Shown in pieces: positions 1 to 64,000 of a DNA stretch of 64,000 bases. A program made the position numbers and the translations under genes. This DNA comes from Guillardia theta CCMP2712 (lineage: Eukaryota > Protista > Cryptophyta): assembly GCF_000315625.1 (NCBI RefSeq), contig NW_005434609.1, forward strand, positions 277,864 through 341,863. The letters are read 5' to 3'. Below the pieces are notes generated by a model. That model made no database searches. It was not told the DNA's origin and worked only from the letters and a program-made list of their open reading frames with translations. Each line of letters begins with the position of its first letter. The stretch's first letter is position 1.

Positions 1-62
1 TCTCCTCCTCCTCCTCCTCCTCCTCCTCCTCCTCCTCCTCCCCCATTCACTTTGTCCTTCAG

Positions 63-525
63 ATCTCCGAGCTCGACCCTCGCCACACTGCCATCGATTC
101 TCGACTCAAGGCGGCCATGGCGACGGGGTCAGACATCGCGCTCTACCCCAACAAGCACTTGGACCAGCAGGCAGAGATATCAAGGCTGCCATCGGACCCG
201 CCGGAGGACGAGGAAGATTGGATTGACTCGAGCGCAGTTCAGGTCTCCCTCCTCCTCCCGTCCTCTCGTCCCCCCTGCTCTCCGTCCCAAACTCTGTTTT
301 CAAGTTTCCCCACTTCCGTGTCGTTGGCGCCGTAGAGCCTCGAGTCTCCCGCTCTCAAGCGGCTTCTCCTCCCTCCTGCCGTCAACTCACTGTCCGAGTG
401 ACTGCGTCCCGCAGGTCTCCCGTGTCAAACTTCCCATGCTCAAGCACAACCAGTCGATAGTCGGTCGGCTCAAGATGAACCTGACGAGTCTCGCGGAGGC
501 TATCGGGGAGGAAGCCTATGATTGA
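63..525 (+). CDS. 3' end of a spliced gene, unknown protein
   Basis: Polypyrimidine tract and AG at 61-62; exon 63-242 (ISELDPRH...WIDSSAVQ); intron 243-414; terminal exon 415-525 (VSRVKLPMLKH...EEAYD*). The exons join in frame. Confidence 0.5.
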
Positions 526-977
526 TCGGTGATCGGAGCAGCGTCACGAGTCGCCAAGTTTGACAGCCCACCGGGGGCCGCAGTGCGATCGGATCACGGC
601 AGATTACTGAGTAAAGCCTGATTCGATGAGTGCCGAAAATTGCCGTCACTGACTAGGGCCGGTTCCGTGGCCTGCTGGGTGACCTGTGACTTTTACTCAA
701 AGTTAAGTTAAAAAGCAGTATTTTGACTCGGTCGTGACTGCTGCGTGACTGCAAGAGTGCGGTCTACCATCTTTCTGGTCGACGTCGCATCTTCACGTGA
801 GCAGGAAAGCGGAGGGGTCCTGGACGAGGAAGAGGCGGAGGGAGAGGAACAGGAGAAGGAAGAAGCACAGCTAGTAGAAGAGCAGGAGGGGATAACACAA
901 GACCCATCGTACATAGGTAAGGAGGAGCTAGTCGCGTGCGAAGGAGGAGGCAACTTTTGTCGCGCCAGCCATAAACT

Positions 978-1454
978 ATGATAATACCAGTGAGGTGCTT
1001 CACCTGCGGCAAGGTAGTTGATCCAACTGTGGGTTATGGTGCCTGACGTGTTTTAGGTCATTGGGAACAAGTGGTACAAGTACCTGGACTTGCTTCACTG
1101 TGGCTATCAGGAGGCCAAAGCTTTCGAAGAGCTTGAATTGAATAGATACTGTGAGTTTTGATAACAAGAGCGCAAGAGGCAGCCGGGGGGATGAGGCAGG
1201 GAGGAAGAGGGGAGAGGCAAGAGGGATCGACGAAGAGGGGAGGGGAGGGAGGCAGGGGGAGGCAGGAGGAGCCATGGGAGATGATGGCAAGGTGACTGGG
1301 AAATTTTCAGGTTGCAGGAGAATGTTGATGACGCATGTAGACTTGATTGAAAAGCTCATGGAATACAATCGTGAGATTTATTTTGACCTCATCCTTATGG
1401 ATTGACTCTGCTCTTATCACAGCTCTCGAGAATACAGACACAGGAGAAGACTGA
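978..1454 (+). CDS. RPB10: DNA-directed RNA polymerases I/II/III subunit RPB10 (RPABC5), 4 exons
   Basis: Exons 978-1013, 1057-1150, 1311-1370 and 1423-1454 splice to [73 protein letters not shown], with the RPB10 CxxC...CC zinc signature. All introns are GT-AG. Not recovered intact by the ORF track. Confidence 0.95.
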
Positions 1455-1540
1455 TATATGTATGACATAAATCAACGTTGGTCCTCCCTTATGGTCTATC
1501 GTGTGTTTTGCAAAGTCATCGTGTGTTTTGCAAAGTCAGC

Positions 1541-1906
1541 TCAGACGTGCTGGTCACGTTCTCCATCTGCCTCCCGCGCTCTATGTGCTTGACCTGTTGC
1601 TCCAGTTAGGTTCTTTGAGCCTTCCCTTGCTGCTTCTCCTCTCGCTCTTCCCTCCAGGTTGTTTTGATCGAATCTCCCCTTGTCTGTTTCTTCATATTCC
1701 CTCGCCCTCGTTTCCCTCTCGTTCATGTCCTCCCACTTGTCCTGCAGGGAAATGCGATGAGAATGTGAGGAGGAGGAGATGTAGGAAGGACGAGTTGCGG
1801 AAGGAGGCAGAGGCTTGCGCGAGTCTAGTTGCTGATGGGTAAACCTGAGCCTCCGAGGCTGAGCCTGGTCACATGGCTTGTACCTGACAGGAGTCCAATG
1901 GTTCAT
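1541..1906 (-). CDS. possible small spliced gene, charged low-complexity product
   Basis: Open terminal exon after a CAG acceptor (DKWEDMNERE...DQHV*) and a candidate upstream ATG exon with a GT donor. No recognisable homology. Confidence 0.25.
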   Translation of the reverse strand: MNHWTPVRYKPCDQAQPRRLRFTHQQLDSRKPLPPSATRPSYISSSSHSHRISLQDKWEDMNERETRAREYEETDKGRFDQNNLEGRARGEAAREGSKNLTGATGQAHRAREADGERDQHV

Positions 1907-1939
1907 ACAGTTCAAGCGCAGGGTTGCCAACAGCGGCGG

Positions 1940-3005
1940 CTCAGTCCGGAGTTCGATCACACAAGGCCGCTGATCGGACCGTGAGGCACCATCACCTACA
2001 AACCGTTCCGTCAGATCATCATCTGCGCGGGTCAGTGACGCCGAACGGCGGCAGCAAACTCTCAGCACCGTGAGACTAAGCGGCTTATCAAGTTGACCCA
2101 GTCTGCAGTCCGCAACTGTCGGAGATCCAGGATGGAGCCTGAACTTGTGCAATGGAACCCGCCGACTAGCCCACCAGGCGAGGATGAGCCTAGTAACGCC
2201 GGGCCTTTCAAGTACTCAAAGTTAAGTTAAATCATTGAATCAGAACGATGAGCTAGCTATCATGATGACCGTACGGTGCCAGTACGGTCACGGAGTGACT
2301 GAGTGACGGCCGCTCAGCCGGGCCGCTGGGCCTCAGTGTACTTAAGTTAAACGCCGGGTCACGGGAGGCTTCAAGTTAGTACCGTCCGTTAACTGTAAGT
2401 TAACTTGCCAAGTTGTTAAATTACGACCGGGGTGACCGGCCCGCCGGGGACAATCCGATGAGGCCGATGAGATACAAGGCTCAGGGAACCGCGGCACTGC
2501 GCCGCAAACCTTGACTCGGTGACGGTGGCACTGCCGGGTGCGAAGGAGGCTACCCGGCGCGGCCGCGGCCCGACTCGGGGCCGCGGGCCCGGCGCGACGA
2601 TCGGAAGGTGCCCGGCGCACCGACTCAGCGAGCCTCGGAGTCACGAGTCCGATCGCCCAGGCTGCCGAGTCGAGTCCGGCATGATCCGGTCAGCCTCGCC
2701 GGGCCGGGATCCGAGCCTGGGCCCGGGCTCGGCCCCGGCTGAGTGCACCGTGCCACGGTGAACGGGCCGCGCGGCCCGTCGCCGCCACTGATACCGGCCC
2801 GTGCAGTGCCGCCGCACGGTGACCCGTCGCATCAGTCTATACGAGTCACAGACTCAGAGTCATGGGCCGGCCGGTACCGAGCCGGGCTACCGTTTCCGAG
2901 TTCCGAAAGTTTACTCAAAGTGAAAGTTAAGTTAAATCAGGACGGCGAGGACAATCAGTACCTACTTTCTTTACTCAAAGTTAAGTTAAATATCAGTACG
3001 AAGGT
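1940..3005. repeat. GC-rich mosaic intergenic tract containing three copies of the TTTACTCAAAGTTAAGTTAAA motif
   Basis: Dense CCGG/GGCC/TCAGTGAC/CGGTACGG words; motif copies at about 2213, 2910 and 2970. Confidence 0.6.
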
Positions 3006-3231
3006 ACTACGGTGCGATGCTACCAGATACGCAGGTACGTGCGATACGGAGGTACGCCAGGATGATGAGATTGCCGTTGCGCGGGAGTCGAACTGCTGAC
3101 AAGCGACTCTCGGGCAGGTATTCGAAAAGAAGTGCTTTAAAGTGGCTTGCAGTCAATGCTGACCAGTATCTTTACCACTGGCAAGAGGGTTTTAAAAGGG
3201 AGCAACAGATTCAGCACAACACCAAATCTCA

Positions 3232-3639
3232 ATGCTGGTCCGCAACGAGCGATCCCTTTCAACCTCCTCCCTCCTCCCTCTCTCCCTCTCTCCCTCTGCC
3301 TCCCCTAACATCGCAGCAAACAGAAGACCTTCGCCATGCTCTGTTCCATCTGCCCGTAGGACTTCACAATCGCCTTTGCCCCGATCATTATCCCTGAATG
3401 CCTTATCTGTGTCTGAGCAATATTCATGGGACGAGCATATCGGAGCCCTAGGCATCGATGAGGATAGATTTGCACAGCTTTCAGACTGGAAACGAAGAGC
3501 GCTCGGCTGCATCGCTAGATCTATCAAGTACATCACGGATGAGCAAACGCTGGAAGGCGGTAGCGTGGACGGCAAATTTCTTCGATGCTCTGTTGAGGGG
3601 GTAGAGGGAGAGGAGAGTACATGGGTCGAGAAATTATGA
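3232..3639 (+). CDS. hypothetical protein with a villin-headpiece-like motif (paralog of the 4455-4922 ORF)
   Basis: LGIDEDRFAQLSDWKRRALGCIARSIKYI aligns by eye with ILDTDKDLFQRLPAWKQRALVCLANSMRYI on the opposite strand. Confidence 0.4.
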   Translation: MLVRNERSLSTSSLLPLSLSPSASPNIAANRRPSPCSVPSARRTSQSPLPRSLSLNALSVSEQYSWDEHIGALGIDEDRFAQLSDWKRRALGCIARSIKYITDEQTLEGGSVDGKFLRCSVEGVEGEESTWVEKL

Positions 3640-4454
3640 GTGTACCCTGGGTATCAAGTACATTTGTGAGCTAGCCGGTGTCAGCTTAGTATGACAATCA
3701 GGAGTGTGGACTGTTAGAGGTGTTGAGGGATAAAAAGATTCAGAATAAAGTTATATTGATATCAAGGAGTGTCCTCATCGATGTGTAAAACAGAGGTCCC
3801 TTCTTCCTGTTCACGTCTTTGTATGAATTTCAATGCGACCTTCTTGTGGTGGAATACGATCTTGGATGCGACCTCCAAATGACTTTGACTTCATGGTTAT
3901 TTACCTCTCTTCCGGATATCAACGATTGTTTGAATCATTGTCTTTTCAAGTTGTAAACAACTCACTGCCTCTTAGTGTAGTCCAACCTCGGCACGTCATA
4001 ACAGGCCATCATTAGCTGGATCACAAGGAAACAAGAATCGGCAAAGCCTCTGATGCAAATTGCCAGGCATGGAGGTCTGTATGTAAGTTAGTGTATGTTG
4101 TATGCAACTACTACACGTAGTGCGATTCTTTGATCCGGCGTTATACATGTGCACAAGTGATTGTTTGCGACTACTACGAGTTTCTCAAAGCTGCACAGAT
4201 ATCATGTTTTCTTGGAAACTGATACACAACAGACGTGATCTGACATGTGTAAATATTGAATTGTGAAGTGAGGGGGTCTGATGAGTAACAGCAGAATATG
4301 GCAACTTTCAAATAGAATAGCGTAATCCCGTTTGAGGTTTTCAATTATAGTTATTTGCCAGCATTGCTTGAACACCATTGTGATGATTTCATTCATTGAA
4401 AGTCTAATTTACATCGTACACAGTACTGAGCACCATCCATAAGCTATCTGCTCA

Positions 4455-4922
4455 TCACACAGTCCAACCCCTCGCACATTCAATCGTTGACCCGTCCAAG
4501 TTTCCTCCCCTTCGCTCTCGCTCTTCGCAGATGTACCGCATGGAGTTTGCCAGGCAAACCAGCGCTCGTTGCTTCCAAGCAGGCAATCTCTGAAAGAGGT
4601 CTTTATCTGTGTCCAAGATGGAGGCGCTATCGTTGGGGGAGCCGGGAGAGGATCTGTCCGAGCCTGAGTAAGGAGTTGGGGATGGGGTGCGCATTGATTC
4701 TTTAAGATGATTAGGGGGAGCAAGAGTGAGGGCGAGGAGGAGCAAGAGTGAGGGCGAGGAGGAGCAAGAGTGAGGGCGAGGAGGAGCAAGAGTCAGGGCG
4801 AGGAGGAGCAAGAGTGAGGGCGAGGAGGAGCAAAGAGTCAAAAGGATTTCTAGGTGATAACAGTGGGCGGGTGGAGCTGTAGAGACAGGCAGAGGGAGAA
4901 CAAGAAGGGCATATGTAACCAT
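4455..4922 (-). CDS. hypothetical protein or pseudogene with a villin-headpiece-like motif
   Basis: Paralogous to the 3232-3639 ORF; contains a 22-bp tandem repeat; possible frameshift near the 3' end. Confidence 0.35.
   Translation of the reverse strand: MVTYALLVLPLPVSTAPPAHCYHLEILLTLCSSSPSLLLLLALTLAPPRPHSCSSSPSLLLLLALTLAPPNHLKESMRTPSPTPYSGSDRSSPGSPNDSASILDTDKDLFQRLPAWKQRALVCLANSMRYICEERERRGGNLDGSTIECARGWTV
4718..4827. repeat. minisatellite, 5 x 22 bp (GAGCAAGAGTGAGGGCGAGGAG)
   Basis: Units start at 4718, 4740, 4762, 4784 and 4806; one substitution. Confidence 0.9.
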
Positions 4923-5680
4923 CCATTCCTTTGACTTCTTTGCTAAAACTTCTTAGCTCGGGGTTCAAATTGAAAAGAACTCCTTTTGAATCTTGTGTTT
5001 TTACAACATATCCTCCTTAGCTCCGAGAGGTCGCTGGGTGCACGGGTCCTTTTGATAGCTCAAACAGGGTACTGTATTTGCACCCCCGTGCAATCAGATG
5101 CTGAGACTTCTTTACTACAGGATCTGTCAACCTAACGTAAAGCCGATGACGAACTGGATGACGCATATCTACTGTCTAGCTGGTTATTCGGCGCTGCCCG
5201 CAACGTATTTGGAAATCTACTAGGCTACCCCCCCCCCTTGATACCATTGAAATACCGTAGTACTACTTGAACCCGTGGAGTGGGAACATGGGATCAGTTC
5301 TCGCAGTGGCTGGTCAAACTTTTGCCTCTGTCACGGCGTAGGTTGCACCTAAAGCCGAGGGAGTTGCGAAGTCCATGCAGGTGCCGAGATGCTGGCTGAC
5401 CCGCCTCGGAGTTTTTACGACGGTGGGTCATAAGCGGCAAGAAGTCAACGGCAGCAGACTCCGGGGCGAAAAGCAACGCTTCACAGAGTCAAGATCCGCA
5501 GGCTTCAGCGGTGGCACGGCGGGAACTTGCGGCCGGTTTTTGGCCGCAATCAAGTTTTACAGCGGCCAGCCTCGGAGAAAGGCCCCGCCGGGCCCGGACT
5601 TCCTATCATTCAGGCCGCCCGGCCGGCTGACGGATGGCACGCCCGGCCACTGGCAGTGGACTCTGAAGATCACTGAGGCT

Positions 5681-7782
5681 TTAATCTGCTACTTCCACAG
5701 GTTTAGTCTCTACCTTGCTGCCCTCGACCCTACTCCTCTCGTTTGCCTCCTCCTCCTTCGTTTCCCACCTCTCTGCAACAGCCTGTGACGCTGCGACTAT
5801 CGGCTGGAGTTTGACGTCTCGATCCTGGAAGTCGGCAAGCAGCCCGTACTTGTAGTTGTCTTCACCCTGCGGCTTGCTGACTTCCTCCTTGGAGTACGGG
5901 ATCCCAAGATCTTGCAAGGCGGGATCGTCGTTTGCCTCGGATGCTGCTACCACGCTGTCACCCAGCTCCAAGGGAACATTGGGATCCGGTTCCTTGGCCT
6001 CCACCACCTTCGTAGGAGGGATCGTGATCAACCTGTCCCTCTCTAAAGGATCCCCGACAGCCTCGGGCTTCCTCAGCATGTCGTTGAGCCAGCCACCAGC
6101 GTCGAACTCTGCCCCTGTGTGATCAGCAGGGTGCACCTTGACCGTGACCTGGGGGATCTCCTCGTTGACATCGTCCGCAAACCCCTCAAAGTTCCTCTCC
6201 CCCACCTGCTCCCTCGTCAGCGGCTCCACTCTTTCAACGGTCTGCTGACTCACGTAGCTCAAGTTCATCTCCACTGGCGGGCCTTGCTGAACCTCCACTG
6301 CGACAGCCATCCTGTTCAGCATCCTTCCACCATGGCACGACTCCCAAGCTCACCATCGTCGTCATGGACCTGACCGGACAGCGGTGTATCCTTGGTCGAG
6401 TTGACTCGCCTCGTCACATCCTGCAGCCAACCTTCTTTCAGATTTTCGTCAGCCACACGCACTGCCTTGCTGACCTTGAACTCTCCTCCAGGGTAGTAGT
6501 CCGGATCGCGCTGTTAGGGAGGAGTCAGAGGAGGAGAGAAAGTCGCAACGGGCGGTAGGAGCCGTGAGTGGAAGGAAAACTTTTTCACCTCAGACAAGGG
6601 AAGTGGGGCTGCTTTCTTGGTCTTGATGACCACATCCTACCAAGAACCTAGTTAGCTATCGATCTGCTTCCTGCCTCGCTCCTCGCCTTGTCATCATCGA
6701 ACACGATCTCTGGCTGTCCTAGGAACTTATGAGGCCCACTCTGAGCCTCCTCTTTCACCTATCGAGACAAGTCAGGATGGTTCGAGATAGCCAAGTTTCA
6801 TGGAGACCGGGCGAGCGTTTGGTACCCATGTGTCCGGCAAGTAATGATCCACAGTGCGTACAAGATGGTATGTCAAAGGTGTGCGAAACACCTGATAGCA
6901 CGCCAACTGTCAACTCACAGAACATCGATCGTGGTTCAGTTCGACCTGACTGAAAACAGACTCCTTCGACCGATCCTCATTGTAGTCGTCAGCACTAACG
7001 GCAGAGAAAGTTTCGTTGGTCTGATTGACACTCAGATATTCAGGAGGAATGTCGTCCAGGATCTGTTGGGACTTGGGGAACTTAAGTCCCATCCGCTTGG
7101 TAGCTGCAAGGATCGAGTGATGAGATTTGATAGTAGATAGTGCAACGGCGTGCGGCGACTTCATATCTTGACTCAAACGTTTCCATAGATCTCTCTTTGC
7201 CATTGTAGGCGTTTTCTCCTTGAGCGCTCGGACCTGCTTCTGAGCTTGCGCGAGATGGGCGCCGATGGTGCCTTTCTCGGGCAACGCACTGCGCTTGCTG
7301 GCGAGCAAGGACGGCTGAGTATGTCAAAGTCAGCAAAATCTACTCGCGAGATAACAACAAGGAAGGATATACGAGTCCCTGCGCCACTGACCTGCTCTCT
7401 GGATCTGTGGCCTGAGGCTAGCAGTACTACCGCTGCCAGTAACGTCATACACCCGGTGAACATCAGGAGCTTCCCTCGAGTTCCGGCTCGGCCGTCCTTG
7501 TGCTGCAGGAAAAATGGCATCAGGCATGCATGGCATGTTGGGACGCGTCATGAGCATCGGAGCGGCCATGCAGCATCATCGTACAACGATTCTTTGACAC
7601 TTGATCCGCGGGCAGGTCAGAAGAAAAACAAACAAGAGGAAGGAGCACAGGAGGGTCACGAGCAACACATGGAAGTCGCTTACCCTGACGTCATAGACTG
7701 TGAAGGTCGTCGTCCTGCCTCCCCCTCCCCCTCCCCCTCCCTCCGTTGACCCTCCGGGCTCGTCGCCCAAGGTCTCCACCAT
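5681..7782 (-). CDS. multi-exon hypothetical membrane-anchored protein
   Basis: ATG at 7782; GT-AG-bounded exons including a hydrophobic segment (LLMFTGCMTLLAAVVLLA); open exons at 6910-7310 and 5681-6322 with host-like codon use. Joining them into one gene is inferred. Confidence 0.5.
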
Positions 7783-8113
7783 GAACCGCCGGAAATAGCG
7801 AACCCGTTACATCACGCAACGGCGGAATGTCAAACTGCAGCCTGTGCAAGGCCCGGACCCGCGCCGGAGTCAGTGGCCGGGCTGCTCAGCTGCCAGGGGC
7901 CCGGCGCACTGGCAGCCCGGTTCGACCGCGGACGAACACGGCCGGGGGTCGAGCTCGCCGGGACCGTGATGGGGCTCCAGACAGTGAGAATGAACGGCAA
8001 GGTACGGTCCTCGCAAAGTTTTCACCGATAGCAGGTGTCATGATGCTGGCAAGTTGAAGTTCATCAAAGTTTTACTAAACCACATCGCTTGCGGCGACAA
8101 GGCTCAGCACCTT

Positions 8114-10491
8114 TTAAGGTGCCTTGTAGTACTGGGTAGGAACGAAGGGCATCTTGACCACAGTTCCAGGGTTGGACTTGCCGCGCACTGTAACAACGAC
8201 CTGCAAGGAAATTCAGTGAAGGCAAGATCCTTGGGAACATCTAGAAGAAGCATGAAGGAGCGAAGAAGGGATAGCCACCTCGGTCCCCGTCTTGTTGTGT
8301 GGTCTGTTGATGTATCCCTGCCTTGATGTCAGGATGGAGATTGCGCTGGAGGCGGCCAGTCTTCGTAACAAGCTTACCATGGCGATGTTCTGCTTCAAGA
8401 TGGGCGAGACTGCACCTGAGGTGACCTAGAAAGAGGGAGTGAGTGGAAGCACACTCTGCCTAATCGTCCTCTACACCTTGCCAACAACTTCCCCCGATGG
8501 GAGGGAGATCTCTGCCCCCTCTCTTGCAGGAGCCCCAGTAGACATGATGCCGACGCGCATCTGCAACGAAGTTAAGAAAAGGTTTACGAGGCTACGAGGA
8601 GAGGACGGCAGCACCTTGGGTACAGACTTGGGACCCTCTGCCACCTGCGCAAATGTGTCACGACAGAGGTTTTCTGACGGTCAAAAGGAGGGGTCCTGCC
8701 TGCTTGAGGATAGTATCCGAGCCTGTGAAGGGACGGGCCCCAGGCTCACGACGCCCCTTCCCTACAGTCCACGACAATCCTGGCGCAGCAGCTGAGTGGA
8801 GGAGAGGGGCAAACGTGGCAACGAGTCTCACCTGCCATGGTTGGGGTAGTGGTGTCATCAATATCATGCCCGTACAGGCAGAGGCCAGCCTCCAGTCCTA
8901 CAAGGGGTTAAGTGACCAGACCCAGGGTGGGTGAAGGAGAAGACTCACTCAGCGTGTCACGAGCTCCCAACCCTGTGAAGAAACGTCGTCAGACTCAAGC
9001 TGTCGGCTTACAAATTGTCACCAGCTGGATGCACTTCAGGCTGATCGATGAGTTTTCGCCACAGCTTCACAGCGTTTTCCCCTGGAACCTGCATGCGTAT
9101 TGCCAGGTCAATGAAGAGGTGGTGACCATCGGGGAGACTAGCTCACGAAAATCTCGAAGCCGTCTTCTCCAGTGTATCCGCATCTGGCAACAAAGATTTG
9201 CATACCCTTGAAGGACAGTGTCAACTTTTTCCGGGTTGTGATGAAACAAGGGACAGGGAACTTACGTCCATCACCATGTTCTGAGCATCGCCGAAGTTCA
9301 TGTACTTGAAGTCGTAAACAGGAATGAGCCTCTGCATGACCTATGACGATGATTTCCAATCAGCTCACAAAGACCGTGTAAACCTCCACTTCATCGTTCT
9401 TGTTGCCTCAGACTCTCTTCTTCTATCTTTGCATGGCTCCACCCATCACCACATCCTCTTACCTTGACAGCCTCTGGTCCTTGCAGGGCGTAAAGTCCTC
9501 TGTCCTCCCACTGGACCTCCATCGATACGTCTCCGCCGAACTTCCCTGTATCACAAGTCAAGACGACAGCAAGCATGAGTTTGTAGATGAACCGAGTTTC
9601 TGCTTGAAGAATTCCAGATCCTTCACGGCGCATCCAGCATTGATGACCTGGGCACAAGATCACCTGACTACTCGTCGAGGTCGACATAGTAATCCACCTG
9701 GTAGATGTGATCGCCCTTCTCGTCCGATGTCTTGGTGATCATGGTGTCATCGATGATTCCTCCCTGCAGGTCAGGGGAAAGTTACAAGATCCCTCAGATT
9801 CAAGGAGAGGAGAAGAGAGCGGAAGGAGGCAGACAGAAAGAAGGGCCGGGAAAGGAAAATCGAGTCCAGGAGGATAGAGATCACAAGAACGGAATAAAGG
9901 CAACGTGTAGTGGATACGTTTTCGTTTGGGATCACAGAGAGGGTTCCCTTGCCCATGGCAAGATTCTCAATGTCAGCAACCTGTATGAAGCATCAGCTCA
10001 GATCAATCTTCATAACCGAAGGTAACTGAAAGGATCAGGATCCTACCGTCACGCTCTCCAAAAAGGCGATCGCATCCTTTCCACGCCAGCGGAGACTGTT
10101 CGCTGCATATCAACGAAGGCAGGGAGCTCATCATGAGAGGTCACCTGCACATGTGCGAAACATCGAACAGTCCTGTCTTGGTACGAACCTAGGGTTTCTG
10201 TCAGGGTGTGATAGCAGCGTCATTGACGAGGATCTACATGTTTGACTGAGTTGATAATGCTGTCTGCCTTGGGATGGTCCTTGTACTGCACAGGCATGGC
10301 CCAGTCGGCGAAGTCAACCTAGAATTTCTTTCAGCGTGTTCGGTATGCCATCTGATAATGTAATAGACCATCTGCCCTCCCAGCTTGATGTGTTCATCAT
10401 AAATCAGAGTCTTCTTGAGGTTAGAAGTAGAAGCAAATCGAATGCCCACGGTTCTTGCAGTCCTGAACGTGTTGGTAGCAAAGCCAAGCAT
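8114..10491 (-). CDS. gcvT: glycine cleavage system T protein (aminomethyltransferase), mitochondrial, many exons
   Basis: Mitochondrial-type leader MLGFATNTFRTARTVGIRFAS, then LKKTLIYDEHIKLGGQMV, GLFDVSHM, GIIDDTMI, LYALQGPEA, ARCGYTGEDGFEI, GLGARDTL, EAGLCLYGHDID, VTSGAVSPILKQNIAM and C-terminal KMPFVPTQYYKAP*. Confidence 0.95.
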
Positions 10492-10789
10492 CTTGAAAAA
10501 CAGATCATGTCAGCACGACTTCCCTGAGCGCTCAAGACATTTGATGCCATCTGATAATGCATTCTCTTGCGACTCATTTCCTCTCTTCACTCTGACTCCT
10601 CGCTCACTGTACGAAGACCAATATTTTCGAACATAAGCCTGCCACTCGGTACTAGTTTCCCGTCCTGTCCCGTAGGATCTCGTCCTATCCTGAACATCTA
10701 TTTGCTCCCGCCTTCTATCTCCTCGCTTCCTCACCATCGCCAACCATACGTAACGAGCTCACCTTGCTCCTGACAACCAGCATGGTTGC

Positions 10790-11530
10790 TGCGGATCAAC
10801 TACCCCCACCCCGTTACATCCTCCAAGTACCCCACTTCGGAGTTTGCAAATTTTGACTACCCCATCAATCCTAACAACAGGACCCTACCTACTTCGATTC
10901 AATTCTGGCCGTATATACCCCTACCTCCTCGACTCTCAAATTCAATCTACATGTGTACCCGCTACTTTTGAAAGAATTCTAACCCACCCCTCTACTTCAT
11001 GTCACTGATATTGGTACCCCACTGTTTAAATGATCGAAGAAGGCAACTACCCCACTTTTCTTCACCCCCACCCTCATCTTATTATGATCCACCCCTAAAT
11101 CCTCTAATGAGACCTTTTCACCTATGTACCCACCCACCCTCCGACATGCGATTGTGGAAGTACCCTACCCCTCAAATTATACCAGGTGCACAAACAATTA
11201 TACCGGGTTATGTACCCCCTTCTCTAGGTCACTTCATGTCATCACCACCAAACTCTCATCTTACTACCCACCTTCTCCCCAATTTGCAGGTTCGAATTTA
11301 CACCCTACCCTACAATTACTTCATTTGTCTCACAACTACCCCCATTCTGACTGTGTTTGTCTTTCACTACCCCTATTTTCAATCACCCCACCCCCTTTCA
11401 CATGTGCCAACTATCCCTTCACCTTGCGCTGTAAAACACCTGGCCAACCACCCCACCACTGCTTTGACGGTGTAAGAAACTTGAGTACCTACCCGGAAAA
11501 AGATAAAAGTACCGGTCTTCAGACCACCCT
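10790..11530. repeat. CTACCCC-rich degenerate intergenic tract
   Basis: High density of TACCC/CTACCCC/CACCCC words; no credible ORF. Confidence 0.5.
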
Positions 11531-12604
11531 ACCTTCTAAGGAACGTTTATGAGTCCAACATTACTGACGGTAGTACCAGAGACAAGGAAAATCAGTTTGT
11601 GTGACTCATAACCTGTCTACACCCGGGCGGGCCAACTGGCGACTTTCAGTAAAAGGCGACTCAGTGAAGTGGCGGCAGCGGCGGGCCGTCGGAGTCGGAC
11701 CCGGGCACAGCGGCACACGCAGCTGAGCGAGTCCACCCGCGGCGTGCGACGGAGGCTGCCACTGAGTGGCACCGGTACTACTGGTAAAACCGTGACTTCA
11801 GAAGTTCCAAAGTTGAGCCTCAGTCACTAGGCGCCGAGGCGCCGGACAGTACCGTCGTCCGCCGGGGGTGGGCGGCGGACGGATCGGACCGCGGCCCCGG
11901 CCCTCTCTGGCTGACCGTACAGAGTCAGCCGGGGGCCGGCCGGCCCCGGGGGGAGTCACCGGGGGGCCCAGCCTAAGCCGGTTCCCGGGCCCGTCTGTCT
12001 CCCGATCCGAGCCACGGAACTCGCGTCTCCCCCGCTCAATTATTCCTTCCACACACAGTTACTACTCAGCGGCTCTCGCTCCCGCCGTTTGGGATCTTGC
12101 CTTGCTAACGGCATGATCCTGCCTGCGTTGCCCGGGGCGCTGGCACTTGAAGGTTCAGACTGCTTGCCGTGGTTTGAATCTCTACTGTGCCTTGCCAGCA
12201 GAGTAATTTAGTGTGCAATTCAGCCATCATCTTTGTTGCACTGGTTTCATTTCTCAATCTGAGAATGATTCCAGCCATCCCACATGCCCGTCTCTGCGTC
12301 GCATTGGATGTCAACCCGTTGGAGCTCCTGCTCAACCTGGGGATCCCAGCTGGCGATAGCTCTCTGTATATTTCGAATAACTTTTGCTCTACTTGTTTGG
12401 TCGCTTGCACAGATCATTTGAATCTCACTTCGAGAGAACTTTCCTGATGGCACAGGGGAGGAGGATTGCACTGAGTACAACCTCTCTGCTGCCGTTGTAT
12501 TGGCAGCCTGTTGCAAAGCATTCTTTGCATTTCACTGATGTTGTATAGCAGTTGCTTCCATTCGAAGTGAAAACCATTTCAGTATTTTGTCATTCTCTGA
12601 GACC

Positions 12605-12696
12605 CAGTCAGTCAGTCAGTCAGTCAGTCAGTCAGTCAGTCAGTCAGTCAGTCAGTCAGTCAGTCAGTCAGTCAGTCAGTCAGTCTGTCTGTCTGT
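12605..12696. repeat. (CAGT)20(CTGT)3 microsatellite
   Basis: Directly visible. Confidence 0.95.
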
Positions 12697-13888
12697 CTCC
12701 GAGGCTCTGAATCTGAGCCACACAGACACACTGGAAAAGACACAACTATACCACAGTTACAGAAGTTCTCACCTTGAAGCAAGAATGTATTCTTGCTAGA
12801 CTGAGATCCTGGATCGTTCCATGGTATTGAAACATGTTCCCCCCAATAATCACGAGCCGGATCCTCACAGTGTCATGTACGAGCTTGTGGTGTTGAAGCT
12901 TGCATAACTTGCCTTGTGAAGTATTTCACCATCCTAGTTGCCAGCTAACTGATACACCGGGAACCCTGAAAGCCATCGGCGGTGTGAGGATGAGGATGGG
13001 ATCGAGGAAAAAGATAGAGATTTAGAAATTCAGGTATACATCGCAGATTTTTTCAAGTACAAGCAAAGATGACCTCAGTGTTGGACTTGCTTGCCATCCC
13101 CGCCTCCTCCTCCACACCAGCTTCTCTGCTACCTTCCCTTCTCCGCATTTCCGAATCCCCCGGCCCACAAACTCTTTCCTGCGCCTTCCCCCTACGACCC
13201 CTCCACCGTACTGCTTCTATACCCCACCCCCTCGCTCCCCGCCCCCGCTCCTGCAGCTCCCCCCAGAGCTCCCCCTGGCAGCTCCTGCTAACACCCCCAG
13301 CCTCTTCTGCTCTTACTCCTCCTATCTCAGATGCATCCCATGCTGTCATGACCGATGAGCGTACCTGACGCTCCAGCGAGGGAGGAGGCGACATCTGCGC
13401 TAGAGTGCGAGCCGTCGCAAGCAGAGGAAGTCGAGGGGATGCAGGGGGAGCAGGAGGCAGAAGCTCTCCGGTCTGAGAGCTTCACAGACGACAGGAGGTG
13501 AGGGGAGGCAGCAGCTTGAGCTGGTAAAGTTGCGCCATGTTCTTTGACGATGCATGTCTGCCAGTTCCCTCCTCCTCAACCCGAAGAAGAGAAGAAACGT
13601 CCGACTGCCTCCTCAGCAAGATATCAGCCGCTCCTCCTGCTCTGGCTTCTTCAGATCTTCCCTCTCCTTCCTTCGGAATTCAGGCACGTTCGTTTCTGTG
13701 CATTGACCCGCCATGGTGTAACGAGTTCCGCAGTGTCTGACCAATGGTCCCTGACGCTCGTGCTGCTTCGCCACAAATGTCTGCGGTAAGTGTTTTGAAA
13801 GCAGAAGAACCAAAGGAAGGCACATAGGGAGCAGAGGGAGAGGAGGAGGAGGGGAGGGGGGGGGGGGGGAGGGAGGAGGGAGGGAGGG

Positions 13889-13988
13889 NNNNNNNNNNNN
13901 NNNNNNNNNNNNNNNNNNNNNNNNNNNNNNNNNNNNNNNNNNNNNNNNNNNNNNNNNNNNNNNNNNNNNNNNNNNNNNNNNNNNNNNN
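13889..13988. other. assembly gap (100 N)
   Basis: Run of N. Confidence 1.
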
Positions 13989-14110
13989 CGGAGAATGAAT
14001 CTGAGAGGGGGGGATTTATGTTCGATAGTTTACAAGATTAGCACATGAGGGCCCAGAAGACGAGGTTGGATTGCAAGGACCGCCGAGGAACTCGGTGACG
14101 GGAATGTAAC

Positions 14111-17100
14111 TTGTTCCACAATCATATCGCTAAAACCATCGCCATACACCCCGCTGACCAATCCTCCTCCTTTCCTCTCTCCCTCACCTTTGGTCGCCAG
14201 GCAGCACCCAGGGAGTTCCGTCCGCGTCTCGAGGGTAGTACCCCTCCCATCCCCAGTCTCGTACGCTCCAGTGTAGAGATCGTGATAGAAGCTCTTAAGG
14301 AGGAGGGGGAGGGGGAGGAGGAGAGGCAGGAGGAGCAGAAGGTGGTTGTGGACATGGACATGGACGTGGTGGTAGCTGCAAGGCTGCGAAAGAAGAGAGG
14401 AGGTAAAACATGGGCTGATGGGGGTCCAGGCACTTGACTGTTGTCGTGTGGCTGGTGACGATCGGGGGGAACCTGCAGAAGCCAGTGATCAGCTTCTTCT
14501 ACCTGAAGGTGAGAGGGGGGAAGGTGAAAGTTCAGTCCCGTCCTGCTCCTGACTGGTGGGCTTGTCAGTTGTCGATGTCAGCGATTGAGATAGGAAGGGT
14601 CGGCTTTATCGTCATGCTGGTCGTCCTGCTAGGCAGTCCAGTCTATGGCTATCTCATGGATCGCCGGAGCGCGTTCTTGGTGAGGGGTAGGGGTAGCTGG
14701 CAGGGGGGACAATGATGGTGCAGGAAGGAGGGTGGCCATGGTGGTGGATGGAAAGAATGGAGAGACGGTGGAGGAGAAGATTTTTCAAGGAGATGGCTCA
14801 GAATGAGGGGAGGGAGGGAAGCAAAGGAGGGATCAGTGGGAGGAGCGAGAATAGAGCGGGAAAGAAGGAGGGAGGTAACTCATGCAATGTTCAAGGCCGT
14901 TCTACTCTCACTCTCCATGTGCGGAGTCGGATGCTTTCTCCGCGGTATCGCGACCGATGTCAACATGGTCTACCTTGCAGCATTCATCCTTGGTATCCTC
15001 CCTTGCCACACCCATCCCACCCCCCCCCTCCTCCCTCACCTCTCTTCTGCTCCCTCTGCTCCCTCTGCTCTGACTGCTCCATCTCCTTTCCTCTGCTCCT
15101 CTGCTCTCTCTCCTGTCTTTTCCTTCCTCTCCTTCCTTCCCTCCTTTTCATCCTTGCCCAACCTCCTTCCTCTGCCCTCTTCATCCTCGAGCAATCGGCT
15201 CAGGCCCTCACAGGCCTTGGCTCCTATTCCTTCGAGACCATGGCGCTAGCAGCGCTCTCAAGGTTTGCGTCTGCAGATTTCAGGTAAATTGTGCGATTTT
15301 GTTGTTGAGAAGGGTCGAGGGGTGGGAAGTGTGAGGAAATGCGGTTGAAGAGGAAGGAGAGGAGAGAGGAGAGGCGATTGATTCTCATGGATTGAGATGC
15401 GAGCAGGTTTCTTATTGTCAGCGGCTTTTTGCTACAGATCAAGTTGATTGCAATAGGTCGACTTTCCCCTGCTCCTCCCTGTCTCTGTTCCGAATTTCTA
15501 TCCATCGTTGCTAATGTTCGTTCTTCTTGATCCATCCCTTTATATCACTTGGCCTGTTCTGGGCTAACGACGACGATGTTGAGTGCAGTCACCCGACTGA
15601 TTTATCCTGCTTGGACTTACTTCGTCGAGAACGCCATGAAGATATCTGATGCCATGACAAGGCAGACCTTTCTTATCATTGAGAGGTTGAGACTCATGAC
15701 ATGCCGATAGATATCGTATTGCCATGGGATTGTGCATTGCTCCTTGTCTTGTTGGCTTTCTTTGGCTGCTCGGCCAGCGCGAGGTTGCTTACGTTGAAGC
15801 TTACATTTGTGATATGACTGCAAATGGAAGAAATTCGTGTCTTTGGAGCGAGAGATGGGGAAGATGGAGCAGAGCAGCAACGAAGAAGCTTCAGAAGAAG
15901 GTTGATCACTGTCATGATAACACCACCTGCACCACATCTACTCTGAACTTCCTGCAGATCCTCCGAACCCTCAGGAGCAAAGGAATTCTTTCATGGATAT
16001 CTTCGACACGAAGAGACCGTCCGAGCGGGACTGGTCACGATTTTTCCTCCTCTCCTGCATCCTCCTCTTCAACTCCTTCACGTCAACGACACTCCTAGTA
16101 CGGAAGCGATGCTGCTTTACCGACTAGTCCCCTGACTTGTGCAAGACTTTGTGGCCTTTGTTTGTCAACTTCCACTTCAAGTGGGACGACAACCAATACT
16201 CTTTCATGCTCCTCCTGTCAAGCCTGGTAGGGCTGAATGAACGGCAAGCAGTTGTTGATGCTGATACCTCAAGGTCTCTGCCGTCTGTCTTCTTCTCGGG
16301 CCCAAATTTGAAGAATCTTTCGGAAGCCTTCGTAAGATTGTTCCTGGAAACATTCGCTCTGGTTCACTGACAATATCTTCCAAGAAACTCGAATGGTCGT
16401 GAGTGTACTGGGGGGATTCTTGTCGATTATTTCATTCAGCATGCAACAGAACACAACACAATCGGTAAGACACTTCCCCTTGCTTTCTGATCATTTCAGC
16501 ATGTTGATTACGATCTCACTGCTTTCAGATCACGATCCATGTCATTTCAACTATTTTGCTCATTGGCTGCTGTACATTTCTCGACGCAGCGATACAGGTA
16601 ATGCTACTCTCATGCCCTTGTTCTCAGTGTCTCTTGCTTGCCTGCCCATCCCCTATTTCTCTTTGACTTGTCCTACCTCGCCTTGGTGTTTCTTCTTCGA
16701 TCCCTCCCTCCCCTCGCTTGTAGTCCTCACATAGTCCAAGTCCCCCTGATAAATGGACGATTGATGGACAGACTTGGATTATGGACTATAGACGATTGAA
16801 AACTGTTTAGTTTCACTTTGCTGTTCGACCCTCTTGCTCCATCCCCTCATTTTCTCCCCTCATCTTCGCTCCTCCTCCTGAGCTCCCTCTGTAGTGTCTC
16901 ACCATCACTTGCGCAGTCTGCTGCGTCTCTCTGTCTCGGCATCTCCCTGCATGGCCGTCAGTTCGGCATCCTTGCAACCTTCAACGGGATGGGCAATATC
17001 CTTGCCAACCTCCTCAGCGCCTTCCTCTACCAAGCGAGCTTGGACTCCGAGTTCGGTGAGAACATGGAACAGATTCTTCTCTCTCTCCCCTCCCCCCTCC

Positions 17101-17622
17101 TTTCCTCTCCGCTCTCGTCCTGTCTTGCTGTGCATCTGTGTATCACATGGCTGCTGGTGTTGTGGGACTTTGTCGTCTTTTCCTTGTGCTTGAGCTCCAT
17201 TCTATCATCTCATGTTATTCTCTATTGCTAGATCCTTTTCCCATCCCGCTTCCTCCCTCCTCTTCCTCCTCTCTTCCTCCTCTTGCAACATCTCAATCTC
17301 GCTCTTTCTCTCGCTCTTTTGGTCTCGCTCTACCTGTCTTCACAGCTTTGTCATTAGGGTTCGGAGCTGGAGGGGCCCTCCCTCTCTTCATCGCTGGCAT
17401 GCTGATGCTTGCTAACGTTGTCCTGCTGGTCCTTGCTGAGATGCTCAAGTCTCCGACTGCTGGTGAACCTTCTTGCCTTCACCCTGTGTACTCATGTGGG
17501 CTGACTCAGGAGATGCTGTCGTATCAGAGCAAGGGGACCAGAGGCGTGTGGGTAACAGGGAGAAAGGCATCGTGTTCCTGCGTGTTGAGGAGAGGACAAG
17601 GTCGGCAGATCAAGGGTTGTGA
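14111..17622 (+). CDS. major facilitator superfamily transporter, multi-exon (start uncertain)
   Basis: Spliced transmembrane segments: VVVWLVTIGGNLQKPVISFFYLK, VLLGSPVYGYLMDRRS (MFS motif-A-like), AVLLSLSMCGVGCFLRGIATDVNMVYLAAFILG, LWPLFVNFHFKWDDNQYS, HGRQFGILATFNGMGNILANLLSAFLY, GALPLFIAGMLMLANVVLL; stop at 17620-17622. Confidence 0.8.
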
Positions 17623-17717
17623 AGTTGCAGAAGCAAGGGAGTGATCGTGTTGTATTGTACCAACGATCAACTTGTGTAACATGACAAACCGCGAGCTTTT
17701 TTGGAGAGGCTCGTTAA

Positions 17718-18396
17718 TCATACAAAGTATCTCAACTTCTCATCATGCTCCTCGGAGACAAGGTTGTTGAAGTACCTGAATGGCAAGTAAAGTTAGCATG
17801 ATCTCCCTTCCTCGCATCTCTGTCACCTCTCGTCTCTCTTCGACTGCGTGAGCTGCGCTCCTGGCTCCACGACAAACTTGGTGATGTCTACAAAGGTAGA
17901 GGCAATGATGCTCCTCCTCTCTCCATCAAGCATGGTTGGGATCGTAGAGTCTCTCAGATCGTTCTCGTACGTCTGCGAAGATAAGTGGTGCTGATCTCCA
18001 TACGTCTCCTCCCGCTTTCTGCCCACAAAGGGAGCCTGAACAGTATCGCAGTCCAGGAATCCAGACAGGAGGCTTCCAAGCAAGTCCATCGGCCTGTCTG
18101 GCCTCTCGTTCTTCTTTACAGCTCCTGAGCTGGGGATCGGGGAGAACCTATAGTACTGGATGGGGACGTGGACGAAGCTCTGCGTCGACCCCTCGACGTA
18201 ATGTCGGATCGTGTCATCGTACGAGTCCATCCCGCTGAAGGAAAGAAGTATCAGCGACTCTCCTCGATCAACACAACACTGCAGGCGCATCTGACAACCC
18301 ATCGATCATGGTTCTCTACCTGCTCGCATCCCCGCCATCGTCGTTCATGGTCTCGTCATGCGCTACATTGACTAGCCCAGACTGCGACGCTGCCAT
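17718..18396 (-). CDS. hypothetical protein, 3 exons
   Basis: MAASQSGLVNVAHDETMNDDGGMRA | GMDSYDDTIRHYVEG...SKRDER | YFNNLVSEEHDEKLRYFV*, with GT-AG introns in phase. Confidence 0.6.
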
Positions 18397-19492
18397 GGGT
18401 CGCGGGGTCAAGCGCCAGGACAGTACGGTGTAGTCCCCCTGTTGAGTAAAGTTCTATCGAGACCTCAAAGCTGGACATGATTTAGGACACAATTGAAATT
18501 CTCGGGGCTAAATTCATTTCAGCAGTTCACAATAGAGAAGAATATTGAATAATAAAACTATTGTTAATTTTTTTGCTGTACCACAAAGTTGGTGCCTAAT
18601 AATAAATTTTCTGTCATAATCTAAAACAGGGGTTTTAAATCAGTACCATGATTCAAATATCAGAAGTTGAGCGGGTACCTGCTGTTAGTACGAGGGAGCG
18701 GCCATGGTGTTGTGCCGCGGCGTAGGGGCAGTGGGGCTCTGGGAGAGAGAGGAAGAGGAGAGGAGTAAAGAGGCGAGAGTGAGGGAAGGGGAGGAGAGAA
18801 GAAAGAACCCGGGAATTGTGTAGGATAGGAGAGTAATTGAGTTCAGCAAGGTGGGAAGATCGGCGGGAGGTAGATGATTTTCAAGTGGAGGAGGAAGCAT
18901 ATTTTAATGGTGCAGCGAAAGAGCAAGTGGAGGATTGTGCTTGCGATGACGATCGCGGCCATGAAGACCATGATGACGATGATGACGATGATGATGACGA
19001 CAGTGGTATTATTTGATATGATGATGGTTTAGGCAGGATGTATTGAGTAGGAGGGAAGGAAAAGAACAGCAGAACGGATGGAGTTTTGTAGCAAAGCATG
19101 ATACCAAAGAGCAGTAGAGAACATAGTCGATTTGAGAATATTCTAGGAGAGCCATAGTCACTTTTGATTTGTAATTTAACCGTGTTCACTTCGAATGTTG
19201 CAATGCATGAAAACAAAAGTGGTGAAATTGCAAATTCACACTCCGACTTTTCCCTTTCAGTTTGAGTTGAAGGCAGCCTTGTACTGCTTGCTTTCTTTCT
19301 TGTTGGTTTTGGTATTGCCATCTCACCCAAGCAATTTCTTGCACTTTTTGTGTCATGTTCAAGTTTTCTGAGATGAGGGGAATGTAACATTTCAACATCA
19401 ACACTTTATCTTAATCTTGTTCGTCATAACGCTCTTGCTTCTCTTGCAGGTTTACAGCCCAAAACTCTTTCTCTCCCCCTCTCTTTCCGTCT

Positions 19493-21124
19493 ATGCCGCA
19501 ATCGTCGAGAGAGGAGTGTTCGGGCTGTCTGCAGAAGCAAAGGCAGTCAAACTTCAGGAACATCAAAGAATTCCCCGGTCTTAGGCTCTGCACGACATGC
19601 CGAGGGAAGTACATGCGCAACATGAAGAACAGGGACGATGACCCCAACGCGATCGACGGCAGCATGCAGGCGATGAATGGAGCACAGCAGGAGATGCCCA
19701 TCCCGCCGCCGATGCAGATGCCGATGGGAGTGCCGATGCAAAGACAGCAGCACTCCATGGCTATCGGCGAGATCTGCACAGCCTCCGAGGGCCTTGACAT
19801 GGGCATGGAGGGACCGAGCGCTGGAAGCTCGAGGCCTGCCCCCTCCTACTCCTCCATCCTGTCGCCGAGCAACGGCGTACAAGGAGGTCAGCAGGCGGCA
19901 GACGGCAGGGGGCAAGTTCACCAGTGGACCGACGAGGCGACCTTCTATCTGCTCCGGTACATGATGAGCGTCGGCATCACGACGCTGTCGATTCCGCGGG
20001 GATGGCATGAGAAGGAATCTGAGGGGAGGCTGCAGTGGGTGGAGAGCGCGGTCATCCAGTTGTCGCTCACGGGCTTCAAGACCGACGCGCATCATGTCTA
20101 CCTGAGGGTCCGCACCCTCCGCGATCGCTTCGGCGTTGGGCAGGACTCGTTCATGCACTGCTACATGACGTTTGCTCAGAGCTGCGACCCGAACCGCACC
20201 ATGTTCAGCCAGCTCTCCATGATCTACGAGGAGCTCACCACCCTCCGCAAGGAGAACGCAAGTCTGCGCAAGAGCATGGCGAAGCATGGTGACCGTGTCA
20301 TACGATGGAGCAACATACAGGACCCGCACGAGCTTCAGTCGGAAGTTCGTTCGTATGCGAGCAGGTGCGAAACACTTTCTCTTCTCATCCTCCTCTCAGG
20401 AGGCTGCTGTTATGACCCTTCTCTTGCTAGGTATGGATCTCAGATCGGAACCGATCGTACGAAGCTTCCGGATGACAACCCAGAAGAGCAGCGGGAGCAT
20501 CCCCTCCAGGCCATCGTGCAGACTGTGAGCTCCTTGTCCAATCGCTACCGAGCCGACGTCATCAAGGCCTGCATCGAGGCTCATGCGCTGCAATGCAGAA
20601 TCTCCAACATCAACCTCAAGGACGACCCCGAGATGTACAACGTGGTGAACAGCAGATTAGCTTGTCGTCAGCTCCAGTCCGTCAACCTCCCAGACATCGT
20701 CTCGAAGCTCGTGGAGTTCGCCACTGAGAACATCCAGGGCCTGAAGAACTCTCACAGGATTATGCCCTTCCTCGTCCACGACTGGTGTCAGCAGGGGCTG
20801 TGCACAGATATCCGCAACATGCGCTACTCTGAGCAGGTGCACGAGTTCGCGGAGAACTTGCGGTCAAACACGCAGGGCAAGGGCTATCGGTTCATGAGAG
20901 GGCGAGCCTCCAAGGGCAAGCTGACGCCTGGCAACACAAACGCGCGACTGAGCCCGTCAACGACTTACATGAACCTGCCGCTGCCCAGCCCCAGCACGAT
21001 CATGAAGATTAGGAAGCGAAGGCGACAGATCGAGCTGGCATCGATGATGGGCGCGGCAGCGGACAAGGACGCGATGAAGAAGCCGGCGGCTCCTCCCCCC
21101 GAGATGCCAGCGGCTCCCATGTGA
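19493..21124 (+). CDS. putative DNA-binding protein: CxxC..CxxC finger, trihelix/Myb-SANT-like domain, coiled coil, P-element-transposase-like C-terminal segment
   Basis: 543-aa ORF with strong C/G3 codon bias and a probable in-frame 66-nt intron at 20365-20430. Motifs: CSGC...CTTC; WTDEATFYLL...W...RVRTLRDRF; MRYSEQVHEFA..L..KGYRFMRG...NLPLPSPSTI; basic NLS-like KIRKRRR. Confidence 0.8.
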   Translation: MPQSSREECSGCLQKQRQSNFRNIKEFPGLRLCTTCRGKYMRNMKNRDDDPNAIDGSMQAMNGAQQEMPIPPPMQMPMGVPMQRQQHSMAIGEICTASEGLDMGMEGPSAGSSRPAPSYSSILSPSNGVQGGQQAADGRGQVHQWTDEATFYLLRYMMSVGITTLSIPRGWHEKESEGRLQWVESAVIQLSLTGFKTDAHHVYLRVRTLRDRFGVGQDSFMHCYMTFAQSCDPNRTMFSQLSMIYEELTTLRKENASLRKSMAKHGDRVIRWSNIQDPHELQSEVRSYASRCETLSLLILLSGGCCYDPSLARYGSQIGTDRTKLPDDNPEEQREHPLQAIVQTVSSLSNRYRADVIKACIEAHALQCRISNINLKDDPEMYNVVNSRLACRQLQSVNLPDIVSKLVEFATENIQGLKNSHRIMPFLVHDWCQQGLCTDIRNMRYSEQVHEFAENLRSNTQGKGYRFMRGRASKGKLTPGNTNARLSPSTTYMNLPLPSPSTIMKIRKRRRQIELASMMGAAADKDAMKKPAAPPPEMPAAPM

Positions 21125-21244
21125 TGATTATGACGTCTCGAACATTCGAGAATCTTGACTGCCGTCGTGAAGAAGCGTTGATCCGGTTGACTCTATTGAC
21201 TCTTTTCTGTGTTGTGTAAACTATTCCTGCAATTAAGCTGCAGC

Positions 21245-22733
21245 CTACATCCTCCCCAGCTCGTTCTCTGCTCTGTTGGCGGTTAACCCCATGAGCTCAG
21301 GCTCGATCACGGCCTGGGCTCTTCTCACTCTGACACACGATTGTCCACCAGCAGATCCCCAGCTGTGGAGGATTTTCCCCTGAATGACTTGAGAGCTATC
21401 TTGGCGGTATCGATGAGCGGCTGGGAAGAGCTCTTCATCCTCCTGTAGAAACTAGTGAGCGGGTCCGAGGGCACGTGCAGTCGCCCACGCACCGGTACGC
21501 GGATTTCGCCGAGTTGTAAATCGGTCGGATGAATTTCTCAGCTCGTGACATGTCGTTTTCGGACTCGAGGAAAGATGACCGGGCGTTGGCGATCTTGACT
21601 TGTCCAGTCAGCCTGCAGCCCCAAGTCAGCAAGGAGACACAGGACACACGTCAGGTCGTCGTACTCGTCAATCTCGTAGACAGCAACTGGCCCAAGCATC
21701 CACTCGCTTATCTTCTTCAGCACGGACTCAACCTGCCGCCGGCAGTCAGCTCCTCGACAGCAGCATCTGGAAGGGTCACCATGTCCTCCAGCGGACGAAC
21801 GACAGGGAGGATGCAGGAGTTGAGAGGCGTCGCTGATAAGCCCTCGTGCATGCTGTGAGAACCGCGGAGTTCTCCTTCAACTCGAGTGACTCGTAGCTTC
21901 GAATCTTGGGATAGCAACATCTCATCTGTCCCGTCGTCATCCCAGCAATAAGTCAACTTCAAGTCCCGGGGTTTACCGTAGATGGGACAGTGGTCGCAGT
22001 TCAGAAACGTGTTCTGGTTTTCGGAATCCCAGTTTCTCCTCGACGAGAGCGTTTCCTCCCAATCGTCCAGGCTGTTCTGCTTGCTGCTGATCAGAGCAGA
22101 CGAAGAATTATTGTTCGTGAATGCCCTGCGAGACCGAGAGTTACTAGAAGTCGAGGCAGCAAGGCGCACAAGCTCACAGTCTCCATGCAGAAGGACTCTT
22201 GTTAATATTGAAATGCCGCGGAGCAGTTGAAGAAGACGTCTGCAAACCTTCTGCTGAACTTGACTGGGAGATGCCTCGAGAGACAGGTAAGTCCCTAATC
22301 GCCCTGCTCCTTGAATTAGATCGCTGTATTCACCCGCCACAAAGATTATTCGACCTGCGCTCGCCTGTTTGAGAAGAGGCTCTGTCATGATCACTCTCCT
22401 TATGATTTCCTCGTCTGCCATGCTTGGTTGCTTCAGCAACATCCCTCGCCACGTCTTGAAGAAACAAGTGCGTCTATTGAGTGCAAAAAAATTCAGAAAT
22501 GCAAAAAGCAAAAGAGAAAGAGTTACATTGCAACGCATGGCACTGTTCAGTTCAGACATCTCGGCAAAATATCGGAAGGTCTGATCGAGCACATCGGCCT
22601 GGCTGCGGTATGCTACATTCATTTCACTGGAAATCTCCTGCGGAGAAATCAACACTATTCAACCGCAGGAACCAAAATGTACATCAAGAACGAGTAGCAC
22701 GACGAGAAGAACGGTCCAACTACGTGAAGACAT
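21245..22733 (-). CDS. hypothetical protein with an N-terminal signal-like peptide, multi-exon (3' end approximate)
   Basis: MSSRSWTVLLVVLLVLD first exon, long open exon within 21717-22655, and further GT-AG-bounded exons downstream. Confidence 0.5.
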
Positions 22734-23171
22734 CTTTATACTGCACGTCTGAGCCGAAGACGGAGAGCTGTAATCAAAATTCACCGAGATTCTCCATCAA
22801 TCTGCGGGTGAAACGACGTCAGGTTTTCCTCTTCATAAACTGATTATGCCATCAACTAGACTTGATTACATCTTCGCAAAGGATCGTATCATCGACTTTC
22901 ATTCTCTCTCTCCCCCCCCCTCTCTCTCTCTCCTCTCTCCTCTCCTCCCCTCCGTCTGACCTCCGGGGTCCCCGTGCTCTACTGCCACTGGGCTCGGTCG
23001 TTTCCTGCCGGGTCTTGGCCTGCCCCGTGCTCCCCCGCATCACACTGACGCCTCCTGCTGACTTACCGCCTAACATGCATCCGCGTTGATCGAGCCTGGA
23101 TCATCGAGACTGACTTGCGCTCGAGAGCCTACACGTCTTCACGTCCCTCTGTTCCCACTTCTCTTTTACTC

Positions 23172-23348
23172 NNNNNNNNNNNNNNNNNNNNNNNNNNNNN
23201 NNNNNNNNNNNNNNNNNNNNNNNNNNNNNNNNNNNNNNNNNNNNNNNNNNNNNNNNNNNNNNNNNNNNNNNNNNNNNNNNNNNNNNNNNNNNNNNNNNNN
23301 NNNNNNNNNNNNNNNNNNNNNNNNNNNNNNNNNNNNNNNNNNNNNNNN
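23172..23348. other. assembly gap
   Basis: Run of N. Confidence 1.
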
Positions 23349-24014
23349 TCCCACCAAACAATTAACTTCATTCCTCTCCTCTCCTCTCCTCTCCTCTCCT
23401 CTCCTCTCCCTTCCTCTCCTCCCCCCAAACTCACATGCTCTCCTCTCCCTCTAGACCTTTATTCTCCTCCTTCCCTTCCTGCCCTCATCCTCTCTTCATT
23501 TCCTCTCCTCCTCCTCCATGTCCCAGACGGCTCTACATCTCCATGAACAGTTGAGGTTACGACCCCAGTACCACCCCGACCCATTCGCTCCCAAAATCTA
23601 AATGGTCTCCACCCCACCCCCTCCCAAATTCACTTTCTCCTTCTACCTACCCTACCTTAATCCCAGTGTTTTATATTTTTCCCCATACCCCTCATACCTA
23701 CCCCTTTGTTGCATGTATATTGAACAAAGCAGCACCCCATCCTGTTTCCAGGGGTAGTGAAGGGGGTGGGTCATTTTTATCCGCACGCTGGTTGGCGGGG
23801 CGTCGGCCTTGATGGCCCAAAGCAGGGCCCGGGGCCCGGACTCCGTCGGAGAATTGCCACTGAGTACGGTCAGTGCCAATTGGACTACGAGCCGGTACGG
23901 ACCCTCAGTTACCAAAAGATATCACTGATCCACGGCATGGTGTAGGCTGCGAGAGAGCAACTTCAAGTTTGAATCAGCGGGTAAAAAAGTTAACCCGCCT
24001 TCAAGTTCGAATGT

Positions 24015-24019
24015 AAAAA
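24015..24019 (-). terminator. Pol III oligo-T terminator downstream of tRNA-Sec (second T6 at 23983-23988)
   Basis: The minus strand reads GGTAATCTTTTT immediately after the tRNA-Sec discriminator G. Confidence 0.7.
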
Positions 24020-24026
24020 GATTACC

Positions 24027-24113
24027 CGCCTCGAAGGAGGAATCGAACCTCTAGGGCGTCAACCCTCACTGGATTTGAAGTCCAGCCCCAGCGCCAGCCA
24101 GGATCATCGGGGC
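24027..24113 (-). tRNA. tRNA-Sec (anticodon UCA), eukaryotic 9/4 fold
   Basis: 87 nt: GCCCCGATGATCCTGGCTGGCGCTGGGGCTGGACTTCAAATCCAGTGAGGGTTGACGCCCTAGAGGTTCGATTCCTCCTTCGAGGCG. It has a 9-bp acceptor stem, long D stem, CTGGA-CTTCAAA-TCCAG anticodon arm, long variable arm, 4-bp T stem and discriminator G, and resembles animal tRNA-Sec (GCCCGGATGATCCTC...). Confidence 0.92.
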
Positions 24114-24118
24114 AAACC

Positions 24119-24191
24119 TGGACAACCCGGGTATCGATCCCGGTGCCTCTCGCATGCTAAGCGAGCGCTCTACCATCTGAGCTAGTCGCCC
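24119..24191 (-). tRNA. tRNA-Ala (AGC)
   Basis: 73-nt cloverleaf GGGCGACTAGCTCAGATGGTAGAGCGCTCGCTTAGCATGCGAGAGGCACCGGGATCGATACCCGGGTTGTCCA, with G3:U70 and anticodon AGC. Confidence 0.97.
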
Positions 24192-24765
24192 GTGACATGT
24201 TACGATCGCAAGATCTTAGGTTTCATGAACATGTTAGATTGGATGGTACTTGTTTGCGTCCATGAGGGTTGGTGAGATCAGAGGGTGGGTAGTATTGTAA
24301 TGGTGTTTGTTCGTGGGAGAGGGTAGCATGGCAATACTTTTTACTTATGTCTTTTACTATAATTTCTTCACGCTGTACCCCTTTTGCTTTCCCAGTCTGT
24401 TGTCACACCGTAGATACCCCTTCATATTCTGTTAGGGTATGACCCACCCTACCTAATCCCACAGCTGACACTCTTCCATCCCTTCCATGCAGATACACAA
24501 GGCTGCGAGGGGCGCGAGTAGGGTGGGAGGAGGAGGAGGTGGTGGTGATGGTGGGGCAAGAGCTGTAGTACGAGGGATACGATCCAACGGGTATCTGACC
24601 TCCTCTAGCTTCTCTGCTCCTATCAGTCCCTGGAATACGCGGAATACCCAATATTCTGTAATTTCCTGTCCTCGCTTCTCTTTCCAATCAGCAACCAGGT
24701 TGCAAAACATTCCCTCAGCATTTCCAAAGTGCTACACTAGACAAACGGTTTCTCGTACACCCATA

Positions 24766-26137
24766 ATGCCAGGAGAAATTCCTACCGTTTTCAACCATCT
24801 AGGTGCACACAAGATGATTGTTGATGTACCAGCGCTGCATAAATTTCCTCGCCGTCATCTGCATTATTCCTCGGAATGCTCTTCTTCCATCAAGAACAGT
24901 TGGACTCATCTCAAGAACAGAGCTGTGATCGAGGTGGCTGGAGAAGATTGTGTTGCATTCTTGCAGGGGTTAACCACCAACGACATGAAGCAGTTGAATT
25001 CCAAGAAGTCCATGCTGACTGCCTTCTTGAACGCACAGGGGAGAGTTATGCACGATGCCTTGTTGGTGTACTCAGAGTCTACAAATTCGGTCTTTATTGA
25101 TGTGGCAAGGGACCAAAAAGAAGATTTCCTCAAGTTTTTGAAACGTTACAAGCTGCGAGCAAAGGTGGTGCTGACCGATCACTCGGAACGCCTCGCAGTA
25201 TACGCGGCTGTGGGTTCAGAGGCGAGTCTTGACAGGTTCACATCAAAATCTAGCCCCCAAGACTGTATGTTGTTTCAGGACCCGCGCCTACGTGAGCTTG
25301 GGGTCCGATTGATCTCTGAAGAAGGGAAACATACACTGTTCACCTCGGCAGCCGGCTTCAGTGAAATCTCGGAGACGCTCTACGACATGTAATGCTAAGA
25401 GCTTGCACGCTCTGGACACGCTCTGATGATAGTTTGTTGGCAGATATCGAATCTCCCTTGGCGTTGCACAAGGTCCAAAGGAGTTGCTTCAGGGCACATG
25501 CTTGCCACTTGAAGGAAACATCGAACTGTTTGGAGGAGTTTCGTTCAACAAGGGGTGTTATGTTGGACAAGAGCTCACAGCACGAAGCCACTTCAGAGGG
25601 CAGGTGAAGTCTATGCCTTCTTTGTCATGTCTTCCGTTGGCAACAGCGCGACGCGATTTTGATGTTTGAGTGACGCTGCAAATTTCAGATACGCAAGCGC
25701 TTGATCCCATTTGTCATCACTGAGAATGGATTTGAAATCAATGATGCAAGCACAGTAGACATTTTGGAAACGGCCATGAAGTTTGACAAAGAAGCAGTGA
25801 CATCTGGTGAAAGCGTCGAGATCGAGGGCAAAGGTGTTGCATGTTATGCTCAATGAGAAATCGCAAACCAGGTTTCCTGACAGCGTGCAGGTTCAATCGG
25901 GAAAGTCATCGCAATGGAGAAGGGGATTGGTTTGGCGATGATTCGACTGCAAAATGCTATGGCAAACTTCGACCAGTTAGGGAAGATTCGAGTGGGAAAC
26001 TACCATGGATCACTGATCCTGCCAGGTTGACGAAACATCGTTGCTGTCTCCGCTTCCTATTAACATTCAGCACAGGATGGTGGGATGGTATTGCTGAGCA
26101 AGAAAGTGCACGACAAATGCAGGAATCAAGCGCATAA
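24766..26137 (+). CDS. IBA57: IBA57/CAF17/YgfZ family Fe-S maturation protein (GcvT-like fold), multi-exon
   Basis: RAVIEVAGEDCVAFLQGLTTND, AFLNAQGRVMHD, LKRYKLRAKV, DPRL..LGVR, LPLEGNIELFGGVSFNKGCYVGQELTARSHFRG (KGCYxGQE signature), GIGLAMIRL and terminal LPGWW. Confidence 0.92.
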
Positions 26138-26164
26138 ATTGCATCAGCGTCCACGTGAACTGAA

Positions 26165-27120
26165 TCAAGGATGTCCGGCGGTGTTGGTAGTGTTAGAGGC
26201 AGTACCTCCGGTACGCGTCCGACCCGGCACGGTCCGTGTGACGTTGTCTTCACTCTTAGCCTCGGCTTGAAGCTGCGGCTGTTGGGCCACTACGGTACTC
26301 TGGTATGATCGCGGAAGTGGCCCGACGCGACGCGGCGGCGGCCCGTCACGTTCTCCGACGCGCCGCCGCCGACTCAGTCGCCGCCCGGATGTTCTGCCAG
26401 GCTGAGTACCCGGAGTACGGTCAGTCTGCTGAGTCAGTGTTTGGCATCGGACCGCCGGCCCAGTGTCACAATAGTTCAAGCCCGGTGAGCTACATGCCGC
26501 CGCGCCCGCAATGCCTTTACTGATCGGATCGGATGCCTGTCACGGCGGAGTGGCCCGGGCCTTGTTTCTGCCCACTGGCAACCGTGAACCGTTGGCAACC
26601 TCCGACACTTCAAGTACCCACAGGCAGCCTACGGCACTGCAGTGGTCACTGCTGAGTCTCGGATCGGACCGTACTGGGTCTGTCATCGGAGGCCGGGCCC
26701 TTGAATTTACCGTACCAGTAGTGACTCGGAATCTGCCGGGATGAACTTGAAAGTACCGTAATCGATCGGATCAGTGAAGCCTGACCCCCGTGCGGCGCGG
26801 CCGCGGCATGCACTTTACACGGTACTGAATCATCCATGCCGGCCGATTCCGGCGGCGTGACTCCTCCGAGACTCCCGCGCGGCCGGCCCGGGCCCGCGTC
26901 CGGGCTTCGGACGCGTACACTACAGTACCGTAGCCTTAGTACGGTAAAGGCTAGTAACGATTCAATGATTCCCGGGCGGCCCGGCCGCCGGCAAGTTTTG
27001 TCACTGGCTTCAGTGACTCCGGGGTCCGACGGTCACCGGACTCCGGACGTTCGGGGCCCGGCCGGCCCGGCCGGCTGGGCGGTGCACTGACTGCGGCAGT
27101 CACTCGGTACTCAGTTACTG
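26165..27120. repeat. GC-rich mosaic intergenic tract
   Basis: Same word vocabulary as 1940-3005; bounded by a reverse copy of the 40-bp motif at about 27146-27186. Confidence 0.6.
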
Positions 27121-27506
27121 CTTTCAACCGAAATCCGCGTCTCTTGATTGTCCACGTACTGATTTTTAACTTAACTTTGACTAAACTGAAGTTTCGAGGG
27201 GTGTATTTTATATCTGGGGAGGGTTTTAGTTATAAATTTAGTAGTATACGTTGTCATCTCTGACTGTATCTCCTCGGCCCGGGCCGGCTTTCTGACAACA
27301 AATGCCACTGAAAAGAGGTCTTTCCGATTGAGCACGTCGAACCATTCCTGAGACTTTTTGGAGCCGAGGAACAATAACAATAATAATATGAGATATGCGA
27401 CATATCTATCCTCCCTCTCCCGCTTCCATCCTACACTGTCCCCCCCCCCCCCCACCCCACCCCCTCTTCATTTTTGTCTCCTGCTGCCCTTCTTTTCTCT
27501 CCCGTC

Positions 27507-28346
27507 ATGTACACCCGCATCAAAGTCTTCCCCAGAAAAAAGGCCGGCCAGGAGGAGAAGAACAAGCCCTTCTACCTCTCCACCCTCGACCTCACCACCA
27601 TGTTCCACCTCAGCCTTCAAGCCGCCGCCGACGAGCTGGTGAGCCCCACGAGAGAGGAGCGAGGGGGACGAAGAGCTGACCCGAGCTTGTTGGAGCAGGG
27701 GATCTCGCTGACGGCCATGAAGAACACCTGCAAGAAGCTGGGCGTCAGATGGCCGACCCAGCACGAGCGGCAGCGCCTGCAGGAGGAGCGGGAGGCGGGA
27801 GGGCTGGAGGCGGTTGTGCTTGCCAGGCGACGGCCAGAGGCAGGAGAAAAGGAGGGACTTCTGGGTGAAGAGAGGGCAGGGCAGCTTGAGCAGCTCGTGC
27901 AGGCAGAGGAGGAGGTAATCAACGTTGGATCGCATGCAGGATCTACAGTGATGGACATACCGAGGAGGATTCTGGAGGAGGTGAGATGGGGCTGGGTAGG
28001 GAGCAGTGGGATAGGGGCAGCCTACCATGCGCCGACACTGGGAGTAGGAGGAAATTCGTTGGCTCCCTCAGGCTGGAGAGGTGCAGTCGATGAGCACATG
28101 AGTGGTGTGGGACTGGAGTTGGGCGATGGGGGGAAGCAGGAGCCAAGGAAGTGTTCTGGAGGCGAGTTGGTGACGCAAGAGGGAGGAGGTGGGTCTGGTG
28201 GAGGATATGTATGGCTAGGAGCTGGATATGCAGACAGAGGACGTGAAGAGCAAATAGATACCGGGGAGAGAATGTTGAGGGCTGGGCAAGGTACTGGCGA
28301 GGAAGAGCCGGCGACTTTTGATGGCAATGAATTCCTGGCTCCATGA
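27507..28346 (+). CDS. RWP-RK domain transcription factor (copy 1)
   Basis: VFPRKKAGQ...LSTLDLTTMFHLSLQAAADEL|GISLTAMKNTCKKLGVRWP after removing the 60-nt intron 27639-27698. Confidence 0.88.
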   Translation: MYTRIKVFPRKKAGQEEKNKPFYLSTLDLTTMFHLSLQAAADELVSPTREERGGRRADPSLLEQGISLTAMKNTCKKLGVRWPTQHERQRLQEEREAGGLEAVVLARRRPEAGEKEGLLGEERAGQLEQLVQAEEEVINVGSHAGSTVMDIPRRILEEVRWGWVGSSGIGAAYHAPTLGVGGNSLAPSGWRGAVDEHMSGVGLELGDGGKQEPRKCSGGELVTQEGGGGSGGGYVWLGAGYADRGREEQIDTGERMLRAGQGTGEEEPATFDGNEFLAP

Positions 28347-28790
28347 TGCTACGGGCTTGTCAATTAATTTTAACGCTGAGAATACTTTTGACTTTGCCCT
28401 CGGTGACAATGCATGCGTTTGATTTTTCCCTCGTCACGCCCTTGGAAACAGTTGATCGTTGATCAATATGGAATGTTCAAATATTGCATCGGTTTTTCAA
28501 ACAGGGACTGGCCAGGCTTAAATTTCCTTTAAATTTCCTTGACCTATGGAATCTGTCGCGAATATTTGTTTTCAACTTGGATTTTATTGCAGTCTTTTGT
28601 GTTCAAGTGTTTGAATTAAACAAAGCAAGACCATTTGGAGACATTGATGCTCTAGAACTGCCAACCTGATTTGGTACTTTGAACACCCATCGACAGAAAG
28701 AATCTTCTAAGACTTTCTGTCGGTTCTCAGCTAGATCTCTTTCTGTTGACACGAATTGGCGAACTTTCACCGGCTGATTACCTCAAATTT

Positions 28791-30286
28791 TTACATCATC
28801 GTCGTAAAGTACAAAAAGCAAACAAAACACACTCCGCACTTGCTATTCGTTCGAGAGCTTTCTCTTGCGAAACCTCCTCCTCTCAGATGAGAAGTTTGGA
28901 CGGCCAGGCAGATCCACAATCTTGAGATATCTGAAGGCAGCGTCAATCGGAGCCTCCTTGCAGTAGAGCACAGCGCGGGTCCTGCTCCTATGTCAGGCTA
29001 GCAAACGTCCACGGCGTTACAACCCGTTACCTCTGCGCCTCAAGCACATACATCTTGTACTCTGTAAGCCTGTCTGTGGTCCTGTCCTCAAACTCATGCA
29101 CCTCCCGGATCGATCGGATCGCCCGCTGCACCCTCGTCACTCCGGCTGCTGACAGGTACTGATCGAGGTCCAGCTGCTGCAGGCCCAACTTCACAGCTCC
29201 GAGGTGTAGGAACCTTCCAGGGCTAAGGCGCTGAGAGTAAGGAACATGAGGAGGCAGGAGTGTAGCTTACAGGTACGCAGGAATGCTGCTAAAGCTCTTC
29301 AGCACCATGTCGTCTTTGACCTCCAGCTCGTACTCTTCAAAGGTGACCTGTAGGGAAAGGGGTCAAAATGAACCTAAGGAGCTTAGAGGCGATTACATCT
29401 TCCTTCTCGGGGGAGTGCACAGATTCATCGAGATCCTCCTCCTGCTCTGATTTCTGGAACAATCGGCGAACATACCCCACAAGATCTTCAAGTATGATGA
29501 ACAGGACTGCTTGCCTTTTCTGTACGCTCGTCTCATCAAAGGAAAAACAACTTTCTTCGGCCTCCATCACCTTGTAAAAGGTACAGAGGCCAAACATGGC
29601 AAACAGTGTAATCATCACAGGAACTACAGCAAGCACAAGTTTGATGCCCGTGGCTGTGTCGCCGTCGTGCACGACTCCAAGGATGCTGGAGGATTCGTTG
29701 AAGACCGGCAGCTCGCATGAACGACCCGTGTAGGCGACTTGAGGGAAAGTGAGACGACGAGACAAGTCAGTAGCATGGAACTCACCAGTGAAGTTGTCAG
29801 GGATGTTCGATAAACATTCGCAGAAAGATTTGAAGCCGTCGCTCTTACAAGCTCCTTTTCCACTGCACGGGTTCATGAAACCTCCCGGACACTCAAACTC
29901 ACACTTGAACCCTGTCCAACCTTGAAAGCCAATCCATCTCACTGAAGGCAAAACATGAACATCTTGAAATCACCTGCAGAACAAACACAGTTTCCCGTGT
30001 TGCTACACGTTCCACGAGCACTACAAGGGTTGAGGTAGATGTCCGTTGGACATCTCATAGAACAGTCTGTCCCTCCATAGCCTGTCTGACACTGACAACG
30101 ACCATCGATGCAGCTGCCCCTGTTAAAGCAGATTGTCCCATCTATGGACAAGCACGTTGAATCAAGAGCGGCAGCCCTTGATCCATTCTCGATCAGGGAG
30201 ATGAAAAAGAGGGTGTAGAGCGGGAAATCCATCATGTATAACATGATGGCTCTTTTTATCATCCTCGTCCTTTTCAGCAATCGCAT
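28791..30286 (-). CDS. EGF-like repeat single-pass membrane protein, multi-exon
   Basis: Three EGF-like repeats ([23 protein letters not shown]; [22 protein letters not shown]; CSGKGAC...CEC...YTGRSC), a TM segment [22 protein letters not shown] and spliced cytoplasmic exons. Confidence 0.8.
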
Positions 30287-30656
30287 CTTGCAACGAGTTC
30301 ACCGGAGAGACCTCGCATTCACGCTAGCCGCCGCCGCCGCCCGCTGCCGCCACCGCCGCTGCTGCTGCTGCTCTTTGTCCTCCTGTTCCCCTTCCGCTTC
30401 CCTCCCGTTAGTTGTCAAGTTCGTTTGACCGCTGTGGATGCGGAGGAGCTAGTCAATGTTTCCACCGGGTTTCGCCTAGAGGGGTGGGGGTATTGTAGTT
30501 CACGGCGGTACGGGTCCTTGACAATTATATGCTGAGTACCCACTAATTTCCACCTTTCCACGTGATCTTGAGGGGGTGTGGTACGGAAATTGGAGCAAGT
30601 ATCTAGGATGGGTGATTATAAATATAGTGGGGTGGTGGGGTGGTGGGCGAACTGGC

Positions 30657-32544
30657 ATGTTTGGTTTTGAGTGGGTGGAGGACGAAGTACTTCCGCGACT
30701 TCGAGGGCGGCAGCCGGTACATGCAGGGAGGAAGCGACAGGGACTAGAGCAGAGACAAGGCCTGATCGCATGTAAGAGTGATCAGGTACCTGATGCATGC
30801 TCGATGCTGCTTCCTCCCTCAAGGTGGGCTGCTGACTGTGCTTGCTTCAGACTTCGGTCAAGGAGCTTATTTCTAGAGAAGGGGAGAGCCGGAAAAAGCT
30901 CCTGGACGACTACTCAACCCTGAACAGGCAGCACGATGCCATGAAGGGTTTTCTCGAGTATGCCAGGAAGGAGATGGTAGTGCACAACACTGAGTTTCAT
31001 CTGCACAAGAGGCGATTGGTCGACAGGAATGGATCGTATGCTCTTTCGAGACCGTCTGACTTGTCAACAGGGTGAGGATACTTTGTGCAGATTTGGGGAT
31101 CAAGAAATCGTTCGTAGAGACCCTGGCAAGGTCAGAAAGCTTCGAGGACTTCATCGAAACGCTCGTGCAAGTCTGCAAAACGTTTGAGAATGAAATACAA
31201 GACAACCACAAGGCACTCAAGGCTGATGGAATGTAATGCTGCCTACTATGCTGTAGTATGAAGAACAACGCCGTGATCGCTTGTTTGTTAGATTTTGGGA
31301 TGAGACCACCAGCACAGATTTGTCCAACGCGCGAGCCCTTGGACTTTCTTGGGTGCCAAAAACCAGAAAGCAGGTCGAGAAGGCCAGAAGGAGCTCAAGG
31401 AGTTCGAGAGCAATGAGCATCGTAGACGAAGAAGACATGCTGCAGTTGGTGGCGTCAGCTAAAAACGACACATCCAACAAAATCCAGATCGTGTCCATCT
31501 GGAAAGATGTGAGAGCGTGTGGGACGGGGCGTTGAGGGGGCTGATATTATGTCTCTTAGTTCTTCGGTCAGCCCATCCTCTCTGGTTCCATCCTATCAGG
31601 CATCGTGTCAGAAGCAAACTTCGCCGATGTCATCCAAGGGCAAGAGGGTTCCAGGTTCCCCCCGCTGGATGAGTATGGAGGACAAGGCTCGATGACGCCT
31701 GCGCAGTCAAAGTCAGGGGTACCATCTTCACGCCCTGGCCAAACGCGACTCCGGATTTCAAATTCACATGTCCCTTGCTTCGAAGCATGATACTGTTCCG
31801 CAATATCAGTTGCCAGGCTCTTGTCGTTGACCCTGCTAGACAGGCTGCGGGGCTGTGGTTGGTGGAGGTTGTGGACAAGGAGGGATGTACCCCTTTGATC
31901 GCCTGCGCAGAAGCTGCGGGCAAGGGTAAGGAGACGGGTGAACGTGCGTATCCTGCCATATAACTTTGTCTCAAGGGAAGAATCCTGGGGTCGGCGTCTC
32001 GGCTGCGGTGAGTTTGGGAGGAGGACGAGGACAAGAATGAAAGTTGCCAGATCTCCCTGCTCATGCACGGAGCAAACCCCGAGCACATTGTGAATCTTCC
32101 TGGCACTCCGTCCCGGTGAGGGCAGGAGGGAGGACGACTGCTTGCCTGCCGTCTTGACGCGCATGCAGGATGGCTCTTGGAGTGGCGCTGGACAACAACA
32201 ACAAGAGCCTGATCTCTCTCTTCGCCGCACACTCTCGGTTCGTAGCAGGTAGACGATTAGAATGCAGTGAAGGCCTCAGCCTCATCTTGCTGACAGGAGG
32301 GTACTCGGTCTCTACCGACGCCATTGCCGACATGCAGCCCGCGCATTTGAGTTGCTTGCAGAAACTGAAGAGAAGCAGAACCCGGCGAGCGCTGATGGAA
32401 GTAGAGTGTTTAGAATGCCTTTGCTACCACTCGAGTGCCTTCATGAAGGCAAAGATGTTCGACGAGATGAAGCGTGTTCTGCGCCTTCTGGATGAGATGG
32501 CGTTGGAGGCGAAGGAGAAGGGGTATTATTCACAAACCTCATGA
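30657..32544 (+). CDS. coiled-coil and ankyrin-like repeat protein, multi-exon (start uncertain)
   Basis: In-phase exons; ankyrin-like DKEGCTPLIACAEAAG and LLMHGANPE...ALGVALDNNNKSLISLF. Confidence 0.6.
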
Positions 32545-32590
32545 CTCTTAGGAGTGTTTGTGATGGAGAGCACAACATACAATTGAAGCA

Positions 32591-33543
32591 TCATGTTTCT
32601 TTCACTCTGAGAAACCAGACACTCCATAAAATTCCTGTGATCAACCACAGCAAGAAAGTGCTAGTAAGATACAGGGAAGCCATTGCCTGACATGTCATGG
32701 TCAGATCTGAACCGCACAGGAAGAGACTGCAACATTTATCTCACCTGAAGCTTCAGATTCTCGCAGCTGTTTGTCACGACAGCGTGCAGAACAGAAAGCC
32801 ACAAGATAAACTCTACACACCAGAGAATCATTCTAGTCTCCTCTGCCTCCGTCCCCAGCCTCCTGATAACGAATCGCATCCCGACGAAGCTGTGAACAAT
32901 TTGGAAGACTCCAGAGAGAATGAGGAGAGAGCAGAAGGTCGCCTGGCAAACTGTGTCCTCCTCTCTCATACCAACTTGGATGCAAATCCCTCCCACTACA
33001 AGTTGGACAAGGGAGATGATCGCTCGGAACCAACGCTTCACGGGTATGGCCGTCTCGATCAGGACTTCTATATCGCCACTGAAGGACTTCTCTAGGGGAT
33101 CTGCGAGCAGAAAGACTGCAGCGGGAGCTGAAACCTCCTCCTCCACGTCGATTAGTTTCAGACTGGACAGATTTTCCGACGCTGATCCAGCAAGGTTGCT
33201 GTCCATCGTTCGGTGGACACCAGCCTCTGCAATGCTCATGTCGCTACCTGTCAACTCAATCAGCTCGCAGTTCAATCGCTCCACAGCTCCTTGACGAGGA
33301 CCTGCTGGGCCTTCATCTCGACCATCAAGGTTCTTGGCAGAAACAGCTTGCTGCCTGTCTTGTACGGTTCGAGGGTCGGTGTCTTCCGACGAACCCGGTT
33401 GTTCTCGGCCAAGGGCCTCATATCCTGACAGAGAAGGAGACAGGAGCTTCTCAAACATCAGTTTGCAAGCCTAGAGCTGTCGGCGCCGCCAAGGTAGCTC
33501 AGCAACACATCCAAGGAGGATGGTCTCACTCGCAACAGGACAT
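32591..33543 (-). CDS. hypothetical four-TM membrane protein
   Basis: Short first exon MSCC, a 240-aa open exon with three hydrophobic helices, and a last exon AMASLYLTSTFLLWLITGILWSVWFLRVKET*. Confidence 0.65.
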
Positions 33544-33763
33544 GGCGACAGTCTGAGACGGCAGTAGCTCTACTTCATAGAGCATGCATAAACCTGCACA
33601 AACCTCCGTCCTCTCTCTCTTCCTCTCTTCCCTTCCTCTCTTCCCTTCCATTCATCCGCATGGCATGTTTCTAAATGCGGTTCTGAGGGGGGTTCGTTTT
33701 CACTACCCCTACCGTATAAAATCTGGAGAGACGACCCGTCCTCTTGCACGGCTGCGAACGGCC

Positions 33764-34466
33764 ATGGCGAAGGGAGCTGGCATTAGCGCGCATGAGCTGA
33801 TGGACACGTCGAGCTCTTCGTTCTATGCTCATCACTGGTGAAATATCCTCTGCCCTCCCGTCTCTTTCTGGTCTCGTGCAGTGCCGTGCTGTGGGGGTTG
33901 TCTTTCCTTTCGCCTTTTCACCTTCTTGCCTCGATAATATGTTTGCGGGCGTCTGTCGTTTCTGTCTGTTCTTTCGATGGAGAATGACCTGTGTTGTGCT
34001 GGCACTCTCACGTGATTCAAGGCGAATTTTGTATGGAACACGCAATTAAGCTCCTGCATCATGTCTTGACTCTGTTTGTGTGTTGGGGGACGAAACATGA
34101 TAGGGCAAAAAAGTTCTCAATGAAATGTCGAAATCGATATTATCAACGGGTTGATGAGAATTGCACCAATGAAATTTTTCTTACAACCTTCAGCTTCACG
34201 ATGTTCCTCTATTGAAGGCTCGATGTGCTGCTTTTACCGCACATTTGAGTTGCTGTTTCCCGATCAGCTGACGTTCATCTCTCAGGGTGAAGCCGCATAA
34301 GTCCATCTATGGGCTGACTCATGGGTACTTCGAGAGACAGAACAACTTCCAGGCAGATCAGCACTCGACCATTCCCCATGACAACGACACTTGGTGGGCG
34401 GAAGGTGTCAAGGGATCGCAAGCATCCATCCCGCACTCGGCATGGGTTGCGGGGGAGAGTGTTTGA
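33764..34466 (+). CDS. small two-exon hypothetical protein (~84 aa)
   Basis: Exons 33764-33837 and 34286-34466 join in phase (HHW|VKPHKSIYGLTHGYFERQ...AGESV*); CTGAC branch site at 34268. Confidence 0.45.
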
Positions 34467-35117
34467 GAGGAGGTAGGGTGTGAGCAACGGTATCACCTGA
34501 ATGCTGGCTGAGTGAGCAGGAGAGCAGCAGGGGAGGAGAATGTCTACGAGAGTTGTGTAAGATTGTGCGTTGATAGATCTTGAATATTAATTTCATGCCA
34601 AAACAAGCCGTACAATAGTGATTAGAGAAGGAGTGGAAGGTAGGGAAGGGAGTTGGTACTGCATGACCGAAGTAAATAATGAATCGAGTATAGACAAATC
34701 GAATGTTAAACCATCCCCAGCCCTTTGCGTTTTTGGAAGTTTGTATGACAAAGCCTGGTCCTTGCGATAATCCTCTATCACGCTTATGAATCAGCAACAA
34801 TGAGGCATGCAGAATCGAACACTGAGTAAAATGATGTCTGCATCTTCTAGGCTGACTAGCTGACCTTGATTGCAATCGTCCAAGATAGGATGTTGGAACA
34901 TGGATAAAATCCTGCAGCAGAGGTTGATACGAAAGAGTGCTGTCGTTATGGTGTCGGATATCACTTGCAACTGATCGGCAAAAAACTTACATGTCAGTCT
35001 GTTCCTATCATGTTGCAAGTTGGTAAGCCGGCAAGCCCATCGGTTCTCTTCCCGCCGCCGCCAGACTAGTTAGGATCAAAGTGCCATTATGACGCCTCAC
35101 CACATTGCAATATCAAC

Positions 35118-35190
35118 GGGCGACTAGCTCAGATGGTAGAGCGCTCGCTTAGCATGCGAGAGGCACCGGGATCGATACCCGGGTTGTCCA
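35118..35190 (+). tRNA. tRNA-Ala (AGC), identical to the 24119-24191 copy
   Basis: Same 73-nt sequence, followed by TTTCTTTTT terminator at about 35203-35211. Confidence 0.97.
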
Positions 35191-35279
35191 ACCACAGTCA
35201 TCTTTCTTTTTAACTTTCCATGCAACTTGAAGTTGACTTTTCCGACCGTTGAAGATCAGGATGATTTTTTAATCCTTTA

Positions 35280-35478
35280 AACATAGTTAAGTTAAAAATC
35301 AGTACGAGGATAATCAGAAGAGTAGGAGGCTTGACCCTGACCAGTAACATAGTTAAGTTAAAAATCAGTACGAGGATAATCAGAAGAGTAGGAGGCTTGA
35401 CCCTGACCAGTAACATAGTTAAGTTAAAAATCAGTACGAGGATAATCAGAAGAGTAGGAGGCTTGACCCTGACCAGTA
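35280..35478. repeat. perfect tandem repeat, 3 x 66 bp, containing the AGTTAAGTTAAAAATCAGTACGAGG motif
   Basis: ACATAG recurs at 35281, 35347 and 35413 (period 66). Confidence 0.95.
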
Positions 35479-36907
35479 CTGAGCCCTGACACTTTAATCC
35501 TTTGAGTAAAGGTTTATTCCTGTCCTGTCTGTCACGCCAGGATTATTTTATTACATCCGTCACGAATCACACGTAACTTGTCAGTACTAGTGACCAGCTC
35601 GGGCTCGTCGGATCCGACTCAGTGACCGATCCGAGTCCCCGGACCTGGCTAGGCTCGGAGCTGTGGTGTAGGAGCAAACTTCACGCAGCACTGCGGCGTT
35701 CCGTGACATCTGATGCCACAGCGCACTCGGAGCCTCGGAGGAAACCTTAACTTGTAAAATTGACTGATATTTAGTAGTTTGACCTTCAGTTTTAGAGTTT
35801 TAAGTTTTGTTTTTATCTCTTTCTTGGAACTGTTCGACATATCGTGAATGACAATTGCGCTGCATGCCGCAGTGCGATGTCGGTAAAGCACCAAGATGTC
35901 CATGATGGTTGTGTTTCCTCATTTGTTAGCGGCATGAATACTGACTAAGGATGGAGAGCATGCAGTAAGGGATCTTTCCTTCCAGGTTCTATGATGCCTT
36001 GGATACAGATAGCACTGTACAGCTGGTTCAAGCATGACAAGCACAGGCATTCGACTTTCAAACAGATAGCCTAGAGGCTTGCACCAGCCAAGCATTGCTT
36101 GATTCATGCCAAGTCTGTCTCCAATTTAGCTTCATCTGCAGGATATCCCATCTTTGAAGGCACATCTTCAATCACTTTTCACCTCATTCAAATACAAAAG
36201 TTCACTGGCTGATAACGTGTTGTGTGCTTGAAATCTTCATCAAGTGAAGATAGATGCACTTGTCAGAGATCAAATTGATGTAAAGTACATGGAAGCTCTC
36301 CGATATCCTTGAGTTTTGCGTAAGACGCGTTGCACAACCGTGAATTTGCTCAGCCTGTTTATTCAAATTTGCATTGTACATAAACAGATCAAAACTTGAT
36401 ATGCATACTGTGAGACGAGGAACATGATCTACCACACTACAAGCTTTCAAGGTTGTTGACTGCGCGGGAAGAGAGGGAGGATGGAAGGCAGGGGCGAGCA
36501 GAGTCACGGCAGGGGTGAGCATGAGGGAAGGGAACGGGGGAGGAAGGGCTTCAAATGGGTACCGGGAGATCGCAACGGTTGGGACCCTATGCTAAGCCAA
36601 TCGTTGAGGTCGTTCATATTCTTAGCCACTAATTGCTAAGCACATGGCTGACCTTAGGATGTGCTTAGCCCATTTATTAACTAAAGCATTTGTACCAGAG
36701 GGCTAAGGTCAAGGTCAAGGTTAGGTCAGCCCATAAAGCCCCCTATTATACTTTTTACAACTTTAGGGCCGCCTTTCTCCACTGTGGGACTCCGCCTGTG
36801 CTGTTCCTCTGCTGCTGTTCCTCTGCTGCTGTTCCTCTGCTGCCGCGTGTTTCTCTGCTGTTGCTGTGCTGTTGCTCGTGTTTCATCTGCCTGGGTATCA
36901 TCTAGTC

Positions 36908-37624
36908 ATGGATCTTGTGTTTGCGAAATGTGTTTCGAAATTCATGTTGGATGTTACAAAAGTGATCTGCGCGGAGTACTTGTATCGATACGATGATATG
37001 CGTGCTACCGTTCAAAGCCTCGGTGTTCTCTATCGTGCTTGGAAGAATCTTTCTCCGTCCAAGAAGCTGACGAACCGTTATGCGCTGCGGCTTATCGAGT
37101 CTGAGTTGCAAACGCTTACGATATACTTTGATGAGGAGCATATCCGTGATGTGTATATGATGACGCGCGGTATGTACATTGAGGGGCAGCTTCCTGACCA
37201 AGTTTTGGAACTTCTGGAAGGAGCCAAGTATGAGAATGCGAACGTCGAGGTGGAGAGTCTGACACGCACGATCACTGGGCGCGATGTTGAGTTTAGGTAC
37301 TTTATGGATCTGCTTGAAGAGTTGCGTGGGACCAGCTTACATTTGTACCGTGAGGTGCTGCGAGCGACTTTCGTGGAGGATGGTGGGTGTACTTTGGATC
37401 GACAGAACTTGCCTGAGGGTCAGACGAGTTATATCTGCTTTCAGCTGTCACGGATTTGCGGGAGTGGGTTGGACGAGGACCATGCTGCGAGGATCTTCTA
37501 CTCTCTGCTGATCATGATTGCGAGCACGTACGCGACGGACCTTGTGTATATGATGAGGGAGGAGCATAAGCTTGCGCGTTGCGATACGTTGTGTGAGTTG
37601 GTGGATAATATCAAGACGATCTGA
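36908..37624 (+). CDS. intronless orphan protein (238 aa)
   Basis: ATG at 36908, complex globular-looking sequence, many T-ending codons unlike most flanking genes, AATAAA at 37645-37650. Confidence 0.65.
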   Translation: MDLVFAKCVSKFMLDVTKVICAEYLYRYDDMRATVQSLGVLYRAWKNLSPSKKLTNRYALRLIESELQTLTIYFDEEHIRDVYMMTRGMYIEGQLPDQVLELLEGAKYENANVEVESLTRTITGRDVEFRYFMDLLEELRGTSLHLYREVLRATFVEDGGCTLDRQNLPEGQTSYICFQLSRICGSGLDEDHAARIFYSLLIMIASTYATDLVYMMREEHKLARCDTLCELVDNIKTI

Positions 37625-39646
37625 CGGAATTCAATAGTGTGTGAAATAAATGAATGGTGTTGCCTCTATCTCTCTGTCTCCTCCCCCTTGATGTCCTTGC
37701 GCCGCTGCATGCAGCATGAAGGAGGTCGATATGGGGCGCAACGTGCTGGTGGTTTCGGGGAAGTCGTGGGACTTGGCGCGTACCGGTAGTCCCTGCTGTA
37801 AGGACATGATTCAACACCGTGCCTTGTGAGGAGAGGTGCTACTGCAGTTGGTTCCAGCCTGTGGGGAAGGGTGTGGCAGACCAGTTCCCTGCCATCCGGA
37901 TCGGGGAGCGGTAATTCACGCTCAGCCTGCGGATCGAGAAGGCTGTTCTGGCATGTGCGGCTGACGAAGAACTTTGTGAACTTCTGCTGCGACAGCTACG
38001 AGGTTCATGGTGGGTGATCAATGTGGCCCCGAGGCGTTTGTATTTCGACATTGCCACTGATAGCGCCCTGCCAGGCTGAACCGTTAGGCGATGAGGGCCA
38101 AGACCGTCGGTGCATCCAAGCCTGCGAGCAAGCGGGTGCGTTTCGACAAGCAGTCGGGATGTCAGCTAGGTGACTGTATTCTGTCTCAGTGAGTCGGAGG
38201 CGGAGGATCATATGGTCCAGCACCTCTTCCCTTCCATGACCGGGGACAAGATGAGCTTCGTGACGAGCATGAATCACTTTTACGAAAAGCCTGGTGCCAC
38301 GGACGGGCCGGGTGAGAAACGCGGCTGCCATGGAGAGGGAGTCTGTTGGTCAAGAACGGTGCCCCCGGTTACGGCTGAGTGTTGGAGGCTAGTTACACGT
38401 ACTGCAGGCAGCATGGCGAAAGGATGAGGCCCGGGGTGAGCCTCCTCGTGGTAATCCGTTGCGGCATGAAGCTTCGCCGACCGACAGGGACCCCGGCTGA
38501 CCGAAGGTGAGATCGGACCGTTGGACCGCGGCTTGGTTGCCTACAGGAGATGATGCATGGATGGCGATCGCACTGAGAGAGGACAAAGTCAGACGTATGC
38601 AGACAATATCCAGAGCACGTAGTGTAGAGCATATACAGTTCGTCCCGTCAGTAATGAAATCATTGTTGAATTCGTACATGTGCGTTCAGACCTCAGTCGG
38701 AAATGCAATGTTGGAAATGATGGGAAGGTCTCGCCACGAGGAAATATGCGGTGGCAGGTTGTGATGATACACTCGCTCAAGTACTATTTGAGAAGATGGT
38801 AACCTGCTTATCTGGATTTACCAAGGATCTTTGTAGCCTTGCACACGAAGGAAATCGATCTTGAATCAATTTGAGCATAACCTCCATTTACTTTCCGTAG
38901 CAAGGTTGAGTTGCCTTGATTCTGCGATTCGAAGATGAAGCATATTGAGGTATGTAGAATCCTTAGTAGTGGCTGCCAACAAATGCTGCGACCTGCACTT
39001 CTGTTCAGAAGGATGATAGGGAAAATATTAAGTTGACATGTCACCTGACAGAATAACATACATAGAACTTGAAGTTCAACACATGAGCACCGCTACTTAG
39101 AAACCGTCTGCTCCAAACTTCAGTCAGTAAGGTAACGTAGATCAGAAACAAAATCTTGTCATTTTCGTTTTCTCATGTCTCTGCTTCCACGCTGGCGCGT
39201 CCATTGGAGCCAGGTCAGGCTGGAAACTACGTGAACAGTTCACCTGCACCAGTTCACAAGCATGAAGATTGCTTGCAAGCAGCAACTTACAGGCTTGCCA
39301 GCCGCGACCGACACTTTGTGTTGCATTTTCAGTTGGGGCGTGATATCAATCTTGCTGGCCAGTCAAACTAGGGGTGAATTTTAACATTCCATTATTGTTT
39401 ACAATTAAGTTGTATGCATAAATTGTTATAACGAGCTCTTAGATGCAAGATCGAAAATACTCTTTTTCCATCTTCACCTCTCTATTTGTTGAAAAGACTT
39501 TATTTCAGAATGCAAGTTTACCACATTACAACCGGTCCTTTGCTGCATAAACACCCACCCCTTTGCATAAGACTTTTTCCTTGTCTCAATTCATATCTAC
39601 CAGCCTCCCCACAGAAAGACGTACCGCACCTTACTCTCTTCCCGTC

Positions 39647-40594
39647 ATGTACACCCGCATCAAAGTCTTCCCCAGAAAAAAGGCCGGCCAGCAGGAGAAG
39701 AACAAGCCCTTCTACCTCTCCACCCTCGACCTCACCGCCATGTTCCACCTCAGCCTTCAAGCCGCCGCCGACGAGCTGGTGAGCCCCACGAGAGAGGAGC
39801 GAGGGGGACGAAGAGCTGACCCGAGCTTGTTGGAGCAGGGGATCTCGCTGACGGCCATGAAGAACACCTGCAAGAAGCTGGGCGTGAGATGGCCGACCCA
39901 GCACGAGCGGCAGCGCCTGCAGGAGGAGCGGGAGGCGGGAGGGCTGGAGGCGGTTGTGCTTGCCAGGCGACGGCCGGTGGGGGGTGGAGGGGCTGAGGCA
40001 GGAGAACAGGGAGGGAGGGCAGGACAGCTTGAGCAGCTCGTGCAGGCAGAGGATGCGGAGGGGAGAGATGATGACGAGGACGGAGACGAGGACGAGGACG
40101 GAGCTGAGGACGAGGACGAGAAGGAGGATATTCACGAGGGACCGCAGGCAAGAGCTGCAGTCATGCAGATGCCGATGACACTACAAGAGCAAGTGAGGGG
40201 GAGCTGGGTAGGGAGCAGTGGGATAGGGGCAGCCTACCATGCACCGACACTGGGAGTAGGAAGTGACAACATGGCAAGGTCGATGAGATATCCAGTGGCT
40301 GGGACTGCAGGTCAAGAAACAGAAAGCAGAGCTTGGCATCATGGAGGCGGCACCATCCCATGGGCGGGGGGGGATGCCGTCTTGTCAGAAGGAATGCAAA
40401 CGAATTCATTTGAGTCAGGGCATGCATGGACTAACAATGTAGGAGAAGCTGGATATTGTGATATGAGTGGGGCTCAGGGCTATGGCTACGGATGGATGAG
40501 TGAGGTTGGACCGGGAGGAGAGCCAGGCGTTCAGTGCTGGATGCCTTCCAATGATATTTACCAAGAGCAAAAGCGAAGAAATCTGATGCCTTGA
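39647..40594 (+). CDS. RWP-RK domain transcription factor (copy 2)
   Basis: N-terminal ~330 bp near-identical to copy 1, including the 60-nt intron 39779-39838; acidic insert; divergent C-terminus. Confidence 0.88.
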   Translation: MYTRIKVFPRKKAGQQEKNKPFYLSTLDLTAMFHLSLQAAADELVSPTREERGGRRADPSLLEQGISLTAMKNTCKKLGVRWPTQHERQRLQEEREAGGLEAVVLARRRPVGGGGAEAGEQGGRAGQLEQLVQAEDAEGRDDDEDGDEDEDGAEDEDEKEDIHEGPQARAAVMQMPMTLQEQVRGSWVGSSGIGAAYHAPTLGVGSDNMARSMRYPVAGTAGQETESRAWHHGGGTIPWAGGDAVLSEGMQTNSFESGHAWTNNVGEAGYCDMSGAQGYGYGWMSEVGPGGEPGVQCWMPSNDIYQEQKRRNLMP

Positions 40595-41219
40595 AATTCA
40601 GATCGGAGGTTGTGATAGGATAGTATATCCTCCGCTGTTTCTTGGAAAGGAAGACTTTCAGTCAGATCGTTTCTCCTGCTAGTTTTCTCGAGACTGCATG
40701 ATTTCACTTCTTGAATACCTATTCCTTTTTCACTTGCATACTTACATCAATTGTGTCCTCCCAATCCAGTCGTGTCAAGCCCAGAAATTTCTCTATGGCC
40801 GTTTCTGCGTGAGTTCTTTTCAAATTCGAAGCACTCTCACGACATGAAATAGGATCTGTTGTATACACAACAGAGTATCCGACGAGTATCCATGTGTTTC
40901 CGGATAGGCAAGGGTTGTAACCCCAATATGTGCATCCTTTGCAGCCTGCAGATGACTCTCTTCAAGTTGCATTGGCATGCCAGCAGGAGCCGTAAACTCA
41001 ACACAAGGCTTATGTGTCGATTTAGCCTAGCGAGAGGTCTTTGGACTTAGTTTCAGTGCACCTCTTGTCAGTCTTTTTCTAGACAGGATCGTAATCTTGT
41101 GGTTTCAACAAGGCGACTGATATTTTTTGCAATCAGTTCACATTCAGTAACCATTGAATGGTTCAACGGTTAATGCGCTGCATTCTGCATACTCGGCACT
41201 GACACTCCACTCAGCTTGA

Positions 41220-41675
41220 TGAGTTTTGTCGTACGCCGGGCCGCGCCTACCTGTCACTGTGCTGTCACGTTTGACCTGCCCGTTATTTGGGTGCTCTAAA
41301 GTTCAGTGGATTTCCGCCGGGCCGGACTCGGAGCTCGTCCGAGGCTCAGGTTTCCACTCATAAGACTCACTGAGTCAGCTGCCAGTTGCTCCGAGCGAGT
41401 CAGTGTCGGACCCCGGCGAAACACTGGGCTGCCGCGTGCGGGGCGCCGGCCCTTGTCGGAAGGCCGTTGGCAGTGTAGTAAGTCCCGACCCGGGCGGGCG
41501 GTCCGATCGGACGGTACTACGGTAGGCGGCCGCGGCCCCGTCGGCGGCCGCCGCCTGGGGGCGGGCGGCGGCCTCAGTGATGACTCACGGCGGTATCAGA
41601 TCCGAAGGCATCGGTGAGCCGCGCGGCCGCCGCCGCGCGGTCAGTCTGACTCGGAGTCAGATCCGATCATCATTT
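41220..41675. repeat. GC-rich mosaic intergenic tract
   Basis: CCGG/TCAGTGA/GACTC/CGGTAC word composition. Confidence 0.55.
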
Positions 41676-42052
41676 CATTGAGCTCTTTATTGACTGAAAA
41701 AGCCTCGGAAGGACAAACCGGAGCAAACAAAGGAGGGGAGGATAGAGCCAACAAACCCGCCTCAATAAAATACTAGGAAACGAAGGAGGCAGCGAAAACC
41801 GGCACTCCAACCACGCAAGCCGCCGACGGCATCATTTCCGTCAGAACCGTTGAAAGAGTTGACAGGCGGCGTCAACCTTTCATTTTCACTTTTAGACTAC
41901 CCACCCTTTGAGGCACAAAAGTTGCTCCAGTAGTCACCGTACCCCTATTCTGCCGTCAAACAAGATGAGAAATGTTAGGGTGGGTGCTGATACAACCCAC
42001 CAGACACAAACTGCTACACTACCCCCTACATTTTTACAACCCTACTACGACA

Positions 42053-43439
42053 ATGGTCGATGGGATCGAACTTTATTGTTGGATCATGAAAGGCGATGAT
42101 TATGAGAAAGTAGACGAAGGAATGGAAGTCAAGATAGTGAAGTTAGAGATAAAACCAACCTTGAACGAGTTGGAGAGCACGTCGGAGGTCGGAACTGATG
42201 ACTCTAGTTCCCTGGGCTCGGATCAACATGATCGACGAACTTGCAAGCATAAAGCAAGAGTCTCATGTTTAGTAGATGCACTGCCAGCTTCCCTGCTCTG
42301 AGTCTACATGAATCTCGAAAAAAATTTGGTAGATCATCAGATATCATGCCAGAAAAACAATAGCATATGCATACATGATTGCAGCATGAGAAAGACAAGT
42401 ATATGAAATGTGCTGATTTGATTATTTCCAGAATTCGAATTCATGCGGTCATCATCGACGTCAGAATTTTGTTGTGATCATAACACCCAAGCCAATCATA
42501 GCGAAAAAGCTGTCTTGACGAAGCATAGCCCATGGACCAGACAGGTAGAGCATTTCGTTTCATTTCACACATTCATGAAATTTGCTCCATGCTAGTTTCT
42601 CTGTCCAAGACCGCTGTCGCTAGCTAGCAACACCGCGAAACGACGACTCTTATTCTGCTTGACGGAGCAGGTGAGTGTTACGAACAAGGATGGAAATTTT
42701 TTCAATGAGTCCTCGGATCTTACAGGACCGAGTGGAGGCTGATGAGGCCAAGAAGACGAAGCGAGATCGTCTTGAAGCTCGAGTCAAAAGGTGACTTGTC
42801 TGTGGGCTGACGCAACTGCTGAACATTTATGTACTTTGCCTCAGTTGGTTGATGTCCACTCAAGATCCTTACTCTGCTTTTGGACGCAAATCAAAGGATG
42901 TCATTGTCGATGTCGACGGCGATGTCGACGGCGACGGCGATGGCGATGGCGATGGCGATGGCGATGGCGATGGCGATGGCGACGGCGACGGCGATGGCGA
43001 CGGCGATGGCGATGGCGATGCAGAAAGTGAAGATGTCGATGCTTTGATGTCAAGAAGATCATTCTCTAAGTCTCAGATCACTGGGATCGAGAGCTCCTGT
43101 AGTGGGATCACACCTTCGTGCTCTTTAGTGTTGGAGCGACATGATTCGAATTCGGACAGTTCAATACCTGCTGCAAAAACAAGAAGAGTTTTCAGCCAAA
43201 TAGAGTGTGCAAAACGAGATAGCTATCAGGAAGCGAGACATTCCTGCTGTGCAGTGGACTCGCAAGGTTTGATTGAAAACTCTGCGATGATACGCAAAAC
43301 ACACTCTCAGAAATTCTGCCAGAGCACAGTGATCACGCTGCTTGATCAGGAAGGGATGAATCATATCCAAAACGGAGAGTATTTGGATTTTTACGTGAAG
43401 TTCAGTAAGCTGCGAAAAGATTCGTCGCAACTCTGCTAG
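42053..43439 (+). CDS. hypothetical protein with an (Asp-Gly)n tract, multi-exon
   Basis: ATG at 42053, GT-AG-bounded internal exons, last open exon 42849-43439 with a (GA[T/C]GGC)n repeat at about 42915-43021. Confidence 0.5.
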
Positions 43440-43668
43440 TCAAAGGCATCATAGAGGAAATAAGATGATAATGTCTTGCTCATACAGAATTTGTTGATTG
43501 TTGTTTCTGTTCTGCTTTAAAAAAACTCTCTCACCAAGATTTTAAATTTCTTACTTAATTTTTTTTGACAAGCATGTAGTTTTGCATTAAGGCATACAAT
43601 TCAAGTGTGCAAAAGAACGAATTGTCTGAGTTGAGCGCACCATGAAATGGATAACCTTTGATTTAAAG

Positions 43669-44325
43669 TCATGCAGAATGCATGAAGTATTGTTGCGCCC
43701 TAGATCATATTCGAACGTCACACCATGATGAATTCTGGTGGATCTAGTCGACTCTATCTTACCTGTCCTCAAAGGGATGGTCTAGAGTTTCTGCCATTTC
43801 GCGCAATGGCAGAAGGTCCATAGGGTAACTGCTCTGTACATTCACGCCTGGAAGCCTCCCTTCTTCTCCCTCCCTCACTTCCCAGAACCAAGGTTCTTTC
43901 CTCCATTGCACATAGTCGTCGTCAAGCGCGAATTTGTGCAACCCAAACTCGTTGACCGGAGCTCGTGCAGGTCTGGCAACCCCGGGGATTTGCATTGCCC
44001 ATGGCTTCCCCGCTATCATCCCTCCCTCCCCCGCTCTTGAGCTGCCTGCTCCTCCACTCAACTTTGCTCTGGGAGGCAGCTTCCCTCCATCGGCGTTTGG
44101 GTCCGCCTTGTACCATTCTAGCAGCTCTGCTTGTCCAGGTGATCGTCCCCCAGAGGGTCTGGCCGACTGTTGAGCAGAGCCCCAGCTCGAAGTCGCTATA
44201 TGAAGAGCCATCAACACGAGCATGAAGAGCATGATCACTGGCCCGGCTACTAGTGCCGCAGGGCCCTTCGAGCTTCTTCGAACTCCTCCGCCGCCCTCCT
44301 GCAACCGTCGCATCCCTCCCACCAT
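43669..44325 (-). CDS. hypothetical type II membrane or secreted protein, 2 exons
   Basis: Signal-anchor ALVAGPVIMLFMLVLMALHIA; 188-aa exon ending at a GTAAG donor; last exon AQQYFMHSA*. Confidence 0.65.
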
Positions 44326-44359
44326 GTTCGACGCGGCTCTTCGTTGACTTATATAATCG

Positions 44360-46860
44360 TCTCCCGGTCAGTCCCGGAAGTTCCGGCGGGGGGACTTGAT
44401 CAGTGATCTCAGTGACTGCGGCAGTGACGGTGGTACCCCCGGGCCCGCCTGCGGCCCGGGCCCGGTGACCGTGGCCCGCCCGGGCCCCCTCGGCGGTCTC
44501 CGCTGCCAGTCATTTGAACCAATTCGGCGACGACAGGTGAGTGGCCGCGGCGCCCTTGCGCCGCCCGGCTAAACTTCAGAAACTGAGTCGCCGGGCGGGG
44601 GATCATCCGATGCTGGACTCCCACGGTCGGGCCAGCGGCAGTCGGATGGTCGGGAGTCCGATGTTCGAGTTTAGTCACTGAGTACAGTCCGATCATCAAA
44701 ACGTCCTGAGGGGGACCCGGAGCCTTCTAATCAGTCTGAGGGGTGGTATCAAATTTGTGGCGATCAGGGGGTGGGGTTGTATCAAACGGGTAAGGAATGT
44801 AGTAAAATTGGGAGGAAATAGTCGGGGTGGGTGGGTGGCATAATAATAAGGGGTAGCTTTCCAAAGAGTCACGGATCTGGGAGGGCGGAGTCAAGAGGTA
44901 TGATTAAATAACTTAGTGTAGCAATAATAAAATCTTTGTGCTATATGGGTATCCATGCAGCTCAAGTTAAAGTGTGTTCTGTGCATGGGAGGGTAGTTTC
45001 AAGCAGATCTGGGAGCAAACGAGAGCTATGATACATAGTGGGGCTTCTAAACTTATGATGTTACTTATGAAATAGCTCAGGTAGTGTAGTAGGAGCTGAT
45101 GTCCCTTGCACCCGTTCAGTAAAGAGGGTCGTCATAGTCGGATACAAACAGGGGCTCCAGGAAGGGATATCCATCGCGGGTAGGGGTACAGAAGTCCATG
45201 GAAAGTACCGGTCATTTCAAGAAGATTTGACTATGAAGAAGGGGGTGACTGTGAAACGTGGGAGCGAAACATGGGTAGGGGTGAAGAGGGGGTGGAGGGC
45301 TGTGCGGTCTCCAGAAGTGGGGGAAGGTCCGTGAAAGGTCGGAAGGACACGGGATATGCGAATTTCGGGGGTGAAAAGTTGAGGGGGTAGGGTTATTGTA
45401 GGTTTAGATCTGACGGATCCCCAACATATGTATGGTGAAACCTTCAAGAAGGTAGGGGTGATGATACAAGTTGAGGGTAGTGGAGAGAGATGGTGGGGTG
45501 GTATGTTTTTTTTTTACGAGTAGGGGTTCCATCTCCAGAAAAAAAACTTTAATGGCAAGCATGATTGAAATTTACTTACATCATCAATTTGGTACAGTAT
45601 TCTGTACTAAATTTGTTGAGATTGGTATCAATGTTCTTTCTCAGGTACTCTTTGATCCTTTATCTCATTGTATCTTGGTATTGTTTGATACTTTTACAAT
45701 AGTACTTTTAAGCACGGAAATAGAACCTAATAATTAAACCCTATTTGGGATGTCAGCAGTTCGCTGGGTCGGGGATCGTTCGGGATGAGGGGTGGTTCGG
45801 GGATGAGGGGCCGGGTTCCGAAGTCGGGCCGCGCCAGCCTGCTGGGCTCGGGCCAGGGCCCGGGCGGCCGGTCACCGGGTGTGCCGCCCGGAGTCGGGGC
45901 CCTCATGAGGGGCAGCACGTGTCCGGCCGGGTCACTGTACTGACACCGTGACTGTGTAAGGCTTCCGGCGAGGCTTCCGACCGTCGGACCGTCGGACACC
46001 CGTCTGTCCGCCGGGTCACGCCGGGTGCCGGACTCTGAAGCCTGCGCGGCAGGCCCACTGTCGATCATCTCCCCGGTGGGCCAGGCCGGGGGCCCGGTGA
46101 CGTCCGATCCAAATTGAACCACTGACTCACAGGTAAAGGACTCTTCACTGGCATAGACCGTTCGACGATATGACCAACTCAGGCTCAGTCTCATCACTGC
46201 CAGTGATGGCTGGCCCGATGTTTCGGCCCGGCCTGCTAGGCCGCACTACTTAGTGACGCCGGGTCCTCAGGGCCTGTCTGCCAGTGCGAACATGCTTTCG
46301 AACCATCCGATGATCAGTGGCGATTTTCAACCGATCCGACGTTAGGCTGATGTTTAGTAATGGAAGTAAACTTAGTAGACTGCATCAAACCAGGATCTCC
46401 AACCAGATCAATGATTTTCAGCATAAGTGTTCGTAACCCGGTGACCAGGCCAGGCTCGCGCCGGGGCGGACTGACTTGCCGGCCGGACTCCCTGCCGCGT
46501 GCGGCGGTCACGAGTCGAGTCCCGGGCCGCCGGGCGGTCACCGTGCAGCGTCACGGCGGCCAGAGTCCGCGGCGCGGCCGGGCGGCGGACTCTCCGACGG
46601 TCACGCAGTCAGCGGCAGTGCGGCCGGCGGCTGCCAGCTGAGTGGGCCAGTGGCTGTTGAACTCGAGTCTCGGACTCCATCAGACCTTGCCCGGGGCCGC
46701 ACGGTACCGCCCGGCCGCCATCATTGTGATCTCCCTGCGGCGGCTAGTGTAACCGTAGAGAATCACAGAGTACTAATTAGCCAGTGTGACTTTAGTATGA
46801 TCTCCGCAGCGGCCCGTCCTAAGTTCAGCCTGTAAAGGCTTCAAGTACGGTCAGAGCGGT
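44360..46860. repeat. composite intergenic block: GC mosaic, GGGGTAG-rich tract, AT-rich stretch, GC mosaic
   Basis: 44360-44700 GC mosaic, 44710-45540 GGGGT-rich, 45540-45750 AT-rich, 45750-46860 GC mosaic. Confidence 0.55.
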
Positions 46861-46873
46861 ACCTCAGCCTCCG

Positions 46874-48263
46874 CTAGTGTAGCCGCTTGTATGAGGCCCA
46901 CAGCTCGTCTTTTCTCTCGAACTCAGCTCTGAACGGGAGCAGCACCTTGGTGCGCATGCCAGGGCCAACGAACCACTTCTCCTCCGCAAGCTCGTCGAGG
47001 TTGGTGTACTTCATGCCATGCATGAGGATCATATCCTCCTCCAAGTTGAAGTCGGTGTAGAGAGGAGGGAGGCGCACGGAGTAGGCGTAGGGGTCAAAGC
47101 AGAGGCCAGCATCGAGCTTGTCTGGCTGCGGCCGCATCCATGCTGAGTTCTGAGCATTGAGAGGTCCCATCTCTGTAACGTCCATCCAGGAATGCCGACA
47201 GGTGGAGGGGATCACTTGCTGCTGCTCGACATGCCGACGGAAAAGTTCCTCGGATGGCTTGAAGAAGAGGAGTGCGCCATTGAGACATCGAGCAGCCCCC
47301 ACCCACGCCTTGATGCCGTTGGCTTGGCAGCCCGTGAAGTGCTGGAGCTTGAGGAAGAGAGGAGCAGGATCCTTGTAGAAGACTGAGTCAGCATCTACGA
47401 AGAGGATCTTGCTGTACTGCGTCATCTTGAGGGCCCAGAACTTCATGAACTGATCCTTGTAGACCGGATCAATGGTGTCTACACCCCACCTGGGGATGAT
47501 GGTAGGGACCTTGTTGACGATGAAGCCATGGCGCTCAAAGAAGCCGGAGAACCGATCGAAGGAAGGGTCGCTCTTGGCCAGCAGTACCAGATCGATGTTC
47601 TTTCTCTGCTTCTTCCACTCTGACCTGTACTTGTTGATGCTGTCAGCAAGCAAGCAGGCCAGCACGGCGTATTTCGTCCTCTGCGTTTCCAGGACAGCGA
47701 GCAGAGTAACGATGGCAAACCGCTCCGACGCCAGGGGAGGGAGAGCGCGGGGCTCTGCTGCTGCCTGTAGCGGCTGCAACGAATGATTCCCAACCGTCAC
47801 TGCTGGTGACGCAGGAGAATCGCTGCTGCGATTCACCTCTTGCAGGACCCTCTTCAGCAGCGGGGGGTTGCTGACAGTTGGGGAGAGAGCTACCTGCCCT
47901 GCCAGGGCATCGCTGCTGGAGTTGGCAACTCCCTGGCTATCTCTCAGGTGGGCCTGCCTTACGGGCAGGAAAGCTCCAGCTGCCACCACCACAGTCACAC
48001 GATGAGGAGCAAGGGATGCATGCACTACCTGTAGGAGCCCTCACAGAGTCGATCCTCTCCTGCTGGAGCCGCGTCCTTGCAGCCGTCAGTCCCGACCTCA
48101 TCGTCTGCTCCTCCCGCGACAGCAAGGAAGGTTGAGGTTCCTCTGGGAATTTCTGCCATAGGGGACGTAGCTCCGGCAGGGAAAGCCATTGGGTGGAGGA
48201 TAGGATGAAGAGAAAGAGGAACAGCAAGGGAAGGCGAGAAGTAACTGCCCATTGAGGAGACAT
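46874..48263 (-). CDS. glycosyltransferase family 8 (glycogenin-like), type II membrane
   Basis: FMKFWALKMTQYSKILFVDADSVF (DxD motif) and LNGALLFFKPS; N-terminal signal-anchor exon from ATG 48263 joined by a short intron near 47980-48028. Confidence 0.85.
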
Positions 48264-48687
48264 GGTGTCACATCAACTCCGAGGCATTAGAGGTTCAACG
48301 TTCACAATGTTCGAACTACGGAGGAATAGATGATCATCCTGCTAAGATTTATCGTTAGATTCTTTACCTTCATCACCATATTCTGCTTTCTCCCAATCTT
48401 CCTTCATTTCCATCCCAGCCTCCCTTCCAACTCCCTGACGTTTCCTTGTTCCTGCATCTCCCTCTTCCTCTTCCTCCCTCTGCCTCCCTTTCTCTCTCCC
48501 TCTCCCTCTCCCTCTCCCTCTCCCTCTCCCTCTCCCTCTCTTCCCCCCCCCCTCCCTCCCTCCCCTACTCCTCCACCACACGTCAGTCGTCGCCATGGCA
48601 GGTGAGTCTAGTCGCGGCCTAGTCTCGAAATTCCCGGGCCACTGCCAGGCCGGGATAAAGTGAGTCCGCCTCAGATATCCACGGTTC

Positions 48688-48728
48688 GTTTACTCAAAGT
48701 TAAGTTAAAAATTAGTACGAGGGCAATC
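48688..48728 (+). promoter_or_regulatory. copy of the recurrent 40-bp intergenic motif (function unknown)
   Basis: TTTACTCAAAGTTAAGTTAAAAATTAGTACGAGGGCAATC, between the divergent GT8 and K+ channel genes. Confidence 0.35.
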
Positions 48729-49650
48729 CTCCTGATCACTGTTACGGTCACGGTGGCCGTCCGGGCCGTCAACTTCGCCGGGCCCCCTAAGAGGTACAGC
48801 CGGCGGCCCCTCGGTACTGCAATTATTAGTCAACAACGTATTCAGGGGAATTGTTCGGTGTTTTTTTGAGTCTACCGTTTGACGATGGACCCGGTACTTG
48901 AAAAGCATTGACTGATTGTTTAACAGTACCAAACATTAGTCAAATAACGCTATCTTCCTACCAGTTGCATCGGGCTAAGATACGCGGCTGATGGCAAAAT
49001 GAAGGGGAGCGATGCAGTGAGTGAGAAGCGAGCAGAGCTGAGAGTGAGAAGAAACAAGTGTGAGCAATCATGTCGAGTTGCAGTGGTGATGAGGCTATTG
49101 GAAGATTGAATTCGGAGGATAGGAGGAGGAGGAGGAGGAGGAGGAGGACGAGGAAGAGGAGGGTGGGTGGGTGGATGGGGGCAGGGGACAGGAGAGGTGA
49201 CTGAGGAGGAGGAGTCATGTGGCGGTAGTGGCTCAGTAGAGGAAGATTGAATTTAGAGTTGAGGTGCTGCTATCACCGCAAAGAGACTTGTCGGAGGCAT
49301 GTGCAGAGGAGAGCGCTAGGAAAAGGAAGAAACCAATGATCAGCAGAAGAGTTGCAAGGTTGTGAATCAAGGAGGATGAGAGGATTAGATGAGAGTCATA
49401 GTAGATGGAGTACGCGCACGTATAGTTGATCACGGAGAGATGATCAGAATTGTTTGTTTCACTGGTGAATGAATAAGAGGAAGTGAAAGAAAAGCTGCTC
49501 TGCATCTCTGCTTCCCAGCAGCGGGTGAGTGTTGACATCAAGTGGCAGGTCGACATGCGCAGCTCACGTCGTCAGCTCTGGGTCAAGTCAGAGCCCGATG
49601 CGCAGCTGCTGGCGACCCATTGAGCTCCTGAGAGCGCGAGGAGCGCAAGG

Positions 49651-52541
49651 ATGAAGCTGCTCTCCTTCGAAGCCCCCCAGCAGCAGTTCAGCTCTCGGCG
49701 GGGCCTCCAAGGTCTCCGACTCATGGCTGGGGGAGGGACTGACGGGCATGGCAGTCGGAGAGGAAGTCTCGAGATGTTGCGCACGATGTTACCTGTCTGT
49801 GCTCGGGACCCCTCGCCTCTGCGTCGACATCTTGTGAGCAGTGCCAGGAGCCCAGGGCGTCTGCCTGACTTGTTGGCGCAGCTCGCTGCTGGCTGTTCTC
49901 TTCTGCACATTCACCGTCCCGTACGAGATGGCCTACAATCCAGACAAAGACCCAGTCATGTGCGTACACGACAAGTGGATGGCGACTGTTGCTGATGCAT
50001 AGCGAACAAGAATCGGGATGGAGATGACAGTCGAGATCTTCTTTATCATCGAGATATTCCTCAACTTCATGACCACATTCGTGCACGTGCGTCCGCATAA
50101 CCATGTGCAGGATGAGGGGGGTGACCTGAGTCGCAGGAGGGAGATGAAATCTTTGATAAGGGGGCGATAGCGTTGAACTACATCAGGGGATGGTTCATAG
50201 TTGACGGTACTGCAGAGGAAGGGAGCTGCTGCTGTCGCTGAAGTCTTGCAGTCGTGTCCTCCATCCCCACGGAAACTATCTCGCAGATAACGATCATGGT
50301 CGACCTACCTCGTGTTGTTGTGGACAAGTGACAAGCTCGTCCCCGCAGACGATGAGCTCGAGCACGCAGTCCTCGGGATCGTTGTCGGCTCTCTATCAAC
50401 TCAAAGTCATCAGAATCATCAGGCTCGCCAAGCTGTGAGAACCTCTCTGACTGCTCCGGCAGCTACTGACCTTGTCTCCTCCTCGTGAACCCCTGCAGGC
50501 TCCGCCTGGCAAAGTTAGGGAAGATCATTGACAAGCTCGAGCTGGCTTACCCGGCCTCCACTCCTCTCTTCGGTCTCGGACGCCTGCTCTTCATCCTCGC
50601 TGTGCGTTGAGCCTCCGCCCCGAGCTAGAGGGTAACAGGAGGGAACAGGTGGTGGCGCATATCAACGCCTGTCTCTTCTACTGGATCGGGAGCTTGAACC
50701 CAGGCAACAGCTGGGTGTCCAAGTACATCTTCGGTTGCTGCGACACATCCATCACCCTGCTCACCGCTGAGGGGTAGGAAGAGACAACTTGCCTTGTGTC
50801 AGGGATGAAGTCGTATGTCTGTGATGTATGGAAGTAGATGAAGTAACTTGCGTCTGTGATGTAGGAGGTTGCCTGATTGAATGTGATGTTGCATCTTGTT
50901 TCATGTTCGTCTAGCATCACTGGTTGACTGACGACACCTTCTTCCTTCAGGTATGGTGAGTCTGGGACTGAATGCTACCATCCGAGTGCATTGCCCTCCG
51001 TCGAGGTCTTGTACGTCCAATCGATCTACTGGTCGTTCGTTACGCTGTCAACGGTAACAAGTCTCAAGAAGAAAGGAGGAGACTGAACGATCGAACCGCA
51101 GGTTGGTTATGGTGATATCACTCCCTGCAATGAGATGGAGATGATGTACACGTCGGCTGCTATGGTGAGAGAAGGTCAACAGACAAGTCAAGTGACTGTG
51201 CGAGAACAAACAGGTTCTCGGTAGCGCGCTGTTTGCCTACATCGTAGGAAGCATCTCGACAGTTGCGATGAGCGCCAACAATCAGGACCTCAAGGTGACT
51301 TGAAGAGGATGAGAGGCAGCGGATGAGGTGCTTGCAGATGAAAGAAAGGGTGCAAGTCATGCAGGAGTACTTGACAGAGAGAAAATTCCCTGCCGACATC
51401 TCAGACAGGGTGAGGAAGCATTGCATGAACAAGTGGAAGCGGACGGTGAGTTGTCGCTGCTCCTCTTGACTCGTCAAGTTGACTTGCTTCAAGATCTTTG
51501 ACGAGCAATTCTTGCTAAACGAGATCCCCTCCAAGCTTCGGTTCAGCTTGCTGCAGTATGTTCACAGTGACCTGATAGAGAACGTAAACCTGCTGAAAGC
51601 AAGTGAGAGTCGAGCTTGCTATGTTGCTGACCCGCCTCTCATGTCCTGCCTTGCTGCAGTCCACGTGGAGTGCCCCGGGGTGCTGATGAGTCTGCTGCCG
51701 CGCATAAAGGTCACCACCTTCCAACCCAACGAAGTCATCTTGGAGTACAACGACACCTCCTACAACTTCTACATCGTACGAGTCAATTAGCTTCTGCTTG
51801 TTGCTCATGCCCACTGCAGATCAAGATGGGAGAAGTGAGCATCCTGTACAAAGAAGCCGCTGAAGATTCCTGCTCGCTGGGCATGTGGGACAGTTTCAAC
51901 GAGGAGGAGTTCCTGAGCCAACTGAAGTCAGACTTCATGGTAACCCCCCCGCCCCCGCACGCTCCTGGCGACCTGACGAGCTGCTGTCACAGGCCACAGC
52001 CACTACCTTCACAGAGCTCCTGATCCTCCGGCAGATCGACCTGCAAGAGGTGAGAACAGATGAAAGAGTCTGTCGCTCAAGAGCAAGCAGGTACATGAAG
52101 CGCATCCCTACTTCGAGAGCTTCATCTCCAGCCACCTCGAAAAAGAGGCTGACAAGCATTCCAACGCTCGTCACAGCGATTGCTCCCTCAACGACAAGGA
52201 CGCGACTGTGACGCAGCCTGAGCCCACGGTCGACCTCGAGCTCCATGAGAAGGAGGTACATGGACTAGTGAAGGGAGGGAGGAGCTAGAGGGAGGAGCTG
52301 ACGTCTGTGCTAGGACTCGCAGCATTTCTCGCAGCTCTTCACCTGCATGAAGGCGCTGCATCACGACGTTGACGAGCTGTGCAACAGGTCCAGCCTGGTG
52401 CCTTCGGTACGGCGAGTCTCGTCAGTAGAGATCCACCAGAAGGAAGAGAAGGAGCGCAAGATGAGGTATGCTCGGGGCAGCCGTGCGAGTACTCGAAACA
52501 TTCTCAGTGTCGTCTCGCCAATCACCGAACCTCTCGTTTGA
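49651..52541 (+). CDS. voltage-gated K+ channel, EAG/KCNH/CNG-like, with C-linker and CNBD-like domain, many exons
   Basis: S1 LAVLFCTFTVPYEMAY, S2 FIIEIFLNFMT, IALNYIRGWFIVD, S4 KVIRIIRLAKLLRLAKL, S5 AHINACLFYWIG, pore YWSFVTLST|VGYGDITP, S6 LFAYIVGSIS, C-linker LLNEIPSKLR. Confidence 0.93.
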
Positions 52542-53052
52542 ATGAATGAATGAATCATCACTTATCAAATTTAATCAACGACCATTCAAAATATGGGTGC
52601 AAAAAAATCAGTTGCGTGCTTTCGTGAGCCGAAGCTGTAACTTCTGAAAACTCGTTCTTGCCTCTTCAAAATATTTGCAGACAGAAAAGCATCTGCACTG
52701 ATAAATAATGCCACAGGGCTGATTCAGAAATATTGGTCGGGAAAATGTGCACCATAGGCGACCTGAGCTTCCTCAATCGAAACTCTCACCCATAACTTTC
52801 CAGAAATTAAAAAAGTGTCATAGCAAGTGAAATATGAATTAATATTGCTGCAAAACCAAGAGGAAAATTATTAAACTAACAATAAAACGCAAATCACTCC
52901 ATGCTGAATTCACATCTGCAACCATCGCCGTGAGATGCTGCACTGCTCTGTCCTGCGCTGCACATGAACAACAAGACGCATCTTTTTCCAACCCAAAATA
53001 GAGCATTGCAGTGTAGACTTGCATAGAGATGAAGCAATATTATGGTGTCCCT

Positions 53053-54690
53053 TCACCATTCCATTGGAATTGAACCCTGCTCAGGACTGCAAAAAACCAA
53101 TGGGCGGTATTTCTCGTGTTTGTGCATCAGTCTGGAGGATCGAAAGTGCTCGATCAGAGCCTGCTTACCCTGTATCCGTGCATATGTGATCTCACAGACT
53201 TTCTCGCTGCGAAACCTTTCCCACCTTTTCCCAGCAAACTCCTTCACCAATGACAAAATACTGATCGGAGACTTGAAATTCAAAAAGGCATAGCCAAGGT
53301 TGCACTTGTTGCGAAAATCTATCGGAAGGTAGAAAAAATCGTATGTTCCAGCATGATTGACATCGATCAATTGAAGGAAGGCTCGTTGTGTATACTTGTT
53401 TGGAATGTTCCGGATCATCACGGTTGTTCGCGGATCAAGCCCACGAGAAAGAACAGTTGGATCAATCGCATACAGATCGCTTTCTCCTGGTCCTCCTCTC
53501 AAGAGTTCAAGCACAGAGCTTCGTCCCGCAGCGAGCGACGGCATTGGAGATGGTTTGTCTGCCAGAGGTCCTCCACTAGCTGCTTGGTTTCCGAATGGAT
53601 CAAATTCCACACCCTTAAAATTTGAAGGCGATAATTCAGAATCAGGCAACAGATTATGAATCCCTCCAAGGGCGTCTTCTTGAATCGGGGGATTTATCAA
53701 ACCCGGGACGGGCATAGGGATGGTTTGTGGTATAGGTTGGGGCTGCCCATTCATCAGAGAATTCCATGCTCTAGGCCTTTGAAGCTGTTCTTCAATCTTG
53801 CCACGAGGCATCATGAGAACAGTGCCATCATTCCCAAGGGTATTAAACAAACCTTGAACTTCAGAAACATCGTCCTCTTCCTCTGTTCCTATTCCAGCAC
53901 TTGCCACAGCCCTCGCAGTTGCAGCGACTTCCTCCTCCTTGTCCAGTACTTTCTGTGATATCTGAGGGGAGTTAGGGTCTTGCCACGAATTGGAAGAGTC
54001 CGGGAGCGGAACAAACATAGGCTGAGGAATCTCTCGAGGCCTGATATCATTCACCATCATGGGATCATGTCCCTTGGAATGTTCCCACATCAAAGCAGCA
54101 TCGTACACGAAATTACATGGAATGCACTCAGGTCTTAATGATTCGTAATTTCCATCATCAGTCACAACTATAGGGCGGTATTTCTCGTGTTTGTGCATCA
54201 GTCTGGAGGACCGAAAGTGCTCGATCAGAGCCTGCTTACCCTGTATCCGTGCATATGTGATCTCACAGACTTTCTCGCTGCGAAACCTTTCCCACCTTTT
54301 CCCAGCAAACTCCTTCACCAATGACAAAATACTGATCGGAGACTTGAAATTCAAAAAGGCATAGCCAAGGTTGCACTTGTTGCGAAAATCTATCGGAAGG
54401 TAGAAAAAATCGTATGTTCCAGCATGATTGACATCGATCAATTGAAGCAATGCTTGTTGTGTATACTTGTTTGGAATGTTCCGGATCATCACGGTTGTTC
54501 TTGTATCAAATTCAAGACTCCTGCTGAGGGAATCAATGTCGGTCACCAGCAATTCTTCTTGCCGTTTCATCATTTTGAATTCACCTGCTGATTTCAAGAT
54601 CATCTGTCTCCTCATCGGGATTTTTCTTTCTCCTATTCTTTGTCCACATCATCTCCGGCACCGTCTTGTCCACTGGGGGGAATGTATAGA
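53053..54690 (-). CDS. Mei2-like RNA-binding protein with two RRM3 (RRM_2) domains; further upstream exons likely, up to about 55377
   Basis: TTVMIRNIPNKYTQ...YDFFYLPIDFRNKCNLGYAFLNF...WERFRSEKVCEITYARIQGKQALIEHFRSS occurs twice. A probable intron at about 54520-54584 joins an upstream exon (...DDLEISR|SLEFDTRTT). Confidence 0.9.
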
Positions 54691-55409
54691 TCCTCACTGA
54701 CTAAATCGATTCGACCAAGGGAACCAGCAAGCTAATATTTCACAAGTTTGTTGGGTATATCTGTCCTTATCGACGCCATCTCCATCTGAAAAATGGCTCA
54801 CCCCAGAAGAGAGCTACAATGTCCTCCTTTGCTGTCAGGGCAAACAAGTATCAGATTACAATCAGGTCTAAACTTGATTGGCTTACCCGGCATGTGAGCT
54901 GCTGTACAAAATCTAACAGCAAATACGCCTATTGAGAACTTATCAGCCAGACGCTCTGATGTCGTACAACATGTAAAAGGAAAGAAATTCTTACAACATT
55001 ATGAAATCGCTTCAAATGCTCCCAGATCACAGGCAAAGAACGGACTGACGCATACCGAACAAACACCACAAGAGTCCACATGGTCTTAAGATGAAATACG
55101 ACCTCACGTACTGAACAACAATATAGACAAGTTTATCATCTCAAAAGTGCAGCATGGCAGCGATACATTCGCGATAGAATCATGGCAACACAGAAGGATA
55201 GTTGCAGGGTACTCCGACCCTTCCTGCCTGGAGTGGAGCATCAAGAAAGCAGCAGAACAAGTCCTAGCGAGACATCTAAACGAGGTTGCAACAAGAACAT
55301 GCACTGAGAACGTGGCGGGGAGGATGACATGAACTTCTTGTGCGCGCCTACCCCGCATCGACTGACCACGACGCCATGGCGCCCGCGGAAACCTTCGCTA
55401 TCTGTACCA

Positions 55410-57067
55410 TCGGATACGTGGGTGGGGTAGAATTTCGGGGGTGATCTATGGATCTAGGAGGGGTGGTTTTGAATGTGTTGAGAAGAATATCTGTATAGGG
55501 TGGGTACTTTTCTTGAATAAAGTGGGGGTGGTTATTATTCTTTCAGCCGTCATGGCAAGTGGTGAATAAAGACTTGTGGGTACTCCAGTTGGGGTTAGGG
55601 GTGGGGGGAAGAAAAAAAACAAGAAGGGAGACAAGGGGGGTGGTAACATGGGTAACAAAATTCTGGGGATGGACACTCAAATTAGTTTACAAAACTGAAA
55701 TATGTGTATCAATATTGAAATTTGACATAAATATTTGACAAAGAGGTGCTTTGGAGGCGAGATCGTTTCATAGGCCCTGTGCAGGGTTTGTGAAATTTGA
55801 GTTGGCATGAAAATTTTCCTTCTTGGTTTCATGTGGCAGATAATACAGTAAAATTTGTGACAGTATCATGATGAGTAAAGTATTATTATGAGATTATGGG
55901 CATATCATCAATATTGTTCCCGCCAACTAGAAATACGTTCATTGCGGCTGCAGGCATAGCTCTTTATAGCTTCTAGTACCCAGGTCATAGTATCATTTAA
56001 GGGTGCGTCATAGTGCTGCCTATATGGAGGGGGTCCTATCTTTTCACAAGGAAGGTGCTTGTTCTGAATGGCGTACATCATTGTTCCAAATTTCGAAGTA
56101 ATCCTAAAAGGCTTTGATCAAATTTGATTTTCACCATTACAATTTAATGATACAATATATATATTCCGCCAATCACCATTAGAATACATATTGGCGGGGG
56201 AGGGAGCAGGAACGGAAGAACGAAAGGGGTAGTTTGCATTTTCATATTGTAAGGGGTGGTGTTCTACCCCTAGTGACCTTTTTTTGATACCACAAAAACA
56301 CATCGTCAACAAGTAAACCTGTACCTACCCCCCTTTCCATGGGAAATTCTCCCTTCAAAGTAGATCGGTTGAGAAGGACTACCCGTACTTAAAACTCACT
56401 GACCCCACCCATGTTCCTGAGTTCAAACCCCTACCCCGAGCACCAAATAACATCTATATACACCCCACCCCCCCGTGACATACCACTGGGGCTCGTGACC
56501 TCACCTCCAGCCTGACCCCTCCCCCACCTTTTTTCTTATATTTTTTCTGTTATATATATCTTCGCACGTTATATATAATCTTGTTGGTAGTTCACGACCT
56601 TTTTAGACCGTGCACGGTGGCAACGGCCGGGCCCGGGGCGTGCCATTACCGTGACCGTGACACCGTGGCACGGCCCGGGACGGTGACCGGATGTCGTAGT
56701 GCCATGACTTTTAACTTTGCCCGGCGCCGGCGGCGCGGCGCGGCCGGCCGGCCCGGGAGACACCGGACGGTGACCGTACCGTACCGACGGTATACCGTAG
56801 TACGGTCGGTCAGTGCCGCGGCCCGGCCCGGGAACGCCGGGTTCCGAACGGTTCGGCCTGAGTGACCTTTTTAGACCGTACCGTACCGAGGCCTCACTGA
56901 ACCGTTCTGGCAGGCTTCAACCTGATCAGACTACGGCGACCGTGAGCACTGGCCCCCCCGGCGGCCCGAACTTCAAGGCCGGGCGTGCGTACCGTACGCC
57001 GGGTACTACGGTACGGTAGCCGCGTCACGCCGGGCTCGGAACCGTACGGTAGTAAGGTGACTCAGTG
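55410..57067. repeat. GGGGT-rich, AT-rich, ACCCC-rich block followed by a GC mosaic tract
   Basis: G-rich 55410-55680, AT-rich core, C-rich 56280-56560, GC mosaic 56600-57067. Confidence 0.5.
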
Positions 57068-57167
57068 NNNNNNNNNNNNNNNNNNNNNNNNNNNNNNNNN
57101 NNNNNNNNNNNNNNNNNNNNNNNNNNNNNNNNNNNNNNNNNNNNNNNNNNNNNNNNNNNNNNNNNNN
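57068..57167. other. assembly gap (100 N)
   Basis: Run of N. Confidence 1.
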
Positions 57168-57248
57168 AAACTCTCAGTAGTGCCGCAGAGCTGTTGAAGC
57201 AAGTTGCTGCATGTCAGTGCGAGACTGAGTGAGACCATGTCGTCATGC

Positions 57249-57825
57249 CGCACCCAACCTCTCCCTTCCAGTTCATTCCCTTCAACTTTCGCACCCAACC
57301 TCTCCCTTCCAGTTCATTCCCTTCAACTTCCGCACCCAACCTCTCCCTTCCAGTTCATTCCCTTCAACTTCCGCACCCAACCTCTCCCTTCCAGTTCATT
57401 CCCTTCAACTTTCGCACCCAACCTCTCGCTTCCAGTTCATTCCCTTCAACTTTCGCACCCAACCTCTCGCTTCCAGTTCATTCCCTTCAACTTTCGCACC
57501 CAACCTCTCCCTTCCAGTTCATTCCCTTCAACTTCCGCACCCAACCTCTCCCTTCCAGTTCATTCCCTTCAACTTCCGCACCCAACCTCTCCCTTCCAGT
57601 TCATTCCCTTCAACTTTCGCACCCAACCTCTCCCTTCCAGTTCATTCCCTTCAACTTTCGCACCCAACCTCTCCCTTCCAGTTCATTCCCTTCAACTTTC
57701 GCACCCAACCTGTCCCTTCCAGTTCATTCCCTTCAACTTTCGCACCCAACCTCTCCCTTCCAGTTCATTCCCTTCAACTTTCGCACCCAACCTCTCCCTT
57801 CCAGTTCATTCCCTTCAACTTTCGC
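57249..57825. repeat. minisatellite, 14 x 41 bp (CGCACCCAACCTCTCCCTTCCAGTTCATTCCCTTCAACTTY)
   Basis: Period 41 from 57249 to the last unit at 57782; few substitutions. Confidence 0.95.
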
Positions 57826-58573
57826 CTTCCGGGCATAGACTGAGCTTGTTCCGAAGCTGGCACATCATGAAACCTTCCATCCTTGACCTTGCACTTGCAG
57901 TTGTTCTTTCTCTCTTGCTCTGAGTTGTCTTTCTATGCAGCCCTTCCCTCGCTGAGACACCATCCATCCAGGCTCTGCTCACTGCGGCTCTTGTTCACCT
58001 TGCTAGCAGATCACTCCCGATCTTCCCGGTCCAGTTTCCTGCGCCTCCCTCCTTTCTGCACGCCTCCTGCATTCCTTCACCTGTCATTCCCGCTCCTAGC
58101 ATACATCCTAGGTGTTGGAGGGATTGGACTCTTGAAAACAATCACTTTGTGATCGAGCTTTTTGTGAAGTGCTGGATGTAAAGTGACTTGCTCTGCTCTG
58201 TTTCATGCCACTTGTCAGCTTTCTGACATGTCTTGTTTCTCCACAGAGATCATCTTCGACGGGCTCACACCACTATCATGGAGGATCGAGCAGTGTGGGA
58301 TCTGCACGTGATTTGATTGACATTACCTGCTGTGGTCTTTTCATTCAAAGCTTGCTGGAGATTCCGAGAAGCCTCAGGCACACGAAGCATGTGAGCAACT
58401 GGCTATGAAGCTCTCTCAATCTGTACATGTCACGTCAAAGCAGCGACTGAAAGGAGATCGGCTGTAACCTTGTTGCATCTCCAACTCTTCTTGTTAGGCT
58501 TGTACAAAGCACCTACAACGTCAACATGAACTCTTGATTTGCTTGTCTCAGAAGTTTTACTGGGTCAGCTTCG

Positions 58574-60929
58574 ATGGTGATTGTAATGTTTTACAAACGC
58601 TCAAGCAGCTTCGCCATACTCTTCTTGTCTCTTGTCAAGTTGCTGTCAGGACGCACTGCTACAAGCTCCATCATACAACAGAAGCCGAACGCCGCGAGCA
58701 TGGCGCTTCGCAGCGGGATCACCTGCACAGACTGTGGGCCGTACTGTCTGGCTACTAAGGTAAATGGAACGTGAGGACAAGGAAAGTCGAAGCGCTGAGG
58801 TCTGCCGGCAGCTAGCGAGGCCGATGAGGGGAGAATGCAAGGGATTTTCAACCTCCTCCTTCTACGACTCGCAGGTCAACCTGCCTGGTCCCTCCTCTTG
58901 TTTTGACGCGTCCTCTGACCTCAGGAAGGTGGGTCCAATCGGCTGTGGGCAGAAGAATCCTTGACGGTCAGGTACTGCGTGCAGAGCCAGGTAGATGCTA
59001 GCACCAGCTCTCTTGCCGCTCGATGGCGTTGACTCCTCCTCCCTCGCAGGCCTTCGCGAACCTCAGGGCCCAGAGCTCTCAAGCAAGGCTCTCCCAGCTC
59101 AACCCGCAGTTCCAGCAGTTCACCGAATCAGACGCGCAGTCGCAGTGCAGGCAGGTGTGGATAGACATTCGAGACCCTCCCACCTTCTTCTACACGTGCA
59201 ACGACCCGACAGGCAAGTGAAGGCGCGAGCCGAGAGAAGGAATGACTTGGTACTTGCACAGCCATGGAGGAGGCTCAGATCAGTGGGTTCACCAGCGCCG
59301 CCGCCTTCGAGCCTTACAGGGCTGATTTCTCAAGGGCCGTCGCGTCTGCTGTCAACTCCATGTCGTTGTCCAACAGCACCACCCTCCTCACCCCGCAGGA
59401 CGTTCACGTCAGGAACGTATTTGTCGGTCAGACATGCGCCAAGAACTTCAGCTCCCCGTGCACCTGCACCGTCCAGGGATCTAACGCCATCTGCCCCTCC
59501 AAATGCTGCACCAAGTTGCTGTCAGGCCCGGACCCCGGCATCCGCGTTCAGTTCAACCTGTCCTTCTCCAAGGACGTTGCGAACGAGCTTGACAAGATCC
59601 TCTATGCGTCCGACACGCTCGCGCTGGAGATCGGCAAAGTGTTTGGCCAGCTCATCGGGACGTCAGATGAAGTTCAGCTGAGCAGGGGGAGGGATGGGAG
59701 CGCATGCGGGGGGTCGCAAGACACGACGACGTGCCTAGCAGGAGATGTTTGCGGGCCCGTGACAGATCGGTCCAAGTTCACTTCCTTTGTGAGCACAGAC
59801 TGGTGGGTGAGGTACGACCAGCAGTGGTACGGGGGGGTAGTGCCGGCGAAGGAGGTCCTGCGAGCATGGTACTGCGCAAGGGACCCCAAGTTGTACATCG
59901 GGCAGGTGAGGATCGGGCAGATCGGGTCAGAGAGTCTGTTCCTTAACAACTCCAACTTGTACGCCAAGAGCGAGTGCGATGCTGATCACGGCAACGAGCA
60001 GTGCTCGACGGTGAATGCGACGAACCCTGTTCCCTCCGACTGTTGCGGATACTGCTTCCTGAGCAACATACACCTCATGAAGCTCTTCCAGTGCAAGGGC
60101 ATGCAGGACATTCTGCACAACCCTGTAGCAGTCAGCGTTCTCTCCCAGTACTGCCTCAAGACGCAGTTGTGTAGAGAGTTTCGACCTTGCAGCGGCAACC
60201 CTGTCAAGATGGGCGACCCCTTCCAGCTCCTGAACGTGGCGACACGAAACATCTACTGCGGTTGTCTACCGGCATGCCCTTCCGCTCCTCTCACTTGCTC
60301 CTCCTCTCGCAGACCCGCTCGACCGAGGATGCATGACCCCGTACATCGACGGCTCACCAGTGAACGCAAGCATGAATCTCTGCGGGTGAAGGGTGGGGGG
60401 TGGGGGTTGGGTGTGCCAACAATGAGTCTCAGGTACAAGAGAGCATGTGACTTCCGCCTCGAGACCCTGAGAGTCAGGAGTGGGTACTACGGCAACGACA
60501 CCTCTGTCTTCGCGCAGGTACAGCAGGTCAACAACCAGACTGTGGTCAACACGAGCATGATAGGTGTGCTCCTTCTCTATCCCTCTCTCCCCTCCTCCCT
60601 CTTTGTCTACCTCCCTCTTCCTCTTCCTCTCTCTGCCTCTGCCTCTGCCTCTGCCTCACTCCGGTTCCTTTCGCTTCTTGCTCCTCTTGCTCCTCGCTCC
60701 TTACTAAGTCAGGTCCTCGCTCCTGCTCTGGCTGACCTGTAGCTCTGCTGCAGTGGGGGTGACGTTGGCAGCTGCGGCCGTGCTGGGGGGGCTTGCGTTC
60801 TGGACATGGTGGATGATGAAGAGGAGAGAAAAGAAGGCGAAGGCGAAGGCTCTCAAGTCTCGGGAGAAATATTTGAAGAAGCAGCTTATACGGAAAGGAG
60901 GAGAGCTAATAGAGGACGACGAGGGTTGA
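58574..60929 (+). CDS. Cys-rich type I membrane glycoprotein, multi-exon
   Basis: Signal-like FAILFLSLVKLLSG, many Cys residues and NxS/T sites, C-terminal TM VGVTLAAAAVLGGLAFWTWW followed by a basic tail; GC-AG intron 59213-59261. Confidence 0.75.
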
Positions 60930-61022
60930 AACAGATGCTCTAGATGCTTCCTGGTTGCTCCCTCCAGCACACCCCCAACTCAGATACCTCTCCTCTCAGC
61001 TCTCAGTCTGATCTACTGGCTC

Positions 61023-61856
61023 TCACTTCTCCAGCTTGAAGGACTTGAGAACTTCTTCGACGCTCTTCTGGTTGTCGTCCCACTGTGCCTCCGGGCATTG
61101 CATGGTCAAAGTCACGAGCCAGCACGCCCCCGAGCTTCCCTGCAAGATGAGAAGAGAGAGGGGAGAGAAGGGAAGGGAAGGGAAGGGAAGGAGAGGGAGG
61201 AGGCTTCAGGTTGCAAGCAGCAAGCAACAAGTCAAGTCTACCACACTCGTCGTGAAGATGGTGGCGAGACGCTTGTCGTTGATGCGATAGTTGAAGATGT
61301 ATCCGGGTCCGCCTCCGAGGTTCGTCTGCTTCTGCGAGAGGATCTCGCCTATCGTCGAAGCCTTCTCGTTAGTCCCGATGATGTTCTTGGCCACGTCCTC
61401 GATGGTCCCGAAGCTTCCCAGCTTGGAGTAGTCGGGCTGGATACTGTAGGAGACCAGAGCGATGTTGAAGTCGTCCGACGTCGGGCTGCGGAAGGAGATG
61501 ATCTTGGGACGAGCGGGGTTCCTGTTTCCTCCAGGGAACTCCGCCTCTCCTTGAATCCATCCCTGCGGCACCTGAAACTCAAAACCCCTCGCATCGTCGG
61601 CGTATCGCGTTCCTTCCGCTGAGCAGGGAAAGGGGCTGACAACAGTACCAGCGGCAGCAGCGGCGGCGAGTACAAGAGCCTGACGTCGATCTAGGAGCAT
61701 CCGAGGGATCGCCATGGGCTGGGACTGCCGAGACTTCCCATCGCACATGTTGACTGAGACTGGACCGAGTCTCCGCGCCATGGAGCTCTGCATGGAGAAA
61801 CCATGGAGCGTCAAGGGGGATGCGGCCACGACAAGGAATGCGAGGAGAGTTCTCAT
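61023..61856 (-). CDS. PsbP-domain thylakoid lumen protein (PPD-like), 2 exons
   Basis: Signal peptide ending HG-F, transit region, Tat motif RRQAL..AAAAAA..CSA; domain GFEFQVPQGW, YSKLGSFGTIEDVA, YIFNY, LVTLTMQCPEAQWDD...VLKSFKL. Confidence 0.88.
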
Positions 61857-62185
61857 CTGACGGACTAGGATGACTGTTAGGAGAGGATAAGTCAGACAAC
61901 AGCTGGAGTCAGAAAAGACAGAGACTCGTGCTATTTCTGTGCAAAGTCGCCATTGTCGTGAGGCCAAGGGCAACTGTGTGCTAGCATCTAAGACAAGCAG
62001 TCCAACTAATCTCGTTCGTTGCTCTGCATACAGCAGAGTGGGGACTTAAGTCTTCTAGCTCGTGTCAATGCGAACCAACGTTTAAAGACTGTAACTAAGT
62101 TTACCTATCTGATAGTCATGGTATCAATCACCTGCAAGGAACTAGGGTCTGCCTCTATCTCTGTCTATGTGTCTCTGTCTCTGTC

Positions 62186-62225
<40 letters not shown>

Positions 62226-63059
62226 CCTCCCTGCCTGCCTGCCCTCCTTACTATCTTTGTGTGTGTCTGTTCCTCGCACTCCCACTCTCATTTCCTGCAT
62301 CACGGCACAACCATCATCATCATAACCTCAGTTCTGATCCCGCTTTCGCTTTTCCTCGTCCTGCACCACACCATCCTGCTCGTCTGCCCAATCCTACTTC
62401 CTGCCCTCCTATTCGTACACTGAACCTGATGCTGCTCATCCTCCATCTCCTGCCTCTTCCTGTTGACTTCGCTTGCTTCTTCCCGCCTCTGTTCCCTTGT
62501 TTGTGCATTGTGTTTTATGACTCATTGGATCCTCCGAACTCTGCAGTTTTTACTCAAATGAGAGAAATAAGAGTTTTAGCAGCCAAACACATAGACATAC
62601 CAGCCCGCCTCATAGATAAGATAAGAGTTCTTGTAAGGCACGAAAATTCTCTCATGCTGCCGACACTCGTCGTTGCACTCCTCAGACGGTGCCACCGGCG
62701 TGCCGCGGCGGACTCGCCCTGGCAAGAGCCTCGGACTCGGACCGGGCCGGCGTCCGATCAACTCAGCCTGGCAGTGCAAGGTATACTGGACGGCAAGTCG
62801 AGATCTCAGTCACTGCCGTCCTTCTTCAAGGGCCATGGGCGATCTAGGCTAACACATTGAAGCTAACCCCCTACCGTGGCCTGACCGCACCAGCCCGGGC
62901 CCAGACGGCCGGACCGCGTCAGAAACCGTTGAAACCGGCGTGTGCCAGTGTACGGCCGAATTTGAATTGAACGATCGTACCATCAGCGAACTTTAAGAAC
63001 AGAGTTTGTCAAGGTGGGGACTAGGATAGTTGATTCATACAGAAAAGCAGGATAGGAGT

Positions 63060-63159
63060 NNNNNNNNNNNNNNNNNNNNNNNNNNNNNNNNNNNNNNNNN
63101 NNNNNNNNNNNNNNNNNNNNNNNNNNNNNNNNNNNNNNNNNNNNNNNNNNNNNNNNNNN
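63060..63159. other. assembly gap (100 N)
   Basis: Run of N. Confidence 1.
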
Positions 63160-63459
63160 GAAAGCTGAGAACCAATGTGACCCAGTAAAATCACTGCAGG
63201 ATAAATTCATGACGTAACGGCGTTCGCATCTATATCTCTGATCAGTTGAGGCCCAAGAAACTTGCAGATCACCTTTCAATCGTCTGCTGTGTGCTCTCAT
63301 CGAACCACGAGTCCCCATGGGCGATGACCTATCATGCTTATCAGTAGTGTTTCGAAAGTGAAATTCAGCTGTATAAACCACCTTTTTCTTCGTTTGGAGG
63401 GAGGGAGGGAGGGAGGGAGGGGAGCAGAGAGCAGGAGCAGAGAGGAGGAGATGTATGAC

Positions 63460-63852
63460 CTGAATGTTTGGCAGCACAGGCTTGTGCTCAGAATATTCCA
63501 TCGAGTATTCTCCTTTACCCTGGAGAAGAAAGAAAAGGGGTGAGGGGAGAGATGAAGCGGTTGTGAGAGATGCGATGAAGTTCAAGAGGAGGAGAGAAGA
63601 AAGTACTTGAGATGGAGGGAGAACGAGAGAGGAGGGACAAGGAGACATGTAGGTCGAGAGAGGCCAACGAGGAGAGGAGAGAGGAGAACGAAGGGTGTGA
63701 GGAGGAGACGAGGGGGAGGAGAGGTCGGGAGTGTTCGACATGAACCTGAGTAGACGAACGGAGGTCGGTGGAGAAACCGAACATGTTTGCAAGAGGCACA
63801 GCAGCCGTGATGACAGCATAGCCTGACTGAGCGACCGAGTCCTCAACAACAC
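63460..63852 (-). CDS. translation elongation factor G (likely mitochondrial EF-G1), domain V exons; gene continues beyond the window
   Basis: Exons 63746-63852 and 63460-63519 give VVEDSVAQSGYAVITAAVPLANMFGFSTDLRSSTQ|GKGEYSMEYSEHKPV. Confidence 0.88.
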
Positions 63853-64000
63853 CTGAAAAGAGAGGATGAGAAGGAGCGAAAAGGTGGAGGAGAGGAGGAG
63901 AGGAGGAGAGGAGGGGAGGGGAGGAGGGGGAGGAGGAGGAGGAGGAGGAAAGGTGGTGAAGGAGAGGAGGAGGAGAGAAGGGGAGAGAAGAGGAGGAGGC

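Follow-up and report, generated by a model that had tools for sequence, protein, structure and literature searches.

A tandem tRNA-Ala(AGC)–tRNA-Sec(UCA) locus in the cryptophyte Guillardia theta, probably a dimeric Pol III gene

To our knowledge, tRNA-Sec is the only eukaryotic tRNA whose shape, with a 9-bp acceptor stem and a 6-bp D stem, destroys the internal A box. Dimeric tRNA genes are known mainly from fungi, and plants reportedly have dicistronic tRNA-Gly–snoRNA genes, a finding credited to Kruszka et al. in 2003.

The transcription of tRNA-Sec has been tested only in vertebrates, where an external U6-like promoter is used, and in trypanosomes, where Pol II makes the RNA; both modes were named in an earlier note on this DNA and both are documented (PMC2943599). 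The vertebrate gene has a B box and lacks a functional A box (PMC2943599). Its promoter is type-3-like, with a TATA at -30, a PSE, an activator element and the internal B box (Carbon and Krol 1991, as relayed in PMC2943599). In trypanosomatids, tRNA-Sec is part of a Pol II polycistron and its internal boxes are degenerate (Aeby et al. 2010, PMC2943599).

Expression of the second tRNA in the S. pombe Ser-Met dimer requires the A and B boxes of the first (PMC2566860). Spacers of yeast tandem tRNA genes measure 3–17 nt, with a minimum of 3 nt among hemiascomycetes, in which such dimers are common, and Yarrowia carries tRNA-5S rRNA and tRNA-Trp-RUF70 dicistrons (PMC2566860). A 2026 review of algal tRNA genes covers the copy number of tRNA-Sec, not an Ala–Sec arrangement (PMC13578239). 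No description of a tRNA-X–tRNA-Sec dimer was found in the literature searched, in keeping with the earlier note, to which no such arrangement was known for tRNA-Sec.

Such an arrangement is found in Guillardia theta CCMP2712, in a stretch of 64,000 nucleotides that is referred to as the window and to which the following coordinates apply:

24119..24191, minus strand: leader tRNA-Ala(AGC), 73 nt (ARAGORN and Rfam cmscan, 54 bits against a cut-off of 29)
24114..24118, minus strand: spacer GGTTT, 5 nt, without a T4+ run (direct sequence reading)
24027..24113, minus strand: trailing tRNA-Sec(UCA), 87 nt, 9/4 fold, G73, B box GGTTCGATTCC (ARAGORN and Rfam)
24015..24019, minus strand: T5 run, 7 nt past the tRNA-Sec discriminator G (24027) (direct sequence reading)
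23983..23988, minus strand: second T run, T6, in the loop of a short GC-rich inverted repeat (direct sequence reading)
24192..24486, no strand: intergenic, 295 nt from the tRNA unit to the divergent YgfZ-like gene (direct sequence reading)
24487..25718, plus strand: divergent neighbour, a gene for a YgfZ/IBA57-like folate-binding protein with a GCV_T domain (PF01571, 49.8 bits)
35118..35190, plus strand: stand-alone tRNA-Ala(AGC), the comparison copy (ARAGORN, Rfam)

The earlier note took the plant tRNA–snoRNA dicistron as its model, but the closest precedent is instead found among the fungal dimeric tRNA genes (S. pombe Ser-Met, hemiascomycete tandems). As in these and in S. cerevisiae tRNA-Arg-tRNA-Asp, the two genes lie head to tail on one strand, separated by a short spacer without a T run; a putative terminator follows the second gene only, and by its sequence the leader has consensus A and B boxes. 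The locus differs from the fungal dimers in its trailing gene, tRNA-Sec, and in its host, a cryptophyte alga; co-transcription is here predicted from the sequence. The tRNA-led dicistrons of plants (tRNA-Gly-snoRNA) and Yarrowia, in which a tRNA promoter serves a downstream RNA that lacks, or can do without, one of its own across a spacer of 4–5 nt and RNase Z makes the cut, would be alike in these respects. In G. theta, however, the passenger is itself a tRNA, so RNase P could cut the junction too.

With vertebrate tRNA-Sec, the G. theta gene shares the 9/4 fold, the conserved B box, the lack of a functional A box and the single-copy state. In contrast to the vertebrate gene, the region of the TATA and PSE is occupied by the tRNA-Ala gene, and RNase P, not initiation at +1, would define the 5′ end. 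Trypanosomatid tRNA-Sec lacks its own promoter, rides on the transcription of a neighbour and is freed by tRNA processing enzymes, all of which would also hold for G. theta in the reading proposed below. Here, though, a Pol III tRNA gene would be the carrier, and tRNA-Sec has both an intact B box and, directly behind the gene, a Pol III-type T run. The Ala–Sec unit is intergenic and divergent from its neighbour, and by these sequence features it does not belong to the trypanosomatid type.

Anatomy and identity of the Ala–Sec locus

ARAGORN and Rfam place both tRNAs alike and, together with direct reading of the sequence, bear out to the nucleotide the layout first described for the locus: a complete tRNA-Ala (24191–24119), the 5-nt GGTTT, a 9/4-type tRNA-Sec (24113–24027) and a T5 run. 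The 3′ end of tRNA-Sec falls at 24027/8. Its identity, for which a search of 24027–24113 with the Rfam model had been proposed, was established by cmscan with a full-length match (1–91) to RF01852 at 72.9 bits (gathering cut-off 47; E 5e-13). According to the Rfam structure line and folding, the molecule has a D stem of 6 bp with a 4-nt loop, an anticodon stem of 6 bp, a T stem of 4 bp, a long variable arm and the discriminator G73. Two positions of the 9-bp acceptor stem, C4.A and U8.U, are not Watson-Crick paired; the U8.U mismatch is present in human tRNA-Sec too. The C.A mismatch lies at window positions 24110 and 24031 (tRNA-Sec positions 4 and 83), where relatives carry A-U or G-C. The cell might tolerate it, C-to-U editing might act there, or the assembly might be wrong at this base.

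The leader is by sequence a normal tRNA-Ala that retains the G3.U70 identity pair and shares its ends with five stand-alone copies having their own terminators. The genome contains six copies of tRNA-Ala(AGC) with the same first 7 nt and the same last 25 nt, and each of the five that stand alone has its own T run. One of these is the copy at 35118–35190, which is identical to the leader and is followed by a T3 and then by a T5 at 35207–35211, as the earlier note had held in outline. Downstream of tRNA-Sec, the T5 run at 24019–24015 is likely to be the Pol III terminator of the whole unit, and the T6 run at 23988–23983, which begins 27 nt beyond it, is a possible back-up terminator.

Around the window's two tRNA-Ala copies, the flanking sequences showed no extended homology beyond one 12-mer. 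The near-palindromic 12-mer AACTTGAAGTTG has exactly two copies in the window (0.01 expected), at 23958–23969 on the minus strand and at 35224–35235 on the plus strand. Both lie 30–60 nt downstream of the two tRNA units, on their strand, and a third, shorter copy is present at 23999–24007 (minus strand). Loci of tRNA genes do not generally carry this 12-mer. As a general motif downstream of tRNA genes, AACTTGAAG was rejected after it was not found at other tRNA loci. A tandem repeat with a period of about 55 nt, whose unit starts with CATAGTTAAGTTAAAAATCAG, occupies positions 35270–35400 and beyond, immediately past the stand-alone tRNA-Ala; the same unit also occurs on another contig (L012, G000:C190). 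The best homologue of the YgfZ-like protein is from Hanusia phi (68% identity), and Rhodomonas is also among its best relatives. These homologues come from transcriptomes only and therefore provide no genomic loci for comparison.

The searched genome comprises 87.1 Mb in 669 contigs, and 24113–24027 is the sole tRNA-Sec found in it. The next Rfam matches reach at most 42 bits and are all of tRNA-Ser size, and a loose signature pattern for tRNA-Sec matched once, at the window locus, with no match in the control. Another, independently promoted tRNA-Sec gene, named at the outset as a finding that would count against the arrangement, was thus sought by covariance model and by signature pattern across the 669 contigs, and none was found. 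The genome encodes SepSecS (423 bits), SelD (290 bits) and one protein of the KTI12/PSTK family, an assignment at the family level that does not tell PSTK from KTI12. A GPx gene has a TGA exactly at the catalytic residue, where its paralogue has Cys. A search of the genome for eEFSec with the bacterial selB model, which proved not to be discriminating, returned generic GTPases only. Of the Sec machinery listed in the earlier note, SecS is present as SepSecS, PSTK is matched at the level of the KTI12/PSTK family, and for eEFSec the matches are generic GTPases. A published survey lists 14 selenoproteins for G. theta (PMC7539508). The genome demonstrably uses Sec, and since no other tRNA-Sec was found, the gene in the window must be expressed.

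The SelD match (L009, G000:C2:790396-794325) is part of a 962-aa open frame that greatly exceeds the length of SelD by itself and may encode a fusion protein. The Sec-GPx gene (677350–677673, plus strand; L098, G000:C23:675850-679173) is located about 700 nt from a tRNA-Ala(AGC) copy (676587–676659, minus strand), a proximity that is probably a coincidence.

The juxtaposition of tRNA-Ala and tRNA-Sec by chance is excluded, because the locus holds the genome's only match of tRNA-Sec grade and tRNA genes very rarely form close tandem pairs in this genome.

Terminators, promoters and a second dimeric tRNA gene

The rules of termination were derived from 60 loci of the same genome, sampled with their flanks and containing 62 tRNA genes. 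In 61 of the 62, a run of T4 or more occurs within 41 nt of the 3′ end, at a median distance of 8 nt. This first run is a T4 in 12 genes, a T5 in 40 and longer in 9, making T5 the commonest terminator length (40/61) and giving 49 genes a T5 or longer. An isolated T3 precedes the real T run in nine genes and a T3 never stands alone, which indicates that T3 is not used as a stop. The judgement that the T3 of GGTTT is too short for a typical Pol III terminator is upheld by these counts, both by the T4+ runs after 61 of 62 genes and by the nine cases in which a T3 is passed.

The sole gene without a T run (1/62) is a tRNA-Thr(CGT), and it is itself the leader of a second dimeric gene. It is followed by a 12-nt spacer without a T run, a tRNA-Ser(CGA) and then a T6, and a TATA is located at about -35 of the leader:

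G000:C45 about 202310–202480 (L037:60-360; also L104:1466-1633), minus strand: Thr–Ser dimer

Besides the dimer, tRNA-Ser(CGA) has one stand-alone copy (L103:1475-1558). Because the Thr–Ser pair is a second such gene, the organism possesses dimeric tRNA genes. In pattern scans, Ala–Sec and Thr–Ser were the only close tandem pairs above chance in the genome; a three-motif pattern scan returned Thr–Ser alone above chance. The notion, drawn from a pattern with two B boxes, that Ala–Sec is the only close pair of the genome was rejected: the pattern was too strict and missed Thr–Ser.

Other tRNA loci of the genome carry conserved extensions. In all four tRNA-Asp(GTC) loci (L064-L067, 150–325) they are found on both sides: a leader hairpin at the 5′ end and, at the 3′ end, a trailer of about 35 nt containing a hairpin that precedes a T5. 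Compensatory changes are seen at six pairs. These extensions look like structured elements co-transcribed with the tRNA, similar to Yarrowia RUF70. The tRNA-Phe copies (L074-L077) share a 3′ trailer of about 40 nt before the first T run, and the copies of tRNA-Lys CTT (L039-L044) and tRNA-Ile GAT (L029-L032) have conserved 3′ trailers of 13–15 nt; in all of these the farther flanks differ.

A TATA at about -31 is present in 38 of the 62 tRNA genes, against a background of 3%. Such a TATA resembles the upstream element of plant or S. pombe tRNA genes. None occurs in the Ala–Sec unit over the 60 nt that precede tRNA-Ala, nor in several of the tRNA-Ala(AGC) copies. The genome's single U6 gene has a TATA at about -26 and, being one gene, gives no consensus for comparison.

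The promoter capacity of tRNA-Sec itself was assessed with a weight matrix for the A box, derived from the 62 tRNA genes, using shuffled sequence as a control. The B box of tRNA-Sec matches the consensus perfectly, and no A-box match was found with the matrix at the canonical place. The best A-box-like 8-mer lies at +18, about 47 nt before the B box; its score of 5.9 falls short of all 62 tRNAs, whose minimum is 7.5, and is no higher than shuffled sequence can reach. The tRNA-Ala gene occupies positions -6 to -78 relative to tRNA-Sec, so that neither a TATA at -30 nor a PSE can exist there. Consistently, the vertebrate-type pair of a TATA (about -30) and a PSE (about -55 to -70) is not present before tRNA-Sec, and the point that no space is left for an upstream promoter of its own stands. 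The putative 183-nt precursor is predicted to fold as two separate cloverleaves.

tRNA-Ala–tRNA-Sec pairs in metagenome relatives

A metagenome was scanned with a pattern drawn from tRNA-Sec alone, which yielded six contigs. Two of them, from uncultured relatives, repeat the arrangement on one strand: in L019, tRNA-Ala(AGC) and tRNA-Sec are separated by a 50-nt spacer, and in L017 by a 33-nt spacer, with tRNA-Sec cut by the contig end. Both tRNA-Ala genes keep G3.U70 and show compensatory acceptor-stem changes relative to the window. The relatives' tRNA-Sec genes likewise differ from that of the window by compensatory stem changes, and score 70.8–73.9 bits in Rfam (window, 72.9). The flanks of the L017 and L019 pairs are unrelated, and the two contigs represent distinct species with functional genes. 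In L019, the A-box-like word of tRNA-Sec, TGGCTCAG, scores 8.5 and is of consensus grade.

Each of the two longer spacers contains a T4 run. Given that T4 is the first T run in 12 of 61 genes in G. theta, tRNA-Ala transcription in L017 and L019 may terminate, at least partly, before tRNA-Sec.

Three further contigs, L015, L016 and L018, belong to one GC-rich organism, and no tRNA was detectable in them upstream of tRNA-Sec. They share with the window the divergent YgfZ-like gene, at a similar distance, and in L015 this synteny is borne out by collinear exon matches; no YgfZ was found within 1.6 kb in L017. A relic tRNA-Ala before the L015 tRNA-Sec, proposed by ARAGORN at very lax settings, was not supported: the E-value mode of Rfam returned nothing, and the alignment was no better than with shuffled sequence. 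On the sixth contig, L014, no tRNA was found upstream of tRNA-Sec either. The idea that tRNA-Sec would lie directly 3′ of another tRNA in relatives thus held for L017 and L019 (33 and 50 nt) and failed for L015 and L014. Further relatives were sought in genome contigs and viral contigs, where the search gave no matches. In a sequencing run of another organism, 47% of the sampled words of 24015–24200 (186 nt) are present, a share larger than one of the two tRNAs by itself could account for.

The 40 nt before tRNA-Sec in L015 (2040–2082; also in L016 and L018) contain a B-box-like GAGTTCGAATCCC at -21 to -9. The same three contigs have ATTTTTG at -33 to -27, where the TATA sits in G. theta tRNA genes, and L014 has GCAAAATCG at a similar place. 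This A/T element of L015 and L014 may be an external element for tRNA-Sec.

The Ala–Sec adjacency is common to three taxa and is not universal. The leader was either gained within cryptophyte relatives or lost in the lineage of L015. Since L015 has no upstream tRNA-Ala, tRNA-Sec is evidently expressible without it in the wider group. Taken with the longer, T4-bearing spacers of L017 and L019, this makes dependence on tRNA-Ala plausible for the species and unproven for the clade.

Proposed expression of tRNA-Sec from the Ala–Sec unit

We consider it probable that the locus is a dimeric Pol III gene of the yeast type: the tRNA-Ala promoter would drive tRNA-Sec as well, and RNase P and RNase Z would free it. 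TFIIIC, bound to the consensus A and B boxes within tRNA-Ala(AGC), would place TFIIIB upstream of this gene, and Pol III would start a few nucleotides before 24191. Meeting no terminator in GGTTT, the polymerase would read through, transcribe tRNA-Sec and stop at the T5 run at 24019–24015, giving a precursor of about 180 nt. With a spacer that lacks a terminator, read-through into tRNA-Sec would be unavoidable once tRNA-Ala is transcribed. The two tRNAs would then be separated by RNase P, acting at G1 of tRNA-Sec, and by tRNase Z (or 3′ trimming), acting at the tRNA-Ala discriminator. In this scheme, the 5′ end of tRNA-Sec would be processed and carry a monophosphate; vertebrate tRNA-Sec is said, from work by Lee et al. 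in 1987, to start at +1 and to keep its triphosphate. What the sequences establish is the layout of the locus, its being the only tRNA-Sec found, the use of Sec by the genome, the terminator rule, the Thr–Ser dimer and the recurring pair; from these we infer a joint transcript, its cleavage into two tRNAs and a need of tRNA-Sec for its leader. The central proposal of the earlier note, that tRNA-Sec uses the tRNA-Ala promoter, is favoured in G. theta by the 5-nt spacer without a terminator, the lack of room for a TATA and PSE and the lack of a usual A box; the T4-containing spacers of the relatives and the syntenic, Ala-less L015 speak against it.

The main rival to a shared transcript is that, in the vertebrate manner, Pol III starts tRNA-Sec at or near its own first base. 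TFIIIC would then contact the B box together with the A-like word of the D arm, with TFIIIB over the 3′ half of tRNA-Ala; read-through would be incidental, and the adjacency inherited rather than needed. This would suit the L015 and L014 genes, which have no upstream tRNA, and the L017 and L019 spacers with their T4 runs, T4 being able to serve as the only T run after tRNA genes here. The unit's lack of the TATA that 38 of 62 tRNA genes have at about -31 counts against the shared transcript. An independent start is also favoured by the combination of a perfect B box with an A-box-like 8-mer at +18 that is of consensus grade in L019. In the window, however, this word scores below all 62 tRNAs and within the shuffled range, and a TFIIIB at about -30 would overlie the tRNA-Ala B box, occupied by TFIIIC. 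Moreover, tRNA-Ala transcripts would enter tRNA-Sec in any case across a spacer without a terminator, and the trailing gene of the S. pombe dimer is not independently started (PMC2566860). On balance we regard an independent start as unlikely, while noting that both routes could coexist.

Two other explanations appear far less probable still. The pair might be made by Pol II within a longer transcript, for example by bidirectional or read-through transcription from the promoter region of the YgfZ-like gene, and be excised by RNase P and RNase Z as is trypanosome tRNA-Sec. Its position about 300 nt upstream of a divergent protein gene and the missing tRNA-type TATA would fit, but the B box, degenerate in trypanosomatids, is conserved here, the leader, with its consensus boxes, is a tRNA gene of the ordinary kind, and a T5 run lies 7 nt past tRNA-Sec as at other Pol III genes of this genome; we give this origin very little credence. 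It is just as hard to believe that the tRNA-Sec of the window is a decaying or unexpressed copy and that the functional gene resides in an unassembled part of the genome. The assembly is in 669 contigs, and C4.A stands where relatives have Watson-Crick pairs with compensatory changes. Against this, the gene scores 72.9 bits, as high as its relatives (70.8–73.9), all its other stems are intact, neither the covariance model nor the pattern revealed a second locus, and the Sec machinery and the Sec-GPx gene are intact.

A broader reading of the locus and its relatives suggests itself, which we judge about as probable as its converse. In a cryptophyte lineage, tRNA-Sec would have given up its external promoter and become a passenger of tRNA-Ala(AGC), a third mode of expression. 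The spacer would act as a dial: in the relatives, a leaky T4 within 33–50 nt would let part of the polymerases through, and with the collapse to 5 nt in G. theta the dicistron would have become obligate, at a 1:1 ratio, with RNase P generating the 5′ end of tRNA-Sec.

The Ala–Sec locus would extend dimeric tRNA genes to a cryptophyte. The spacers of 5, 33 and 50 nt, together with the leaderless relative, form a natural series for terminator leakiness and promoter dependence, and the unit would offer a ready-made Pol III cassette for small-RNA expression in the context of a transformable alga. If the proposed mechanism is true, RNase P processes the 5′ end of tRNA-Sec, and by borrowing a normal tRNA promoter this tRNA would have found a third, very economical answer to the A-box problem.
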